Translations under genes and position numbers: made by a program
IMG/VR virus record: IMGVR_UViG_3300048882_000450
Coordinates: 1 to 42,252 of that record
Source: a virus
Lineage: Duplodnaviria; Caudoviricetes
Reading direction: 5' to 3' (one strand)
Length of the DNA: 42,252 nucleotides
In this document: positions 1 to 42,252 of the stretch, piece after piece
Layout of the letters: each line of letters begins with the position of its first letter
Position numbering within the stretch: position 1 is the stretch's first letter
The notes under the pieces: generated by a model
Told to the model about the DNA's origin: nothing
Databases searched by the model: none
Seen by the model: the letters and a program-made list of their open reading frames with translations, nothing else

Positions 1-223
1 TATCAGTTGTTCCACTTTCTGCTGCTACAACCATTACAGAATCTGTGATTGTTGCGACACCTGATGCTATTGTAACTGTTGCTGTTGCTGGTGAAAATCC
101 AAGCATACCCTGTGCATCTGGTGATTCATTCCATTCATTAGAGCCTACAGGACTTGAACCATCATCTGGGTATGTTGATGTGTTTACTTGTGTGGCGTGC
201 TTAAATATTGCCTTACGTGCCAT
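1..223 (-). CDS. Partial ORF running off the window start; putative tail fibre/tail-tip protein (MARKAIFKHATQVNTSTYPDDGSSPVGSNEWN...)
   Basis: Translated by hand (not in the ORF track). ATG at 223 follows a GGAGG SD-like motif and the frame is open to base 1. Thr/Ala/Val-rich and at the distal end of the tail operon. Confidence 0.6.
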   Translation of the reverse strand, partial: MARKAIFKHATQVNTSTYPDDGSSPVGSNEWNESPDAQGMLGFSPATATVTIASGVATITDSVMVVAAESGTTD

Positions 224-224
224 G

Positions 225-383
225 TTATCCTCCTGTTATTGTTTTGCCGTCGATTTTAGTTAATTTGAAACTAATCTTTTCCTCGAACCTAACCTTGTCG
301 TCAAGTCCACTTCTTCCGTCAGGAAATTTCATGTTTAGTTTCTCCAGTAAGTTAAATATGCCCGAAATTGATAATCTAGTCAT
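225..383 (-). CDS. Small hypothetical tail-module protein (likely start MTRLSISG)
   Basis: 3' part of track ORF 225..479. The upstream part is an AT/poly-T intergenic tract. Its stop abuts the next gene. Confidence 0.45.
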   Translation of the reverse strand: MTRLSISGIFNLLEKLNMKFPDGRSGLDDKVRFEEKISFKLTKIDGKTITGG

Positions 384-471
384 GTATTTATTAATGGGTA
401 ATGGTATATTAATATTGCTATTTTGTGTAGAGGTATAGGGTTTATATTTAAAAAAAATAAAAAAAATGTGA

Positions 472-1071
472 CTAAACACCGTTCATTGTGTGATTAACAT
501 ATAATGTTAATGTGTCTGTATTGGTTTTATGGAAGCTAGATGGACTGCTAAAATTCCAATGAGTGAGTATTTTTACACCGTCTGCTAGAGTTGCTGCCTT
601 ATCGACAATACAACCACCTGTGATTGCGTTGCCTGAACTGGTATCAATTTGTGAGGTAGTCCAACTAAATTTATATGTAACTACGTCAGTTCCTGAACCT
701 GTGTTGTCTGCATCTCCATCATTTGTCTTTGGGTAAGCTGATGTACAGTCTTTTTGTGCTCCTGTAGTGACTATAGGAGTTAATACTTCTCCATAATCAT
801 CTGCTTTTGCTAATGTATCTGCACTTGATGGATTGTTTAATACACAAGTTGCTCCTGCTCCTGCTGCTACTGCTCTAAAATCTTCATTGGCTGATGGGGT
901 TTCTGATGCACCTAATTTGGCGTAATAGATATCTCCATCATTAGTTACTATATTAGAACCATAAAACCATTGTTTTTTACCACTTGCTGTTGTTTTTACA
1001 ACACAAATGTTGTTTTTAGGATCGATTGAACTTGGGAGTTCATATTGTGATCCTTCTACTAATGTAACCAT
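472..1071 (-). CDS. Virion structural protein, tail-tip/fibre associated
   Basis: 199 aa, Thr/Asp/Gly-rich with beta-strand character, own TATA promoter, lies after the baseplate-hub-like gene. Confidence 0.55.
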   Translation of the reverse strand: MVTLVEGSQYELPSSIDPKNNICVVKTTASGKKQWFYGSNIVTNDGDIYYAKLGASETPSANEDFRAVAAGAGATCVLNNPSSADTLAKADDYGEVLTPIVTTGAQKDCTSAYPKTNDGDADNTGSGTDVVTYKFSWTTSQIDTSSGNAITGGCIVDKAATLADGVKILTHWNFSSPSSFHKTNTDTLTLYVNHTMNGV

Positions 1072-1105
1072 ACTGATATTTAAATAGTTGTATATTTAAA
1101 GATTA

Positions 1106-3145
1106 TTATGGTTGTGTTTTAGATATGTTTGAACGTAGTTCGTGTAATGCCCCACCTAGAGCACTGTCTATATCAAATGAGTCTAATGAATGATCACCTA
1201 GATTAATTTCAGTTATACCTTCTGGGTAATAATATATAATACTTCTGATCGCTATGTTTAATGGTGTATCTGTTGTTCCAGCATCATGTTTGTCATCTAT
1301 AACTTTGACTTTATAATTCTCTCTTACATGATTAACTAAAGTTGGAACTCTTATAGATACTCTTCTGTTTAATGTGTCAAATTTTGCTAAATATCTACTA
1401 ACAAACTGAGGTAAATTCATACTACCCCCTGCTCGTACTATTTGAGGTAAATACAACGTTTTAGATATTCTCCCCAATATTGATATATCTCCACTAGACT
1501 GTGTCCATAAAGCATTAGTATCATAAATATTTTCATATGTATATTCTATAGTATATGAACCAGATGTGTTTGCTGTTGAACCTAATATAATCTTTTTATT
1601 ATCCACCTCAATTTTAAATTGGGTGTTTGTTGTTGGTGATGCATCCCATAATAGTTCACCATCTATTGAATGTGTTATTTTCACATCCAGTGGTTTGCGT
1701 TGTAATACCACTTCTGTATGTGTAGATGAATCAAAGTCAAGATAAAATTTAATCTGTTCTCTTTTATACTCTTCAATTTTTGATATAGCTGTCACATGTG
1801 TGGTAGTTGAAGTATCATCATATCCTAAATTAAACACATTTATTACACCTTCTTTAAATGTTATAGGTGAATATGTATTACTAGATGTTCCACCAGAATA
1901 ATAATCTATATCATCATCTTCTAACCGTAACACTTTTCTCGCATCCACACTAAATGATGAATCGCCTGTGCCATTTATAGTTAAAATAACAACGTTTTCA
2001 TATAATGTACCTCTTGCAGTATATTCAACATAATCTTTACCACTTCCTGTTATATTACCGTGCACATCAACAACTTTTATTCCAGTATCCATTACTGATA
2101 ATAAATCTATTAGTATTTCAAACCCATTTTTGTTTAAATAATTATTTTTATTTATATCAGAATCAGATGTAGTCCAAGTTATAGTAGAGTCGTCTGTGTT
2201 AATTTCACTATCATGTAACACCTTAGCAAAACTCTTACAATGAACTACTTTATGTGTTGGTTTTTCATCTATCTTCCATACTGTCCCACCAAACTTCATA
2301 GTATTTGGTTGCCTTCGTGTTTGTCTTAGAGTGATATAATCATTATCTGTTAAATATGAACCTGAGTATATTTTACATTGTGCTATATATCCATTCCATA
2401 TATTACCTCCACTTTTATCTGCCCCTAAGTATAAATATGTGCTACCTGTTGCTATATCCCCTGATATAGTTTCAGTATCTTCTATTGTTCCATCAACCAT
2501 TAGAGTAACAAGATCATTTTCATCTCTTTTTAGACTTATAAAATGATATCCAGATGAATTACGTGTATTTGGGGATATTATATTAATAGGTGTTGATGCT
2601 TCTAATGTATAAGTTGTTCCTCCTTTAATTATAGTTGCTTTAATATGTGTTTCTGATGGACTGCCAGTAACTGTTGTATGTTCTATTTCTATAGAGTTAT
2701 TGGAATCACCTTTACCAAAACAATAACTTGCGTTATTTTGTTGATACCAATCTGCTTTATTCACCCATAAAATAATATCAAATTGTGCTGAAAAATCTAA
2801 ATGATTATCATTAGATATCTTTACTGCTTTAGTTGCAGTAGTTAATCGTATAACTCTTCCGTCACATCCTTTCTCATATGTAGCATCTGTTTCATCAGCA
2901 GTTGTTTCCAGACCGTCCAAATCATATCCACTTTCGTCTCTTGTGTTGTCAGAGAAATTCCAAACCCCTACAAGATATTTAATGTTTGTGGGGTCTTGTA
3001 AATATGTTATTGAATCACCTTTAGTTACTGGTACTGCCCTTGAAAACGTAAATGTTGATGAGTCTATTGCTCTTGTACCATTTCTTTCTACTCTTGCTGA
3101 AATTAACTCTCTAGGTTTATTGTTTATGTAACATCTTACACCCAT
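1106..3145 (-). CDS. Tail-tip/baseplate hub-like protein with an inserted LamG (concanavalin A-like) domain
   Basis: LamG-like motifs (FDIILWVN, YHFISLKRDENDLVTLMVDG, LYLGAD...WNGYIAQCKIY) and a hub-like C-terminus. Lies two genes after the tape measure. Start taken at MGVRC after an AGGTGA SD. Confidence 0.65.
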   Translation of the reverse strand: MGVRCYINNKPRELISARVERNGTRAIDSSTFTFSRAVPVTKGDSITYLQDPTNIKYLVGVWNFSDNTRDESGYDLDGLETTADETDATYEKGCDGRVIRLTTATKAVKISNDNHLDFSAQFDIILWVNKADWYQQNNASYCFGKGDSNNSIEIEHTTVTGSPSETHIKATIIKGGTTYTLEASTPINIISPNTRNSSGYHFISLKRDENDLVTLMVDGTIEDTETISGDIATGSTYLYLGADKSGGNIWNGYIAQCKIYSGSYLTDNDYITLRQTRRQPNTMKFGGTVWKIDEKPTHKVVHCKSFAKVLHDSEINTDDSTITWTTSDSDINKNNYLNKNGFEILIDLLSVMDTGIKVVDVHGNITGSGKDYVEYTARGTLYENVVILTINGTGDSSFSVDARKVLRLEDDDIDYYSGGTSSNTYSPITFKEGVINVFNLGYDDTSTTTHVTAISKIEEYKREQIKFYLDFDSSTHTEVVLQRKPLDVKITHSIDGELLWDASPTTNTQFKIEVDNKKIILGSTANTSGSYTIEYTYENIYDTNALWTQSSGDISILGRISKTLYLPQIVRAGGSMNLPQFVSRYLAKFDTLNRRVSIRVPTLVNHVRENYKVKVIDDKHDAGTTDTPLNIAIRSIIYYYPEGITEINLGDHSLDSFDIDSALGGALHELRSNISKTQP

Positions 3146-3154
3146 TTGTATCAC

Positions 3155-4036
3155 CTATGGAAATGCAACCACAACAGTATCTGATTTCATTCCTGAACCT
3201 GCATCATTAACAGCAGTTATGTAAAAATAATATGTTGTAGTAGATGTTAATCCTGTTACTTCAAATTCTTTATAAGATGTATCACCAGAAACTGCCCCGT
3301 CAAGCCCACTATCTGTAAGTTCATTAGTTAAGAGAAATTTAGAGCCTGTTGGAGATTTTCTATAAACTCTATATTTAACAATGGATGTTGCTGTGTCTGT
3401 TGGTGAAGTCCATCTTAATCTTATACTTGTCTTAGGTGTATCACTTGTTAAACCAGTAGAACCGACTTGTGATGCTGATACATTCCTTGGTTCACTTGGT
3501 GTATCACCGTCATACATTGATATGACATTACCCAATATAAAATTAATAATCCCTGTCCAAATTACAGGTGAATCACCTGTTATACTAAATGATATTCTAT
3601 TTATAAATCCTTCACGTAAATCCATGTCAGGGAACTTTAAAAAATATCTATCGTTTATACTGAATCCTTGAAATGAACTTAAAAGATAACTAACAATTTC
3701 TCCAGATTCTGTATATTCACTCAATGGCGACCAATTAAAAGTTGGATTTGGTGTCGTGCCATCTGCATCAGATGTTATCTGACCTGTGGTCAAAACCTCA
3801 TCTATGGTTTTAATTAAATCAGTTGAGATAGTATTAACTTTCCATGATATTGAAGATGTTTCAGTATTACCTTCCATTTTTACTAAAACATTTTCACTTG
3901 CATGTTCTTGTGGTAAAGCCATTGGTGAAACTGGTTGATCCATAGTTATATTAACATTTTCTAAATTTGATATTTCATATCTTATTGTTCTGTTTTCAGA
4001 GAATGTTGTAGTTTTATAAAGATATATTGAACCCAT
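3155..4036 (-). CDS. Distal tail (Dit-like) protein with a C-terminal fibronectin type III domain
   Basis: FN3 signature PSEPRNVSA...SIRLRWTSP...YRVYRK...VTGLTSTTTYYFYITAVNDAGSG. Directly follows the tape measure. Confidence 0.7.
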   Translation of the reverse strand: MGSIYLYKTTTFSENRTIRYEISNLENVNITMDQPVSPMALPQEHASENVLVKMEGNTETSSISWKVNTISTDLIKTIDEVLTTGQITSDADGTTPNPTFNWSPLSEYTESGEIVSYLLSSFQGFSINDRYFLKFPDMDLREGFINRISFSITGDSPVIWTGIINFILGNVISMYDGDTPSEPRNVSASQVGSTGLTSDTPKTSIRLRWTSPTDTATSIVKYRVYRKSPTGSKFLLTNELTDSGLDGAVSGDTSYKEFEVTGLTSTTTYYFYITAVNDAGSGMKSDTVVVAFP

Positions 4037-5901
4037 TAGATTCTACCTCTTCTAGTATTTGCTTCTTGTACCACAGATAATATAGTACTTCTTAAAGCAT
4101 TTAAGTCTTGTTGGGATGCTGACATGTTTTGTATATTAATTGTAATATTAGATCCTCCCTTTCCCATTTTATTTAATGGTATCACTGCTTCTTTACCTGC
4201 CTCTCCCATCATATATCCTTTACCAGTTCGTAATCCTCTTCCTAATATAGGTTCATCTATAATTCCACCGCTAGCCATATAATCCATCCAGTCAATTTTA
4301 CCGTCTCCATTTCTATCTTCTAAACCGATACCTCCTGTTTTTCCTCTTACATTATCTCCTCCAGTGTTCATAGATGAATATGAATTATTTATTACCTCTT
4401 GTTTTTCTGCATATGTCATTGTTTCTTCTACTTTTGTAAACATTCCAGCGTTACCTTCAGCGTGTTTTTTATTTTTCTCGTTTGTTGCTTCCATTTTAGC
4501 CCGTATTGCTTTTTCAGCATCTGACATATCTCTTTCAGGAACATCTACTGTTTTTGACTTTTCAATTAAACCTTGAGCCCATTCTGTTAAATCATCAAAT
4601 GTGTCTGTTACTTCATATACTTTATTTTTATTTGCTTCTAAGTTTGCATTAAGATCTACAAGTGTTGGATTTAACTCTTCCCATCTTTTTTTCATTGATT
4701 CTGCCGATTCTATTAATATTGCGTTAGGGTCATTAGATTCATCGAATAATGCTTTATCTGTGTATATATTTATTAGGTCAGTTTTTACATCTCCTCCAAC
4801 TTCAGCATACCCTAGAGGAGGTATAATTTTAAAGAGATTACCTAGATCAATTCTAAATCCTAATAATTCCTCTATACTATTTTCTAAAGCAAAAGTAAAA
4901 TTATCTAATGTAACAACAACATCTTTTCCTGTATAATCAATTTCAGGAGTTATGACATCCTCTAAGGCACTACCTTCTCCTCGATTTGGTCTATTTGTTC
5001 TTACATTGGCATCTCCTCCTAAAATCTTTGCTACTAAATCTCCAAGGTCAGTTCCTAATTGCATCATTATAGGATACATCTTAGTGTACCAAGGTATTAT
5101 GAATTTCCTTAACATCATAACCATTATTGGTCTCATTACAAATCCAAAGAAATCCCCTATAGGTCTAAGTACCATCATAATACCAAACTTCCAAAGTTTT
5201 AACATTTGTTGTAACATTGGAGATGCTTCTATAGCCATTTGAACTCCTTTCATTACTGCTGTTGCACCTAACCCTGCTGCTCCACCACCAATTACACCTG
5301 CTGCTAATTTACCATGACCTTGAAAGAATTTATCCCATGTAGACCCTGTCCCAAAATATTTATCAAACATTGTAAATAATGGCATTAATGGACTTTCACC
5401 TGCACCTTCTTTAGTTAATCTATTATATGCTATATTCTCATCTTTATTAAAAACTCTTCCAGATTTTTTTAATTGTTCAAGTCCTGATAATTCAGATGCA
5501 CCTCCTATCATACTGCTTTGCCTTCCTATCATTTGCATAAATCCCATCACATTACCGTGTTGTCTTGATGAAGTTCTTAAAAATTGTCTTTCCAATAAAT
5601 TAGCATGTGATAATTCTATTCTATTTTTTTGTTGAAGATGTTTCATTGTATTAACTATTTCCCTATCAGATTGTGTTTTTGACATCTTTGCTTGTTTTTC
5701 AGTAGATTCTTCATTTTTCTTATTCTGTTTATCTGCTTTATTATATGCTTCATCATATGCTTTATTTGTTTTTTTAGCAGATTCTTCTGTTCTTGAATTT
5801 ATATCTTTCATTATTTTACTTATATTCTTAGAAACTTGTGTAAGTAATTTGGTAGCTTTGGTAAGTTCTTCTAAAATTCCACTATCAAATTCATCTGTCA
5901 T
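4036..5901 (-). CDS. Tail tape measure protein
   Basis: Coiled-coil N-terminus, Gly/Ala-rich hydrophobic middle and the C-terminal MASGGII...GEAGKEAVIPL motif common in tape measures. Follows the tail chaperone. Confidence 0.8.
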   Translation of the reverse strand: MTDEFDSGILEELTKATKLLTQVSKNISKIMKDINSRTEESAKKTNKAYDEAYNKADKQNKKNEESTEKQAKMSKTQSDREIVNTMKHLQQKNRIELSHANLLERQFLRTSSRQHGNVMGFMQMIGRQSSMIGGASELSGLEQLKKSGRVFNKDENIAYNRLTKEGAGESPLMPLFTMFDKYFGTGSTWDKFFQGHGKLAAGVIGGGAAGLGATAVMKGVQMAIEASPMLQQMLKLWKFGIMMVLRPIGDFFGFVMRPIMVMMLRKFIIPWYTKMYPIMMQLGTDLGDLVAKILGGDANVRTNRPNRGEGSALEDVITPEIDYTGKDVVVTLDNFTFALENSIEELLGFRIDLGNLFKIIPPLGYAEVGGDVKTDLINIYTDKALFDESNDPNAILIESAESMKKRWEELNPTLVDLNANLEANKNKVYEVTDTFDDLTEWAQGLIEKSKTVDVPERDMSDAEKAIRAKMEATNEKNKKHAEGNAGMFTKVEETMTYAEKQEVINNSYSSMNTGGDNVRGKTGGIGLEDRNGDGKIDWMDYMASGGIIDEPILGRGLRTGKGYMMGEAGKEAVIPLNKMGKGGSNITINIQNMSASQQDLNALRSTILSVVQEANTRRGRI

Positions 5902-5908
5902 ATAAATC

Positions 5909-6121
5909 TTATCCCTTACGTCTATTTAAATTTATTCGATTTTTACGATCTACCTCTTTATTTTCATTAATAAGCATGTTTAGGTACGAAGTAGACTGAC
6001 TGTCTACTTGTGTTTTCGTCCAGTGGAACTCTTTGGCGAAGTAGTAATAGATGCTGTCGAGGTATCTACTTCTGTTCCCACGAACGTCCCCACCCACTCT
6101 TCCAAATATTTCATTAAAGGG
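5909..6121 (-). CDS. Tail assembly chaperone, -1 frameshift extension (lambda GT-like)
   Basis: -1 frame relative to 6004..6396, open from the slippery heptamer C-CCT-TTA (6121-6115). Contains IYYYFAKEFHWTKTQVD, resembling T-segment motifs. Confidence 0.7.
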   Translation of the reverse strand, partial: PFNEIFGRVGGDVRGNRSRYLDSIYYYFAKEFHWTKTQVDSQSTSYLNMLINENKEVDRKNRINLNRRKG

Positions 6122-6396
6122 TAGTCTTTCATGACCTCCATCATGATCTTTTGTGCTACACTAGCTTTAAGGTTTCTAATCTCTGCTATTTCTTTTAGAG
6201 GGAAAGGTGCTTTTGTGATTACGGCTGTTAATATTAGTTGTCTATATAAAGGAATATTAACTATTGGTTTATTAACTTCTTTTAAATCAAGACATTTATT
6301 TAATATGTTTTCAAGATCACCAAATAAAATATCATCATCATATTCTATTGTTTCTTTAGAATCTTTCCAATCTATTTGAAATGATTTAATGGTCAA
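6004..6396 (-). CDS. Tail assembly chaperone (lambda G-like)
   Basis: Lies between the tail tube and tape measure and overlaps a -1 frame ORF. TTG start 29 nt from a TATA box. Confidence 0.75.
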   Translation of the reverse strand: MTIKSFQIDWKDSKETIEYDDDILFGDLENILNKCLDLKEVNKPIVNIPLYRQLILTAVITKAPFPLKEIAEIRNLKASVAQKIMMEVMKDYPLMKYLEEWVGTFVGTEVDTSTASITTSPKSSTGRKHK

Positions 6397-6434
6397 TATA
6401 AATGTTTCATTTGACTAATATAAAAGCCTTATGC

Positions 6435-7418
6435 TTACTCTTCTGCTGAGGTTGTGTTTGTTGCTACTACACTGATTGTTTTAACTTGCCAATTAATTTC
6501 TTCAAATATAGGTTCTACTGGTTCAATTCCACTGATTGCTTGATCTGTTATTGATAATCCAGCACATGTAATTTCAATCTTTTGATTAGTGTTATTTTCA
6601 ATAAATGTTAATTTGAATTCTGGTGAACCTCCTACTGTTTCCTGATAGGTGGTAGAAGTATCTGCTTTGATTTGTGCAAGTAATTTTTCTAATAGGTCTT
6701 TATTAATTAAAGATGCTCTGAATGAGCCAGTTATATCTAACACTCTTCTAAATGAATTAACTGCTGAATGTGATCCTAATCCGTATAATAGTTCGCTGTT
6801 TTGTGCTATACTTAAATTAACATCTTGGCATTGTGCGACTAGATTTCCACCAAAAGTTAATTCTGCATGTGCAAAAGTATAAGGAAATTCTTCGTTAGGT
6901 AATGTTGGTGCTACATGAGTTCCAGTCAATGCTGTTGATGGTGCTACTTCTTGTCCATAAGTAATATCAGCAGTACATTCTACAAGTCCACCAACTGCTG
7001 CTGAAATGGATAGATTATTTACTAATCCTCCTTTTAATGTCCTTACTATATCTGCTGATGCTCCGTCAAACCCAACTTCCATTTTAATTGTTCTTGGTGT
7101 TTTAAGGTTGGCTGCTGTATTATAAGTATGAGTATAAGGTGAAGCTCCTGCTGAAGTTGGTGATCCTAAAAGTGCTCCGAAAATCCAAGGGTTTGAAAGT
7201 GTGAATCCCATTGATGCTGTTCCTTGTTGTTGACCGTATGCAAAAGCGTGTATAGTATTTTTATTTAATTGTGCTAAATTAACTCTGTTATTTGTTAATG
7301 ATAAACTGGTTAATCTATCCTGTAGACCAAATTTTTTATTTGGAGTTCCACCAGATCCATAACTGTTTAATGTTTCAAAGTCATACTTTACATATGCATG
7401 AGCACCAGTTCGAACCAT
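6435..7418 (-). CDS. Major tail tube protein
   Basis: 327 aa with tail-tube-like motifs (PYTHTY, LDITGSF). Canonical position, own promoter. Confidence 0.8.
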   Translation of the reverse strand: MVRTGAHAYVKYDFETLNSYGSGGTPNKKFGLQDRLTSLSLTNNRVNLAQLNKNTIHAFAYGQQQGTASMGFTLSNPWIFGALLGSPTSAGASPYTHTYNTAANLKTPRTIKMEVGFDGASADIVRTLKGGLVNNLSISAAVGGLVECTADITYGQEVAPSTALTGTHVAPTLPNEEFPYTFAHAELTFGGNLVAQCQDVNLSIAQNSELLYGLGSHSAVNSFRRVLDITGSFRASLINKDLLEKLLAQIKADTSTTYQETVGGSPEFKLTFIENNTNQKIEITCAGLSITDQAISGIEPVEPIFEEINWQVKTISVVATNTTSAEE

Positions 7419-7453
7419 GAATTTATATTATACCTATGACTTATAAAGTTTAT

Positions 7454-7870
7454 CTATGGATTTAATTTTCTATATCTCACAGTTATATTATGACGATAAA
7501 TATTCCTATATAAATCATTGTTATTTGACGATGATATAATCATAAGGTCAACGTATGTAGAACCTCTTATATTTGATTTTATTATAGAAAATACTTCATT
7601 TACTACGTTTTGATTATGCTCTATATTTTGAAATGTATGTACTTGTAAATTAATAAAAACTTCGTGGAGAAAATCTTCTCCATGTAAACCAAAGTATTGT
7701 GTATTTTCAGTTGTAGGTGATATAAGTATAAAATCACGCCTGTCGTCCATAAAACCTGTAGATCTCTCTTCCCATACAAATGTTATATCTGGTGTAGTTG
7801 AATTACTCCATTTATCATTTAAAAGGGTTTTAAGTTCAGTCGCAGAATCATATATTGTAGAGCCAGCCAT
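7454..7870 (-). CDS. Tail terminator/tail completion protein
   Basis: 138 aa immediately before the tail tube; C-terminal YRHNITVRY strand is typical of SPP1 gp17/lambda gpU-like proteins. Confidence 0.6.
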   Translation of the reverse strand: MAGSTIYDSATELKTLLNDKWSNSTTPDITFVWEERSTGFMDDRRDFILISPTTENTQYFGLHGEDFLHEVFINLQVHTFQNIEHNQNVVNEVFSIIKSNIRGSTYVDLMIISSSNNNDLYRNIYRHNITVRYRKLNP

Positions 7871-7894
7871 GATATAATATATAATATATAGTTA

Positions 7895-9208
7895 TTAAGT
7901 TTGTCTTCTGCTTCGTGTATCTCTTCTTTTCATATTTGCTCCTAGTTTTCTGTTATCTGTTCTCCATACTTCATATTCTTTTGTTCTTTTAGTTGTATAT
8001 TTAGTTCTATTTTTACTCATTCTCTTGTATTTTCTAGCATGACTTATTGGTGTTTTTTTTCCTGCACTTTGAATTACATTATTATTATTAAATCTTGATC
8101 TTTTTGAAGGTATATGGTTTTTTAAATAAATAGAATTTGCAATAAGGAATACTGCCCTATCAATAAAATTAGCCCTTGCTGAATTAGATTTTAAGTTTAA
8201 AAACTTCTCAGTTGTATATTTATGATTTTTATTTGTTGAGTTTTTCATACCTTTATTAACAAACCAAGTTCTTATTTTCTTTATATTAGGAAAGTTTGGT
8301 TGATATGATGATTCTAAATTCTCTACATCTTCTAATGTTAACATCCTTGCATCAATATTCTGAACAGCTTCCCAATATGAAGATAATACTTTATTCATTA
8401 TTTTTTTATATAATTTTTCGTTTACATCATATCTTTTAATATATGTTTTTGTATTACCATCACCAAATAACTCGTCAAAATTATCAGGATCTAATGCCTT
8501 TTTTAAACTTTCTGATTGTATAGGTGATGAGAATATCTCTCTGTATTTTTGAATTCCATCATCTTTTGTTATATGAAATTTATTCTCAATATTAGATGAT
8601 GATGTGAATATATTTTTACCTCCAGAGTTTGATAGTGAAAATTCTTTCACAAAATATTTATCTGCCCATATTTTCCATACGTCCTTATACCATCTTGGTC
8701 TTTTCACCTCCATAGGAGTATTAAATTTATTATGAGTGGTTCCTGATCCTCCACCATCAGTAACATCTAACCATTTTTTTAACTGGGTTGCTTTCTTCCT
8801 CTTGTTTTTTATTCCTAGTTTGTTTGATCTATTACTTAATAACCAGTCATACATATCTATCTCAGCTTTTAATTTTAATTTTAAAAAATTATAATTCGGT
8901 TCTATTTTTGCAGATTTTTTACTTACATTATATGTTACATATGCAGGAATAAAATCTATACCTTTTTCAATTTTAAATCTTGTATGCATATCCTGATTAG
9001 CTTTCATCGCAAGTACTTTCATAAATCTTGTGTAAAGAGTTTTTTGTTTATTTGGTATAGATGTTAACTTGGAATTATCACTTAATATTATTTCTTTATA
9101 CTCCATAGATTTAAATCCAGCAATAATTAATTCTTCTATAGAAGCATCTTTTAATGTTAATTTATTAAATGTTTTTTCCTTTAAATCAGATATTATATTA
9201 TGACCCAT
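7895..9208 (-). CDS. Lys-rich neck-region protein, possibly with an HK97 gp10-like domain near the C-terminus
   Basis: 437 aa, very basic. The segment PNIKKIRTWFVNKG...AVFLIANSIY resembles gp10-like proteins. Lies between the adaptor and terminator. Confidence 0.4.
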   Translation of the reverse strand: MGHNIISDLKEKTFNKLTLKDASIEELIIAGFKSMEYKEIILSDNSKLTSIPNKQKTLYTRFMKVLAMKANQDMHTRFKIEKGIDFIPAYVTYNVSKKSAKIEPNYNFLKLKLKAEIDMYDWLLSNRSNKLGIKNKRKKATQLKKWLDVTDGGGSGTTHNKFNTPMEVKRPRWYKDVWKIWADKYFVKEFSLSNSGGKNIFTSSSNIENKFHITKDDGIQKYREIFSSPIQSESLKKALDPDNFDELFGDGNTKTYIKRYDVNEKLYKKIMNKVLSSYWEAVQNIDARMLTLEDVENLESSYQPNFPNIKKIRTWFVNKGMKNSTNKNHKYTTEKFLNLKSNSARANFIDRAVFLIANSIYLKNHIPSKRSRFNNNNVIQSAGKKTPISHARKYKRMSKNRTKYTTKRTKEYEVWRTDNRKLGANMKRRDTRSRRQT

Positions 9209-9210
9209 TG

Positions 9211-9834
9211 TTATGGAATGAAGAATATTTCTCTACGATTATCAATACAGTTCTCTATATCTGCTCTCCAGTCTGATTTAGATGAATTAAAGTCTGCTCC
9301 ATCTCCTCCTGTTGGCAAAATATCCATTCTAAAACTAGAGTTAAGTAAATCTATAGCTACAAGTTTAATACATGCATCTGTAATATCTAATGGAACTGTT
9401 GCATCACCATAACGATATGTTACTCTAACTCTGTGTTTTCTAATAATTGTAAATATATAACCTCTTAAAAATAATTTTCCGTAAACTGGCTCAAAGTCAA
9501 ACCATTGTGAATCATTAACTATATCAGTATATGTGGAACCTGCACCTTCCCAAACTTCTATCTTATCACCTTGAGCTGAATCAATATCCCTACAATTTCT
9601 ATGTTTTAAAAATAACGGTGTACCCCAACCATAAGTGTATAATAATGGTAAGTCATGTACTTCTCTACTTATTTGTTTATTACGTCCAAATGTATGACCT
9701 ATTCTTCTGTCAAGTTCTTCTTCTTTTCTATTAATAATTTTAGTGACTTGAGCCTTATTTGGAGTAGTGGTAGCAGTGATAGGAACACGAAGAAAATCTG
9801 AGACATCAGCGACTGTACAATAGGTAACTGCCAT
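9211..9834 (-). CDS. Head-tail adaptor (SPP1 gp15/HK97 gp6-like)
   Basis: N-terminal YCTVADV and the VTYRYG...VPLDITDACIKLVA motif. Confidence 0.8.
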   Translation of the reverse strand: MAVTYCTVADVSDFLRVPITATTTPNKAQVTKIINRKEEELDRRIGHTFGRNKQISREVHDLPLLYTYGWGTPLFLKHRNCRDIDSAQGDKIEVWEGAGSTYTDIVNDSQWFDFEPVYGKLFLRGYIFTIIRKHRVRVTYRYGDATVPLDITDACIKLVAIDLLNSSFRMDILPTGGDGADFNSSKSDWRADIENCIDNRREIFFIP

Positions 9835-9854
9835 GAATATATAAATGCTTGTTA

Positions 9855-10133
9855 TTATTTAAATATTATTAAATACTCTGCATTGCCTGTAATATCGGCA
9901 TAAATGCCTGCTTCAAACCTTCTATTGATATTTCCTAAGTCTTGAACTGATTCTCCATATACAGTGAATTCTACTGGTGCCCCACTAACAATTCCATTTT
10001 TAAGTTCTATTTTACTACCAGATGATCCTGATTTAATTACTTTAACTCCAACTATTACACCATGTCCTCCTTTTACTACTACGTCAGCATTAACATTAGC
10101 AACATTATGGTTAAGTTCTACCATGTTAACCAT
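9855..10133 (-). CDS. Small beta-rich virion protein
   Basis: 92 aa in the head-tail region, ending RFEAGIYADITG. Confidence 0.55.
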   Translation of the reverse strand: MVNMVELNHNVANVNADVVVKGGHGVIVGVKVIKSGSSGSKIELKNGIVSGAPVEFTVYGESVQDLGNINRRFEAGIYADITGNAEYLIIFK

Positions 10134-10158
10134 TAAGAATAGTCATATATAAACATTA

Positions 10159-10338
10159 TTAATATTCATATGAAATAATGTGAAGAAATCCCCCCTCTGT
10201 ACCAGAATGAGGGGTCTTCATATAATGGATACCATTGATATTATTAGTTCTTTTCATCTCATACCCTATAAGATTATAGATAATATGTGGATGCTTTTCA
10301 ACCATTTTTTGTGAAATCTTCATATCATGGTGTGCCAT
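10159..10338 (-). CDS. Hypothetical 59-aa protein (MAHHDMKISQ...)
   Basis: Translated by hand; below the ORF-track cutoff. Fills the gap between two structural genes and has a TATA-like box upstream. Confidence 0.4.
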   Translation of the reverse strand: MAHHDMKISQKMVEKHPHIIYNLIGYEMKRTNNINGIHYMKTPHSGTEGGFLHIISYEY

Positions 10339-10390
10339 AACTAATTACATATAATTGATAATATAAATGTTATTAAAAAGAAAAAAAAGG

Positions 10391-10783
10391 TTAAAAACCA
10401 AATACTCTAATACGTATGGTCAAGGAATTGACTGCTGTATCTGATGAATCTAGTTCTGCAAGGGCTACAACTGTTGCTGTAGCACTTGTTGGTTCCTGAC
10501 CATAAGCTTTAATCTTACCTGTGGCTGCTGCCCCTGCTGCTGCTGGGACGTATTGCAAAAGTAGACCTGCGTTACTATGGAGTATTTGAGCTCCAATTAC
10601 AGTTTTGATTCTACCACCCAAAGAAAGGTCGACAGTGTTTCCGTTTGTAGTATATGTGTCTGAGGCACCATAGGTGACATCTACTACACATGACTTTAAT
10701 TTAGAAGTCAATTCTGCTTGGACTGACAAAGTCTTTCCTGTTAGACTCTTATGGTCTGAATTCTGTGCGATTGTGATTGCCAT
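10391..10783 (-). CDS. Virion protein, possible capsid decoration protein
   Basis: 130 aa, Ala/Thr-rich, directly after the MCP, with its own promoter and a poly-T terminator. Confidence 0.5.
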   Translation of the reverse strand: MAITIAQNSDHKSLTGKTLSVQAELTSKLKSCVVDVTYGASDTYTTNGNTVDLSLGGRIKTVIGAQILHSNAGLLLQYVPAAAGAAATGKIKAYGQEPTSATATVVALAELDSSDTAVNSLTIRIRVFGF

Positions 10784-10865
10784 TACACAATAGACAAAAT
10801 AATCATATATAAAGATTGAGGCGATCCTATTTTCCTTCTATATCTATTAGCTAACGTGTAAAAAG

Positions 10866-10889
10866 TTAATTAATTAATTAATTAATTAA
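10866..10889. repeat. (TTAA)6 palindromic microsatellite
   Basis: TTAATTAATTAATTAATTAATTAA read directly in the intergenic region after the MCP. Confidence 0.9.
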
Positions 10890-10967
10890 ACAAGTTATTT
10901 TAACATATGAGGTTAACCACAGGTTAGGAAGGGTAAAAAAATAAAAAAAGAGTGTTTTATAGGTTGA

Positions 10968-12182
10968 CTAGAGTTTAATATCTCTAATTTTACCTTGTGA
11001 TTTGAAGTGACGACAAACAGTTTCACCCATTGTTCTGTAAACTCCTTTCTCAACGAAAGCATTGTTAACGAATGGATAAGCTGGTGTTCTACGTGTTGCC
11101 TCATAGTACTCGGTTGGAATTGCGATTTGTATTCCAATTCTTGGGTAACCATAACCTTCTGCATCAGAAGTATCTAATGCAAATAATCTTCCGACTTCAT
11201 TTCCACCACCAGATGGGGCATCTTTTGAAGGGATGAATGGGATACCATAGATTGAATCTACGTGAATTCCGACTCCAGTTCCTTTGAAAGTCTGAATTCC
11301 ATTTACATCGACTTGTACTAATGCTTCACCATAAGGATTTGGAATCCTGACAGATGGCATGTATAAGCCTTGTATTTCGGAATAAACTTCGTGGGAACCT
11401 AGGAATACATTTGGATCTTTACCTGCTGCAATACGGATCTTTCTAAGGAAAGTTCGTAGTGTATCGTCGGTAAGAACACCGTCTGTTCCTATTGTACCTG
11501 ATGCTGATTCTACAGTACAGTCAAAAGTGCCTGAACCGTCACGATCAATGGTAGCGTTTGCTGCCCAAGGATCGTACATTCCGTCATAAGTACCACCTAA
11601 TGCTGTCTCTTCAGCATTGGAAGAAATAATTCTATCCAATGTTTCAAAGTTGGTAGTACCTGAGTTATTTGCACTTGCTGCTGCTGCTTCAGATTCAACA
11701 TCTGCGAGTAACATTCTATTCATGAATTCTTTGTGCTGAACTGCCATATATAATCGAAGTGAACCTAGTCCACCCCAAATATCGTCTTTACTGTGAGTTG
11801 CGAGCCATTCCATGACTTCAGATGCACTGAAAGGCAACTGAGCTGTCTTTGGTCTAACGTCGATCTCTTGTAAAGTAGGCTTTACGGTTTCAGCAATATT
11901 TCCACCTTCAGCAGTACCACCTAGTGCAGTATTACCTTGGTTTGTGTTCAAAGTTGGTTTGGCAGTGATTGCCCTCCAACCAGATTTATCCCAAGGAACT
12001 TTTGGTAAGATACCAAAAGCATTTGCTTCTAAGTTAAGTTGTGCCCATGCATATGCACCAAATATAGCGTTGAAAACGCCAGATGTTGATGTAACGACTG
12101 GGGCATCAGCTTTTCTGATTAGGTTTCTATTCTGTCCATAATAGAGTGCCTCTAGTTCGTCAATAGTTCGAATTTGAACCAT
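10968..12182 (-). CDS. Major capsid protein (HK97 fold)
   Basis: About 404 aa from MVQIRTIDE, directly after the scaffold stop. MCP-like segments FETLDRII, VLTDDTLRTFL, IYGIPFIPS and a C-terminal QGKIRDIK. Confidence 0.85.
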   Translation of the reverse strand: MVQIRTIDELEALYYGQNRNLIRKADAPVVTSTSGVFNAIFGAYAWAQLNLEANAFGILPKVPWDKSGWRAITAKPTLNTNQGNTALGGTAEGGNIAETVKPTLQEIDVRPKTAQLPFSASEVMEWLATHSKDDIWGGLGSLRLYMAVQHKEFMNRMLLADVESEAAAASANNSGTTNFETLDRIISSNAEETALGGTYDGMYDPWAANATIDRDGSGTFDCTVESASGTIGTDGVLTDDTLRTFLRKIRIAAGKDPNVFLGSHEVYSEIQGLYMPSVRIPNPYGEALVQVDVNGIQTFKGTGVGIHVDSIYGIPFIPSKDAPSGGGNEVGRLFALDTSDAEGYGYPRIGIQIAIPTEYYEATRRTPAYPFVNNAFVEKGVYRTMGETVCRHFKSQGKIRDIKL

Positions 12183-12183
12183 T

Positions 12184-12744
12184 TTAGAACCAACTCTCCT
12201 CTTGTGAAGGAGTGTAGTAATCACCTTTCAAAATCCTTTGTGCTACGACAGATAAACTGTCAAAACCTTGCTCTCTTGCATCTTTCAATACCATATTCAA
12301 ACCATTTTGATCTGATTTGTTTATAGTTTCAACAGATGTAGTTGGTCGTGGAGTCTCAGTTGTAAAATCGAAGTTAGTTTTCTCAGATTTCTCTTGCATA
12401 ACAAGTTCTTCTGGGTCATCTTCGGTTTCAGCACCATCTGCATCCAATTCTGCTTGCACAGAGTTAGATTGATAGGTATCTGGGACTTTAACTTTTTCAC
12501 CGACTCCTTCATCATCTGAAGTGTTAGGGAAATCAAGTTGAGTCTTCGGTTCTTCTTCTAGGGCTTTAGTAAGCCTGTCGTCGAGTGCAGCCAATGATTC
12601 TGATTGTGCTTTTACGTGCTCTGTCAAAGTAGAAATAGTTTCAATCAAAGTTTGGTCGAAAGATTTTTTAGTATCTTCTTCCTCTTTGTCATCTTCTTCT
12701 TCTTTTTTGTCGTCGTTTTGTTTAACGATTTCTTCTAGAGCCAT
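12184..12744 (-). CDS. Capsid scaffolding protein
   Basis: Highly acidic with a coiled-coil segment; lies between the protease and MCP. Confidence 0.65.
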   Translation of the reverse strand: MALEEIVKQNDDKKEEEDDKEEEDTKKSFDQTLIETISTLTEHVKAQSESLAALDDRLTKALEEEPKTQLDFPNTSDDEGVGEKVKVPDTYQSNSVQAELDADGAETEDDPEELVMQEKSEKTNFDFTTETPRPTTSVETINKSDQNGLNMVLKDAREQGFDSLSVVAQRILKGDYYTPSQEESWF

Positions 12745-12798
12745 GTTATCATAGATTCTTGTATATAAGTGCTTATAAAGATTCTGTAAACATTTATA

Positions 12799-14307
12799 TT
12801 ACCCATGTAAATGTTCGGTACATCCACGAGCATCTCCAAGATCGTCATTAATCTTTTTTAGTTGTTCATCCATAGATTTTCTAAATTTTGCATTATGTAA
12901 AGAGCCTGTATCTAATGTTTCACTACTGTGTCTAAATTTACCACCTCTTCCAGCATGACTTACTCTTACATTTGTAGCTTGACCTTCTTTTGATTGTGCT
13001 CTAGATCCATCAGATTCTGGAAATTCTGAAATAATGTCTCCTTTTGGATATCTAGGATTTTTCATATCAGGTAATGCACCTTTAATCTTCTTTAGTTGTT
13101 GTATTTGTGCGTGTTTTACAAGTGAATTATTAATATTTCTAACCACTTTAATATTTGATATTAATTTCTCTTCATTTCTTTCAGGTTTCTTTTGAACTAT
13201 ATTAATATCGTTAGATTTACCACTACCTTGGACAGCAGTATCCTGTCCACCTCTTACACCACCAGTCTGGTTTACAGTTGTATCTCCTTTAAGTTTTCTA
13301 CCAGATGATGCTTCTCTTCCTACGTTTTGATTATACATAGAGTGTATATCCCCACCTGCATCTGAATGATCTCTACGTTTAACTTTATCATCTTCTTTCT
13401 CCTCATCCTCTTTTTCTCGTTTTTCCTTATCATCTTCTGTTTTACCTTGTCCACCTAATTGATTATTTCCTGCTTCAGTTTGATACCCTGATTTATACAT
13501 TTGGTTTTCTTCACCTCTTTTATCTCTATCAACAACATTTTTAACTTCATCAAACACTTTTTTACCACCTTCGGTTAACTCTTCTTTATGTACAAATGAA
13601 CCAACTATCTTTTTTGCAGATTCTTCTGACTTACCTTCTCTGATTAATGCATCTACTTTTTGTTGGAATGTTTGTGATTCGTTAAGATCAGCTTTGTCTA
13701 TATAACAACCCATATCTGTACATTGAATAACCATTTTATCATCTCTTACTGTAGATGAATAATTAGCTTTAGCGATAGGATTAAAATCAGTAATGATAGC
13801 CATTGGAACTGCTGGATCTTTACACACTGCTACTTCATAATGCTCTAATGCACCAAGTGCATATGCCATAGACCCGTCTTTCATTTTCATTGGCATACGG
13901 TTTGCTCTTGTAGCCCCACCGAATGATAAACCTCTATATTCTTTGGTTACTATCTTGTTCCAAATAACATTGTCTAATTCATAGTTTTTGTAAATCTTAC
14001 CTGTAATTTTAATAGCTGGTAGATCTTCACCGTGTTCGTCTTTAACTATGGTTTTAGAATAATTAATACCTTTTCCTATAATTCTATTAGAATGTGTATC
14101 ACTAATTGGTGCTCCTCTATCCATCCAAATTGGTAATACTTTGTAAAGTTCATCAACAATCGTGACTTCTCCCTGTTTATCCTTCATCTGCACAGTGAGT
14201 AATCCCTCAAAATATCTTTCATCCGAATTAATTGTCTCCATACTCTTTAATGATGTAGTGAGTTGGTTAAACTGAATTATATCCTTGGATTGAGTCTCTT
14301 CACTCAT
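12799..14307 (-). CDS. Prohead (maturation) protease with a long charged C-terminal extension
   Basis: HK97-type protease motifs DKQGE, HSNRIIGK (His), GLSFGG (Ser) and EVAVCKDPA. Confidence 0.8.
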   Translation of the reverse strand: MSEETQSKDIIQFNQLTTSLKSMETINSDERYFEGLLTVQMKDKQGEVTIVDELYKVLPIWMDRGAPISDTHSNRIIGKGINYSKTIVKDEHGEDLPAIKITGKIYKNYELDNVIWNKIVTKEYRGLSFGGATRANRMPMKMKDGSMAYALGALEHYEVAVCKDPAVPMAIITDFNPIAKANYSSTVRDDKMVIQCTDMGCYIDKADLNESQTFQQKVDALIREGKSEESAKKIVGSFVHKEELTEGGKKVFDEVKNVVDRDKRGEENQMYKSGYQTEAGNNQLGGQGKTEDDKEKREKEDEEKEDDKVKRRDHSDAGGDIHSMYNQNVGREASSGRKLKGDTTVNQTGGVRGGQDTAVQGSGKSNDINIVQKKPERNEEKLISNIKVVRNINNSLVKHAQIQQLKKIKGALPDMKNPRYPKGDIISEFPESDGSRAQSKEGQATNVRVSHAGRGGKFRHSSETLDTGSLHNAKFRKSMDEQLKKINDDLGDARGCTEHLHG

Positions 14308-14328
14308 ATATAAATAAACTATACAATA

Positions 14329-14340
14329 CTAATAAAGATT
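14329..14340 (-). promoter_or_regulatory. Representative AATCTTTA(T/A) archaeal BRE/TATA promoter of a leaderless gene
   Basis: Same or similar motif at about 1100, 6425, 7447, 10813, 14336, 14667, 14946, 18341, 18545 and 31390. In each case the first T of the box is 29-30 nt before a start codon. Confidence 0.8.
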
Positions 14341-14374
14341 ATTGTAGTTAATAAAAAAGGGATAAAATACAGAA

Positions 14375-14638
14375 TTACTCTGTAATTTTTTTTGCTTTAG
14401 ATACAGCATAATCTATTGAAAATCCTGCTGTTAGACCAATTAGAATTAGTCCTAACGTGTCTACTCCACTTAAAGCGATTGTTTGTGCAATAGCTAACCC
14501 TGCAAAACCTGATACAATTACAGCACCAAGGAATTTTTTGATATCATAGGAACTATCAGAACCTAGGAATCCCCTAATGGTGTTTAATACTGCACCAGCT
14601 ACAGTGGCGATTACTACTGCTAATAGAGCTTCAACCAT
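14375..14638 (-). CDS. Small membrane protein with about 3 TM segments (holin-like)
   Basis: Three hydrophobic stretches and a basic C-terminal tail. Confidence 0.55.
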   Translation of the reverse strand: MVEALLAVVIATVAGAVLNTIRGFLGSDSSYDIKKFLGAVIVSGFAGLAIAQTIALSGVDTLGLILIGLTAGFSIDYAVSKAKKITE

Positions 14639-14668
14639 ATAAATCCCTGAAATAGACTATATTTAAAC

Positions 14669-14917
14669 TTATTTATCAAGTAGTTCTTTGACTAGATCGT
14701 CTAGGTCTGAATTAGCCTCATTTGGATGTAGTCTGTTTGACTGTCTATCTACGGCTTTAGCTAAAATAATAAGGGTTTTTTGTAATCTTGACACAGTTTC
14801 ACATAAATCTTTCTGTGTTTTATTCATTTTTCTAAAAAAAGCAACAATTCCTCCACCTGTTGCTAACATCATTGCTAATAATAATGGTTCGACGAATGAG
14901 TTGAATACCTGTTCCAT
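14669..14917 (-). CDS. Membrane-anchored coiled-coil protein (possible lysis accessory)
   Basis: N-terminal TM segment followed by a coiled coil; own TATA promoter. Confidence 0.5.
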   Translation of the reverse strand: MEQVFNSFVEPLLLAMMLATGGGIVAFFRKMNKTQKDLCETVSRLQKTLIILAKAVDRQSNRLHPNEANSDLDDLVKELLDK

Positions 14918-14949
14918 GTTAAATAATATCTATTCTAATTTATAAAGAT

Positions 14950-15165
14950 TCATGTGGGTATTAAATATTTTAGCCTGATTAATTCTGGTACAAGCTCAGG
15001 GTTTTTTACAAGAAATTTTATAAAATCGTCATCTATATAATCTGATCTACAGTCAAACTTTCCACATTTATAACATATCTCTAAAGACATTTTGAATCCT
15101 ACATATTTGTATGTTTTTACACCACAATCACATATTTTTTCTTCTTCTTTATTAAAAAGACCCAT
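14950..15165 (-). CDS. Small Zn-ribbon protein
   Basis: CDCG...CYKCG motifs. Confidence 0.55.
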   Translation of the reverse strand: MGLFNKEEEKICDCGVKTYKYVGFKMSLEICYKCGKFDCRSDYIDDDFIKFLVKNPELVPELIRLKYLIPT

Positions 15166-15204
15166 ACCACTTGATTTATTAACAAGTATTTGTATTTAAT
15201 GGTA

Positions 15205-15645
15205 ATGGCTTCATCTATATACATATTTGATGACATGAAAACATTTGACCATTTTTACAAAGGATATACGGAAGATAAAATGAGAAGAATAAAGATCATT
15301 GATATGTACATACAAAATAAAGAAAAACTATATGTTGTAACTAACACAAATGATCAGAAGGAGAGACCATTCCTACAAAAATCACTTGTACATTTTAGAA
15401 ACGGTAAACTTGGTGAACATGAAAATGAAGGTACCGAATTAATAAAATATGAGAAAATAAAATTTAATAGAAAAAAAATGCAGTTAGAGTTTAATCCAAA
15501 GTTTCTCAGGAAACCATCATTAAAATGGAAGGTTGATAGATACCTTGATGCTGTGTATAGAAATGAAAATAAAATTATAGATTATGATCACAGGTATTAT
15601 GATTTTGAGTTAGACAGGATCATATTTGTTTTAAAGAATAATTAA
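15205..15645 (+). CDS. Hypothetical protein on the opposite strand within the head module
   Basis: Fills the gap between minus-strand genes; likely start MASSIYIF. Confidence 0.7.
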   Translation: MASSIYIFDDMKTFDHFYKGYTEDKMRRIKIIDMYIQNKEKLYVVTNTNDQKERPFLQKSLVHFRNGKLGEHENEGTELIKYEKIKFNRKKMQLEFNPKFLRKPSLKWKVDRYLDAVYRNENKIIDYDHRYYDFELDRIIFVLKNN

Positions 15646-16092
15646 TCATTGTCTCCAAGACTTTGTACCGTTAGACATTATCTGTTTCCAATCCTTTCCA
15701 TGTTTACGTCTCATTGATTGCCAAAATGGATCTGCACCATGCATACCACCTTTTTTATTATATTCTTTCATGTGATTAGCTGTACGCCTGTGACATTTTT
15801 GACATAATCTACAGTTTATTTGTTCCATGTTAAATTTATATACACCACAAAAATGACACATCCCGTAATAAATTGGTTTGATTGATACTAATAACGGTTC
15901 TCTACCCTTTTTCCCTGCACAGTCACCACAAATATCAGCAACCAATGCACCTACAACATTAGAGCCAAAACAACCAAAACATAACCCTTCTTTATAATTA
16001 TTTACATGAGTATATTCATTATCTTGATGTATTTCAACTATCTTTTTACCCATAGATGTACTACCAGCGTTCAAATCTAATTTAGTTGCCAT
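15646..16092 (-). CDS. Cys-rich Zn-finger protein
   Basis: CFGC, CGDC, CHFC and CRLCQKC motifs. Confidence 0.7.
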   Translation of the reverse strand: MATKLDLNAGSTSMGKKIVEIHQDNEYTHVNNYKEGLCFGCFGSNVVGALVADICGDCAGKKGREPLLVSIKPIYYGMCHFCGVYKFNMEQINCRLCQKCHRRTANHMKEYNKKGGMHGADPFWQSMRRKHGKDWKQIMSNGTKSWRQ

Positions 16093-16111
16093 TTTTGATT
16101 ATTAATCCATT

Positions 16112-16450
16112 CTATTTATCTGCAAGTGTCACTTTTTTTAAAGCTTCTTGTAAAATAAGATAGACATTATTAGAAGAATAGATATCAACACATATACTTC
16201 TACTTGTTTTTTTAATATTATCTATAGTTTCATCTATTAATGAATAATCTGCATTATAGACATCTGTAATTATAGGTTTTTTGAATGATTCAGTTTTTTC
16301 AATTCTATCTAACTGCTTTTTAAATGCTGCGTTAGATGATTTTTTTGTGGATTTTACCTTAGTTCCACTAGGTAACTTTATTTTCTTTGCATCTTCTGTT
16401 GTATGAGTTCCCTTACAGGAATCATCACATCTATGAGTTTTTTTCGTCAA
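16112..16450 (-). CDS. Hypothetical protein coupled to the portal gene
   Basis: ATGA overlap with the portal stop codon. Confidence 0.6.
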   Translation of the reverse strand: MTKKTHRCDDSCKGTHTTEDAKKIKLPSGTKVKSTKKSSNAAFKKQLDRIEKTESFKKPIITDVYNADYSLIDETIDNIKKTSRSICVDIYSSNNVYLILQEALKKVTLADK

Positions 16451-18312
16451 TTTTTATCCTCCTCTTCATCTTCCCACTTTCTAACCATGTCAAACTCATT
16501 CTGTACAATATTACGTGCTTCTCTTACTGTTATTCCTGTAAACTTTCTAAGTTCATCGACTGTTTTAGTTTTCTTCCAGTTGTAATCCATTGCTGATTGT
16601 AATGTCTTTTTTACCACATCAAAGTTATCAGGTGTTATTCCAGTAGGAAAGTTCTTCTGTGAGAGAGAAGTTCCACTTCCTGAACTTGGGTGTCCTTGTG
16701 CAACACCACCAATATCAGATGGTCTGTTCTGGTTTGGTTGTCCAGCAAAGTTTTGTCTATTCTCTTCTGGTGCAGCAGTACCTCTACCTCTTCCCATTTG
16801 TAATTCATCTATAGGTTCTGGTATTTGTGATACACTATACTCACCAGTGTGAGTTCTTGTAACTTTGAATCCCATTTGTTGTAGTAAAGCCATATTCTGT
16901 ATTTCTACTCCATCTCTTTGTAGTTCAGATAGTTTATCATTCTCTTCACCTGCTTCTAATCTGAGATCCCAATCATCAACACCCATTAACTCTACAAATT
17001 TCTTAAAGAATGACTTGTATAATATATCTTGTCCCCATTTAACTGCTCTATTAGTAATTGTAACTTGTAATCCTTCCTGACTCCAACCACCTACCATCTC
17101 ACCATAGTACAAAGGTAACACACCATACACTGCACCAATGATTTGTCTTAACTCTTTTCTAATTTCAATGAATTGTAACTCTTGTAATGTACCAGTAAAG
17201 TCTAACCACTGTGCCATGTTTTGTCCACCCTTATCTGATTCAACCATAAGTGGATGTATCATGTATGGGTCTTCGGTGGCTTTCTGTTCTAAAGCATCCC
17301 ATGACTTTCTAAAGGTTTCATAGTTACGTGAAGCAACAACAAGTAATCCTCGTGGTGGTCTCATCTTGTCAAAGTACTTTCTAATATACTCATCCATGTG
17401 AGACAAAGCCATAGCCTTACTCCACACTGCATAAATAGGACTGAACCCGTAAATCAAAGATGGTTTGTATTTTCCTGCTTTCCAAATCACTTCACCTTCA
17501 GCATAAATTACTCTTTTAGGATGTGGTACACCTATGGAATAAACAGAGTTAACTTCAAGTATAGCCTTTAATGCTTTAGCATTACATTTATCACATCTGT
17601 CATTATACAATCTCGCATCCCTGTGCTCAAATCGTGGGCAGACATAAATCTTTTGTCTCTTATCATCATATCCAATTCTACCATCAGAGTCAGCAATCAT
17701 TGCTACTTGTGGTGGGTCTATTCTAAGTAACTCTTTAATCTCTGTCTTTTTATTATCTATCTCACCAGTAATATCATCAATAAAATAATTCTTTAACAAA
17801 AGTAAATATGCATTATCTGCAATCTCTAGATCTCTTTCTAACTGTCTTGCAACGTCTTCTAGATTTTGGGCGTTCCCATTAACAGGTCTATTAATTAAAT
17901 TTTCAATAATCTTTCTGTGTTCAGGTACAGGTGTTCTTAATTCATAACTCTGACAGGAGTCACATTGTACCTTTTGTAGTTTCTTTGGTTCCTCACCTTC
18001 AACTGCTACGTTAGGAGCATACTGAAATTCTTTTGAACAGTTATTACATTTATACTTGAACCGTTCAGTTATCTGCCAACCATTCTTAAACATCTCTCTA
18101 TTTAGAGTCTCAATAGGAATTCGAAGTGCATCAATATTATCAGCCAACTCATAAATCATTATAAGTGGGAATGGAAAAATTGGTAGTTTGGCACCTGTGT
18201 CAGTTGCCATGTATGGCTGGGCGACAGATGGTCTAGAAGTTGACTCTGTATACCCTTTGTTAACATTGCTAAGAGATTTAGTTATACTACTTATCCTAGC
18301 ACGTAATCCCAT
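16447..18312 (-). CDS. Portal protein with Zn-ribbon insertions
   Basis: Portal motifs DLEIADNAYLL, ELLRIDP, YGFSPI, KYFDKMRPPRGLL, ELQFIE and IGAVYGVLP. Lies upstream of the protease and MCP. Confidence 0.85.
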   Translation of the reverse strand: MGLRARISSITKSLSNVNKGYTESTSRPSVAQPYMATDTGAKLPIFPFPLIMIYELADNIDALRIPIETLNREMFKNGWQITERFKYKCNNCSKEFQYAPNVAVEGEEPKKLQKVQCDSCQSYELRTPVPEHRKIIENLINRPVNGNAQNLEDVARQLERDLEIADNAYLLLLKNYFIDDITGEIDNKKTEIKELLRIDPPQVAMIADSDGRIGYDDKRQKIYVCPRFEHRDARLYNDRCDKCNAKALKAILEVNSVYSIGVPHPKRVIYAEGEVIWKAGKYKPSLIYGFSPIYAVWSKAMALSHMDEYIRKYFDKMRPPRGLLVVASRNYETFRKSWDALEQKATEDPYMIHPLMVESDKGGQNMAQWLDFTGTLQELQFIEIRKELRQIIGAVYGVLPLYYGEMVGGWSQEGLQVTITNRAVKWGQDILYKSFFKKFVELMGVDDWDLRLEAGEENDKLSELQRDGVEIQNMALLQQMGFKVTRTHTGEYSVSQIPEPIDELQMGRGRGTAAPEENRQNFAGQPNQNRPSDIGGVAQGHPSSGSGTSLSQKNFPTGITPDNFDVVKKTLQSAMDYNWKKTKTVDELRKFTGITVREARNIVQNEFDMVRKWEDEEEDKN

Positions 18313-18377
18313 AGTATAATGAATATATAATAGTTTATAAACTTATTGTAAAATTAACGTATTTTGACGACTATGTG

Positions 18378-18515
18378 TCAGATTTTGTCAGGGTCGCCAT
18401 GATCACGGCATCTAATATCTCTTCCTATATCTTGGTTACAAGAGCAAGATTTGACTATTTCCTTTTTAACTACAGTGGGGGTTTCCCGTATAGTCTCAGT
18501 CTTGTCCTTGGTCAT
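18378..18515 (-). CDS. 45-aa Zn-binding microprotein (CSC...CRDHG)
   Basis: Start MTKDKTET lies 30 nt from an AATCTTTAT promoter motif. Confidence 0.55.
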   Translation of the reverse strand: MTKDKTETIRETPTVVKKEIVKSCSCNQDIGRDIRCRDHGDPDKI

Positions 18516-18593
18516 ATCATATATCAAAACTAAATTTAATATAAAGATTTCTATTTTAAGCAAGTATTTAAAGGATGTAATATTTAAAGCAAT

Positions 18594-18773
18594 ATGGTAG
18601 ACTTTGAGTTAAACGATTATAAAACAGTCATACGCTGGTTTGAACTATGTTTTGGTAAAAACCCAGAGGCGTTGGGGATGGATGATAAGAAGACGTTCTG
18701 GAAACTTTCATTTTTATGTGAGGACAAAATTAAAGAGATAAGGGAAGGTCATCCTCCTGAATCTGACGAGTAA
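18594..18773 (+). CDS. 59-aa hypothetical protein (MVDFELNDYKTVIRWFELCFGK...), resembling small Nitrosopumilus proteins
   Basis: Translated by hand; TTTAAA box upstream and a hairpin directly after the stop. The host resemblance is from memory, not a search. Confidence 0.65.
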   Translation: MVDFELNDYKTVIRWFELCFGKNPEALGMDDKKTFWKLSFLCEDKIKEIREGHPPESDE

Positions 18774-18774
18774 G

Positions 18775-18790
18775 TTTTGCGAAGCAAAAC
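18775..18790 (+). terminator. Perfect hairpin GTTTTGC-GAA-GCAAAAC directly after a stop codon
   Basis: 7-bp inverted repeat read directly; terminator function is inferred. Confidence 0.45.
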
Positions 18791-18869
18791 GGAGGTTTAA
18801 TTGAGAGATATATATGGTCAATTTTAGTACATAGGTAAGTTTATATAAGGTATTATATAAAGTATTATA

Positions 18870-18970
18870 GGTGTCAGGGATTACCCTCATACGGTAGCCC
18901 TCTTAACCTATTAATTTAGGTTGATACCTGTAGGGAGAAAAAGTGTAGAGACATTATCTCCCTAACACTT
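18870..18970 (+). ncRNA. tRNA-like RNA lacking a D-arm (CAU anticodon loop), followed by a hairpin/pseudoknot
   Basis: TTTATATA box at 18840, 30 nt upstream. Stems GGTGTCA/TGATACC, TTACC-CTCATAC-GGTAG, ACCTA/TAGGT and TAGGGAGA/TCTCCCTA. Confidence 0.55.
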
Positions 18971-19184
18971 ATATTATGTTTTAACATAGTTGTATTGTGT
19001 CGAAGATCCTATTGTTCTTTTTTTCTTTGTTCTGTTTCGGTACAATCGTCTTAGCTCCACTTGGGATAATAGGTCTTTGGTACTTTTGTAAATCAGATAA
19101 AGAAGAATCTAACATAGTTCAGATAGATCAATATTCACCTTTTACATTAGAAAGTTTAAGGTAAAGACTTATATAATCCTATAT

Positions 19185-19400
19185 ATGATATTATATATGA
19201 AGGGGTGTAAAGGTATTTGTGATAGATTGGGGAGTAATAGACCGTTCGGTGACACTTATGCAAAACACTCTTTCTGTACTAGATGTGATGCGTGGATTTC
19301 ATTAACACTTTTATTGAATAGAAGGTGTCCTTGTTGTAATTTTGCACCAAGGTTTATAGGAAAGAAGAAAAGGATGATTGCTGCATATGCATCACTGTAA
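19185..19400 (+). CDS. Cys-rich Zn-finger protein, paralogue of 40238..40534
   Basis: Pattern CKGICDRL...CTRCDAW...CPCC. Confidence 0.7.
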   Translation: MILYMKGCKGICDRLGSNRPFGDTYAKHSFCTRCDAWISLTLLLNRRCPCCNFAPRFIGKKKRMIAAYASL

Positions 19401-19443
19401 TTTACAGAATACATTTATATAAGGCTTGTTATATACTAATATA

Positions 19444-19770
19444 ATGGTAGTAGGGAGTAAACAGATTAAGAAGATGATATGTCTTGCATGTAAAGATATA
19501 ATAGGGGATCATTCTTTTAACAAACTAGGTAAATGCTTAGTAAGAGTACAATCAGAGTTACTATTAAAAACAGATGGATATTCAAAATTTAATAAAAATA
19601 GGAATGATGAAGGTACTACCGTAGGTGAAATTGAGACTACGGATAAGGAGAACAGTGTTCCAAATAGTAATCTAAATGAAGATATATTAGGTCAAAAAAT
19701 AGTACCTAATACATCAGATGGTGATCTAGGCTTTAACAAAATAGGCGAAATTAATGCTTTTGATAAATGA
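19444..19770 (+). CDS. Hypothetical protein with an N-terminal CxxC-H-C Zn site
   Basis: CLAC...DH...KC. ATG at 19444 lies about 29 nt after TTTATATA. Confidence 0.65.
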   Translation: MVVGSKQIKKMICLACKDIIGDHSFNKLGKCLVRVQSELLLKTDGYSKFNKNRNDEGTTVGEIETTDKENSVPNSNLNEDILGQKIVPNTSDGDLGFNKIGEINAFDK

Positions 19771-20191
19771 CAAATAAACACGATCACAACAAATGTATAA
19801 ATAATAACGAGAGTTATTGCTGGTGCCTTATATCAAGCATGCCAAAAAACATCAATTACAAAGATTTATATATGGAAGAATTCGAGGATTAACATGTACC
19901 CAGATGACAAACAAAAGAAAGAGCATTTAGTAGACTTTAACAATGTACTTGCTAATATTGAAAACGAGACAAAAAGTGCAGAGAGAGACTATCGTATAAA
20001 TGTATTAAAGGAATGTATAAGTAGATGTTCGGAATAAAGTCTTTATTGAATCTAATTAAAGGTAATAAAGAAAAATATTTCGGGTTATGTCATGCATGTT
20101 TTAAGAGTAATGTTGAACTATCTGAATCACATGAGATTATATGTGTAGATTGTTTCCCTAGAACAGGGTGAAATAATTGGAGTGTAAATAA

Positions 20192-20470
20192 TTGGACTGG
20201 GACGATAGAGAAGATGAGTTAGACGAGATATCTAATACTAACAAGATAAGACACTCTATGGAATGTCCTAACTGTAGAAGTAACACTTGGTCATTCTGTT
20301 GTTTTATCCCCGACTTTAAGAAGGGTAAAATAACAGAAGGATGTAATGAATGTAATAAGAGGGTAAAGAAAATTTGGGATAGAGAGAATATAAAGATAAG
20401 TACTGCTGTCACTGTTATAGTATTAGGTGTCATTGGGTTGATTGGATTCGCTATAGGATACCTAATATAA
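20192..20470 (+). CDS. Zn-ribbon protein with a C-terminal TM anchor
   Basis: CPNC...CNEC, hydrophobic C-terminus, GGAG SD before the TTG start. Confidence 0.6.
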   Translation: MDWDDREDELDEISNTNKIRHSMECPNCRSNTWSFCCFIPDFKKGKITEGCNECNKRVKKIWDRENIKISTAVTVIVLGVIGLIGFAIGYLI

Positions 20471-20531
20471 GTGTTTGTTTTAAACCGTAATAATGGATAG
20501 ATATATATAAGGTATTGGATAGAATATATTA

Positions 20532-21137
20532 ATGAAGATAAACACTATTAGTTTAGACACTATTTTAAACAATGTTCGTGTTAATGGTATTTGTTTAGAG
20601 TATACTGGTATGAAACATAGTGGAGGATACGGATCAGTAAAATTTAACAAAGGTAGGTTTTACGCACACAGATTTTTTTACATGGTATATAAAGGAGAAA
20701 TACCAAAAGGTTATGACATAGATCATTTATGTAGGAATAGACTATGTGTAGACCTTGATCATTTAGAAATAGTTACACGTAAAGAAAACCTTAGGCGTGG
20801 AAGAGGAATAGGAGGTAAATTACATATACCCCCCACAACTTGTAAGGATGGTCATACTTTAGTTATTGTGGATAAAAAGAACGGTAAAAGAGGTTGTCCT
20901 GTTTGTATAAAAATAGGTTTAATTAGGAGAAATAATGGTATACTAATTTTAGATATACAGTGTAGAAATGGTCATAAGCGTACCCTCCAAAATACAGGGT
21001 ATAGTAAAAATTCCATGACTGGTAATATGACTAGATATTGTAGAGACTGTGTTAAGATACGACTTAGAAATAACTACCCTCAGTTTGCAGGTGGTCGACC
21101 AAAGGGTATTTCGAATAAGATTAGGAATAAAGCCTAG
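20532..21137 (+). CDS. HNH endonuclease (HNH_3-like) with two C-terminal CxxGH...CxxC Zn-finger repeats
   Basis: GYG...AHR...IDHLCRNRLCVDLDHLEIVTRKEN; CKDGH...CPVC and CRNGH...CRDC. Confidence 0.9.
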   Translation: MKINTISLDTILNNVRVNGICLEYTGMKHSGGYGSVKFNKGRFYAHRFFYMVYKGEIPKGYDIDHLCRNRLCVDLDHLEIVTRKENLRRGRGIGGKLHIPPTTCKDGHTLVIVDKKNGKRGCPVCIKIGLIRRNNGILILDIQCRNGHKRTLQNTGYSKNSMTGNMTRYCRDCVKIRLRNNYPQFAGGRPKGISNKIRNKA

Positions 21138-21313
21138 CCCCGTAACTCTATTATATATGTATCGTAGTTGTATTAATATTTTTTTCCTGTCTGTAACCTC
21201 TTATTTCCCAAAAACTGTTTTTTTTACATGTGTACTGGGTCTCGCTAACTCGTTCCTGATACACTGTGGATTTGTGCCTAGAAGATATATACATTAGTAG
21301 TGCACAGTAACCT

Positions 21314-21687
21314 TGTAAGCGAGGCAATACACCCTCGTGGTCTTGCATTGGGCTTCATTTCCGACATGATTAGGCTTTGACGAGCGTGTTATAGTGTGAA
21401 CGCTTTGAGCCGAAAAGTTTAGGAAATATGAATCACCACTTTGGATTATCTCTTATAGAGTTTCGAGTGGTTACAAAAGTATTCAAGAGGGTATAAAATG
21501 GTGTTATTCCAATCCAGATTCCCTTATGTCAAAATATCTGAGCCCAGCTAGTTAGTCCTTGCCTTTTCGGTGTCTAGTTTAAAGGACTAGAGTAAACTTG
21601 GTCATTAGGGTAAAACCGAAGGTCAAGGGTTAAAGATTGCTACCTAATGGTAGCACGAGTGTGAGCGTACTACTTACACACTTTTTT
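21314..21687 (+). ncRNA. Unidentified large structured RNA candidate (~370 nt)
   Basis: No credible ORF and higher GC than the flanks. TATA-like box at 21285, at least ten helices with many G-U pairs on the + strand, terminal hairpin plus T6. Confidence 0.6.
21659..21687 (+). terminator. Hairpin GTGTGAG/CTTACAC followed by a T-run
   Basis: Read directly from the sequence. Confidence 0.6.
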
Positions 21688-21928
21688 ACTAAACAGTACG
21701 TACTGACAGTCATAAACTCTTATTGAGAATGACTTCAGGCGTACTAGATTGTAATTACTAAAACTATATAGTTCGTACTACGTACGTACGTATGGTTTTT
21801 TGGTAAATATCAACGGTTTAACCGTGCCTAACATCAATCAAAGTTGTTTCATATACAACAATACTTCTAAGGGATTAGACTATACTGTTGTGTTTGGTTG
21901 TGTGTTAGGTGTTTACAAGTTTATAGTT

Positions 21929-22054
21929 ATGGAACATGACGAAGAACTCTATGCTCAGTACTTTATACAAGGATTGAGCAATATTAAATGTCCTAGACAC
22001 ATACTTGATGTTGATACTGATAGTTGTGCTAAATGTGGACAACATTTGGGTTAA
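21929..22054 (+). CDS. 41-aa Zn-binding microprotein (CPRH...CAKC)
   Basis: ATG-started 3' half of track ORF 21800..22054; its stop lies in the repeat hairpin. Confidence 0.5.
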   Translation: MEHDEELYAQYFIQGLSNIKCPRHILDVDTDSCAKCGQHLG

Positions 22055-22180
22055 AACCCACCTTTTTACTCATGAAGTTAACGAATCTTCAAAACGAACT
22101 TATAGCATGGTCTAAATGGCATAGTAGAGCTATTAATCCAAGTGCTATGAAATTACAGGGTTAAAACCCCACTTTTTACT
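22048..22180 (+). repeat. Two 23-nt direct repeats GGGTTAAAACCC(AC/CA)CTTTTTACT at 22048 and 22158
   Basis: 21/23 identical and 110 nt apart; each is a mini-hairpin plus T-run. Confidence 0.85.
22072..22164 (+). CDS. 30-aa microprotein between the repeats (MKLTNLQNELIAWSKWHSRAINPSAMKLQG)
   Basis: Translated by hand; ATG 2 nt after repeat 1 and stop inside repeat 2. Confidence 0.45.
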   Translation: MKLTNLQNELIAWSKWHSRAINPSAMKLQG

Positions 22181-22194
22181 TGACAAAGTTAAAC

Positions 22195-22593
22195 ATGACT
22201 GAAATCAACCACCCAAGTACTGAAAATGTGATAGATATTATCATGAATACAGTAGCTAGGGGAGATATTGAATCCCGTCAAGCTGTTAGTGCTGTAAAGC
22301 ATATAATGGGTTTGGGTTCAAAGCCTGAGAATTTAATTGGCAAATCAGCCGAAAACCCAATCATGCAAGAGTTTCTTAATGCTGGCAATACATTTGCTAG
22401 TGATAACGATTGTGTGATGGAAGAATTACGAGGTTTTGTGATTAAAACCAAAGATGGTAGTATTCCCTCAAGGAATATTATTAATGGTTTAGCACAAATA
22501 TATCGTGGACTTCCCGAGAAGATGAGGTTTGGAGCATTTAGTAGAGCAGGAAGTGCTTTGCTAGTACTAAAGGAGAAATCTAATGGAGATTGA
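22195..22593 (+). CDS. Hypothetical early protein
   Basis: ORF track; overlaps the next gene, which has an AGGAG SD. Confidence 0.7.
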   Translation: MTEINHPSTENVIDIIMNTVARGDIESRQAVSAVKHIMGLGSKPENLIGKSAENPIMQEFLNAGNTFASDNDCVMEELRGFVIKTKDGSIPSRNIINGLAQIYRGLPEKMRFGAFSRAGSALLVLKEKSNGD

Positions 22594-22942
22594 ACTTGAA
22601 GTACTACTCGTGCCTATTGACGAAGGCATTGAGTTATTAGCAACATGTAATAATGGATTTAGTAGACTAGTCAAAACCATACATAACTATGAAGATGATG
22701 AAGGAGATTTTCCATACAGATACATGTTACAAGAAGACCCACGTGATTATTTATTGCGTTTAGATGACAAAGCAGATTTGTTTTTTATGAGTACATTACA
22801 AGTTCAAACTGCGTATAAAAATAGATATACTCAACCATACTCGAATCAAGAGTTACAAAGTTGGACTAAACAATGTGATTTGAAATACAACTCATTGAAA
22901 CGTAGTTATCTTGAAATAATGGAGATAAATAATGACGAGTGA
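22583..22942 (+). CDS. Hypothetical protein
   Basis: SD AGGAG; overlaps both neighbouring genes. Confidence 0.7.
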   Translation: MEIELEVLLVPIDEGIELLATCNNGFSRLVKTIHNYEDDEGDFPYRYMLQEDPRDYLLRLDDKADLFFMSTLQVQTAYKNRYTQPYSNQELQSWTKQCDLKYNSLKRSYLEIMEINNDE

Positions 22943-23927
22943 CTTTACAGTAGGTCATGAAGTCGAAGGTAATATAAGTAAATCTGATATTATTAGAGGA
23001 GACTTTCATCATGACGGTTCAGTAGATGTAGACGGTAATAGTAGTGAATGTAACGGTAGTTGTAGAGACGACTGTGAATGTCGTGACTACTGTGAATGTG
23101 AAAGTTGTAATATATGTGATATATGTCATGATACATGCGATGCCTGTTCATGTGAAGAATGTCGTACATGTTCTAGATGTGATGAGAATATAGATTCATG
23201 TGAATGTGACATGAGAAACCATTCTAATAATGATTGTGAGTCATGTAAAGTAATACAACTTAAGAATCATGATGAATATCTAGCGTGTGATAAATGTAGA
23301 ACACACTTTATAGACAATGAACATGTATACAACTGTGTAACCAACGATAATATGTCACATGAATGTGACTTTGAATGTGGTTGTGAATGTAATTGTGAAT
23401 GTGATTGCTCCAACGGAGAAGGAGATGATGGAGAGGTAGTTAGTAGAATATTACCTGAAGATGAATCAACTAGTTGGCTTGGTGCTAACGAAGATTCAAT
23501 ACTACGTACTAATAATACATGTGGTCATCACATACATGTAGGTGGAATAACAAACCGTGAGTATGCAGTACTAATGGATGTAGACTTTCACAATACACTC
23601 AAAGAAAAACTGTTAAAGTGGGGACATGAGCATAAACTTAAAGTTGACTCATCATTCTTTAGGAGATTAGAAGGTCATAATAGTTTCTGTAAAGATGACT
23701 TTAGACCACTTGAACAAAAGTATGACACAACAAAGTCAAGCCAAAGATATTGCTTTATCAATTATTGCTGGGCATTACATAGAACAGTAGAGATAAGAGT
23801 GCTCCCAGCATTTCAGAAACCAGAGTTAAGAATCAAAGCAAGTAATAAAGTATTAGAAATAATACATACATACTTGGATGAACACAAACCAAAGATACAT
23901 AGTTTAGAAATCAAGGAGGTGATCTAG
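22932..23927 (+). CDS. Putative amidoligase (COOH-NH2 ligase, Amidoligase_2-like) with a Cys-rich insertion
   Basis: Motifs in the expected order: GHEVE, DGS, EVVS, TCGHHIHV, RYCFIN, TVEIR. Confidence 0.8.
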   Translation: MTSDFTVGHEVEGNISKSDIIRGDFHHDGSVDVDGNSSECNGSCRDDCECRDYCECESCNICDICHDTCDACSCEECRTCSRCDENIDSCECDMRNHSNNDCESCKVIQLKNHDEYLACDKCRTHFIDNEHVYNCVTNDNMSHECDFECGCECNCECDCSNGEGDDGEVVSRILPEDESTSWLGANEDSILRTNNTCGHHIHVGGITNREYAVLMDVDFHNTLKEKLLKWGHEHKLKVDSSFFRRLEGHNSFCKDDFRPLEQKYDTTKSSQRYCFINYCWALHRTVEIRVLPAFQKPELRIKASNKVLEIIHTYLDEHKPKIHSLEIKEVI

Positions 23928-23930
23928 AAA

Positions 23931-24794
23931 ATGTGTGTAATAATGTGTATAGATGATGGTAACTATCCATCAAAGAATGACCTCAAAGATGCAGAGGATA
24001 TGAATAGTCATGGTGGCTCAATCGCATGGTTGAATCATGATAAGACTGTATCATATAAGAAAGGCATCAAAGCAAAACAAATCAATAGAATCATCAACAA
24101 ACAGTTGAAGCCTAAAGGAATTAGCACAGCTATCATTCACTTTAGAATAGCTAGTGTTGGTGGTGTTAAAAAGAATCTCAACCACCCGTTTGAGATTAGT
24201 AGTAAGGTAGAGTTAAACATGGAAGCAAGTCACATAACTAAAGATGTGTTGTTTCATAACGGCACGTGGAGTGAGTACGCTGAAGTGTTAGTGAACTACT
24301 TAAAAGGCTGTAAGAAACCACAAACAATACCAAGAGGTAATTATAGTGACAGTAGAATTATGGCTTACCTTGCACATAAGTTAGGAAGAAATGGTATGAA
24401 CAAACTAGTAACAGGTTGGAATAAGATAGCGATACTATCAAGTAAAGGTATAACAAAGTTTGGTGATGGTTGGTGTAAAGTTAATGGTGTGAAGTGTAGT
24501 AATGATTACTTTACAGGCACAGGCTTCCAATCTTTTGGAACTAAGACAACGTTTAATAAACCATTCAATTACATGACTGAACAAATAACTTATCTTAATG
24601 AAGATGAGAAGTTAGAGATGGTTAACCTCATTGATATATATGGAGTGAGTGAGGAAGAAATATCTGATATGTTATCAGATGGGACAAGTATATATGACAT
24701 AGGTAACAGATTAGATTTGGAAGAAGAATTAATGTTACAGAAACATAGTATAGAAGACGAGGTAATGTATTATAATAAGGGGGAATATAAATGA
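23931..24794 (+). CDS. Class II (Ntn) glutamine amidotransferase-like protein
   Basis: N-terminal MC nucleophile, N.HG, HFRIASVG, NHPF, FHNG and SDSR motifs; GGAGGTGA SD. Confidence 0.85.
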   Translation: MCVIMCIDDGNYPSKNDLKDAEDMNSHGGSIAWLNHDKTVSYKKGIKAKQINRIINKQLKPKGISTAIIHFRIASVGGVKKNLNHPFEISSKVELNMEASHITKDVLFHNGTWSEYAEVLVNYLKGCKKPQTIPRGNYSDSRIMAYLAHKLGRNGMNKLVTGWNKIAILSSKGITKFGDGWCKVNGVKCSNDYFTGTGFQSFGTKTTFNKPFNYMTEQITYLNEDEKLEMVNLIDIYGVSEEEISDMLSDGTSIYDIGNRLDLEEELMLQKHSIEDEVMYYNKGEYK

Positions 24795-25314
24795 CATATA
24801 AATGTAACTTATGTCCCCAAGAGTTTGATGAATCATCAATGGTTAAACAACAATTAACTAGACATGCTTCATGGCATCTACATTGTAAGAGAGATAAAAG
24901 AAATACTGTTGAAGGTAAGGTTGAATGGTCATGAGTAAAGAGAGAGCTGAGTGGGCTTGGCTTATGAAAGATGATGATGATTATGATGAGTAAAATGATG
25001 TGTGTAATATGTAGAGAGGTAGAGATATCACATCAAGAATGTGATTGGTGTAGTGAGTGTAATACAATCAGGCACGCAGAGATAAATGATTGGTTAACAC
25101 ATGACTACCCAGAGATAGTCAAAGAATATAATAGTAAGCACATATAATATAGTTGCTACCTATGTTCAATCGCATAGACACCTATATTATATCATGACTT
25201 CAATAGGGTGTGAGTTTATCTTTGGGCTCACTCCCCTTATACTTACCCATTAAAGTTGTACACGAACGCAGGGGGGGAATAGAGTATAGAGTATGAGTAC
25301 ATTTATGAATTACA

Positions 25315-25482
25315 ATGAACATAACATTAAAGGATAAAGAATATAATGAGTGGTGGATTGAGTTCACTACACGTAGATGGAAACATAAAGACCAAAGGAT
25401 TGGTGTGTATGATGGTGGCACGTTTAAGATGTGGCATTTTGGATTTATACATGTATGTCATTTATGGGATTATGAAGGATAA
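25315..25482 (+). CDS. 55-aa Trp-rich microprotein
   Basis: Translated by hand (MNITLKDKEYNEWWIEF...); lies between two structured non-coding segments. Confidence 0.45.
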   Translation: MNITLKDKEYNEWWIEFTTRRWKHKDQRIGVYDGGTFKMWHFGFIHVCHLWDYEG

Positions 25483-25510
25483 TAGTTAACATAGTTAACA
25501 TAAGCATAGA

Positions 25511-25634
25511 CGTTTGTCAGTAAAGAAAAAGGATTGAGAGTATCCTATAATTTCTTGTCTCTTTAAGCAGGGGATGGTCGATAGACACTACATTAATTAT
25601 AGTGACGAAATCACAGCGTTCTTTATTGGCGACG
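25511..25634 (+). ncRNA. Four-way-junction structured RNA candidate (~125 nt)
   Basis: A 16-bp closing stem (25511-25527/25619-25634) encloses three hairpins; the segment is intergenic. Confidence 0.5.
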
Positions 25635-25972
25635 GTGCAAGTTATGAATGAAGAAATGAAACAACTGTTGAAAGATACAGAAGAATTAATAGAGCTTGAA
25701 CTGTTAAGAGTACAGGCTAAGGCAATACAAAAGGAGTTAGAAGTATGACAGAAACATGTCCTTATGATTGGGAAGACTGTTATCAAGACGACTACGAATC
25801 AATGTGTGATGACTGTAAAGTAGACAGAGCAGAACGTATAGCTGATATGAGGAACGATAGAGATTGAGGTGTAAGAAATGACCAAATATAATGAAACACA
25901 GTTAGCAGAGCTGAGGTTAATACATAACTTACGTATTAAAATAACAAATATGAAGTTGGAGTGTTGTGTAGA

Positions 25973-26161
25973 TTGACTAAGATAAGAGTGACCATTGATT
26001 TAGATAGTGCTGATGAAATGTTTAATGATTGGGGTAATGATGTGTTAGATGGTAATTGTGTTACATCAATGGGTGTCGATACAGATGGTGTATATTGTGT
26101 TGTGTATAAGGTAAGAGATCATCTTATATCGTTTGAAGATGTTGAGGTGTTAAAAGAATGA
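25973..26161 (+). CDS. Small hypothetical protein
   Basis: ORF track; likely TTG start after GGAG; ATGA coupling to the next ORF. Confidence 0.5.
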   Translation: MTKIRVTIDLDSADEMFNDWGNDVLDGNCVTSMGVDTDGVYCVVYKVRDHLISFEDVEVLKE

Positions 26162-26265
26162 GAGTTTGTCCAGATTGTAACGGTTTTGGTTTCGTAGGAG
26201 ATGACGAAGAGTTCTGTGATTATTGTGATGGAGAAGGACGAGTCGGGGAGGAGTATGCAAGATGA
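26158..26265 (+). CDS. 35-aa DnaJ-type Zn-finger microprotein (CPDCNGFG...CDYCDGEG)
   Basis: Translated by hand; two CxxCxGxG repeats and ATGA overlaps at both ends. Confidence 0.65.
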   Translation: MRVCPDCNGFGFVGDDEEFCDYCDGEGRVGEEYAR

Positions 26266-26468
26266 GTGTAGATTATTTGATTGATTTACATATTAAGACT
26301 TATTATGAGGATGAAGTAATAACAGGTAAAGATGATGAGGGTAAATATGAAATTTGTAATATGTGCAAACAAAAAATATATGAACATAGTGAAGAATTAC
26401 CACTTGAAAATGGATGTTGTAACGAATGTTTGTTTGGTATTGAAGGAGAGATAGATTATGACAGATAA
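26262..26468 (+). CDS. Small Zn-finger protein
   Basis: CNMC...CNEC. Confidence 0.6.
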   Translation: MSVDYLIDLHIKTYYEDEVITGKDDEGKYEICNMCKQKIYEHSEELPLENGCCNECLFGIEGEIDYDR

Positions 26469-26643
26469 AGATTGTAAAGAATGTGAAGGTGAAGGTTACA
26501 TAGAATATGGTGGTATAAGACATTCATATTTTGGTGATGATAATGATGATGGATGTGAAACACTTCCATGCCCAGAATGTAATGGTGATGGGTATGATGA
26601 GGATTTAGCTTATGAATCATGGAGAGATAATCAACTTGAATAA
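26458..26643 (+). CDS. DnaJ-type Zn-finger microprotein
   Basis: CKECEGEG...CPECNGDG. Confidence 0.7.
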   Translation: MTDKDCKECEGEGYIEYGGIRHSYFGDDNDDGCETLPCPECNGDGYDEDLAYESWRDNQLE

Positions 26644-26884
26644 AACACTCAAAGTATATTGGACTGATAAGGAATGTACTGATACAGGCTACTCACTTGA
26701 AAGATATAGTACTACTTTACATTGTGATACGTGTAATAAGATAGGTTCATACTATGTTATTGGTGAAAAATATAAAATAGGATTATGTTATGGTTGTTTG
26801 GATACTTCCACTAGTATAAAATCGGTTGAGGTGTTAACTGATAATGGTATATGGCATAAATACAGATTTAACTATGACAGGTAA
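26636..26884 (+). CDS. Small Zn-finger protein
   Basis: CDTC...CYGC; probable TTG start after GGAG. Confidence 0.5.
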   Translation: MNKTLKVYWTDKECTDTGYSLERYSTTLHCDTCNKIGSYYVIGEKYKIGLCYGCLDTSTSIKSVEVLTDNGIWHKYRFNYDR

Positions 26885-27144
26885 GAGTTGTACACGAATG
26901 GCAGGAGATGATAAGAAATGACACCACTAGAATTTGAGATTAAAAAAATTATAATTAATCATAATTTACATTTAGTCTTGAAAGATTGTGAGTTTAATGG
27001 GGCAACAATGCGTGAGGTTTTACAAAAATTCATTGATGAGGTTTGTGGGTCTTGATATACAGTATGATTTATATTATGTATAATGTATAGTATTATGATG
27101 AATGGTGTAAACGATTCAAATTACTTTGGAGGAAGTGATTATTT

Positions 27145-27684
27145 TTGACAAAGGTCATTAATTCTAAAGATGTGGTAATAGATATACCACAAGAGTTGAT
27201 TTCTCTTTTCGTAATAGAAAAGAAGAAAATCAAAGGACTTAGTCCAGAAGGGATTAAGAAAATAACTGTCTATCTAGATGGCACACCTAAAATGTCTGTT
27301 AAAGACAAGGATGTGTTAAAGATTCTCCTTGAGAACAGGAAGAAATCAGATAGAACACCTAAAGAACAGGTGGCATATGAAATCTTGGTCGCAGAAAGAC
27401 TCAAGAAGAAAATGATTTCACAGTTGATTGAAATGCAACATATGTGGATTAAAATGCATAGAATCTCAGAGAAAGAGATTAGGTCATACGATGATAACGA
27501 GCTTCGTGTACAGTATCAAATGCATGATACATTGTGGAGTGATTACATAATCAAACCAAAAGCACCTAAACTTTGTGAAAGTTGTGGTGTAGAGGTAGGA
27601 AGATGTGAGGTGCTTATCATGACAGATGGTAAGCAAGTACAATATAATGACAAATGTCGGGAGTGTTATGATGAACGACAATAG
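27145..27684 (+). CDS. Hypothetical protein with a C-terminal Zn ribbon
   Basis: GGAGG SD, TTG start, CESC...CREC. Confidence 0.7.
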   Translation: MTKVINSKDVVIDIPQELISLFVIEKKKIKGLSPEGIKKITVYLDGTPKMSVKDKDVLKILLENRKKSDRTPKEQVAYEILVAERLKKKMISQLIEMQHMWIKMHRISEKEIRSYDDNELRVQYQMHDTLWSDYIIKPKAPKLCESCGVEVGRCEVLIMTDGKQVQYNDKCRECYDERQ

Positions 27685-28603
27685 TCATGAGTTCATAGAG
27701 TCATTAAAGACTAAAGTGAATGATAAAGATAGAGTGTACCGTGTGCCTATTGCAGAGATAGACTTTACTAATTACAAACCAGTAAAATGGGGTGTAAAAT
27801 ACGTACAACTAACTGATGAAGCAGATGAGTTAGAACAATGCATGCTTACAGGTATGAACTATCTCATAGAGGGTGATAAGGGATTAGGTAAAACTCAACT
27901 AGTTCATAATCTATGTGTTAAACATGATATGGCTATAGTATCACTTAATTGTTCTGATGGGACTAAGATAGGTGACTTGATTGGTAGACCTCAGATTAAT
28001 GAGTTCGGTAGTTACTTCCAGCTTGGAGTATTACCTACTGCAATAGAGGTTGCAAACCATTTCGGTAGGGCAACACTATATATGGATGAATTCAACGCAC
28101 TACAACATGAGATACAGAAAGCAACCAACTCTGTAACTGATGGTAGACGTTCAATCACTGCCAATGGTAAAGTGTTTAGATTGAATGAAGGTGTTAAACT
28201 ATCAGTGATAGCAACCATGAATCCCAGCACGTATTCAGGTGTCAATACATTGACAGAAGATTCACGTAGTAGATTCATTGGAGCAATATGGGATTACCCA
28301 ACCAACGATTCACTCAAAAAGATTGTTGACTGGAGTGGTATACCTGTTGAGACAGTTGTTGACCCAATGTTACAGTTAGTGCAGAACATACATAACCTAA
28401 GAACTAACGCAGATGTGGATTATTCATTATCTCCAAGAGATATAGCACAGTTCACAGAGTGTTATAGAATGTGGACTGATTCAACATTAGGTAAACCATT
28501 AGTTAGAAGTCTAAGGAATACAGTGCTATCAAAGTTTAGTGACTTGGCTCAAAGAGAGTTAGTTAAGAAACAAATAGCAGAAATATTTGGAGTGGTGGCA
28601 TAG
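27668..28603 (+). CDS. MoxR/CbbQ/CobS-like AAA+ ATPase
   Basis: Walker A GDKGLGKT, Walker B LYMDEFN, ATMNP, SRF Arg finger and LSPRD. Confidence 0.9.
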   Translation: MMNDNSHEFIESLKTKVNDKDRVYRVPIAEIDFTNYKPVKWGVKYVQLTDEADELEQCMLTGMNYLIEGDKGLGKTQLVHNLCVKHDMAIVSLNCSDGTKIGDLIGRPQINEFGSYFQLGVLPTAIEVANHFGRATLYMDEFNALQHEIQKATNSVTDGRRSITANGKVFRLNEGVKLSVIATMNPSTYSGVNTLTEDSRSRFIGAIWDYPTNDSLKKIVDWSGIPVETVVDPMLQLVQNIHNLRTNADVDYSLSPRDIAQFTECYRMWTDSTLGKPLVRSLRNTVLSKFSDLAQRELVKKQIAEIFGVVA

Positions 28604-30385
28604 ATGCCTATACCATTACTCAACGAGGTAAAGATAACTATCAAAGATCTTATATCTGAAAAAGATTATGATAGAAATAAAGCAGGTATTGTATCCCAAG
28701 TAGTAGGTGAAACAATCACTGTAGATTATAAAGCAGGAGTAAACTGTGCTTATAAAAACAAGAAAGGATACACTGTGATTAAAGCCTCCCCAAAAGCCAA
28801 GGGTATAGATGGTAACACTGCAATCAACCATGAGTTAGCACATATACTATTCAATTCATTCGAGAATAAAGTTATAAGAACATTGAATAGGTGGACTTCT
28901 AATTGGGTTCTTGGTGACAGTGCATATAATACACAGAGAAGGAGAAACATATTCAATACATATCACGAAGCACTCAATGTAATTGAAGACCAAAGGATTG
29001 AATCCTTGTGGGGTAGATTATACTTGGGCAATGTAAAAGAATTTGTTAGAACACGTAAAAGATTAGGTAAGGATTTAAAAGCGAATGAACACCCATCAAA
29101 TATGTTATTGGCTGAGAGATTCTTTAGACCTGACTTGGTTCAAGGCAAGTACGCACATGTAGGAAAAATGATACATGATGTAGAAGGTAAAGACTTAAAG
29201 GCTTCACTTGTTGTGTTGAAGAAGATTAAACCTTATCTTGACGAGATTATAAAAAAGTTAATTGATAATACTGACAAGGTTAATAGTCTACGTGGTGATT
29301 TGATTAAAGAACGTGGTAAAAACACCCCAGAATCTGATGATACCATAAAGAATATAATAGAAGACCGTAACCTTGCAGAACAAGAGATAAGAAAAGCAAG
29401 TCCAGTAAGTCAAGACCAACATAGAGATGATACATTGAGATGTCCAAAAGATAAAGTATATGAGAATAGTAAAGGCGAAGAAGACAAGTCTATATTTGAG
29501 GATGATTCTCTTGGAGAGGATACACTTGATGAATTAAAGAAATCTGCTGACAACAGAATACGAGAGATACAGGATAAGATGAGTGGTTCATCACAGATGC
29601 CAAAGGGTAAAACATACATCAACTACCAGAAAATAAGAAAGGATAGTGAGCCTAATAAAATAACAACAGATAATAAAACTGTCAAACAAATCCAACGGTT
29701 ACTCCGTTCATTTAAAGAGAGACGAAAAGATTTGATAACATCTGATGGTGATGAGTTAGATGTTGGTTCATACATAGATATGAAAGCCAATGGATATGGT
29801 GATTGTATGTTAGATAACACAAGAGCTAATGGATTATCAATCTGTGTAAGTATAGATGCATCGGGTAGTATGTCCCCACACAACTCAACTGTTGAAAGGA
29901 TAATGTCTACACTATGGAAATCAATAGAAGGTACAACCAACATAGATTTAAAGTGTATAACATGGCACTCTGACCACGGTGGTAACATGTCTGTAAGAGT
30001 ATACAATAAAAAAGATATAGGTTATCTTAGTAAACAGGTTGGTGGATACACACCCACACACTTTGGAATACAAGTAGGTTCGGACGAGTTAGCCAAGATG
30101 AAAGGTGAGAGGAAACTTCTCATAGTTATAACTGATGGATACCCTAACTATTATAAGAATGGTACAAGAGTTAGATCAGATGCAACAGGTAAAGAAGCAA
30201 TCAAAGCTTACAAGTTAGCAACAAAACGTAACTCAAATGTTGTGATACTTGGGATAGGATATTACCTCAATCATATGAAAAATATGTTTGGTAATAAATT
30301 TATAACATGTAGAGGAATGAGTGATGTAGAACAATTCATGATGAAGACATTCAGAAAAGAAATCATCGAGGTAATGAAAAAATGA
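28604..30385 (+). CDS. VWA-domain partner protein (CobT/CbbO-like) with an N-terminal HExxH domain
   Basis: NHELAH...LNVIEDQRIE, acidic linker, MIDAS DASGSMS, GYTPT and ITDGYP. Confidence 0.88.
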   Translation: MPIPLLNEVKITIKDLISEKDYDRNKAGIVSQVVGETITVDYKAGVNCAYKNKKGYTVIKASPKAKGIDGNTAINHELAHILFNSFENKVIRTLNRWTSNWVLGDSAYNTQRRRNIFNTYHEALNVIEDQRIESLWGRLYLGNVKEFVRTRKRLGKDLKANEHPSNMLLAERFFRPDLVQGKYAHVGKMIHDVEGKDLKASLVVLKKIKPYLDEIIKKLIDNTDKVNSLRGDLIKERGKNTPESDDTIKNIIEDRNLAEQEIRKASPVSQDQHRDDTLRCPKDKVYENSKGEEDKSIFEDDSLGEDTLDELKKSADNRIREIQDKMSGSSQMPKGKTYINYQKIRKDSEPNKITTDNKTVKQIQRLLRSFKERRKDLITSDGDELDVGSYIDMKANGYGDCMLDNTRANGLSICVSIDASGSMSPHNSTVERIMSTLWKSIEGTTNIDLKCITWHSDHGGNMSVRVYNKKDIGYLSKQVGGYTPTHFGIQVGSDELAKMKGERKLLIVITDGYPNYYKNGTRVRSDATGKEAIKAYKLATKRNSNVVILGIGYYLNHMKNMFGNKFITCRGMSDVEQFMMKTFRKEIIEVMKK

Positions 30386-30600
30386 CTGAGATAGAAGAAC
30401 TTAATGAACGTGAGAAATTCATCTATCATGTTGCCATGAATGTTATGATTGGTTTAAGAGAAGGAGAGGAAATACATGATATTATTAACCACATACGTAA
30501 ACATAGATGTAGACATCTAAGTGATAAATACGTACATGAATTAATAGTACTCATGAGGGATGAATTAAACACAGCCAAAATAATGTGGGAAGAACCATGA
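30382..30600 (+). CDS. Hypothetical protein
   Basis: ATGA overlap with the VWA gene; GAGGT SD. Confidence 0.65.
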   Translation: MTEIEELNEREKFIYHVAMNVMIGLREGEEIHDIINHIRKHRCRHLSDKYVHELIVLMRDELNTAKIMWEEP

Positions 30601-30811
30601 TTTGTCCTCGGTGTAAAAAGAAATATGATAACCCTTGGCAAGAATGTGATAAATGTATTGAAACATTCTACCCTGAAACCTAACGTTCTCAGTATAGTTT
30701 TATACAGGTTGTAAAATCTGTACACAAATTTTTTTGACATATTTGGGTTTTTTCCATGAAAAAAAGACCTTTCTTCGATACATTTAAATGTGGTTAAATA
30801 TTATCTACCAC

Positions 30812-31135
30812 ATGGTAAAATTATTTGTATATGGTACTCTTATGAATGATGAAATAAGAGAAAACATACTAGGAAGAGTAGTAAAAGCCAAACCTGATAC
30901 TTTATGTGGGTATTCGTTAACAAAACACCCAATTCTATCATTATATCCTGTTGTTAAACTAACAGATGGTGAATGTGTTGATGGAATGGTATTTGATGTT
31001 GATGTTGGTGATTTTCCAAGGTTGGATCATTATGAATCACAATTTTATAAAAAAATTAATGTAAAGTTAACTAGTGGTAATGATAGTATGGTTTATGTTG
31101 AAAATAAACATGATCATGATGAGTATTCTAATTAA
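30812..31135 (+). CDS. Gamma-glutamylcyclotransferase (AIG2-like/GGACT family)
   Basis: LFVYGTLM, V.G.VF and LDHYE...Y motifs. Confidence 0.88.
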   Translation: MVKLFVYGTLMNDEIRENILGRVVKAKPDTLCGYSLTKHPILSLYPVVKLTDGECVDGMVFDVDVGDFPRLDHYESQFYKKINVKLTSGNDSMVYVENKHDHDEYSN

Positions 31136-31361
31136 TAGATAGTTCAGCCCAAGCCATTTGGTATATTAATGCCTCTTCCTTATCTTCATCCATTTCTATA
31201 TTATGTATGTTTATACAATGGTGTACCATCTCATGTTGAATTGTTTTTATTATATCCTCTAATGATTCATGTTTATTCAGATATATTACAGCTCTTTTAC
31301 TGTCATGGTAATAAATACCCCTATTGTCAGTTCCAACTACCTTAAAATCCACTGAAACCAT
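31128..31361 (-). CDS. Minimal HExxH metallopeptidase-like protein
   Basis: TIQHEMVH plus a downstream Glu; leaderless promoter. Confidence 0.65.
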   Translation of the reverse strand: MVSVDFKVVGTDNRGIYYHDSKRAVIYLNKHESLEDIIKTIQHEMVHHCINIHNIEMDEDKEEALIYQMAWAELSIN

Positions 31362-31406
31362 GATTTATTTAGATACATTCATATAATAAAGATTATTACT
31401 AATCAT

Positions 31407-31646
31407 ATGAAATTCCTTGACTGGTGGGAGAATAAACTAACATATTCTTTAGGGTTTCTAGTATTCACTCATATTATCCAAATTCCCCATATGGTATGGA
31501 ACGCTGATGTGTTACTTGAGGCTGGGTTCGTATCTAGAATACACCCGTTACTTGATTTCTTTCTTTATGGGATTGATTTAATCGAAATACCTGCTATTAT
31601 TGCTGTTACATTATCATTTGTGTCTAAAATAAGACATAAAGTATAA
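31407..31646 (+). CDS. Small membrane protein
   Basis: Two hydrophobic segments. Confidence 0.65.
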   Translation: MKFLDWWENKLTYSLGFLVFTHIIQIPHMVWNADVLLEAGFVSRIHPLLDFFLYGIDLIEIPAIIAVTLSFVSKIRHKV

Positions 31647-31661
31647 TTATACGATTATGGA

Positions 31662-31919
31662 ATGAAAAGTATGGCAGAAGAAAAACAACCAGAAATAAGA
31701 CTTGATATATCTGACAAGTTTTATGAAAGGTTAGACGGATTAATTGATGAATTATACAAAGAGGATAATATAAGTTACGGAGAAATAGAATTAGCATTTT
31801 TAAAGATGGATGAGAAGATACTCCAACAAAAAATAAGTTTAATGCATCAATATTTACACAGTGAAGACTCTGAAACATCATTGCCTGACAAAAAAGAACC
31901 TAGTGGTGTATATGGCTAA
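31662..31919 (+). CDS. Acidic hypothetical protein
   Basis: ORF track; fits the local operon. Confidence 0.6.
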   Translation: MKSMAEEKQPEIRLDISDKFYERLDGLIDELYKEDNISYGEIELAFLKMDEKILQQKISLMHQYLHSEDSETSLPDKKEPSGVYG

Positions 31920-32103
31920 ATTACCTTGGTCAGATAACAAAGATGTTAATATTTTAATTCCTTGTAGACTCTGTTCAAAAGAATCTGTTAGTGTAACAGG
32001 TGCAAAATATTGTTTGGATTGTTATAGGGAACTACTAACCAATGTTATTCTAAAATATTATCCTGTTTCTGGGAAGGATGTTAATGTATCCCAGCGTGAC
32101 TGA
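31912..32103 (+). CDS. Small Zn-finger protein
   Basis: CRLC...CLDC; start MAKLPW after GGTG. Confidence 0.55.
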   Translation: MAKLPWSDNKDVNILIPCRLCSKESVSVTGAKYCLDCYRELLTNVILKYYPVSGKDVNVSQRD

Positions 32104-32482
32104 ACGCCTCTATCACCTCACGCATAGAGTCGTCATTCACTAAATCCTTCATAAGATTTGGACAATCATAATGGTTCATGTCTACTACTTTAACGTAATT
32201 CCACTCTAAAGTCTTCTTTTGTACTGTGTCTCTCATAGATGTTATTCTTCCTGTATGATGAGGATCTTGTATCCTTATTGCCATTATTGGATCAGAATAT
32301 ACTACTATGTCTATAGTTTCTTTTTCCTGTCTCCCCGACACTGTGTCCTTCCACTCTTCATTTAGTAGATCTTTGAATTTTACCTGTGTTTTTACTTCTT
32401 TATCTGGGAATAGAGTTATTATCATATCTAATGCTGCATATTCTCCTCTTCCTATAAAGTTCCCTTGTTTGTCTATTATTAT
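32081..32482 (-). CDS. PD-(D/E)xK/Vsr-DUF559-like nuclease, paralogue of 41662..42060; probable ATA start
   Basis: ETIDIVV...AIRIQD.HH...D..QK..LE. The conserved FIGRGEYAAL lies upstream of the first ATG (32425). Confidence 0.65.
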   Translation of the reverse strand: MIIDKQGNFIGRGEYAALDMIITLFPDKEVKTQVKFKDLLNEEWKDTVSGRQEKETIDIVVYSDPIMAIRIQDPHHTGRITSMRDTVQKKTLEWNYVKVVDMNHYDCPNLMKDLVNDDSMREVIEAFSHAGIH

Positions 32483-32835
32483 AGTTTAACAACCCCGTTA
32501 TATTCTCTTGTATATACTATCCATTTACCCTTTTCCCCTTTCACATTAATAGATAGAACCTTGGTATTATTATGTGTATCTGCAAAGTTTTGTAGTGGTT
32601 TCTCTTTAGCCCATGCGTTTGTTTTTATTTGTAATAGAATTAAATTGTTATCAGAGTCGAAACATATACCATCAAACAGATTCCACAAGTCTAATGCTCT
32701 ATACCATTCTCCCCTAGTGTATACAAGATCTTGTCTTCTTACATGTGACTTTAACCATATTTCATCATATCCATTCTTTAATAAAAATAATACTGCCTTT
32801 CTATTAGATGCTCTCATCCTTTCTCTAGGGTTTAT
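32479..32835 (-). CDS. Holliday junction resolvase-like (Hjc-type PD-(D/E)xK) nuclease
   Basis: LLKNGY...DLWNLFDGI...LLQIKTN. First ATG at 32817, possible ATA start at 32835. Confidence 0.65.
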   Translation of the reverse strand: MNPRERMRASNRKAVLFLLKNGYDEIWLKSHVRRQDLVYTRGEWYRALDLWNLFDGICFDSDNNLILLQIKTNAWAKEKPLQNFADTHNNTKVLSINVKGEKGKWIVYTREYNGVVKL

Positions 32836-32841
32836 ATTATA

Positions 32842-33405
32842 TCATCCCCATTGTTCTGCCATAGCATCTGCTATACCCTGAAATGTCCTACTTCTATCTA
32901 CACTATTACGTGGTGTCTCGTACCACCCTTTAGTATATTTATGACCATTTTTAGTGGTGATATATGATAATTTTACCACGTTAGTTGGTTTTAAATTAGG
33001 TAAATTCTTTAACCATAAACATGTTTTCTTTGAGTGGTCATGACCGTAATGATATGGTTGTATTATCTGTGTATATTTTGGTAAATTTGCAGCCTTACTA
33101 GGAACAGGATTTTCTATACATATTTTATCTATATTAGCATTTAACAAAGACATGAATAAATTTATGTCAATAGAGTGGTTCTCTTTCTTGTTTAATCTTG
33201 CCCTGTTTCTACATAAAAAAGTACACACAGGATGACCTATCATTAAATCCCAATCTTCATCCAAATGATTTAATATATCATCTTGAATATGATTTTTGCT
33301 TGGTATTTCACTTGGTAATATATCACAAGAATATGCTTCATGTCCTTTTCTTTTAAAAGATTCTCTTATTATACCTGACATTTCACAGGCAATTAATACT
33401 TTCAT
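32842..33405 (-). CDS. Short phage-type DNA cytosine methyltransferase-like protein
   Basis: VLIACE.SG, SCDI, GHPVC (motif IV), IENP (motif VI), KKTCLW and RSRTF.GIA.AMAEQWG. Confidence 0.75.
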   Translation of the reverse strand: MKVLIACEMSGIIRESFKRKGHEAYSCDILPSEIPSKNHIQDDILNHLDEDWDLMIGHPVCTFLCRNRARLNKKENHSIDINLFMSLLNANIDKICIENPVPSKAANLPKYTQIIQPYHYGHDHSKKTCLWLKNLPNLKPTNVVKLSYITTKNGHKYTKGWYETPRNSVDRSRTFQGIADAMAEQWG

Positions 33406-34508
33406 GTTTCTATGTCTTCTATACCTTTTACTGTGAGACTATATGATGCATCCAACATCTCATGTTCAGGCGAATCAACCATTCTTGCTATTCTTTTTTT
33501 ACCTGATTTCTTAAAGTACACCCTATATGTACTTGCGTGTGCTACAATATTACCACCTATTGGTTTGATTGGGTCTCCAAACATTACACTTGGATCTGAT
33601 TGTACTTGGTTAGTAAATAATACAATACATCTAAAATAAAATGATATGTTTTTGATATGAGTCATTAGCCTTGCTATTTGATTTTGTCTTACAGATAAAT
33701 GTCCTCTACCTAGGTATTCTTCTCTGAATTGACCTATTGACCCGTCCAATACAAGTAATCTTACGTCTAGTTCTTGCATTAACTGTGATAAAGAATCTAC
33801 AGTTCCAAGTAACTGTTCTGTATTTGGTGTGTAGAAGTATCTTACATGTTTTAACATTTCATCAGCGTTTTCGTCTGTTGCCAATTCTCTTGCTAATAAT
33901 ATTTCTTTAAGTCTTCTTGGTTTAAACGTATCCTCACAGTCTATCCATACTACATCTTGACCTTGTGCTATAGCTTCTGCTGTTAACGATAAACATAGTT
34001 GTGTCTTACCACACCCAAACTCACCATACACCTCATACACTGATTCTGACACAAGTCCACCATTAAATAATCCATCTATCGCTTCACATTTTGAAGCCAG
34101 TCTTGGTTGATCCTCTTGGTATTTCATAAGCTCCATTATATCCATATCTGTCTTTCTTACTAGGTCGTTATCTTCTAGTATTTTTTGTGAGTTAAACACC
34201 CAACTATTTGCCTTTGCTTTATCAACACCAGTGATTTCAGATACTTCCTGTCCACCTCTTACACATATATCTATTATATTTTTAATACCAAACGATTCTA
34301 GTTTCTTTTTAGTAACTGCTCCTACACCTTCTAATTGGTCTACTTCTAAATTAATTTGTAGTTTTGGATCATCTGTTTTATCGGTTTTTTTAATTTCTAG
34401 TTCAATGGGTTTTTCTTCAGTTTCTATTAATTCTTGTTCAACAATTTCACTCATAGTATCATTAGAATATTCCTCTATAATAGTGTTTGTGTCTATGTCT
34501 TCTTCCAT
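33402..34508 (-). CDS. radA: RadA recombinase with an acidic N-terminal extension
   Basis: HhH LEGVG, Walker A GEFGCGKTQ, IDCEDTFKP, Walker B LLVLD, KPIGGNIVAHASTYR and RIARMVDSP. Confidence 0.95.
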   Translation of the reverse strand: MEEDIDTNTIIEEYSNDTMSEIVEQELIETEEKPIELEIKKTDKTDDPKLQINLEVDQLEGVGAVTKKKLESFGIKNIIDICVRGGQEVSEITGVDKAKANSWVFNSQKILEDNDLVRKTDMDIMELMKYQEDQPRLASKCEAIDGLFNGGLVSESVYEVYGEFGCGKTQLCLSLTAEAIAQGQDVVWIDCEDTFKPRRLKEILLARELATDENADEMLKHVRYFYTPNTEQLLGTVDSLSQLMQELDVRLLVLDGSIGQFREEYLGRGHLSVRQNQIARLMTHIKNISFYFRCIVLFTNQVQSDPSVMFGDPIKPIGGNIVAHASTYRVYFKKSGKKRIARMVDSPEHEMLDASYSLTVKGIEDIET

Positions 34509-36490
34509 TTTCCTCCCCCTGCCATTGCTATATAATTATTCTTTTCCCAAAGTCCAATAAGTTTATCTGCTTCTATTTCTGAGTGTTTACCATTCTCTAC
34601 AAGTTTTTCTGTGAATTTATGTAGGCTTACATGTTTATTATCGTCCTCACACTCTCCCCAAACTCTGTTTGCTGTTTGGTCTTTATTTTCATTTTTAGTT
34701 AACGTTAATGTGTTTTGGTTATATCCGTTTTCATCTTTAACTCCTAACGCTACAAACATTCTGTTCATTAGTTTTTCAACGGCTTCTATGTCACTAATTT
34801 CAACTTTATCTTTGAATAAAAGTTTGGCATGTGCTGTTGCAAGTCTAGCTAATGCTTCTAATTGTCTTATACCTATACCAAGTGAATCTTTTTCAACGGA
34901 TAAAGCCCTCATACTCTGGTATATTTCTGTCATTTTTTTCTTTGCATCTGATGTTATTACTGGTTTGATTAATCTAACATGATTAAGATATGATGTGAGT
35001 TTATCTCTTGGTAGGTATATGGATTTTGTTTTATCATCACCTGTAAATGTGTCAAGTATGAATACTGCCTTTTCCATATCCTCTTTAACATTAACAACGT
35101 CTCTTATCAACCATATCATATCAAATCTTGATACTAACGGTACTGGTATGTTAATATTATCTATTAGAGATGAATCAGAATCATATTTACCGTACTTTGG
35201 ATTTGCTGCTGCCAGAATACTGGTCTTAGCTGGGAGTGTCATCCTAAATCCAGCTTTTGCTATGGATACTGTTTGTTGTTCCATGCCTTCATGCATTGCA
35301 CTTCTATCATCATTTGACATCTTATCAAACTCATCTATACATGCATGACCCCCACTACATAGTGGTAATACTCCTGCTTGTGCAACCATATTACCTGACT
35401 CCATTTTTACTAGACCTATAGTGAGACCTGCTGCACTTGCTCCTCTACCTGATGTATACATTGATTTATTTGATACTTTAGAACATTCCTTTAATAATTC
35501 TGACTTTGCAAGTGAAGGGTCTCCAACTAACAATAGGTTTATATCACCTCTCTTTACTTTGGAGTAACCTCCTGCTAACATCAATAAAATAGAGAATTTT
35601 ATGTCCTCATACCCCATTATTAACGGTGCAAAACTTGTTGTTACTTTATAGATAAAGTCTTTATCTTTAGAATCTTTTTTTAGTTTTGTTAGATCAACAT
35701 CTGTTATACAATCATCATTATTTTTTTCTAAATCCTGCTCTGACATTATCTCTATAACTATATTGTTCAAGTTGTCAGGTTTGGTTGGGTCTATCACTGA
35801 TTTATACATACCTGTTATCCTTTTCTTTTGACCTACATATATTGTACCAGATAGTTCGTCTATTGCTACTGCCCTGAACGTGACTGGCGTACTATTCTTT
35901 GCATCTGATAATATTTGTTGTAGATATATGTATTGTATGTTATCTGTTTCCAAACCTTTCTTTTGTACTGTAAGAGTATGTCTTTTACATTTAATATTAT
36001 TACACATTAGTCCTTTTAAGTCTCTTTCATATGAACATTTTACCTCCTGATCTGTAAAACATAAAGGACACTGACCTATACATTTCTTGACATATGTTTT
36101 TTCTTTTTCTACTGCTATTACCTCACAGTCAAACGTGACAACTGTCTGTTCATGTTCCCTAGCATTAAGATCATGCATTGGTATGGTGTTATCTGATACC
36201 AATTTGATTTTTATATTTCTAAACGAATTTCTTACATCAGTATAATCATTATATTTTGACTCTAAATATCTTAACACTGCCTCCTTTATCATTGATTTAA
36301 ATTCTTCTTTCTTTAATATGAAGAACTCATATATTTTATCATCCATTACATTTAATGTGAATGTACTGTTAGGAGTAAGAGAGTTCAACACACCATAATA
36401 TTTTTTTCCTTGTATAATACCAGTTCCGTCCGTGTTAAAGAACTTATCTAATATTGCTGATTCAGTATATGTTATTTCCATTTCTCTCAT
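34493..36490 (-). CDS. mcm: MCM replicative helicase
   Basis: Zn finger CPLC...C, Walker A GDPSLAKS, IDEFDKM, MEQQTVSIAKAG, AAANP, SRFD and RQLEAL.RL. Confidence 0.96.
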   Translation of the reverse strand: MREMEITYTESAILDKFFNTDGTGIIQGKKYYGVLNSLTPNSTFTLNVMDDKIYEFFILKKEEFKSMIKEAVLRYLESKYNDYTDVRNSFRNIKIKLVSDNTIPMHDLNAREHEQTVVTFDCEVIAVEKEKTYVKKCIGQCPLCFTDQEVKCSYERDLKGLMCNNIKCKRHTLTVQKKGLETDNIQYIYLQQILSDAKNSTPVTFRAVAIDELSGTIYVGQKKRITGMYKSVIDPTKPDNLNNIVIEIMSEQDLEKNNDDCITDVDLTKLKKDSKDKDFIYKVTTSFAPLIMGYEDIKFSILLMLAGGYSKVKRGDINLLLVGDPSLAKSELLKECSKVSNKSMYTSGRGASAAGLTIGLVKMESGNMVAQAGVLPLCSGGHACIDEFDKMSNDDRSAMHEGMEQQTVSIAKAGFRMTLPAKTSILAAANPKYGKYDSDSSLIDNINIPVPLVSRFDMIWLIRDVVNVKEDMEKAVFILDTFTGDDKTKSIYLPRDKLTSYLNHVRLIKPVITSDAKKKMTEIYQSMRALSVEKDSLGIGIRQLEALARLATAHAKLLFKDKVEISDIEAVEKLMNRMFVALGVKDENGYNQNTLTLTKNENKDQTANRVWGECEDDNKHVSLHKFTEKLVENGKHSEIEADKLIGLWEKNNYIAMAGGGKWKKT

Positions 36491-36800
36491 CCACTATATT
36501 TTGTATTTGTGTAAGTTTTTGTTGGAGTGATTTAAAATCACTATTATCAACACTTGTTATAAATTGTATCCAAGTGTCTATTCCAGATGATATGTTTGGT
36601 GTTGTCAACTTATCTTCTGTAGGTGAAAAGTCATCTAAACTAACTGTTCCTCCTTTGTGGTTTTTTGTGTATTCATCTGCTGCTATTGCAAGCATCAAAC
36701 TAAATGAAATGTTTTTTGGTCTTATTGTTTCAAGTTCCTCATATACTTTTTTTGCAATGGGACTTATTGAAATTGATTTTATTCCAGAGTTGAAATTCAT
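36462..36800 (-). CDS. Hypothetical protein, possible ribbon-helix-helix DNA binder
   Basis: N-terminal KSISIS...YEELE...ISFS strand-helix-helix pattern; precedes mcm. Confidence 0.5.
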   Translation of the reverse strand: MNFNSGIKSISISPIAKKVYEELETIRPKNISFSLMLAIAADEYTKNHKGGTVSLDDFSPTEDKLTTPNISSGIDTWIQFITSVDNSDFKSLQQKLTQIQNIVDERNGNNIY

Positions 36801-36862
36801 ATATCATATAGAAACTCGGTAAATATAAACGTTGATGAAAAAAAAGAAAAATATTTAATGGT

Positions 36863-37003
36863 TTAAACTGTTACTTGTTCTTGTTGTAGCCAAGTTTTAA
36901 CTCCTTGGTTTTCTAGTTTTTGTACCATTTGAATTGCCTTACTAACTTCCATTAATGTTTTTTTAGTCTGACCATCTTTTGTCCAACAAATATTGATAAA
37001 CAT
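36863..37003 (-). CDS. 46-aa hypothetical protein (MFINICWTKDGQTKK...)
   Basis: Translated by hand; TTTATAA box 29 nt upstream and a T-rich terminator downstream. Confidence 0.65.
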   Translation of the reverse strand: MFINICWTKDGQTKKTLMEVSKAIQMVQKLENQGVKTWLQQEQVTV

Positions 37004-37059
37004 AAAGAGTAATAGTTTGTGGGTATTATAAACTTATCTGAATATATGAATCATATAAA

Positions 37060-37332
37060 TCAAGGCATCATATACATCTTGGTTCTATGGCACTCACATT
37101 CTCTCACCTTTAATAAACCTTTATGTATAAAAGTTTTTAAAGCATTGGAACTATGTCCACCACTTCTGATGTTTGAAAAAACAAGTATCTCACCTATTGG
37201 AAAGTATTTTCCTTTATTTTCTTGAAAGAAAGCAATAAGTTTATCGTTTGTAGATACAGGGTTAAATGACACTGTGTCTACACCTTTATTAGTGAGTTTT
37301 TTCTTTGCTCTAACTACTTTAGATATGACCAC
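37060..37332 (-). CDS. Winged-helix-like protein
   Basis: Pattern LIAFFQEN...ALKTFIHKGLLKV...Y. Confidence 0.55.
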   Translation of the reverse strand: MVISKVVRAKKKLTNKGVDTVSFNPVSTNDKLIAFFQENKGKYFPIGEILVFSNIRSGGHSSNALKTFIHKGLLKVRECECHRTKMYMMP

Positions 37333-38119
37333 TTATAGTCCCCTCCTCAGCACTAAATGATAAGGTCATTGTTCCTAACTGTGAACCTACAACCTCATTC
37401 TTTCTATCCATATATCCATCTGTGTTCTCTACCAGAGTCTTACAGAATGTACCTGTATTACCTATATGTATGTCTCTTTCCCAAGTCTTACCTGAAGCCC
37501 AGTCGAAATCATATACTACTTCTGGTTGGTATCTCTTTTGATGTAAGTGACCACAGAGGAACACATCATAATAACAATTATGTTTCATTTGTTCCATCAT
37601 TCTCTCAGGTTTACCACCACCACTTCCATGTATGAATAATATTGCCCACTGTGATAGTATTTTATTTTTATATTTTACTTCCAATCCCATTACCCCTCTA
37701 CTACCCATGAATGTTAGTCCGTTTGGGTCACACATTGTGTTCTGTAGATATGCTCTGGTTATTTGAGGTATCTTATAGTCATGATTACCGTGGAAGAAAC
37801 CCCATACCTTTTCATTAGGTTGTTCTTTATGAGTATCAAATAATCTTTGTGACAAATCTTGCCATTTTTGCCTTTGATTATCTACATCATGTTCTATAGA
37901 TATGTCAGGGTTAAATCTCTTGTCGTAGGTTGTAATGGCATCAAGTGCATCGCCACCGAAGAAAGTGTATCTATTTTTATCTCTATTAATTGATCTGATT
38001 CGTTTCTTGTATAAATTTTCATCGAATCCTACATGACCTATATGAATATCACTTATAGGTTCTAGATGAATCATATCATCTTTCTTTTCTAAATTAATTG
38101 TTATTTTTTTACTGAACAT
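37319..38119 (-). CDS. Calcineurin-like metallophosphoesterase
   Basis: DIHIG, GDALD, GNHD, HG and GHLH motifs. Confidence 0.9.
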   Translation of the reverse strand: MFSKKITINLEKKDDMIHLEPISDIHIGHVGFDENLYKKRIRSINRDKNRYTFFGGDALDAITTYDKRFNPDISIEHDVDNQRQKWQDLSQRLFDTHKEQPNEKVWGFFHGNHDYKIPQITRAYLQNTMCDPNGLTFMGSRGVMGLEVKYKNKILSQWAILFIHGSGGGKPERMMEQMKHNCYYDVFLCGHLHQKRYQPEVVYDFDWASGKTWERDIHIGNTGTFCKTLVENTDGYMDRKNEVVGSQLGTMTLSFSAEEGTISGHI

Positions 38120-38150
38120 ATCTACACCATATAGTATTGGTTATATAAAC

Positions 38151-38531
38151 CTATCCAAACATAGACGAAATTCGTTTTTTTTCCTCTATCTTCTGTGTAT
38201 CGCTTATTGCCATCATATCTACATCATCTAAGATTTCATTATTAGGATGGAATAATAATAAATGTTCTTCTAGTGTAAGTGATCCCCATTTTGGATGGCT
38301 TTCCCTTCCTTGCTTAGTTACTATCCAGCCAGAGTTACCTTTACATAGTTTACATTTTTTTATATCACCTTTTTTTATTTTAGTCTCTTGTGAATGTATG
38401 GATAATTTGTTACACCATTTACCATCCTTTCTTCTATGGTCTTCTAGTTTCCATTTACCTGTTTTTTTATTGTAATCATAATCCCAACCGAGTTCTTTCT
38501 TTTTACATTTATTACATTCTTTATTTCCCAT
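38151..38531 (-). CDS. Zn-binding hypothetical protein
   Basis: Start MGNKECNKC; CKLC...H...H motifs. Confidence 0.6.
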   Translation of the reverse strand: MGNKECNKCKKKELGWDYDYNKKTGKWKLEDHRRKDGKWCNKLSIHSQETKIKKGDIKKCKLCKGNSGWIVTKQGRESHPKWGSLTLEEHLLLFHPNNEILDDVDMMAISDTQKIEEKKRISSMFG

Positions 38532-38545
38532 TATAATGTAAGATA

Positions 38546-39100
38546 TTATATAGGATATAACTGTTTGGATTTCTTGATTGGAATATATGGTATTGTTATT
38601 GGCAACCAAATCACACCATATCTTACCCAAAACTTCATTGTTTCTTTACTGCCATACCAATTATCATGAACTATCACAGATGCTGCTGCTCCTCTAGTTC
38701 CTACTCTTCCTTCAGGTGCAGTATATTTTCTGGTTATATGATATGTACCTACTTGGTCTTGATATAATGCATGTAATAATTCATGTGCTAACGGCATAAC
38801 ATTGGAACGAAGTATGAAAGGATTCTTGGTATCATTAACAAACATATGTATTACTTTTTTACCTGTGATACCCCAAGGTATACCATCGTTTGTTTTTACT
38901 TCCACGTGTTCAAAGTATGATTTATATTTATCATCTACCTTTGATAGAGGATTTATGTTTAACTCCCACTCAGATTCAAACTGCTTCCATGCTTTATAAC
39001 CTGAGAGATGAGTCCCGTCATCACCATTAAATATTATAGTCCTACGTATTATCTTTTCATATACCTTCTCATCTATCTTTTTGGTGTAAAAGTTAATCAT
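38546..39100 (-). CDS. HExxH-containing protein (putative zincin)
   Basis: LAHELLH motif; leaderless promoter. Confidence 0.6.
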   Translation of the reverse strand: MINFYTKKIDEKVYEKIIRRTIIFNGDDGTHLSGYKAWKQFESEWELNINPLSKVDDKYKSYFEHVEVKTNDGIPWGITGKKVIHMFVNDTKNPFILRSNVMPLAHELLHALYQDQVGTYHITRKYTAPEGRVGTRGAAASVIVHDNWYGSKETMKFWVRYGVIWLPITIPYIPIKKSKQLYPI

Positions 39101-39159
39101 ATATATTTAATACTAGTGTAGTATATAAACTTTTTAAGTAAGTTAATTCCACTTTAAAT

Positions 39160-39975
39160 ATGAAAGGTGGTATAATAATGATGCTAGTTATATCATTGGC
39201 TCTAGTTGGTTTGATATGGGAAACATCAGCAGAACCATATGAAAATATAGATAATTATAACACATTAAATCTAAGACATGATGTTAGACCTAATATATGT
39301 ATATTTGAGGCTAACCCTGAGATCACAGATAAATGGAATGAGATAGAGGATATAACTATCATATCTATAAGAGATTGGGAGAATAAAATGAATGATATGT
39401 ATCCAGATGGTGACTGGAAGTTGAATATAGAAAAGACTATACCTTGGAGTGTACATTATAACGCTGATCCATATGATTTCCCTAAATGTCATATTATGAT
39501 CAACTATGAGACAAGACCTGATGGAAATGCTATAGTAATGGGCACAACCCAACCAAACTTCCACAAATCATGGCATAAATTTATGTTTATAAATATATAT
39601 TTAGAGATGAATAAGATAGAAAAAGATATAACGTTTAACTTTGAAACGGGTAATGTTAAGGTTGATATAGGTTTGGTACAAACCCCACTTGATATACCTG
39701 TGATAAAAAACATTGTTACACATGAGTTTGGTCATGCGTTAGGGTTAGGTCATTATGAAATTAATACTATATTAAAATCAGGTGAAAATGACTATGATAG
39801 ATCATCAATGGTGCCTACAATGAGTCCATTTAATGAAACAATAGTGAGTATAACTAACACTGATGTGTATATGGTTAAAGAATTATACGGAGAAGATGGA
39901 TGGTTAAAACCAAACCCTGTATACCTAATACCTTATTGCAATGTGTGGAATGAACGATTATTTAATTGTGGATAA
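39160..39975 (+). CDS. Secreted or membrane-anchored matrixin-like (M10/metzincin) metalloprotease
   Basis: N-terminal signal/TM segment, HEFGHALGLGH and Met-turn SSM.P. Confidence 0.88.
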   Translation: MKGGIIMMLVISLALVGLIWETSAEPYENIDNYNTLNLRHDVRPNICIFEANPEITDKWNEIEDITIISIRDWENKMNDMYPDGDWKLNIEKTIPWSVHYNADPYDFPKCHIMINYETRPDGNAIVMGTTQPNFHKSWHKFMFINIYLEMNKIEKDITFNFETGNVKVDIGLVQTPLDIPVIKNIVTHEFGHALGLGHYEINTILKSGENDYDRSSMVPTMSPFNETIVSITNTDVYMVKELYGEDGWLKPNPVYLIPYCNVWNERLFNCG

Positions 39976-39986
39976 AAAAATAATTC

Positions 39987-40109
39987 CTACTTTCGTAGGG
40001 TTTCCCAATAGGGTTTTACTGTTTGAATATATGCTTGTGTAGTTGCTTTCCAAGTTTCGTAAGCACTATCACATAATTCAAAGTATGCTTTTGTTGTATC
40101 TATTACCAT
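39987..40109 (-). CDS. 40-aa helical microprotein (MVIDTTKAYFELCDSAYETW...)
   Basis: Translated by hand; TTATATA box upstream, hairpin and T-run at the end. Confidence 0.5.
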   Translation of the reverse strand: MVIDTTKAYFELCDSAYETWKATTQAYIQTVKPYWETLRK

Positions 40110-40237
40110 ACGTTACCACTCATTACCAGTTATATAAGTGTTACTAAATAACACAATCACATTCTTTACAATATGATTTATACATATAATCTACCTCATG
40201 TTCTTTTATTAGATGACCACATTCCTTACATTTCTTA

Positions 40238-40534
40238 CTATATACCATTTCTCTCCCTCATTTTTTTCTTATTAAACCATGTTTTCATTCTAACTTTTTG
40301 ATGACAACACGGACATTTGTTTTTCATGACTATCAAGTTTTTATTACCCCAACACTCACAACACACACAATAATAGTGTGTAGAGTATGGTATTCTATAT
40401 GGTCTCTTCGACTTAAATCTATGGCATAGATTCTTACAGTATTTTGAACCCAGTACTTTACTAGTTGTTCCGTTACCTTTTTTTGGAGGTGTTGATAATG
40501 TATCAAAAACCGTTTTAAATATAATACCTGTCAT
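40238..40534 (-). CDS. Cys-rich Zn-finger protein, paralogue of 19185..19400
   Basis: CKNLCHRF...CVCCECW...CPCC. Confidence 0.65.
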   Translation of the reverse strand: MTGIIFKTVFDTLSTPPKKGNGTTSKVLGSKYCKNLCHRFKSKRPYRIPYSTHYYCVCCECWGNKNLIVMKNKCPCCHQKVRMKTWFNKKKMRERNGI

Positions 40535-40761
40535 TATAATTCCTCACATATCTTTAGTCGTTTAGTTAAATCAAATACCATACGTTCCATTTTATCATAC
40601 TCACCTGCTTTCTCTTGACACATTAGGATATAGTCTGCCACCTGTTTGCTTGAATATTTCTTAGTATCTATTGATATACATAATTCATCATCAAATATAC
40701 GTTCATAACCTTTATCGGTTTCATCTTCCCAGTTTGAGAATTGACTTTTAGTTAGTTTCAT
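40534..40761 (-). CDS. Hypothetical protein
   Basis: GGAG SD; TAATG coupling to the next gene. Confidence 0.6.
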   Translation of the reverse strand: MKLTKSQFSNWEDETDKGYERIFDDELCISIDTKKYSSKQVADYILMCQEKAGEYDKMERMVFDLTKRLKICEEL

Positions 40762-41001
40762 ATTTCTCCACCCATAATCTCTTTAGCCCATTCTTCTGTT
40801 TGCACCGTCTACAGTCTTCGCTAATTGGTATAATCATTTACAATCCTCACAATCTTTATCAATACAAACTGGGTTATGTTTACCATCTCTGGTAGGATGT
40901 TTTGTATCTCTTCGTCTAACTGTTCTAGCCATTATTTTTTTTATCCATCACCTTTAGTAACCATCCATCTCTTATATATTTCTTGCCCTTAAATTCAAAT
41001 T

Positions 41002-41109
41002 TCAATCAACAACACCATCACTACAATCTAATACTGCACCACAATTTGGACATATTTGGTGGCAAACAGTCATATGTTCCATTTCATAACCACATTTCAT
41101 ACATATCAT
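41002..41109 (-). CDS. 35-aa Zn-ribbon microprotein (MICVKCG...CPNCG...DCSD)
   Basis: Translated by hand; ATGA-coupled to the previous ORF. Confidence 0.6.
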   Translation of the reverse strand: MICMKCGYEMEHMTVCHQICPNCGAVLDCSDGVVD

Positions 41110-41201
41110 ATTTTACTACAAGGTGTGCAAATGAATCCTTTCTTTACATATATGTGTAATTCAGTATTACTTGTTAAACACTTTTTACAAAGACCAATCA
41201 T
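41106..41201 (-). CDS. 31-aa Zn-finger microprotein (CKKC...CTPC)
   Basis: Translated by hand; ATGA overlaps at both ends. Confidence 0.55.
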   Translation of the reverse strand: MIGLCKKCLTSNTELHIYVKKGFICTPCSKI

Positions 41202-41356
41202 AATTCATTCAATGCTTCTATATAAGATAAACCTTTTTCCCTACAATCACAGTCACCATCATTACCGTTTGCACAGTATCCACGGTATGCATAGTCTACA
41301 CCATGTTCTATCATACCATGACCACATATTTTACACCTACCTTTATTATGTTCCAT
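41198..41356 (-). CDS. 52-aa Cys/His microprotein (CKICGH...H...C...CDC)
   Basis: Translated by hand; TAATG coupling to the wHTH gene. Confidence 0.55.
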   Translation of the reverse strand: MEHNKGRCKICGHGMIEHGVDYAYRGYCANGNDGDCDCREKGLSYIEALNEL

Positions 41357-41631
41357 TACAACTCTAAACCGAAACTTGTTGCAATATTGGAGAATTTCTT
41401 GTATTCGTCAAGATAAACTCGTCCCCTTTCAGTGAGGACGAATGTGATCTTTCCGTTTGTTTCTATCTTATTAACTAAGTTTGATTGTGTGAGTTTTGTA
41501 ATAAACCCTACTAGTCTCTTGTGTGAGAGATTTGATTTTCTAATGAGTGGGGTTATTGTTAAACCTTGTTCTCCACTATATGCTACAGTTGTGAGTATAT
41601 CATCTGTTATTTGGTAGGAATTACGATACAT
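41356..41631 (-). CDS. Archaeal winged-helix transcription regulator (HTH_45/DUF4364-like)
   Basis: YRNSYQITDDIL...ITPLIRKSNLSH.RL...LTERGRVYL. Confidence 0.85.
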   Translation of the reverse strand: MYRNSYQITDDILTTVAYSGEQGLTITPLIRKSNLSHKRLVGFITKLTQSNLVNKIETNGKITFVLTERGRVYLDEYKKFSNIATSFGLEL

Positions 41632-41661
41632 ATCCCACTTTTATAATCACTTATATATAAA

Positions 41662-42060
41662 TTAATCTATTCCTGAGTCTTTCAATACTCTTCTAAGTTC
41701 TTTTTCACTCTTTTCATTTACAAAGTCTTTCCAAAGTTCTACACATTCATAATGCCAAACATCTGCAACCAGCCACCCATTATACTCTAGCATCTGTCTT
41801 TGTATATCATCTATTTGTGCCATTCTTATACTGTTATGATGTCTATCTTGTATTCTCACTGCTATTGGTTTAGTTAAACCAGTAAATACTACTATATCTA
41901 CAGTTTCTTTTTTCTGTCTCTCACTAAATGTAGATAGTGATTCTTCATCAACCATTCTAGTTAGAGGGTATTGTACATCATACTCACATGCCTCGCCAAA
42001 CATATCCTTAATTATGGATAGTGCTGCTATCTCTCCCTGACCTATAAAATTATTTACTAT
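41662..42060 (-). CDS. PD-(D/E)xK/Vsr-DUF559-like nuclease, paralogue of 32081..32482; probable ATA start
   Basis: ETVDIVV...AVRIQD.HH...DDIQRQMLE. FIGQGEIAAL lies upstream of the first ATG (42003). Confidence 0.65.
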   Translation of the reverse strand: MVNNFIGQGEIAALSIIKDMFGEACEYDVQYPLTRMVDEESLSTFSERQKKETVDIVVFTGLTKPIAVRIQDRHHNSIRMAQIDDIQRQMLEYNGWLVADVWHYECVELWKDFVNEKSEKELRRVLKDSGID

Positions 42061-42252
42061 CTTTAACCACCTTAAATAATCTTTCCAACTTGTCTAATTT
42101 AAATCTCTTTAATTTTTCTACAGTACTATGATGTCCCTTACAAAGGAGGGTGAATCGATTGGGATCTTTATCTATAATTGGTAATATGTATAAATTATAA
42201 TCATATGTAGTCTTAAAGTCCTTGTAAATCTTTTCACCAACCTTGTATTTTT
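42050..42252 (-). CDS. Partial ORF (3' end), possibly HNH-like (NRFTLLCKGHH)
   Basis: Translated by hand; frame open from the window end to TAA at 42050. Confidence 0.5.
   Translation of the reverse strand, partial: KYKVGEKIYKDFKTTYDYNLYILPIIDKDPNRFTLLCKGHHSTVEKLKRFKLDKLERLFKVVKDSK

Follow-up and report, generated by a model that had tools for sequence, protein, structure and literature searches.

The window, by which we mean the whole linear virus record of 42,252 nt (estimated completeness 68%), encodes a strongly covarying hairpin, apparently under structural selection, whose stem recurs in several virus lineages and whose apical loop differs from copy to copy. Promoter spacing and base profile predict that the hairpin has a TATA promoter of its own and yields a non-coding RNA of about 95 nt. 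At not quite an even chance, our best explanation of its function is a decoy RNA acting in trans, with a protein-binding stem and a loop that would set specificity. A first-pass annotation had described this region as a D-armless, tRNA-like RNA with a CAU anticodon loop, read as a decoy or a truncated adaptor; a promoter-driven structured RNA is very likely and a decoy role is still the best guess, while the D-armless tRNA, the CAU identity and the link to MetRS or TiaS are not supported.

Structure of the conserved core

The core consists of a 4-bp terminal stem (P1), a GUC/CUUA internal loop, the segments AGGG(A)/(G)CCCU, a bulged U and the pairing UACC/GGUA, on which the apical loop is mounted (Table 1). 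The box at 18840 and the stems, loops and motifs picked out in the first pass are all found in place, and the structured region they suggested is borne out by folding (z -4.3 to -4.7; none of 200 shuffles as stable on the + strand, which is the preferred one).

Table 1. Features of the RNA element and its immediate surroundings in the window
Feature	Position	Strand	Basis
TATA box TTTATATA with A-rich BRE-like stretch, archaeal-type promoter	18835-18847 (box 18840-47)	+	Position profile
P1 5' strand AGGT; predicted start A18869	18869-18872	+	Purine/pyrimidine profile and pairing; start predicted from these
Internal loop 5' side GUC, facing CUUA	18873-18875	+	G.A replaced by U-A in 2 haplotypes
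P2 (AGGG-A) and P3 (UACC) 5' strands, bulged U18881	18876-18885	+	Compensatory variants
Apical loop, variable; here the short allele CUCAUAC	18886-18892	+	Allele comparison
P3 and P2 3' strands (GGUA-G-CCCU), internal loop 3' side CUUA	18893-18905	+	Family alignment
P1 3' strand ACCT, the 'T-arm' 5' strand of the first-pass annotation	18906-18909	+	Haplotype pairing
Clade-specific linker with second copies of TAGGT and ACCT	18910-18929	+	Permits alternative three-way fold
Module A hairpin	18931-18964	+	Covariation in 25 aligned copies
TATA-like box of the next transcription unit	18969-18976	+	Sequence; likely RNA 3' limit
59-aa ORF, function not assigned, directly upstream	18594-18773	+	Context in the portal-linked lineage

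Among 63 core haplotypes, positions 1 to 4 of P1 are paired in 62, 63, 63 and 61, respectively, with 2-5 pair types at each; its sequence was unconstrained by the search pattern and varies freely. P1 pairing amounts to 97-98% at the first four positions and 70% at the fifth. The internal loop above P1 is made up of a G.A and UC/CUU; the search pattern itself accounts for part of the invariance of GUC and CUUA, and model searches added few variants. Further up the stem, AGGG/CCCU is replaced by the compensatory variants AAGG/CCUU, AGAG/CUCU and AAAG/CUUU. The A.G position becomes A-U in 4 and C-G in 2 of the 63 haplotypes, which identifies the U that follows it as a bulge. In 26 aligned short-loop copies, 97.3% of cells are paired and seven pairs show two-sided changes; the covariation score of this alignment is 0.32, whereas shuffles reach 0.13 and slid controls 0.12 at the most, a comparison in which related sequences can exceed the shuffle control through descent. 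G.U pairs are maintained on the + strand. The predicted probability of P1 has a median of 0.98 over 116 copies and is at least 0.5 in 97 of them, and competing pairings for the 3' strand of P1 exist in the window virus and several others.

A 58-aa ORF on the opposite strand (18714-18890, -) overlaps the element; since the loops of relatives differ in length by numbers that would shift its frame, it was regarded as spurious and rejected as a gene. The 59-aa ORF upstream belongs to a family that is found near the RNA in 47 of 119 loci and also in relatives without the RNA.

Promoter and predicted transcript

A profile of 120 copies is A-rich at -38 to -36 and shows a T/A box at -33 to -26 relative to GUC; TATA patterns begin 33-35 nt upstream of GUC in 94 of 123 hits (chance hits included). 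A purine occupies position -4 in 117 of 119 copies and a pyrimidine position -5 in 101 of 119. Based on the TATA spacing and this pyrimidine-purine step, transcription is predicted to start at A18869, so that P1 would open the transcript. At the 3' end, the TATA-like box at 18969-76 likely sets the limit of the RNA; its motif AACACTTATATT recurs at another promoter position in relatives. As a separate observation, a similar TATA-containing 30-mer occurs four times in the window (18840-18869, 19414-19443, 20502-20531 and 27068-27097), and these likely represent one promoter class.

Distribution of the element

A search for related portal loci, blind to the RNA, yielded 54 loci, 39 of which carry the core upstream (37 found by pattern and 2, L031 and L037, by covariance model). 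Eight further loci have enough upstream DNA and lack the core, and seven are too short to judge; of the 47 portal loci that could be assessed, 39 thus have the core and 8 do not, and one clade is without it, which marks the RNA as accessory. A degenerate pattern derived from the portal loci recovered 103 viral loci, at least 120 metagenome loci (about 220 estimated) and 2 GTDB loci. These hits gave 123 distinct copies; L161, L164 (with its identical copies) and L173, which are without a TATA box and have broken pairing, were left out of the counts, leaving at least 120 distinct copies. Of 33 virus records, selected for the motif or the portal, 30 were found by the covariance model to have a copy, 27 of them as a single match and 3 with a weak second match; G003, missed by the model there, carries a copy with a 73-nt loop. 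Generally, there is one element per genome.

The element has no fixed downstream gene and is found in at least four gene neighbourhoods, one of them that of a lineage whose records measure 34-38 kb and contain few of the window genes. It lies within about 1.5 kb of the portal or terminase gene in most long records and 17-25 kb from the portal in G005 and G013. The only protein common to all eight genomes compared is MCM, and no effector gene shared by all carriers was recognised among them. Both GTDB hits of the core pattern are on contigs of bacterial MAGs: L161 was rejected as a chance match, and L162 is a true copy, taken for misbinned virus DNA. There was no archaeal hit of the pattern in GTDB genomes, so no host RNA imitated by the core was identified. 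Annotated phages gave just short chance matches. Rfam 15 contained no match over the element, either for the window (E<=10), for 16 loci at gathering thresholds or for 20 loci at E<=2.

Source virus and likely host

The window encodes a portal protein (16447-18312, -), a major head protein, a tail tube protein, MCM, an Sso10a-like winged-helix protein, an archaeal RadA that scores above the curated cut-off, and a CobS-like AAA ATPase with a VWA partner. Compared with named phage records, the portal matched haloarchaeal tailed viruses only, at about 23%. According to the accessible part of PMC7678222, radA, ATPases and CobS are typical genes of the Marthaviruses of marine and Baikal Thaumarchaeota; the window shares this set with Marthaviruses of Nitrosopumilaceae and is a Marthavirus-like tailed archaeal virus. 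No non-coding RNA is mentioned in that part of the paper, whereas the window virus carries the RNA element. As judged from gene content only, the hosts of the carrier viruses are likely marine ammonia-oxidising archaea. DNA runs containing the window sequence are hydrothermal vent metagenomes; none of the 13 runs listed was an RNA run with this stretch, a result that is neutral as to expression. Metagenomic DNA runs over the region contain further viruses that have the core alone in common.

Several other features of the window were recorded. Small Cys-rich proteins of one family, for which no named family was matched, are encoded at 19185-19400 (+) and 40238-40534 (-); the family occurs in 7 of the 8 genomes compared and lies near the RNA, on either side, in 49 of 119 loci. 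The family is a candidate zinc-binding partner. A free-standing HNH homing-type endonuclease gene is located at 20532-21137 (+), 1.6 kb 3' of the RNA. Past it, 21140-21800 contains few long ORFs, and its apparent counterpart in relatives (L005:2386-2437(-); L010:640-1000(-)) is GC-richer and structured-looking, with a weak second core-model match in G017 and G021 (E about 4e-4). Cys/Asp-rich, class II glutamine amidotransferase-like and gamma-glutamyl cyclotransferase-like proteins, encoded at 22932-24794 (+) and 30788-31135 (+), possibly form a peptide-modification module; they occur in 5-6 of the 8 genomes, the first two also in the small lineage. A near-identical short repeat, GGGTTAAAACCC..CTTTTTACT, at 22051-22068 and 22160-22180 (+), ahead of two successive genes, is likely a shared regulatory site.

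Apparent exchange of apical loops

The 120 copies carry 71 apical loop alleles of 4-73 nt. Seven-nucleotide loops are found in 37 copies (CTAATAC 15, CTTATAC 15, CTAAAAC 4, CTCATAC 2, CTTAAAC 1); all have the form CU-N-A-W-AC, 32 read NAU, and five different triplets are represented. CAU, found in only two of the 120 copies, is a rare allele. Most long loops also end in AC (49 of 65), which makes the AC end part of the scaffold. Many long loops hold inner hairpins kept through compensatory change, and several contain what we take to be AGUA/GAA, GNRA and UUCG elements.

Comparison of loops and flanks points to exchange of the loops as cassettes. In 114 copies with full flanks, there are 24 pairs in which both flanks are at least 85% alike and the loops less than 50% alike, and 19 pairs in which a near-identical long loop sits in flanks less than 70% alike, the pairs not being independent of one another. 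The flanks of L024 and L053, as well as those of L068 and L246, are identical and enclose unrelated loops. It is this combination of unrelated loops in near-identical flanks and the same long loops in unrelated flanks that argues for cassettes. Of 23 upstream clusters with several members, 9 mix short and long alleles. For singleton loop-flank pairs, chimeric assembly has to be reckoned with; both sides of some swaps are seen again in separate contigs (L028 in 4 and L030 in 3; L044 in 2 and L046 in at least 3). Duplication also occurs: the loop of L265 is a partial duplication of the flanks, and L268:264-344 (-) is a tandem of two cores whose loops measure 18 and 4 nt; it looks like a two-unit array and fits selection on dosage.

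Loop sequences were further compared with possible targets. For 63 loops of at least 14 nt searched against 2.1 Mb of loci, mostly from related viruses, exact matches of at least 15 nt numbered 2 observed and 2.2 expected; matches of at least 14 nt numbered 13 as compared with 7.5 expected, including four related loops at one site. Two collection scans with the loops gave six matches, five of them in records already known to carry the scaffold and the sixth, of 20 nt, inside an unrelated protein gene.

3' modules and neighbouring RNA motifs

The hairpin that follows the core in the window, module A, consists of a 7-bp stem, an A-rich/UYA internal loop, a 4-bp stem and a loop U-N(N)-G-A-N-A, a T-loop-like cap; two-sided changes are seen at 7 of 11 pairs in 25 aligned copies. 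By pattern, 42 of 120 cores have module A no more than 120 nt away. Modules B, C, D-F or E follow other cores, and 22 have no module by the same criterion; the 3' modules are interchangeable. Directly 3' of the core are module B in L004, L027 and L175, module C in L009 and L044, and module E in L064 and L148. A single internal-loop motif (AAAG..CGU / ACG-UNA) seems to be present in modules A and B in circularly permuted form. Module D-F (L344-L380, e.g. L355:601-634 +) comprises two hairpins with loops A(A/G)GUC and a hexaloop (A/G)CGUAA, which could pair with the leading CGU; it is either fused to the core or preceded by a TATA box of its own. In an independent scan for this module, 35 of 37 loci had a core within 600 nt, one module stood alone behind its own promoter, and one was a chance match.

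A different conserved motif, GGTGTGAGYTTGCATA followed by a hairpin, AGGACT and another hairpin, lies behind a TATA-like box in 18 of 386 loci (L031:2476-2491(-), L032:1982-1997(-), L047:1562-1577(-), L357:743-758(-) and 14 more). It lies nearby in all eight portal loci that lack the core, and had no Rfam match in the five loci tested.

A proposed decoy in trans and its main rivals

We hypothesize that the invariant stem would bind a host RNA-binding protein and that the choice of host factor would depend on the exchangeable tip loop, in the service of counter-defence or host takeover. Within this reading, the 7-nt alleles, the window copy included, may be the class that imitates an anticodon loop, and many long alleles have small folds of their own. 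Loops would be swapped by homologous recombination between the conserved flanks during co-infection, and many carrier viruses encode RadA. An internal loop and bulge that stay invariant on a stem whose sequence is free to vary are typical of a protein-binding site, and dispensability with fast exchange is typical of host-conflict genes; both suggest a decoy. TATA spacing, the covarying stem, the lack of a fixed gene, the accessory distribution, loop exchange, the L268 duplication and the precedent of established phage decoys point in the same direction. On the other side, the window copy is predicted to favour the fold proposed in the first pass (see below), P1 is modelled with a probability under 0.5 in 19 of 116 copies, and neutral recombination between conserved flanks could have produced the loop mosaics. 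In a broader form, which we consider doubtful, the element would be a retargetable viral RNA platform, in which a host machine is the docking site of the fixed stem, loop cassettes from a library are traded by recombination and 3' modules are plugged in. Its cassettes (anticodon-like, loop-E-like, tetraloop hairpins, guides) would neutralise or redirect host RNA-sensing defences or translation factors.

It is unlikely that the stem alone works, as a scaffold or regulator of some viral or host complex (active, for instance, in transcription, the priming of replication or packaging), with the loop as neutrally spread filler. Such a role would agree with the tolerance of any loop of 4-73 nt, with loops that are plain flank duplications (L265, L268) and with the usual proximity to portal or terminase. 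However, the same long loops are found nearly unchanged, with inner stems kept, in unrelated backgrounds, the portal is distant in G005 and G013, and absence from 8 of 47 relatives argues against an essential step. Packaging RNA of the phi29 pRNA type was rejected on the same absence and broken portal linkage.

An improbable alternative is a guide RNA, whose stem loads into a host or viral effector and whose loop base-pairs with nucleic acid of the host or a rival virus. A constant scaffold with a variable, exchanged insert, one 'short' and many 'long' states, and the single tandem two-unit copy would be expected of such a system, but the searched loci contain no excess of long exact loop matches, lengths vary widely, many loops are self-paired, and MCM alone is present in all eight genomes compared, with no effector common to all carriers recognised. 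Related candidates were likewise rejected: Racr or a mini-CRISPR array (no Rfam match, complementary flanks, inserts of 4-73 nt, one tandem copy only) and box C/D or H/ACA guides (the conserved 3' motif is CUUA, the core has no box C, and the ACA after module A is unconserved).

Anticodon-like features of the window copy

Mimicry of a tRNA or anticodon arm that distracts an anticodon nuclease, a synthetase or TiaS, with a D-armless three-way fold in this clade, is very improbable. The 7-nt loops share the uniform, anticodon-loop-like pattern given above, and most read NAU; module A has its T-loop-like cap, and the proposed three-way fold is indeed the predicted minimum-energy structure of the window copy, 4.8 kcal/mol more stable there than the family fold, with a P1 probability of about 0. 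This fold uses GGTGTCA (18870-76) and TGATACC (18922-28) as acceptor, TTACC-CTCATAC-GGTAG (18881-97) within GGG/CCC, and ACCTA-TTAATT-TAGGT (18906-21) as T-arm. In the family as a whole, however, 83 of 120 copies have no 7-nt loop, and 7/7 acceptor pairing is available in just one of 114 copies with full flanks, that of the window virus. The T-arm strand ACCT is the 3' strand of P1 family-wide and forms the hairpin only in the window virus, where the linker repeats the P1 strands, and in L026, which has a similar linker. There is no CCA at the element and no T-loop in the supposed T-arm, and the AC loop end belongs to the scaffold. An unconserved loop between conserved flanks had been named in the first pass as a refuting outcome; it is the flanks that are conserved and covarying and the loop that is not, which counts against the tRNA reading. 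The D-armless tRNA is an alternative local to one clade and not the conserved form, and P1 would form first during transcription.

The suggested pseudoknot between AAGTGT (18941-46) in the second hairpin (TAGGGAGA 18931-38 / TCTCCCTA 18957-64) and ACACTT (18965-70) was abandoned. AAGTGT is already paired, since both RNAfold and the 25 aligned copies resolve the supposed loop into an internal loop and an inner stem, AGTGT/ACATT; the pseudoknot is not conserved, and ACACTT overlaps the TATA-like box at 18969-76. That tRNA scanners would miss the RNA was correct, and a canonical tRNA was rejected: ARAGORN reported no genes in the window and seven related genomes, and there was no Rfam tRNA match. 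With relaxed settings, ARAGORN made only scattered calls in the portal loci, almost all of which contained long introns; among the matches listed, none coincided with the element. A D-armless tRNA was rejected on the acceptor, loop (five triplets among the 37 short loops) and T-arm data above, and an archaeal intron or split-tRNA half of the bulge-helix-bulge kind on inspection, the element having a one-base bulge and a 2x3 loop, and trimmed long loops missing the 7-nt consensus.

D-armless tRNAs include the mitochondrial tRNA-Ser type, and archaeal CAU tRNAs are tRNA-Ile2/Met(CAU). A 7-nt CU-NNN-A loop on a short stem is shared with these in the 37 short-loop copies, and the three-way fold is possible in the window copy. 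The element differs from D-armless tRNAs in its unconserved acceptor, T arm and anticodon, its mostly longer loops and the missing CCA.

A small ribozyme, or a switch alternating the P1 3' strand with a downstream strand, is barely credible: it would account for a variable peripheral loop about a fixed core and for the competing P1 pairings, but there is no Rfam match and no fixed downstream gene, and the 3' modules differ. Equally hard to credit is a DNA-level element (a single-stranded DNA hairpin, origin or recombination site), to which a position near the cumulative GC-skew minimum of the contig and a recombination hot spot would be suited, but the skew tracks the switch of coding strand, the TATA distance is fixed, G.U pairs are kept on the + strand and the genome position varies. 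Known self-cleaving ribozymes and riboswitches were rejected for lack of Rfam covariance model matches (16 loci at gathering, 20 loci at E<=2). Also rejected, on comparison by eye and by Rfam, were likenesses to the RNase P P4 helix, 23S helices 69-71, the MS2 operator, the c-di-GMP-I riboswitch, T-box stem I and the hairpin ribozyme, which do not reproduce the covarying pairing.

Relation to known small RNAs

Ammonia-oxidising archaea drive much of marine nitrification. A single-copy covarying RNA across several of the virus lineages would be ready bait for a host partner, and a partner found that way would give a route to archaeal defence or translation-control factors. Whole-loop exchange, like the exchange of tail-fibre tips, would be a new mode of RNA diversification if loops set specificity. 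The region around the element holds several more unlisted RNA motifs.

Topic searches of the literature returned no description of non-coding RNAs in viruses of ammonia-oxidising archaea, and four 13-nt motif strings did not occur in the papers searched. In the tables of Fremin, Bhatt and Kyrpides 2023 (PMC10690425), DNAVirus_8135, 8230 and 8694 list Thaumarchaeota among predicted hosts; DNAVirus_8135 (64 nt, 4 sequences), compared by table entry and not by alignment, could be a piece of the element system, and the readable supplement tables give no such motif and no function.

The element resembles Y RNAs in its constant terminal stem with a small internal loop and bulge and in having variable loops beyond. 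Y RNAs are partners of Ro60, and no Ro60/TROVE domain was found among the 60 window proteins scanned; the stem sequence also differs from that of Y RNAs, and there is no Rfam match.

The pseudo-ToxI repeats of phage TE are counted among phage RNA decoys. Established non-coding decoys of phages are exemplified by Racr, the solitary CRISPR repeats (PMC10651486), and mimicry of the Cas9 guide by phages is described as well (bioRxiv 10.64898/2026.06.03.729762, 10.64898/2026.06.01.729453). Similar to these decoys, the element is a small, virus-encoded and accessory non-coding RNA, and it has a tandem duplication in L268. In contrast to them, it is unlike a CRISPR repeat or any other Rfam family, its flanks are the arms of one stem instead of direct repeats, and its variable part is an exchangeable apical loop. 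It belongs with the small RNAs encoded by viruses; should the loops prove to be functional cassettes, it may well represent a new kind.

What the first reader, a model, noticed from the sequence alone, without database searches (positions are those of the whole stretch)
21285..21690. Unidentified ~370-nt structured RNA with its own promoter and terminator, next to an HNH endonuclease
Seen: this is the longest stretch without a credible ORF, and it is more GC-rich than its flanks. An ATATATAC box at 21285 puts the start at ~21314 (the 29-nt spacing seen across this genome), exactly where the first helix begins. Helices found by eye: TGTAAG-CGAGG/CCTCG-CTTGCA (21314-21347); long-range TTGGGCT/AGCCCAG (21348-54/21541-47); TCAT-TTCC/GGAA-ATGA; GGCTT/GAGCC; GAGCGT/ACGCTT; ACCACTT/GAGTGGT; CAGAT/ATCTG; TCCTTG-CCTTTTCGGT/ACCGAAGG-CAAGGG; TCTAGTTT/GGACTAGA; TGCTACC/GGTAGCA; and a terminal GTGTGAG/CTTACAC plus T6. 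A possible pseudoknot pairs GACATGA (21363-69) with the loop TTATGTC (21524-30). Many G-U pairs work only on the + strand. I see no RNase P, SRP or group I/II intron core. Inference: a novel large viral ncRNA, such as a ribozyme, scaffold or decoy. A partner role for the adjacent HNH protein is possible but speculative.
Basis: partly seen in the sequence, partly recalled or inferred. Interest (0 to 1): 0.85.

Follow-up and report, generated by a model that had tools for sequence, protein, structure and literature searches.

The report
New large RNA of archaeal viruses
A marine archaeal virus has a roughly 375-base non-coding stretch, matching no known RNA family, whose fast-changing counterparts fill the same spot in about 30 related viral sequences while keeping base pairs and RNA-type loop motifs; it is predicted to be transcribed and likely acts early in infection as a protein-binding decoy or scaffold, which is untested.

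Summary
The stretch 21314-21687 lies in a tailed virus of marine Thaumarchaeota (marthavirus-like). It has a correctly spaced TATA box, a hairpin plus T6 end, no coding signal and no Rfam match. Its own folding energy is only marginal (z -2.0 on +, -2.7 on -), so the case rests on relatives. Of 46 distinct sequences carrying a conserved upstream DNA element, 31 have a 340-540 nt non-coding stretch in this slot and 15 go straight into a protein gene. One direct homologue keeps 39 of 40 pairs of the 5' domain (4 two-sided, 5 one-sided changes). Across the family a 3' module covaries, an A-N-UA/GA(A/G) loop core recurs (10 of 18, 0.17 expected), and GNRA/UNCG loops favour the + strand (19 of 66 against 2 of 49). 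The RNAs are mosaics of swapped modules. Covariance models trained on other subfamilies did not recover the window's copy. The proposed pseudoknot is broken in the homologue. The HNH gene accompanies only 2 of 18 members examined. Expression was not testable. Verdict: likely a new large viral RNA family; early decoy or scaffold is the best guess.

The parts
21220..21270 (+). Family-wide conserved element: T-tract and CCAT, fixed spacer, then ACANTGTGGA, with further T-tracts upstream. Sharp synteny break just downstream. Likely a genome-end, packaging or origin signal (inferred). Not part of the RNA.
   Evidence: 46 distinct sequences, length 49-51; one copy in each of 10 genomes apart from the end repeat of G003, and far from the terminase gene in the 5 genomes tested
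21285..21292 (+). Archaeal TATA box of the RNA; predicted start about 21313-21315
   Evidence: genome-wide spacing peak -26 to -30; TATA-like box 3-17 nt after the element in 27 of 28 members, two of them only as a TAAAT variant
21314..21687 (+). Predicted non-coding RNA, about 374 nt
21314..21347 (+). 5' hairpin (sequence not conserved; L225 and other members have their own 5' hairpin)
21348..21547 (+). 5' domain closed by P1 (21348-54/21541-47), with P2 (21355-62/21422-31), P3 arm (21373-75/21409-11 and 21382-87/21400-05), P4 (21435-39/21467-71) and P5 (21479-83/21533-37, 21488-91/21521-24)
   Evidence: against L225: 30 of 40 pairs unchanged, 5 one-sided, 4 two-sided, 1 broken; 73% identity over 219 nt
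21369..21414 (+). Shared core: AUUA/GAA internal loop on a GGC/GYC stem, a variant of the AGUA/GAA bulged-G (sarcin-ricin type) motif
   Evidence: 14 sequences tabulated; 10 of 18 representatives, 0 on the minus strand, 0.17 expected
21553..21627 (+). 3' domain: P6 (21553-60/21582-89, inferred) and the P7 module with an A-rich internal loop; 25 nt (21600-21624) identical in L215
   Evidence: covariation of the family's 3' module (the window's variant is not in that alignment and was not hit by model R1)
21638..21687 (+). Two terminal hairpins (21638-55, 21659-79) and T6 (21682-87), predicted terminator
   Evidence: a T-run of 5 or more at the 3' end in 22 of 28 members
21696..21744 (+). Second conserved stem with a UAAA internal loop after the T6; possible read-through extension
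   Evidence: two-sided changes among window, L225, L017, L005, L215
21779..21801 (.). TACG palindromic repeat and a second T6 (21796-21801)
   Evidence: the repeat is also in L005, L017, L225, L037
20532..21137 (+). Neighbouring HNH_3 endonuclease with its own TATA box; judged a passenger, not part of the RNA system

Best explanation
This is a predicted 374-nt non-coding RNA gene of a new, fast-evolving family found in one clade of marine thaumarchaeal tailed viruses, and it likely works early in infection as a folded decoy or scaffold that binds host or viral proteins. Shown: the slot, the promoter spacing, the lack of coding, compensatory pairing and strand-specific RNA loop motifs. Inferred: host RNA polymerase transcribes it from the TATA box at 21285 as the first unit of the variable accessory-gene block and stops at the T6; A-rich internal loops (GAAA/AUAA type, AGUA/GAA type) and GNRA loops pack the helices into a compact fold; the hypervariable arms and swapped modules reflect a conflict with the host or with competing viruses. 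Untested: transcription, timing, abundance and any binding partner.
For: Direct homologue L225 keeps 39 of 40 pairs, with 4 two-sided and 5 one-sided changes, all of the one-sided ones through G-U. 3' module in 15 sequences: outer helix 100% paired, 5 of 8 pairs with two-sided changes, 0 of 500 shuffles reach the covariation score. Core motif in 10 of 18 representatives, 0 on the minus strand, 0.17 expected. Own flanks pair better than swapped flanks (32 and 2 of 20000 permutations). GNRA/UNCG tetraloops: 19 of 66 on +, 2 of 49 on -, 6 of 99 in shuffles. z is lower on + than on - in 18 of 22 members (12 shuffles each). The RNA slot maps to one portal clade (12 rows, support 100/99; 11 with the RNA, 1 without). 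Downstream genes have their own TATA boxes in the B-type members inspected, which argues for a stand-alone transcript. 15 of 46 relatives lack the RNA, which fits an accessory role. Shared features are short packing motifs, not a long invariant core.
Against: No transcript evidence. The window's own z is -1.96 and the minus strand scores better; the window's predicted fold has no GNRA loop. Models trained on other subfamilies miss the window: R1 missed its 3' module, R2 missed its core and that of L225, and R3 built from window plus L225 found no other member. The link to the wider family is thus a chain of shared modules, position and a short motif. Held-out R1 hits (L005, L225, L017, L190: 21-29 bits) overlap chance hits inside coding genes (22.7 and 23.7 bits). 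P2 has no fixed register across subfamilies: 37% paired in the first test and 58% in a register chosen after inspection. The GGC/GYC pairs hardly vary and so say little. Eight of 18 representatives lack the core motif. No partner protein was identified; gene co-occurrence follows phylogeny. The metagenome pattern was biased towards the RNA-bearing clade, so 31 of 46 is not a prevalence estimate.
Confidence: 0.42

Rival explanations
1. A cis-acting leader: the nascent RNA folds behind RNA polymerase and controls read-through of T-tract terminators into the early genes, in the manner of phage HK022 put RNA (recalled, not from a call).
For: It sits directly behind a promoter and ahead of the accessory block. 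A second covarying stem follows the T6 without a TATA box of its own. Relative L037 has only short hairpins and then an ORF in this slot.
Against: It is several times longer than such leaders need. Downstream genes have their own TATA boxes in B-type members. The arms are hypervariable and the modules are exchanged.
Confidence: 0.18
2. An origin- or terminus-associated transcript: it opens or primes the adjacent conserved DNA element (R-loop or primer RNA), or helps packaging like phi29 pRNA (recalled).
For: It always lies next to the single conserved element. Contig ends are mildly enriched within 130 nt of the element (8 of 42, 3.0 expected). The virus encodes MCM.
Against: 15 of 46 relatives have the element without the RNA, including two genomes rated 100% complete, so an essential role is unlikely. 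No conserved loop-loop complementarity was found.
Confidence: 0.12
3. A ribozyme of a new class (self-cleaving or processing).
For: It has the size and packing motifs of large ribozymes, and the core motif is conserved while the arms are free.
Against: No Rfam match in the window or in 17 homologous loci. No long invariant core, and 8 of 18 representatives lack the core motif.
Confidence: 0.1
4. Not an RNA: a DNA control region whose palindromic operator sites or single-stranded DNA hairpins mimic RNA structure.
For: ACGCC/GGCGT inverted repeats and TACG palindromes recur in and around the slot, some between a TATA box and the predicted start. The window's own z is marginal.
Against: G-U one-sided changes, long-range P1 pairing, AGUA/GAA loops and GNRA/UNCG enrichment occur on one strand only. 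The TATA spacing and T6 end fit a transcript.
Confidence: 0.12
5. RNA partner or guide of the adjacent HNH nuclease (HEARO or omega-RNA like).
For: The only two lineages with this HNH (window, L215) share an identical 25-nt 3' module found in no other member compared.
Against: 16 of 18 RNA-bearing loci examined lack it, including L225, the closest RNA homologue. L005 has an unrelated 182-aa gene in the same slot. The HNH is a common HNH_3 type without a RuvC match. Window and L215 also share the upstream gene, so common ancestry explains the link.
Confidence: 0.05

Closest known systems
GOLLD and ROOL RNAs (large structured RNAs of bacterial phages and prophages)
   Same: Large, virus-encoded, no known function or protein partner, rich in A-minor type packing. 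[quoted passage not shown]
   Different: No Rfam match; 340-540 nt; archaeal host and promoter; no tRNA in the window; no supported pseudoknot; much lower sequence conservation, with modules swapped between lineages. Multimer formation was not tested.
HEARO / IscB omega-RNA (HNH-associated RNAs; recalled)
   Same: A structured RNA next to an HNH gene in this one genome.
   Different: The RNA lies downstream with its own promoter; the HNH is absent from 16 of 18 loci; no Rfam match; the protein is a 201-aa HNH_3 type.
Sarcin-ricin / bulged-G (loop E) motif
   Same: AGUA/GAA, the motif sequence given in PMC1865062 (passages seen), is exact in 8 of 14 tabulated cores.
   Different: The window has AUUA/GAA, which is not among that paper's four derived sequences. 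The motif sits at the base of a long arm, not under a GAGA tetraloop.
Marthavirus (host virus group)
   Same: The window encodes RadA, a CobS-like AAA ATPase with a vWA partner, MCM and a portal. PMC7678222 names radA, ATPases and CobS as typical marthavirus genes (passages seen).
   Different: No marthavirus reference was available for direct comparison; the original description was not held.
Candidate structured RNAs from IMG/VR (Fremin et al., PMC10690425)
   Same: Same source collection; three candidates carry a Thaumarchaeota host label (DNAVirus_8135, 8230, 8694; supplement table rows seen).
   Different: Those candidates are 29-151 nt. Their alignments (mmc2.zip) could not be read, so overlap with one module of this RNA is not excluded.

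Membership tests
Any Rfam 15 family (would include GOLLD, ROOL, OLE, HEARO, RNase P, SRP, group I/II introns and small ribozymes; their presence in the library is recalled) | Covariance-model score at or above the gathering threshold | tested here: not met
   0 hits in the window; none reaching gathering score in 12 plus 5 homologous loci
GOLLD/ROOL-type ornate RNAs | Multiple covarying pseudoknots | tested here: inconclusive
GOLLD/ROOL-type ornate RNAs | Location near tRNA islands | tested here: not met
   No tRNA in the 42-kb window; the record is about 68% complete
GOLLD/ROOL-type ornate RNAs | RNA-only multimeric cage | not testable with these tools
   Needs cryo-EM or mass photometry
HEARO / omega-RNA | Consistent linkage to an HNH/IscB gene | tested here: not met
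   HNH in 2 of 18 RNA-bearing loci with at least 1.1 kb upstream
HEARO / omega-RNA | Partner protein with split RuvC plus HNH | tested here: not met
   Only HNH_3 and PHROG HNH matches, 201 aa
Group I or II intron | Interrupts a gene, with the conserved catalytic core | tested here: not met
   Intergenic with its own TATA box and T-tract; relatives without it show no rejoined gene at the slot; no Rfam hit
The new slot-RNA family itself | Window copy recovered by models trained on other subfamilies | tested here: not met
   R1 and R2 miss the window; membership rests on blastn links to L225, L215, L017, L005, on position and on the short core motif
The new slot-RNA family itself | Transcribed on the + strand between the predicted ends | not testable with these tools
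Marthavirus | radA, ATPase and cobS with head-tail genes | tested here: met
   features from PMC7678222; a 69% identical portal lies in a Ca. Nitrosopelagicus bin

The most novel reading that the evidence does not exclude
The first large folded non-coding RNA class of archaeal viruses: a modular, recombining RNA made as the first transcript from the genome end, whose fixed packing motifs hold hypervariable arms that engage a host defence or compete with other viruses, possibly as an RNA-only assembly or a new ribozyme.
Probability: 0.3. Interest if true: 0.88.

Novelty: new variant of a known kind. Interest (0 to 1): 0.68.

Why it matters
Large structured viral RNAs such as GOLLD and ROOL come from bacterial phages and still lack a function. 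Four literature searches and four look-ups of this scan's notes turned up no such RNA in thaumarchaeal or other archaeal tailed viruses; subscription papers and the unread IMG/VR alignments remain unchecked. These viruses infect ammonia-oxidising archaea, central to the marine nitrogen cycle. The family offers about 30 natural variants that keep packing motifs while exchanging arms, a direct way to ask what such RNAs do and how RNA domains recombine. The adjacent conserved DNA element is also a candidate for the unknown genome end or origin of these viruses.

Tried and rejected
blastn against 50,697 phage records gave only 23-26 nt chance matches. Motif scans of viral contigs for single hairpins or loops returned known members and matches inside unrelated genes, with no new context. 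A pattern scan of GTDB genomes gave 0. Host homologue: the DNA search of 121 genomes of the family of the Nitrosopelagicus bin gave a best hit inside an eIF2-beta-like gene (annotation from my reading of the ORF), and R1 over 150 genomes gave 0 at E 1e-4 (no positive control); not found in those searched. The R1 hits in a host pelota-like gene and in two viral coding genes are chance. An apparent likeness to L035 was dropped: it lies in an opposite-strand ORF and blastn did not report it. No antisense target in the own genome: no exact 13-mer, three 12-mers. A test of whether the first helix starts at a fixed distance from the TATA box was uninformative. Fixed-register P2 failed and was weak on retest. 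Seven of 53 element-pattern sequences (L180, L183, L189, L194, L195, L203, L204) were dropped as chance by context before the count of 46. L048 was left out of the portal alignment because of a stop codon in the given range. No complex prediction was run.

Full report
Setting. The window is a 42,252-nt virus record, about 68% complete. It encodes a portal, a major head protein, RadA, MCM, and a CobS-like AAA ATPase beside a vWA protein. PMC7678222 (passages seen) names radA, ATPases and CobS as typical marthavirus genes. The nearest annotated portals are from Haloarcula viruses HCTV and HVTV at 22-24% identity; PMC8651126 (passages seen) places that family among marine archaeal viruses. A 69% identical portal lies in a Ca. 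Nitrosopelagicus bin. The host is therefore likely a marine thaumarchaeon.

Checking the observation. The stretch has no coding signal (longest ORF 22 codons, shuffled median 46) and no Rfam hit. Alone it is weak evidence: z is -1.96 on + and -2.66 on -, and ATATATA is as common as chance (33 against 35.6). The promoter reading holds up by spacing: in 323 genes of 10 genomes WTATAW peaks 26-30 nt before the start codon, giving a start near 21314.

The slot. Portal relatives (54 loci) shared the flanks of the RNA but not the RNA. The upstream flank is a family-wide element of fixed length. It occurs once per genome, about 3 kb from the portal start, at the head of a variable accessory block, and far from the terminase in the 5 genomes tested. 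Pattern scans gave 38 viral and 30 metagenome loci. After dropping 7 chance matches, 46 distinct sequences remain: 31 have a 340-540 nt non-coding stretch after a TATA box (3 of them cut by contig ends) and 15 go straight into a protein gene. L052, with a variant element, is one more. The second scan pattern favoured the RNA-bearing clade. On a portal tree of 20 rows, the 11 RNA-bearing rows fall in one clade of 12 (support 100/99) that also holds one RNA-less row.

Direct homology. L225 matches the window's 5' domain at 73% over 219 nt. Over 40 pairs in 8 helices, 30 are unchanged, 5 change on one side (all through G-U), 4 change on both sides and 1 breaks. Unpaired stretches are highly conserved between the two. 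L215 shares exactly 25 nt of the 3' module, L225's 3' part matches L017 and L242 at 85-92%, and L215's 5' part matches L005 at 82%. The RNAs are mosaics of exchanged modules.

Family-level evidence for RNA. In 15 aligned 3' modules the outer helix is 100% paired, 5 of 8 pairs show two-sided changes, and 0 of 500 shuffles reach the covariation score (the tool warns that relatedness inflates this control). The module carries A-rich internal loops of the GAAA/AUAA kind, which resemble the UAA/GAN motif (recalled; two searches found no paper to cite). A core with A-N-UA and GA(A/G) on a GGC/GYC stem occurs in 10 of 18 representatives, in 0 on the minus strand, with 0.17 expected. It is exactly AGUA/GAA, the sarcin-ricin motif sequence of PMC1865062, in 8 of 14 tabulated cores, and AUUA/GAA in the window. 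Own flanks pair better than swapped ones (32 and 2 of 20000 permutations), though only 1 of 11 was best in its row. GNRA/UNCG tetraloops number 19 of 66 on +, 2 of 49 on - and 6 of 99 in shuffles. z favours + in 18 of 22 members; the window and L225 are among the 4 exceptions.

Results against. P2 has no fixed register across subfamilies (37% paired; 58% in a register chosen after inspection). Model R1 found held-out modules of L005, L225, L017 and L190 at the expected place and strand, but at 21-29 bits, the level of chance hits in coding genes, and it missed the window. R2 recovered held-out L012 (E 0.006) but not the window or L225. R3 found no other member. The window's tie to the wider family is therefore a chain of modules plus position, not one significant model hit. 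Eight of 18 representatives lack the core, so more than one RNA type may fill the slot. Transcription is unshown.

The HNH. It is a 201-aa HNH_3 protein with 120 relatives, only two of them close (56-58%). It is present in 2 of 18 RNA-bearing loci examined and absent beside L225; L005 has an unrelated gene in the slot. The two HNH lineages do share the 25-nt module, but they also share the upstream gene, so ancestry suffices. I treat it as a passenger.

How it likely works. Shown: position, promoter spacing, non-coding status, compensatory pairing, strand-specific RNA motifs, absence from related viruses. Inferred: it is the first transcript of the accessory block, ends at the T6 (or reads through a second covarying stem to 21801), and folds compactly. 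What is conserved is packing motifs, while arms vary and recombine. That pattern fits a trans-acting decoy or scaffold under conflict (0.42) better than a cis leader (0.18), an origin or packaging RNA (0.12), DNA-only structure (0.12), a ribozyme (0.10) or an HNH partner (0.05). Overall I put the chance that it is a real transcribed structured RNA near 0.85.

Novelty. It fails membership of every Rfam family and was not found in the host-family genomes searched. It works most like GOLLD and ROOL (PMC12286853, passages seen) but is shorter, archaeal, without supported pseudoknots and far more variable. Searches for a prior report (listings only, plus passages of 10.1101/2025.08.23.671958) found none. 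The IMG/VR screen PMC10690425 (passages and one supplementary table seen) lists three short candidates with a thaumarchaeal host whose alignments could not be read; they may overlap a module. Verdict: new variant of a known kind, interest 0.68.

Noticed in passing
window 21170-21270: Family-wide fixed-length element with inverted half-sites and upstream T-tracts; one copy per genome; contig ends mildly enriched within 130 nt (8 of 42, 3.0 expected). Candidate genome end, packaging site or origin of these viruses.
   Followed up: partly
window 21696-21744; L225:2283-2346; L017:1096-1159; L005:3464-3527: Second covarying stem with a UAAA internal loop after the terminator, followed by TACG palindromic repeats; function unknown.
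   Followed up: partly
L012, L216, L229, L186, L231, about 430-720 nt after the element: Two further TATA boxes in tandem after the RNA, with a conserved hairpin between them that starts only about 10 nt after the first box; it may be an operator or a small read-through RNA.
   Followed up: partly
non-coding control region of many members (e.g. L012, L216, L017; window 21737): Recurring ACGCC/GGCGT inverted repeats inside and outside the RNA, possibly sites for a viral DNA-binding protein.
   Followed up: no
L005:4372-4920 (-): A 182-aa gene that looks like a PD-(D/E)XK nuclease (by eye, not tested) fills the slot where the window and L215 have the HNH; the slot appears to swap nucleases.
   Followed up: partly
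window 22932-24794: Cys-rich 331-aa gene plus a glutamine amidotransferase; both present in 6 of 6 RNA-bearing and 1 of 4 RNA-less genomes, also in RNA-less L037. Resembles phage amidoligase modules (recalled).
   Followed up: partly
L039:6391-6844 (-): The most divergent slot RNA (446 nt, z -3.5); it has neither the core motif nor an R1 hit and may be a separate RNA type.
   Followed up: partly
window 21547-21552 and 21572-21578: Two unpaired CUAG palindromes kept in L225 could pair with each other or between molecules; a candidate replacement for the refuted pseudoknot, seen by eye only.
   Followed up: no
window 32081-32425 and 41662-42003: Two paralogous small ORFs of one family in the same genome.
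   Followed up: no
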